5,856 nucleotides of DNA. Source: Octopus sinensis (lineage: Eukaryota). Shown one piece after another: positions 1-5,856 of the stretch (position 1 is the stretch's first letter; each line of letters begins with the position of its first letter). The notes beneath the pieces were generated by a model, which did no database searches, had not been told where the DNA came from, and saw only the letters and a list, made by a program, of their open reading frames with translations. The stretch is taken from the NCBI RefSeq assembly GCF_006345805.1, contig NW_021829533.1, positions 1 to 5,856 of the forward strand. Reading direction: 5' to 3'. The position numbers were made by a program, and so were the translations under genes.

Positions 1-34
1 GTGAGTGAGTGGGAGAGGGTGAGAGAAAGAGAGA
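1..34. repeat. GA/GAGT-rich low-complexity tract (truncated by window edge)
   Basis: gtgagtgagtgggagagggtgagagaaagagaga, seen directly. Confidence 0.7.
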
Positions 35-40
35 ATCTGT

Positions 41-130
41 CCCAGTACTTGAAAGGCACTTTATGTATCGACCCCGAAAGGATAAACGGTAGAGTTAACC
101 TCGATGTGAGATTATAACTCAGAGCGCAAA
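41..130 (-). mobile_element. Old, diverged fragment of SINE family A (central domain)
   Basis: cccagt...tatcgaccccgaaaggataaa...acctcg...aactcaga aligns by eye to the reverse complement of ~603-683 and to 361-445. Confidence 0.75.
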
Positions 131-192
131 GAGCTATCAACGCCACCTGTTGAACTCGATGTTTTGCATTGCACTAAGTCATGTCCCTTAGT

Positions 193-270
193 GTTCTGAG
201 TTTGGTTCCAGTCAAGGTGATCAAAACCAGAAATGCTTGCAGAGTGTCGATAAAATGAAACAGCAGTCAA
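193..270 (+). mobile_element. Possible very degenerate SINE family A remnant
   Basis: gttctgagtt...aggt and gtcgataaaat...cagt occur with roughly the spacing seen in 601-672, but the sequence between them is barely alignable. Confidence 0.35.
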
Positions 271-294
271 TCAATCAAATAATCGGGTTAACAA

Positions 295-494
295 AATAAT
301 CCTTTCTACTATAGACACAAGGCCTGAAATTTGGGGGAGAGGATAGTCGATTACATCAACCCCAGTGTTTAACTGCTACTTATTTCATCGACTCCGAAAA
401 GATGAAAAGCAAAGCCGACCTCGGCGGAATTTGAACTCAGAACGTAAAGCCGGAAGAAATGCTGTTATGCTATCGAATCTGCTAACTCACCGCC
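295..494 (-). mobile_element. SINE family A copy with an alternative 3' tail and an internal deletion in the tRNA-like head
   Basis: The reverse complement reads ggcggtgagttagcaga...tacgttctgagttcaaattccgccgaggtcggctttgcttttcatcttttcggagtcgatgaaataagtagcagttaaacactggggttgatgtaatcgact, matching 534-699. It then continues with a different tail (atcctctcccccaaatttcaggccttgtgtctatagtagaaaggattatt). Confidence 0.9.
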
Positions 495-533
495 GGGTCA
501 GAGACTCGGCTGCAGAAGTACGACAGAACTTCT

Positions 534-948
534 GGCAGCAAGCTGGCAGAAACGTTAGCACGCCGGGCGAAATGCTTAGCGGTATTTCGTCTACTGTTAC
601 GTTCTGAGTTCAAATTCCGCCGAGGTCGACTTTGCCTTTCATCCTTTCGGGGTCGATAAATTAAGTACCAGTTACGCACTGGGGTCGATATAATCGACTT
701 AATCCGTTTGTCTGTCTTTGTTTGTCCTCTCTGTGTTTAGCCCCTTGTGGGTAGTAAAGAAATAGGTATTTCGTCTGCTGCTACGTTCTGAGTTCAAATT
801 CCGCCGAGGTCGACTTTGGCTTTCATCCTTTTGGGGTCGATAAATTAAGTACCAGTTACGCACTGGGGTCGATCTAATCGGTTTAATCCATTTGTCTGTC
901 CTTGTTTGTCCCCTCTATGTTTAGCCCCTTGTGGGCAATAAAGAAATA
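534..948 (+). mobile_element. tRNA-derived SINE family A with a tandem duplication of its 184-bp body (581-764 and 765-948); central block resembles the Deu/Nin SINE domain
   Basis: Pol III A-box-like TGGCAGAAACG at 544-554 and B-box-like GTTCAAATTC at 608-617. The two 184-bp units differ at 13 positions (manual count). The motif ggtcgactttgcctttcatcctttcggggtcgataaattaagtaccag resembles the Deu/Nin domain as I recall it (not searched). Several dispersed copies occur in the window. Confidence 0.92.
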
Positions 949-1040
949 AGATGTACAACAGAAATTTTGGCACCTTAACGAAAAGTGAATATCAGTTTTG
1001 GGATGCCACTTTGATGTGAGGTCTCTCTGGTCATTCACAC

Positions 1041-1229
1041 TTTAGCGTGCAATTTGACCCTAATCCCTAGCCCTAGCCCCAACCATAATCATGACCATAA
1101 ATCCTGAACCATAATCATAAAACCAAAACCTTAACCTTAACCCTAAGCTCTAACCTTAATCCTAATCCTGACCTGGCTCAGGTAATTTCACATCGTAGAC
1201 TACGGAAGCTTTAGTAACTGCATGCTAAA
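1041..1229. mobile_element. Possible old non-autonomous DNA element enclosing the telomere-like array
   Basis: Inverted repeat tttagcgtgcaatt (1041-1054) / aactgcatgctaaa (1216-1229), 12 of 14 positions matching. No convincing TSD. Confidence 0.45.
1057..1173 (+). repeat. Degenerate telomere-like (CCCTAA)n hexamer array
   Basis: ccctaatccctagccctagccccaaccataa...ccttaaccttaaccctaagctctaaccttaatcctaatcctga, about 6-bp period. Confidence 0.8.
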
Positions 1230-1412
1230 TTAGCACCAGTTTTTGTATTTCTAAATGATTAGAAAAGGAAGAGCAGCGTCCGTGGACAGAGTACAGGATC
1301 TCTGAAGATCACACCGAAAACCTGATTGAAGTACTTTCAGTATAGAAGATATCACTAAAGGCACAGGAGGGCCGCGTGATGGAGTTAAACAGCCATGTTA
1401 AATCCACAATAA

Positions 1413-1841
1413 GGATCTTTTCGGTTTGAACGGCAGTTTTTAAAAATAATTTCCACGTAACTATAAACACTTTTAAACTTCGTATACTGGTAGAATGTGT
1501 TTATAAAACATCTTTTTCTCTTGGCTTTATTTAGAAAATTCTATAGTTTGTAAGATATTTGTTGTTGTTTTTTTTTCTTCAATTTCTGCAATTTCAACCA
1601 ATCAATGACGTCTATTGAGGTGAAAACATTCTGTACCGTATGAATATGTCCCTCGTTTAAGGAACAGATTGGGTTTATTTACATTTGTGAAGAAAAAGAG
1701 ATACTCTTTCCCCCACCCCTAACCCTAGCCCTAATCCTAAAACAGATTGAAATGCAATAGATCGATATTAGGGTCATAATTATGGGTGACAATTTCATAT
1801 GACACCGCTAGAAAAAACTGCCGTTCAAACCGAAAAGATCC
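1413..1841. mobile_element. MITE (non-autonomous DNA transposon), 429 bp, 29-bp perfect TIRs, 8-bp TSD; superfamily uncertain (GG..CC ends with an 8-9 bp TSD suggest Merlin or Mutator-like rather than typical hAT)
   Basis: TIR GGATCTTTTCGGTTTGAACGGCAGTTTTT at 1413-1441 and its exact reverse complement at 1813-1841. Direct repeat CACAATAA at 1405-1412 and 1842-1849. AT-rich interior with no ORF. Confidence 0.95.
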
Positions 1842-1881
1842 CACAATAATTCTGGGATAGCACAACACATTTCTGTCTAAA

Positions 1882-1889
1882 TGACGTCA
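1882..1889. promoter_or_regulatory. Perfect CRE palindrome TGACGTCA (function unproven)
   Basis: Exact match to the CREB/ATF consensus in non-repetitive sequence. A single 8-mer can occur by chance. Confidence 0.2.
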
Positions 1890-2066
1890 CATATCTATTG
1901 CTTGAGCGGGGAAGGATATTATTTATTTGTCTGTTATATTTCTATCAAGCAAAACACTTGATCACCTTCTCTCGTAGATGAGTGTGTCTTTACTCTTCGC
2001 GTTTCACTTAAGATGAATCGGTCCAGTTGCTTCCTCTCGGTATTGTAACGAGTATCTTTCCCTCAT

Positions 2067-2068
2067 CA

Positions 2069-2112
<44 letters not shown>

Positions 2113-2510
2113 AACACACGCGCACACACACATGCACACACGCGCGCGTACACACACACACTTGCACCCACAGCCACACACACACACAAACACACACACA
2201 CACAAGCTCAAACACACGCGTACTCGCACACACACGCGTGTACACACACTTCCGCCCACACCCATATACACACACACACATATGTATTTGGATACATATG
2301 TATGTGTAAGTATATGTAAAACAACATAAAGCTACACATATACATACGCACACACATGCGCACATGCACACACACACACGCACACACATATATATGCAAC
2401 AAAACTTCCATAAAGTAGAAATATGAAACGAGAATATATAAACATACATATGCATACATATATATACATACACACACCACACACACATTTCATTCTATTA
2501 TGTGTGTGTG

Positions 2511-2568
<58 letters not shown>

Positions 2569-2650
2569 TACATACACACATGTATGTCTCTTCTATTTTA
2601 TGTATGTATGTATGTAGCTATGTATGTATGTAATGCATGTATGCGTGTGT
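2067..2650. repeat. Compound microsatellite: (CA)n/(CACG)n, (TACA)n, pure (TA)n at ~2515-2570, (TATG)n
   Basis: Seen directly. Explains the HT/CV/YI-rich ORFs. Confidence 0.97.
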
Positions 2651-2760
2651 ACAAGCGGTATTGTTTCGGTATCAGTTATAGCTATCTTTGCTCTGAATTC
2701 ATCAAAGGAAAACTTCTCGTTATGTAACAGTAAATTCTTCCTTTATGATAGTACACCTTC

Positions 2761-2850
2761 ACCCACCAACCCACCACCACCACAGCCACCACCACAGCCA
2801 CCACCACCACCACCACCACTACTATCACCATCACCATCTCTACCACCACC
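2761..2850. repeat. (CCA)n trinucleotide repeat, degenerate
   Basis: ccaccaccacagccaccaccacagccaccacc...; explains the poly-Pro and poly-Val ORFs. Confidence 0.95.
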
Positions 2851-2864
2851 TCTATAATTAGCAA

Positions 2865-3067
2865 CGATCTGTTGGAAATAGGTATTAAATTTCACATATA
2901 AATCTCTCTGTTGTCTTAAAACAGGAAGTACACATTGGGGAAAAATATTCTTTTAGAATATACAACAAAAAATGCGAAAAACGGGATGGTCACGGCTGTA
3001 GCGCCTTGATCATAGATCAATGCGATCAGGGTTGACTTGGGGCTTAACAATGACAACATCAGCAACA
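2865..3067 (+). mobile_element. Possible 3' end of an old retroposon with a stem-loop and a degenerate (CAA)n tail
   Basis: Hairpin ttgatc-ata-gatcaa at 3006-3020, followed by ...ttggggctt and the tail aacaatgacaacatcagcaaca (3046-3067). The 5' boundary is a guess and there is no second copy in the window. Confidence 0.35.
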
Positions 3068-3077
3068 TTAATAGAAC

Positions 3078-3082
3078 TATAT

Positions 3083-3134
<52 letters not shown>
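3078..3134. repeat. (TA)n microsatellite
   Basis: Seen directly. Confidence 0.98.
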
Positions 3135-3135
<1 letters not shown>

Positions 3136-3232
3136 CGGGAAGCTTTATGAAAATAAACAAAAGACGAAGGCAGGTGGAAAACAAACGAACAATTGTATTA
3201 GTATGGCGCTCAGGAAATATAAATAAAACAAG

Positions 3233-3270
3233 TCTTTAACGTTTCGAGCCTACGCTCTTCAACAGAAAGA
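3233..3270 (-). ncRNA. Minimal type I hammerhead ribozyme-like motif (variant core)
   Basis: Minus-strand RNA: UCUUU [stem I] CUGUUGA A GAGC-GUAG-GCUC [stem II] GAAA CG UU^ AAAGA [stem I']. The palindromic ACGU replaces stem III, and the putative cleavage triplet is GUU. One deviation from CUGANGA (A6 to U). Confidence 0.72.
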
Positions 3271-3439
3271 TACACAGAGAGAGAAAAACACAGAAAGGAG
3301 AGAAAAAAAATGCGTGCAGTAGCTAACGAATCAACATGGCGATCTGATTTCGGCCAGAGGTCAAAGATCAAACATGAGACGCGAGAGCGAAATAAGGGGA
3401 GATAATAGGGTTGATAAAAGGGTTGAGGGACCAGCTAAA

Positions 3440-3785
3440 AGTGCGTGGGAGGGGTCTGGATGTGTGTATGTATAGGGTTGGTGTATGTATTAGTATGTAT
3501 AAGGGTGTGTGTGTGTGTGTGTGTGTGTGTATGAGAGAGTATTAGTGCGTAAGATTGGTCTGGACGTGCGTATGTATGGGGTTGGTGTATGTATTAGTAT
3601 GTATTAGTATGTATTAGTACGTATTGGTATGTATAGGTGTGTGTGTGTGTGTGTGTGAGAGAGAGTATAAGTACGTATGCGGGGTCTGGACGTGTGTATG
3701 TATAGGGTTGGTGTAAGTATTAGTATGTACTGGTATGTATTAGTACGTATTAGTATGTATTAGTTGGTGTGTGTATTAGTATGGC
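3440..3785. repeat. Hierarchical minisatellite: three ~104-126 bp units with nested 10-bp (GTATGTATTA)n and (GT)n
   Basis: Anchor ggtctgga(c/t)gtg(t/c)gtatgtat(a/g)gggttggtgta at 3453, 3557 and 3683. Confidence 0.9.
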
Positions 3786-3825
3786 ACATCATATGTGATG
3801 TGATGTGTAAAGTCATGTGGTGTAG

Positions 3826-4090
3826 TGAGGAGAAGAGGGGGAGGGGGAGAAGAGGGGGGAGAGAAGGCGAGGGGGAGGAGAAGGGGGAAGAGGAGAGGAT
3901 GGGGGAGAAGGAAGGGGAGGAGGGGGATGAAGGAGGAAAGAGGGAGAGGGGGAGAGAGGGAGTGGGGAGCAGAGGGAAGGGGAAGAGGGAGGGAGAAAGA
4001 GGGAAGAAGGGAAGGGGAGTAGGGGTGAAAGGATGAAGGACTGAAGAAGTAGGGGTCGGGGGGAGAAAGGATAGGTGAGGAGGGGGAGAG
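3826..4090 (+). repeat. Polypurine G/A tract with many G4-G6 runs (G-quadruplex/triplex potential)
   Basis: About 265 nt, almost all purine on the + strand. Explains the G/E/R- and P/S/L-rich ORFs. Confidence 0.9.
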
Positions 4091-4122
4091 TTGAGACCAA
4101 ATGGCGTATAAGAGCGAAGAGA

Positions 4123-4124
<2 letters not shown>

Positions 4125-4162
<38 letters not shown>
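4125..4162. repeat. (TA)n microsatellite
   Basis: Seen directly. Confidence 0.98.
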
Positions 4163-4164
<2 letters not shown>

Positions 4165-4165
4165 A

Positions 4166-4476
4166 GGCGCAATGGCCCAGTGGTTAGGGCAGCGGACTCG
4201 CGGTCGTAGGATCGCGGTTTCGATTCCCAGACCGGGCGTTGTGAGTGTCTATTGTGCGAAAACACCTAAAAGCTCCGCGACGCTCCGGCAAGGGGAGGTG
4301 GCGATCCCTGCTGTACTCTTTCGCCACAACTTTCTCTCTCATTCTTTCTTCTGTTGGCCTGCTCGCTTAGCCAGCGGGGTGGCGTCGTTCAAAGGCTAAA
4401 ACAGTGCGAATCGCATTGTGACCAGCGATGTGTAGCCACATCTGATAGCCTGGTCGGTCACGGTGATCATGGTGAT
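4166..4476 (+). mobile_element. tRNA-derived SINE family B, apparently full length
   Basis: A box TGGCCCAGTGG at 4173-4183, D-stem GCCC/GGGC, and B box GGTTTCGATTCC at 4216-4227. A non-tRNA body follows and ends in a 9-bp tandem tail, cacggtgat catggtgat (4459-4476). TA repeats on both flanks. Confidence 0.85.
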
Positions 4477-4490
4477 ATATACATATATAT

Positions 4491-4690
4491 CGGGCGAAAT
4501 GCTTAGCGGTATTTCGTCAGTCGCTACGTTCTGAGTTCAAATTCCGCCGAGGTCGACTTTACCTTTTATCCTTTCGGGGTGGGTCGATAAATAAAGTACC
4601 AGTTTCGCACTGGGGTCGATGTAATCGACTTAATTCCTTTGTCTGTCCTTGTTTGTCCCCTCTATGTTTAGCCCCTTGTGGGCAATAAAG

Positions 4691-4695
<5 letters not shown>
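4491..4695 (+). mobile_element. 5'-truncated SINE family A copy (monomer)
   Basis: Near-identical to 564-764 and 765-948. Lacks the A box and has a 4-nt gggt duplication near 4577-4584. Confidence 0.93.

Positions 4696-4724
<29 letters not shown>
4694..4724. repeat. (TA)n microsatellite
   Basis: Seen directly. Confidence 0.97.
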
Positions 4725-4726
<2 letters not shown>

Positions 4727-4727
<1 letters not shown>

Positions 4728-5140
4728 GCGCAGGAGTGGCTGTGTGGTAAGTAGCTTGTTTACCAACCACATGGTCCCGGATTCAGTCCCACTGCGTGGT
4801 ACCTTGGGCAAGTGTCTTCTACTATAGCCTCGGGCCGCCGAAAGCCTTGTGAGTGGATTTGGTAGACGGAAACTGAAAGAAGCCTGTCGTATATATGTAT
4901 ATATGTATTATGTTGTGTGTGTGTTTGTGTGTCTGTGTTTGTCCCCCTAGCATTGCTTGACAACCGATGCTGGTGTGTTACGTCCCGTCACTTAGCGGTT
5001 CGGCAAAAAGAGACCGATTAGAATAAGTACTGGGCTTACAAAAAAGAATAAGTCCCGGGGTCGAGTTGCTCGATTAAAGGCGGTGCTCCAGCATGGCCGC
5101 AGTCAAATGACTGAAACAAGTAAAAGAGTAAAAGAGAGTA
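4727..5140 (+). mobile_element. tRNA-derived SINE family C with a CORE-like motif, internal (TA)/(TG) microsatellite and stem-loop plus tandem-repeat tail
   Basis: A box TGGCTGTGTGG at 4737-4747 and degenerate B box GATTCAGTCCC at 4780-4790. Acceptor-stem-like pairing GCGCAG/CTGCGT. accttgggcaagt (4801-4813) resembles the start of the MIR/CORE domain. Terminal hairpin cagtc-aaat-gactg at 5100-5113 and tail (AGTAAAAG)2 at 5119-5134. Confidence 0.85.
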
Positions 5141-5237
5141 TATATATATATACATAGACATTACTCTCTCTCTCTCTCTCTCTTTCTCTTTCTCTCTCTC
5201 TCTTCTTTCTCTGTCTCTTTCTTCCTCTCTCTTTCTC
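5139..5237. repeat. (TA)n followed by a (CT)n/pyrimidine tract (5164-5237)
   Basis: Seen directly. Explains the ER-rich minus-strand ORF. Confidence 0.95.
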
Positions 5238-5456
5238 AACATGCCTTTAGGTATTTCTTAAAAATTTGTAACTTAAGACGAGACACCTATCTACCTGCTT
5301 TTCTAAAAACGTCTTCTAAAATAAAAGCATCGCTGCCTGATACTGATGCCGATGCCGATGACGATTCTGTTGCCATTTTCTTTTTCTTCTTCATCCTTAC
5401 AACATAATCTAACAGTTGCCTCATTCTCTCTCGCCTTCCGTTTCATCACTTTACAG

Positions 5457-5476
5457 CATTCACGAACCCGTTTACG
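5457..5476 (+). other. Candidate 20-nt microexon of an unidentified host gene
   Basis: CTAAC at 5409-5413, a ~40-nt pyrimidine-rich AG-free tract (5416-5454), acceptor tttacag|, exon CATTCACGAACCCGTTTACG, and donor ACG|gtaagg. It lies in non-repetitive sequence. No transcript evidence. Confidence 0.45.
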
Positions 5477-5715
5477 GTAAGGAGACAAAATTACACACCA
5501 GAATAAAAAAAATGCCTGCTTTTTGTCTGCCGTTCAATGTATCACCGTTTATCATTCGAGAAATTCTGCCTCGCATAACGTCATACCAAAGCAACCTTAT
5601 TTAACTACTTCATTTTTCACGACAGTGTATTTTACCCTTTACATGCAACAGATAGCTCGGCAAGAAGACTAAAGGAGGAAAAGAAATCTCAACGCAGACA
5701 ATTTCTCGCACGATT

Positions 5716-5789
5716 ATTTTTCATGTGTTTGTTTTAGTTTTGTTTTTGTGATTTTGTGCTTTTGTTTTTTGTTTTTTTGTTTGTCTTTC
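5716..5789. repeat. T-rich (GTTTT)n-like low-complexity tract
   Basis: Seen directly. Confidence 0.8.
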
Positions 5790-5831
5790 ATACAAGTCGT
5801 CGACTTCAACGTGTTCGTCTCTTCCGCTTAC

Positions 5832-5856
5832 TCTCTCTATCTCTCTCTCTCTCTCT
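5832..5856. repeat. (CT)n microsatellite running off the window end
   Basis: Seen directly. Confidence 0.9.

What the first reader, a model, noticed from the sequence alone, without database searches (positions are those of the whole stretch)
3135..4124. Ribozyme-bearing non-coding mobile unit built mostly from simple-sequence modules
Seen, reading the minus strand 5' to 3': a pyrimidine-rich start, a ~265-nt C/U tract, a three-unit minisatellite, a unique segment, the hammerhead, and a U-rich end. The whole unit is bracketed by (TA)n, with no ORF, tRNA head or TIR. Inference: a non-autonomous retroelement mobilised by a Penelope-like RT/GIY-YIG partner that targets (TA)n. Only one ribozyme is present, whereas described retrozymes generally have two or occur in tandem arrays, so this may be a poorly described class.
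Basis: partly seen in the sequence, partly recalled or inferred. Interest (0 to 1): 0.75.

Follow-up and report, generated by a model that had tools for sequence, protein, structure and literature searches.

The report
Truncated Neptune retroelement tail with hammerhead
This 990-base piece begins with codons matching the end of a Penelope-like jumping gene's endonuclease and ends with that family's small hammerhead motif, so it is most likely an ordinary front-truncated copy rather than a new non-coding element; its one oddity is a changed letter in the ribozyme core.

Summary
It is not purely non-coding. Its first 35 bases (minus strand, 4124-4090) read in frame as (I)FSLRSYTPFGLN, the conserved C-terminal motif of the GIY-YIG endonuclease of Neptune-type Penelope-like elements (PLEs). 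A profile from 110 other PLE proteins scores this best of 6679 window positions (22.0 bits, next 2.8; 0 of 200 null windows reach it). Downstream lie a long simple-repeat 3' region, a minimal type I hammerhead and a 103-nt tail ending in (TA)n. Contig depth falls from the 3' end towards the 5' end, and shorter copies start at several internal points next to (TA)n. Best reading: a dead 5'-truncated copy of a Neptune-type PLE inserted into (TA)n, a known kind of debris in which single hammerheads are the rule. Not shown: the full-length parent, and whether 4124 is a recurrent boundary. Residual interest: the core is CUGUUGA (A6U), apparently shared by relatives, whereas 118 of 120 matches to this scaffold in other animals keep A6.

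The parts
4125..4162 (.). (TA)n target tract at the element's 5' junction (minus-strand reading); ATAT at 4128-4125 fits both the tract and the Ile-Phe codons of the motif (possible microhomology, inferred)
4090..4124 (-). Last conserved codons of a Neptune-type GIY-YIG endonuclease, (I)FSLRSYTPFGLN, including the terminal conserved Asn; the 5' truncation point
   Evidence: clade comparison in Fig. S2 of PMC8557442
3826..4089 (-). C/U tract starting right after the Asn codon; the frame stays open to a stop at 3762-3760 (109 further codons, Pro/Ser-rich), but all three minus frames are open here, so openness is compositional
3453..3785 (-). 126-nt minisatellite (2.3 copies, 3483-3774; anchors at 3690, 3564, 3460) built from (CA)n and a 10-mer that also occurs in the 3' tail (14-nt identity 3772-3785 / 3194-3207)
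3271..3452 (-). Non-repetitive 3' UTR / pseudo-LTR segment, with a U/C-rich stretch (3312-3272) just before the ribozyme
   Evidence: multi-copy
3233..3270 (-). Minimal type I hammerhead motif: stem I 3270-3266/3237-3233 (5 bp), core CUGUUGA 3265-3259 (A6U), extra A at 3258, stem II 3257-3254/3249-3246 (4 bp, G10.1-C11.1), GAAAC-GU-U 3245-3238 with palindromic AACGUU; predicted cut between 3238 and 3237
3135..3232 (-). U-rich 3' tail; family 3' end at 3135 abuts (TA)n
   Evidence: in raw-read run X24, 42 reads cover 3122 (13 nt into the TA run) against 45 at 3148
3078..3134 (.). (TA)n target tract at the 3' junction

Best explanation
The unit is likely a dead, 5'-truncated copy of an autonomous Neptune-type Penelope-like retroelement: it keeps codons matching the last dozen residues of the endonuclease, a simple-repeat-laden 3' untranslated region, a minimal hammerhead motif and a 3' end in (TA)n. 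Inferred mechanism, from the known PLE family: the parent's C-terminal GIY-YIG endonuclease nicks a (TA)n tract, its reverse transcriptase primes there and copies the RNA from the fixed 3' end, and synthesis stopped after about 990 nt, just inside the end of the ORF, where ATAT could anneal to the other side of the TA target. The single hammerhead is the one every 3' pseudo-LTR carries; with a 2-bp palindromic stem III it would work, if at all, only as a dimer in a tandem transcript, and U6 would weaken it further. Shown: anatomy, motif match, multi-copy status, 3'-polar depth, TA at the 3' end of relatives. Inferred: the parent, its clade, the priming mechanism, any cleavage.
For: Motif at the 5' junction, on the hammerhead strand: 22.0 bits versus 2.8 for the next of 6679 positions, 0 of 200 nulls (110 of 152 proteins used, chosen by a motif regex). 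With alignment-chosen rows (124 of 152): 22.2 bits, 0 of 300; using only the 11 codons wholly inside the element 16.9 bits, next 2.7, 1 of 300. In Fig. S2 of PMC8557442 the W-x-x-x-L-x-T-x-x-P-x-G-L-N ending is seen in Neptune, Naiad and some Chlamys rows, not in the Penelope/Poseidon, Nematis, Hydra or Terminon rows; Naiad and Chlamys carry the endonuclease at the N-terminus and mostly lack hammerheads, which leaves Neptune. The same hammerhead scaffold occurs in 119 metagenome loci; 7 of 119 match PLE proteins, all 7 on the hammerhead strand, 6 ending 77-676 nt upstream of it (two of these supplied the query proteins). Summed contig depth in run X2 falls from 2.0-5.1 million over 3115-3289 to 0.56-0.92 million in the non-masked unique parts of the body and 0.32 million at 4060-4094; contigs join TA runs to the element at 3191, 3201, 3262, 3276 and 3297. 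5' truncation, microsatellite bias and single dispersed min-HHRs are described for PLEs.
Against: The peptide match is only 11-13 residues, was noticed by eye before the test, scores near the 5th percentile of the training set, and is not significant with a 143-column HMM (E 0.49). Adding the nine residues after the Asn lowers the score to 9.1 bits (4 of 300 nulls), and there is no stop 9 codons on, where 77 of the training proteins end. No protein carrying this peptide was found among 215-2000 aa or 67-214 aa proteins, so the parent ORF is not in hand. The 5'-most 50 nt are still well covered in X2, which a fixed-boundary subfamily would also give, and the junction itself was probably masked as a repeat. 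The 825 nt from motif to hammerhead is longer than the 77-676 nt seen.
Confidence: 0.8

Rival explanations
1. A discrete non-autonomous subfamily: a once-truncated Neptune copy (or internal-deletion product) with a fixed start near 4124 that is itself transcribed and re-copied in trans by an intact partner. This is the first reader's idea, but as a derivative of the autonomous element's own 3' end.
For: All parts, including 4060-4110, are multi-copy, and body depth in X2 is a rough plateau of 0.56-0.92 million from 3360 to 4059 outside masked or low-complexity bins. No parent protein found. Non-autonomous PLE derivatives sharing 3' ends with autonomous families are described for Chlamys.
Against: Depth drops about 2.4-fold from 4025-4059 to 4060-4094 rather than staying level; shorter copies start at many points; no promoter-like head or tRNA; no upstream pseudo-LTR or second hammerhead; no head-to-tail joint among the 15 of 30 joints shown.
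Confidence: 0.13
2. A monomer of a non-LTR retrozyme that moves through a hammerhead-processed circular RNA.
For: A type I hammerhead motif is present; a run guessed to be RNA (X11) holds contigs over the whole unit, though it is not shown to be RNA; retrozyme monomers occur and retrozymes are proposed to derive from PLE pseudo-LTRs.
Against: Described animal retrozymes are 170-400 nt, highly self-paired tandem units with canonical hammerheads. This unit is 990 nt, its ribozyme is of the minimal PLE type, its 3' region folds no better than shuffles (z +1.23), it carries endonuclease codons, and no tandem of the unit was seen.
Confidence: 0.03
3. A chimera: a short PLE 3' fragment (3135 to about 3330) lying next to unrelated simple repeats, with the peptide match at 4124-4090 being chance.
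For: The 3' 200 nt are several-fold deeper than the body in X2 and occur without the body in X24; hundreds of contigs leave the reference at 3230, 3269 and 3278. No listed record spans the unit.
Against: The non-repetitive segments 3330-3460, 3780-3825 and 4020-4108 are all deeply covered with overlapping contigs; 20 runs hold 0.63-0.88 of the sampled words, including runs of only 29-30 million letters; the motif sits exactly at the junction on the right strand.
Confidence: 0.04

Closest known systems
Neptune clade of Penelope-like elements (C-terminal GIY-YIG endonuclease; PMC8557442)
   Same: Endonuclease C-terminal motif of the Neptune type followed by 3' UTR, hammerhead and 3' end on one strand; microsatellite target; 5' truncation.
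   Different: Much longer, simple-repeat-rich stretch between motif and hammerhead (825 nt); no stop 9 codons after the Asn; RT, CxxCxxC linker and CCHH motif are absent from this copy and could not be tested.
Minimal hammerheads (min-HHR) in metazoan PLE pseudo-LTRs (Cervera and De la Pena 2014, PMC4209133)
   Same: [quoted passage not shown]
   Different: U at position 6 instead of A; helix II is 4 bp rather than the 7-8 bp reported for Schistosoma.
Hydra clade PLEs, e.g. Hydra-1_Obim of Octopus bimaculoides (PMC8557442 supplement)
   Same: (TA)n target; hammerhead about 100 nt from the 3' end.
   Different: Hydra hammerheads have a longer stem III and a different sequence, and Hydra endonucleases end in LNK without the P-x-G motif.
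Non-LTR retrozymes of animals (PMC7229834; bioRxiv 10.64898/2026.07.22.740005)
   Same: Type I hammerhead, no intact ORF, PLE connection.
   Different: Retrozymes are 170-400 nt tandem, self-paired units; this is a 990-nt single unit with coding remnant and minimal ribozyme.

Membership tests
Neptune-type EN+ PLE | GIY-YIG endonuclease at the C-terminus of the ORF, ending in W-I-x-x-L-x-T-x-x-P-x-G-L-N | tested here: met
   last 11-13 residues only; the nine residues after the Asn do not fit well
Neptune-type EN+ PLE | RT domain grouping with Neptune; CX2-5CxxC linker and CCHH motif | not testable with these tools
   not present in this copy; no genome held; parent protein not found
Neptune-type EN+ PLE | Minimal type I hammerhead in the 3' pseudo-LTR, sense to the ORF | tested here: met
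   architecture met; core deviates at position 6
Neptune-type EN+ PLE | Fixed 3' end with variable 5' truncation | tested here: met
   depth gradient and TA joints at 3191-3297 in X2; reads run from the 3' end into TA in X24; contig depth is a rough measure
Neptune-type EN+ PLE | Partial tandem or inverted pseudo-LTR in full insertions | tested here: inconclusive
   none in the window; a 78-nt tandem step 3326 to 3249 in 26 reads of X24; 15 of 30 joints hidden
Hammerhead ribozyme (canonical core) | C3 U4 G5 A6 N7 G8 A9 ... G12 A13 A14 A15.1, U16.1 H17 | tested here: not met
   position 6 is U; all other core positions match; Rfam no match
Hammerhead ribozyme (canonical core) | Self-cleavage | not testable with these tools
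   needs in vitro transcription of monomer and dimer
Non-LTR retrozyme | 170-400 nt unit in tandem repeats, each with a hammerhead | tested here: not met
   990 nt, one motif, no tandem in the window; definition
Non-LTR retrozyme | Abundant circular RNA | not testable with these tools
   no holder on record as RNA; contigs cannot show circles
Hydra clade PLE | Endonuclease ending in LNK and hammerhead with extended stem III | tested here: not met
Naiad PLE | N-terminal endonuclease followed by RT; no canonical hammerhead | tested here: not met
   the motif is followed by non-coding repeats, a hammerhead and the 3' end; definition

The most novel reading that the evidence does not exclude
A lineage of very abundant Neptune-type elements has fixed a hammerhead core change (A6U) expected to cripple cleavage while keeping the rest of the fold across several families, so the motif is kept for a non-cleaving or factor-assisted role; and the 990-nt unit may be a self-propagating non-autonomous subfamily born from a truncation at the endonuclease's last codons.
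Probability: 0.2. Interest if true: 0.45.

Novelty: new member of a known kind. Interest (0 to 1): 0.2.

Why it matters
As a truncated PLE copy it is ordinary repeat debris; its use is to correct the annotation (a hidden endonuclease remnant marks the 5' junction) and to point to a very abundant Neptune-type family with an unusually long simple-repeat 3' region. If the A6U core is fixed in a successful family, it would be a natural test of the open question of whether PLE hammerheads need to cleave at all (PMC8557442 calls their function unclear).

Tried and rejected
No whole genome is held, so the two ends could not be searched genome-wide. Rfam, whole window and 3130-3460, gave no hammerhead; its miRNA-type hits are all below gathering score and fall on simple repeats. 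Free folding does not give the hammerhead shape or a significant z-score; an unconstrained two-copy cofold did not give the dimeric hammerhead either. Protein searches with the first 40 residues of the junction peptide found nothing; shorter proteins were not searched. The hammerhead pattern found 0 matches in viral contigs and the U6 pattern 0 in prokaryote genomes; blastn of the element against the 119 metagenome loci matched only the hammerhead itself (best E 0.002), so none is the same family. No RNA holder listed. Runs X23 and X24 carry the same species label as the best holder but gave only 29 and 176 reads of about 12.9 million each; X23 matched only purine-rich stretches and was not used. 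The open frame through the C/U tract was rejected as evidence of a translated tail because all three frames are open. Hydra-1_Obim was considered as partner because of its (TA)n target and rejected on hammerhead and endonuclease ending. Look-ups of earlier findings by sequence, place and relatives returned nothing. Lunse et al. 2017 on PLE hammerhead variants is not held and may already describe position-6 variants.

Full report
Observation. (TA)n tracts lie at 3078-3134 and 4125-4162 and a 126-nt minisatellite of 2.3 copies at 3483-3774, with three anchor words at 3690, 3564 and 3460. The tract 3826-4090 is 265 nt, 94% pyrimidine on minus. The last 98 nt are 48% U. No tRNA gene was found. One hammerhead-like motif lies at 3270-3233: 5-bp stem I, core CUGUUGA, an extra A, 4-bp stem II, GAAAC-GU-U with the palindrome AACGUU. 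With a relaxed core, 1 of 500 resampled windows gave any hit and 0 of 500 one this strict. The core has U at position 6; a canonical scan, Rfam and free folding (z -1.06) do not recover it. There is no second motif in the window.

The start of the unit is coding. The minus-strand frame that runs out of the left (TA)n reads IFSLRSYTPFGLN at 4128-4090; the Ile codon and the first base of Phe lie in the TA tract. I noticed this by eye and then tested it. A PLE protein from metagenome locus L024 (RT by Pfam, E 5e-8; CxxCxxC linker and GIY-YIG-type end) was used to fetch 150 relatives. A 13-column profile from 110 of the 152 proteins (chosen by a motif regex) scored this site 22.0 bits, the best of 6679 positions, next 2.8; 0 of 200 resampled windows reached it. 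With rows chosen by alignment (124 of 152) the result was 22.2 bits and 0 of 300; with only the 11 codons wholly inside the element 16.9 bits, next 2.7, 1 of 300. Against this: a 143-column HMM gave E 0.49; the score is near the 5th percentile of the training rows; adding the nine residues after the Asn lowered the score to 9.1 bits, 4 of 300, although F-L falls at the positions where 68 of 120 training rows have F-L; and 77 of the aligned proteins stop nine residues after the Asn whereas this frame stays open for 109 codons. That openness is compositional, since all three minus frames are open through the tract. Searches for proteins holding this peptide found none.

Clade. In Fig. S2 of Craig et al. 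2021 (PMC8557442; supplement part 55) this ending is seen in Neptune, Naiad and some Chlamys rows, for example WIFRLRTEHPQ-GLNE in Neptune-1_Ac, and not in the Penelope/Poseidon, Nematis, Hydra or Terminon rows. Naiad and Chlamys have N-terminal endonucleases and mostly no hammerhead (passages; section 6). Here the motif is followed by non-coding sequence, a hammerhead and the 3' end, which leaves Neptune. Hydra elements target (TA)n (section 11), but their hammerheads, including that of Hydra-1_Obim, have longer stems III (supplement part 2).

The hammerhead scaffold is a PLE scaffold. Of the 119 loci (71 have at least 400 nt upstream), 7 match the PLE protein set, all on the hammerhead strand, 6 ending 77-676 nt upstream of the motif; L024 and L078 supplied the queries, so four are independent of them and two of those four look like one sequence. 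None of the loci belongs to this family. Cervera and De la Pena (PMC4209133, parts 1-2 of 4 read) describe the same traits: short helix I, an extra nucleotide after position 9, G10.1-C11.1, palindromic 15.2-16.2, activity only as dimers and low, and mostly single dispersed motifs related to truncated PLEs. A single ribozyme is therefore expected and does not point to a new class.

Copy number and polarity. Of 24 listed runs, 20 from 10 studies and five organism labels hold 0.63-0.88 of 97 sampled words, two of them with only 29-30 million letters. I laid 4 of the 24 on 3115-4145 at 85% likeness. In X2, 20,817 contigs were laid. Summed depth is 2.0-5.1 million over 3115-3289, about 1.4-1.5 million to 3359, 0.56-0.92 million in the non-masked unique parts of the body and at 3990-4059, 0.32 million at 4060-4094 and 0.12 million at 4095-4129; X11 (RNA only by guess) shows the same trend. 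The tool states that this depth is not a copy number. As a hand estimate only: joint-bearing single contigs sit near depth 40, and overlapping contigs can count a base up to 31 times, giving roughly 450-23,000 copies of the body. Contigs join TA runs to the element at 3191, 3201, 3262, 3276 and 3297, as shorter 5'-truncated copies would. In raw reads of X24, 42 reads cover 3122 against 45 at 3148, so the 3' end runs into (TA)n; about half of these share one flank, so they are not all independent. Loose ends at 3230, 3269 and 3278 (336, 252 and 138 contigs in X2, low agreement) show that other families share the hammerhead with different flanks. Limits: no listed record spans the unit; 15 of 30 joints, 21 of 61 variant rows and 392 of 411 loose-end rows were hidden; 35 of the 164 skipped letters are unlisted and are probably at 4111-4145, so the 5' junction could not be read in other copies. 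X24 lacked the body and X23 gave only 29 purine-rich matches.

The U6 core. No variant row at 3262 is among the 40 shown. For X24, with 62-63 reads at 3255-3257, all four A-to-T places counted are shown elsewhere, so canonical A6 is below 5% there; for X2 and X11 one A-to-T place each is hidden. U6 therefore looks shared by relatives, but this rests on an absence. Perreault et al. (PMC3088659, passages) report a natural A6C variant with kobs under 0.1 per minute. I did not find A6U hammerheads in two searches or in the supplement search; Lunse et al. 2017, which deals with PLE hammerhead variants, is not held and may cover it.

Mechanism. Most likely (0.8) the parent's endonuclease nicked a (TA)n tract, its RT copied the RNA from the 3' end and stopped about 990 nt in, just inside the ORF end, where ATAT fits both target and element; microhomology 5' junctions are reported for a rotifer Penelope (PMC3846280, passages). 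These steps are inferred from the family; only the anatomy and distribution are shown. A fixed-boundary non-autonomous subfamily remains at 0.13; retrozyme (PMC7229834 passages; bioRxiv 2026.07.22.740005 part 1 of 5 and passages) and chance chimera are unlikely.

Host and prior knowledge. The flanking SINE-like repeats look to me like octopus SINEs; this is recalled and untested (one search gave only a listing). If so, PLEs are already known to be abundant there: 190 families, 6.83% of the Octopus vulgaris assembly, 31 recently active (PMC13282606, part 1 of 3 and supplement search); that repeat library was not visible to me and may contain this family. Other papers seen as passages only: PMC6765202, PMC6155905, PMC12602865, PMC6962438. 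Earlier scan notes on other genomes reached similar readings; they are unchecked and not support.

Verdict. New member of a known kind; interest 0.2.

Noticed in passing
window 1413-1841: Non-autonomous DNA transposon: 29-nt identical terminal inverted repeats starting GG, flanked by an 8-bp direct repeat (1405-1412 and 1842-1849). GG start and 8-bp duplication recall Merlin elements (label recalled, untested).
   Followed up: partly
window 581-948, 4512-4695, inverted partial copies 41-103 and 345-470: A SINE-like repeat family; a 184-nt part is duplicated head to tail at 581-948 (92% match).
   Followed up: no
window 4163-4480 and 4726-5137: Two further repeats with tRNA-like heads, each starting right at a (TA)n tract; the window is a (TA)n insertion hot spot. 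They resemble octopus SINEs (recalled).
   Followed up: no
window 3194-3207 and 3772-3785: A 14-nt word of the element's 3' tail is repeated at the border of the minisatellite, whose 10-mer subunit is the same word; the minisatellite may have grown from a copy of the tail by template jumping.
   Followed up: partly
window 3249-3326 (run X24): 26 raw reads step back 78 nt, a tandem duplication that includes the 5' half of the hammerhead in a related family.
   Followed up: no
window 3195-3232: Loose-end sequences of related families keep a similar word about 25 nt downstream of the hammerhead, and many vertebrate-like loci have a GAGC word at a similar distance; possibly a conserved pseudo-LTR signal, not tested.
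   Followed up: no
L044:604-689: Two copies of the hammerhead scaffold head to head on opposite strands, the inverted pseudo-LTR arrangement typical of PLEs.
   Followed up: no
window 1058-1173 and 1710-1740: Degenerate CCCTAA-type (telomere-like) runs, one inside the inverted-repeat element.
   Followed up: no

What the first reader, a model, noticed from the sequence alone, without database searches (positions are those of the whole stretch)
3233..3270. Minimal hammerhead ribozyme with a non-canonical CUGUUGA core on the minus strand
Seen: the minus strand reads UCUUU-CUGUUGA-A-GAGC(GUAG)GCUC-GAAA-CG-UU-AAAGA. That gives a perfect 5-bp stem I, a perfect 4-bp stem II, the GAAA box, and a self-complementary ACGU in place of stem III, with predicted cleavage after GUU (between 3238 and 3237). 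Established: minimal type I hammerheads with a palindromic stem III occur in Penelope-like elements and retrozymes, and are thought to cleave as dimers. Unusual: the normally invariant A6 of CUGANGA is U, so strict motif searches would miss it. Inference: this is either a family-wide natural core variant or a decayed copy. Both stems being intact argues against general decay.
Basis: partly seen in the sequence, partly recalled or inferred. Interest (0 to 1): 0.85.

Follow-up and report, generated by a model that had tools for sequence, protein, structure and literature searches.

The report
Retroelement hammerhead with fixed A6U core
The motif is the small hammerhead RNA of a very abundant Penelope-like jumping gene, and about 96% of some 14,000 matching copies in this genome carry U at a core position that is normally A, which likely makes it a slowed or locked self-cutter, though cutting has not been tested.

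Summary
The motif is exactly as described. It is the minimal type I hammerhead in the 3' end of a Penelope-like retroelement (RT + Cys linker + GIY-YIG, (TA)n-targeted); the window holds a 5'-truncated copy (3135-~4125, minus). U6 is not a private lesion: the exact U6 32-mer occurs 4,425 times against 5 for A6, and about 96% of 14,188 motif matches have U6. Across subfamilies N7 (all four bases), N17 (A/U/C), loop II and flanks change and old relics show compensatory stem changes, while 0 of 30 core/stem columns vary (30 of 90 flank columns do). Other Penelope families here and 14 of 15 motifs beside related ORFs elsewhere have A6; one has U6 with a U3-A8 pair. U6 is predicted to pair with A15.1 and bury the dimerising ACGU; published A6 mutants cleave poorly in Mg2+; inserted copies keep 102 nt beyond the predicted cut. 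Best reading: a maintained but attenuated hammerhead; a dead fold kept for protein binding is the main rival. Activity untested. No natural A6U found in print, but two key papers were unavailable. The scan noted other core variants of such hammerheads in other genomes, not A6U.

The parts
3233..3270 (-). Minimal type I hammerhead motif with CUGUUGA core
   Evidence: matches min-HHR consensus of PMC4209133 supplement except position 6
3266..3270 (-). Stem I, 5' strand (UCUUU); outermost pair 3270 is U only in the younger subfamilies, C (unpaired) in older ones
3259..3265 (-). Core C3 U4 G5 U6 N7 G8 A9; U6 at 3262 (variant), N7 at 3261 (U, A, C or G by subfamily)
3258..3258 (-). Extra unpaired nucleotide between A9 and G10.1, a hallmark of Penelope min-HHRs
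   Evidence: PMC4209133
3246..3257 (-). Stem-loop II GAGC(GUAG)GCUC with G10.1-C11.1; older relics have GGGC/GCCC and other loops
3238..3245 (-). G12 A13 A14 A15.1, palindromic A15.1-C-G-U16.1 (3242-3239) and N17 (3238); predicted cut 3238/3237
   Evidence: N17 = A 37, U 27, C 1, G 0 of 65 copies
3233..3237 (-). Stem I, 3' strand (AAAGA)
3135..3232 (-). Element 3' tail beyond the predicted cut; fixed 3' end ...CCCGT joined to (TA)n
   Evidence: 3' junctions of the 30 loci printed
3271..4077 (-). 3' UTR / pseudo-LTR of the element (pyrimidine-rich, 126-bp internal repeats)
4078..4125 (-). Last codons of the Penelope ORF (IFSLRSYTPFGLNSPP); this copy is 5'-truncated here and lacks about 30 nt that hold the stop
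3078..3134 (.). (TA)n microsatellite at the 3' junction (target)
4125..4162 (.). (TA)n microsatellite at the 5' junction (target)

Best explanation
This is the minimal hammerhead of a Penelope-like retroelement lineage in which U has replaced core A6 in nearly all copies, and it likely works as an attenuated ribozyme that would cut only slowly or with help, leaving most element RNA uncut for reverse transcription. Shown: position in the pLTR about 0.85 kb behind the ORF and again upstream of it in tandem copies; U6 fixed; hammerhead-shaped pattern of constraint. Inferred: (1) two motifs would have to pair through ACGU to build stem III; (2) loss of A6 contacts and a predicted U6-A15.1 pair would slow this; (3) the element's own protein, or Mn2+, may assist, as reported for an Anolis PLE and for A6C hammerheads; (4) low cutting would suit the element because new insertions are copied from RNA that still holds the 102 nt beyond the cut.
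For: Fixation: 4,425 U6 vs 5 A6 exact 32-mers; 14,188 CUGNNGA matches, of which 176 A6 and 401 C6/G6 by near-identical patterns, so about 96% U6; the minority alleles follow an ordinary mutation spectrum (C about 360 > A 176 > G about 40; G = 10 of 100 listed). Constraint: in 65 complete copies of 90 sampled by a tail anchor outside the motif, alleles shared by >=6 copies occur in 0 of 11 core and 0 of 19 stem/9a/15.2-16.2 columns, in 2 of 2 free positions (N7, N17) and in 30 of 90 flank columns (Fisher p = 5e-5, columns not independent). N17 is never G. Old U6 relics keep the core with GGGC/GCCC stem II, six different loops in 6 copies, C17, and UCU/AGA stem I; on 19 hand-picked rows 8 of 10 hammerhead pairs show double-sided changes. 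L256 combines U6 with the U3-A8 tertiary covariation. Attenuation: all CUGA single mutants were low in a type III hammerhead (PMC9901934); natural A6C cleaves at 0.004/min in 1 mM Mg2+ but 0.31/min in Mn2+ (PMC7151607); U6-A15.1 pairing probability >=0.4 in 13 of 15 U6 rows, open core 0.8% vs 4.2% for natural A6 copy L031. Template logic: copies end 102 nt past the cut; an Anolis PLE uses uncut RNA, does not need its HHR for insertion in vitro and its HHR cleaves only with protein (PMC11167929). Weak hint of some cutting: 5' junctions with (TA)n at the cut site 30 vs 16 at the loop TA site (25 vs 11 in the U17 subfamily, p = 0.014 uncorrected).
Against: No cleavage data. The same conservation is expected if the fold is kept for protein binding. 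Many natural A6 min-HHRs are also predicted to misfold as monomers, so the 'lock' is only a thermodynamic prediction, and the 4, 5, 6 pairs of the lock show no double-sided changes. The junction excess is small (10 of 47 sampled junctions at the cut, 3-5 at several other sites), coincides with a T-A microhomology, could be reverse-transcriptase pausing in the hairpin, and is absent in the A17 subfamily (5 vs 5). Loop II also shows no variants among the main subfamilies (0 of 4), so constraint there is not purely hammerhead-like. Covariation rows were chosen with patterns that partly demand the pairs, which inflates. L256 is one contig with a frameshifted ORF.
Confidence: 0.5

Rival explanations
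1. Catalytically dead hammerhead descendant: U6 abolished cutting long ago and the fold (hammerhead-like, or the U6-A15.1 extended hairpin) is kept as a recognition or folding element for the element's RT/endonuclease protein.
For: A6 substitutions are strongly deleterious in vitro; HHR activity is dispensable for insertion in vitro in the Anolis PLE and whole PLE clades lack HHRs; no A6 revertant subfamily has expanded among 176 A6 copies, which are spread over all N7 classes; loop II is also invariant in the main subfamilies.
Against: G8, G12, the 3-8 pair and the H17 rule are kept through a lineage in which stem II, loop II, N7 and N17 changed; U3-A8 with U6 in L256; small junction excess at the cut site.
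Confidence: 0.3
2. Neutral founder effect: one master copy lost A6 by chance and multiplied; the motif is a relic under no constraint.
For: All U6 copies in this genome could descend from one event; the window copy is young, so its intactness says nothing. Position 6 alone is not shown to be constrained with statistical force (0 changes against about 4 at N7 along a weakly resolved tree).
Against: 0 of 30 core/stem columns vs 30 of 90 flank columns carry subfamily variants, and both free positions do; compensatory stem changes in U6 relics.
Confidence: 0.1
3. Fully active core variant: in the dimeric min-HHR context (extra nucleotide 9a, intermolecular stem III) U6 is tolerated and cleavage is comparable to A6 motifs.
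For: Strong hammerhead-shaped constraint; min-HHR dimers were never mutagenised at position 6 in the papers read.
Against: Published A6 changes cut activity by orders of magnitude in Mg2+; predicted lock of 2.4 kcal/mol per monomer against 1.7 kcal/mol for the ACGU duplex; A6 in 14 of 15 related motifs and in the published consensus.
Confidence: 0.1

Closest known systems
Minimal hammerheads (min-HHR) of metazoan Penelope-like elements (Cervera and De la Pena 2014, PMC4209133)
   Same: Type I topology, short stem I, extra nucleotide 9/10.1, G10.1-C11.1, palindromic 15.2-16.2, U-rich 5' flank, location in both pLTRs, mostly solitary truncated copies.
   Different: Published consensus is CUGANGAH and every row seen in part 2 of the supplement has A6; the described core variant is U3-A8. 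Here position 6 is U in about 96% of 14,188 matches; stem II is only 4 bp.
Bcep176 A6C hammerhead (Perreault 2011, PMC3088659; Naghdi 2020, PMC7151607)
   Same: Natural substitution at position 6.
   Different: A single phage sequence with C, tested and Mn2+-preferring; this is U, in a dimer-type minimal motif, fixed in a large animal retroelement lineage, untested; U6 (unlike C6) can pair with A15.1.
Protein-assisted HHR of the Anolis Poseidon element PAc (Frangieh 2024, PMC11167929)
   Same: HHR in a PLE pLTR; reverse transcription starts downstream of it so that inserted copies keep sequence beyond the cut.
   Different: PAc is Penelope/Poseidon clade and its ORF starts inside the HHR; this element has the CX2-5CxxC linker and its long ORF starts several hundred nt downstream; the PAc position 6 was not seen.
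Neptune / Nematis clades of EN+ PLEs (Craig 2021, PMC8557442)
   Same: RT, CX2-5CxxC linker (CSRPRCRTC), C-terminal GIY-YIG with CCHH-type residues, (TA)n targets, partial tandems.
   Different: No tree against named clade members was built, so Neptune versus Nematis is not settled.
Non-LTR retrozymes (Cervera 2020, PMC7229834)
   Same: Type I hammerhead, short palindromic stem III.
   Different: Retrozymes are short non-coding tandem repeats; this motif sits in a 4.3-4.5 kb protein-coding element and only 3 of 99 neighbour gaps among listed hits were under 6 kb.

Membership tests
Penelope-like element (EN+) | Single ORF with RT and C-terminal GIY-YIG endonuclease | tested here: met
   L326 963-aa open frame: RVT_1 E 1.6e-7, GIY-YIG E 0.0028 (below Pfam cut-off); 141 homologues, top ones carrying RT and related Pfam labels. 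The window itself has only the last 16 codons.
Penelope-like element (EN+) | Partial tandem with pLTRs flanking the ORF | tested here: met
   4 of 7 long-ORF loci fetched have the motif on both sides, 4.3-4.5 kb apart, with 0.65-1.4 kb direct repeats.
Penelope-like element (EN+) | Fixed 3' end, variable 5' truncation | tested here: met
   13 of 29 paralogues end inside 3437-4064, 16 run past 4125; shared 3' junction.
Neptune/Nematis clade | CX2-5CxxC linker before GIY-YIG and (TA)n bias | tested here: met
   CSRPRCRTC; TA flanks; definition.
Neptune clade specifically | Phylogenetic placement with named Neptune RTs | not tested
   No named reference set was fetched.
PLE min-HHR | Stem I, stem II with G10.1-C11.1, extra nucleotide 9a, palindromic 15-16, NUH triplet | tested here: met
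PLE min-HHR / hammerhead ribozyme | Core consensus C3 U4 G5 A6 N7 G8 A9 and G12 A13 A14 A15.1, U16.1 | tested here: not met
   10 of 11 positions met; position 6 is U.
Hammerhead ribozyme (Rfam) | Match to an Rfam hammerhead model | tested here: not met
   No hammerhead hit at E<=10; whether canonical min-HHRs would hit these models was not controlled.
Hammerhead ribozyme | Site-specific self-cleavage | not testable with these tools
   Only an indirect junction count, inconclusive.
Non-LTR retrozyme | Short non-coding tandem monomers each with an HHR | tested here: not met
   Coding 4.5-kb element, mostly solitary copies.

The most novel reading that the evidence does not exclude
U6 is a selected safety catch: by pairing with A15.1 it folds the catalytic core and the dimerisation palindrome into an extended stem I, so the ribozyme stays off until the element's protein, a second copy or Mn2+ opens it; this protected full-length templates, helped the lineage expand to over 14,000 copies, and arose independently in a second Penelope lineage (L256).
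Probability: 0.2. Interest if true: 0.8.

Novelty: new variant of a known kind. Interest (0 to 1): 0.55.

Why it matters
Why Penelope-like elements keep hammerheads is open: activity in vitro is low and, in the one reconstituted system, not needed for insertion. This lineage is a natural experiment: a young, hugely successful family whose motif lost an 'invariant' base yet kept everything else, with natural A6 revertant copies and A6 sister families in the same genome as controls. Either outcome is informative: cleavage would widen the hammerhead core consensus and show that CUGANGA descriptors miss whole families; no cleavage would show that the fold is conserved for a non-catalytic role.

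Tried and rejected
Rfam scans: no hammerhead, only microsatellite-driven miRNA noise. Private mutation: rejected. Retrozyme or SINE: rejected once the ORF was found. Expression: no RNA holder listed; runs guessed as RNA are contigs and cannot show ends or strand. Cross-species U6: 20 runs labelled as 8 organisms hold 0.77-0.96 of 26 words; of 8 runs laid, one (X13) did not cover the motif and one (X9) had a single contig over it; the tables list N7 (and N17) variants and none at position 6, but they also omit alleles known to exist (A at N7 in both, N17), so this is weak and not counted. Related loci: none in viral contigs or with a single protein in metagenomes; the alignment query gave 80 loci. 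The 'open-core' energy column was computed with a misplaced constraint and is not used. The flank tree (34 rows, 3 of 31 inner branches starred, long-branch warning) does not root the lineage; one A6 sister (L242) falls inside and one U6 relic (L235) outside, so A6-to-U6 polarity rests on outgroup motifs, not on the tree. Literature: searches for CUGUNGA, A6U, CUGUUGA and A6C/A6G/A6U with hammerhead and for PLE hammerheads in cephalopods listed no natural A6U hammerhead; Lunse 2017 and Arkhipova 2017 are not held.

Full report
Observation. U6 is at 3262, the predicted cut between 3238 and 3237. A looser pattern occurs once in the window and in 0 of 200 shuffles. Folding support alone is modest (z = -2.2) and Rfam reports no hammerhead. 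Against the min-HHR consensus in the supplement of Cervera and De la Pena 2014 (U-rich, NNN CUGANGAH G..C GAAAN palindrome NUH NNN) it fits at every point but position 6.

The element. The 286 nt around the motif gave 531 candidates in the 2.7-Gb host genome G000; the 40 scored are 99-100% identical. The repeat runs from a fixed 3' end at 3135, joined to (TA)n, to variable 5' ends: 13 of 29 paralogues stop inside 3437-4064 and 16 run past the window copy's end near 4125. Longer copies lead into an ORF with RT (YIDD), a CSRPRCRTC linker and GIY-YIG; L326 has a 963-aa open frame with both domains. Four of 7 long-ORF loci fetched have the pLTR-ORF-pLTR layout, both motifs U6, 4.3-4.5 kb apart. 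This is an EN+ Penelope-like element of the Neptune/Nematis type by the criteria in Craig 2021; clade placement by tree was not done. The window copy is a solitary 5'-truncated stub with 16 codons of the ORF, so it has no partner for a cis dimer. The host looks like an octopus from my recall of its repeats; that was not tested.

Is U6 the family state? Yes. Exact 32-mer: 4,425 with U6, 5 with A6. With positions 6, 7 and 9a free: 14,188 matches, 99 of the 100 listed U6, while N7 takes all four bases. Patterns one base shorter give 176 A6 and 401 C6 or G6 (10 of 100 listed G), so about 96% are U6. The 20 A6 loci inspected have the flanks of the ordinary N7 subfamilies and seven of such copies scatter among U6 copies in a flank tree: mostly point revertants, none amplified, although a few basal ones could be an older A6 layer. 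These counts require an exact stem II and so are lower bounds; a 20-nt tail anchor finds 16,811 places.

Is the motif under constraint? I sampled by the tail anchor, outside the motif: 90 segments from the first 91 of the 100 places listed, all on contig C1; 25 truncated or too decayed ones were set aside, leaving 65. Position 6 is U in 64 of 65 (1 gap). Alleles shared by 6 or more copies occur in 0 of 11 core columns, 0 of 19 stem and linker columns, 0 of 4 loop columns, 2 of 2 free columns (N7: U39 A10 C8 G8; N17: A37 U27 C1), 1 of 2 outer stem I columns and 30 of 90 flank columns (Fisher p = 5e-5; columns are not independent and flank alignment is noisier). Searches for other stem II sequences gave 27 and 10 hits. 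Among the 10 with GGGC/GCCC, 6 have U6, six different loops and (five clearly) the family's tail; one has UCU/AGA in stem I and three have C17. The other 4 have A6 and more distant flanks: likely sister lineages. On 19 hand-picked rows 8 of 10 hammerhead pairs change on both sides, 0 of 500 shuffles as high, but the patterns that found the rows partly demanded these pairs.

Outgroups. Other Penelope-type motifs met in fetched loci of this genome have A6 (CUGAUGA, UUGAAAA, UUGANAA families). Beside related ORFs in metagenome contigs, 15 motifs were found in 12 of 80 loci, none in five shuffles: 14 A6 and 1 U6. The U6 one, L256, about 285 nt behind a distant PLE ORF, has U3-A8, perfect stems and C17; it is a single contig with a frameshifted ORF, so it may be a private change or a second origin. 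A6 is thus most likely ancestral. Runs labelled as eight organisms hold the stretch, but the laid tables are not exhaustive enough to state the U6 share there.

What U6 would do. From papers: all single mutants of the CUGA turn were low in a type III hammerhead (PMC9901934, passages); natural A6C is weak in Mg2+ and good in Mn2+ (PMC3088659 section 8; PMC7151607); min-HHR dimers are slow even with A6; the Anolis PLE hammerhead cleaves only with the element's protein, is not needed for insertion in vitro, and uncut RNA is the main template (PMC11167929). From prediction: U6 pairs with A15.1, extending stem I over the core and the ACGU palindrome (-10.2 vs -7.8 kcal/mol open; ACGU duplex -1.7), with probability >=0.4 in 13 of 15 U6 rows; open-core share 0.8% vs 4.2% for natural A6 copy L031. 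Against over-reading this: many A6 motifs are predicted to mispair too and the lock pairs show no covariation. From the genome: insertions carry 102 nt beyond the predicted cut, so their templates were uncut at the 3' motif. 5' junctions at the cut site are somewhat frequent: 10 of 47 distinct loci in a 30-nt span by hand count, 3-5 at several other sites; genome-wide 30 vs 16 at the loop's equivalent TA site, 25 vs 11 in the U17 subfamily (p = 0.014) and 5 vs 5 in the A17 subfamily. Microhomology or polymerase pausing can explain this; it is a hint only, and such copies are well under 1% of the family.

Verdict. I put 0.5 on a maintained but attenuated hammerhead, 0.3 on a non-cleaving fold kept for protein recognition, 0.1 each on a neutral relic and a fully active variant. 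It works like a PLE min-HHR in anatomy and position; it fails the A6 criterion, and cleavage could not be tested.

Novelty and sources. Min-HHRs in PLEs, U3-A8 cores and one natural A6C are known. Searches listed no natural A6U hammerhead. Lunse et al. 2017 (about 150,000 PLE-linked variants, figure recalled) and Arkhipova et al. 2017 (relaxed cores) could not be read and may hold it. Seen: PMC4209133 text parts 1-2 of 4, supplement file 2 part 2 and a term search (file 1 not searched); PMC11167929 and PMC7151607 parts 1-2 of 4; PMC3088659 passages and section 8; PMC8557442, PMC9901934, PMC6765202, PMC7229834 passages; bioRxiv 10.64898/2026.07.22.740005 part 1 of 5. Earlier notes of this scan describe other core variants in other genomes and none with A6U. 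New variant of a known kind; interest 0.55.

Noticed in passing
window 3261 (N7) across subfamilies: N7 appears to have changed about four times (U, G, A, C, U) along the lineage, more often than a typical flank column; tree support is weak.
   Followed up: partly
L256:2787-2830 (+), contig JAAUXV010067574.1: Min-HHR with both U3-A8 and U6 behind a distant PLE ORF: possible independent origin of A6U.
   Followed up: partly
L324, L328, L330 pLTR-ORF junction: The element's 3' end is followed by TATATATT and then an ATG 111 nt after the predicted cut that opens only a 44-codon frame; the long ORF starts further on, perhaps after an intron. The internal TA run at the junction mirrors the (TA)n target.
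   Followed up: no
L182-L206: A second abundant Cys-linker PLE family with U3-A8 min-HHRs (UUGANAA, no extra nucleotide, palindrome ACCGGU), N7 and loop II varying by subfamily.
   Followed up: partly
L029, L087, L088, L194; L022, L073, L084: Two or three further min-HHR families with A6 cores (UUGAAAA with CGCG or CCGG palindromes; CUGAUGA with a 6-bp stem II).
   Followed up: no
G000:C2:131812463, C3:14225643, C4:55368510: 5' junctions with short duplicated pieces of the sequence just behind the predicted cut, like repeated template jumps at that site.
   Followed up: no
G000:C23:128996-191575: Two tandem ORF pairs in mirror arrangement about 60 kb apart; inverted tail-to-tail copies also at C1:20251810/20251934.
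   Followed up: no
window 581-948, 4494-4695, 345-470 and 41-103: A 184-bp repeat in tandem and inverted copies, SINE-like.
   Followed up: no
window 4163-4470 and 4725-5130: Two repeats starting with tRNA-like box A/B sequences next to (TA)n, probably SINEs (by eye).
   Followed up: no
window 1058-1173 and 1392-1861: Degenerate CCCTAA-like hexamer runs, and a segment bounded by inverted ends near 1410-1445 and 1810-1845 (by eye).
   Followed up: no
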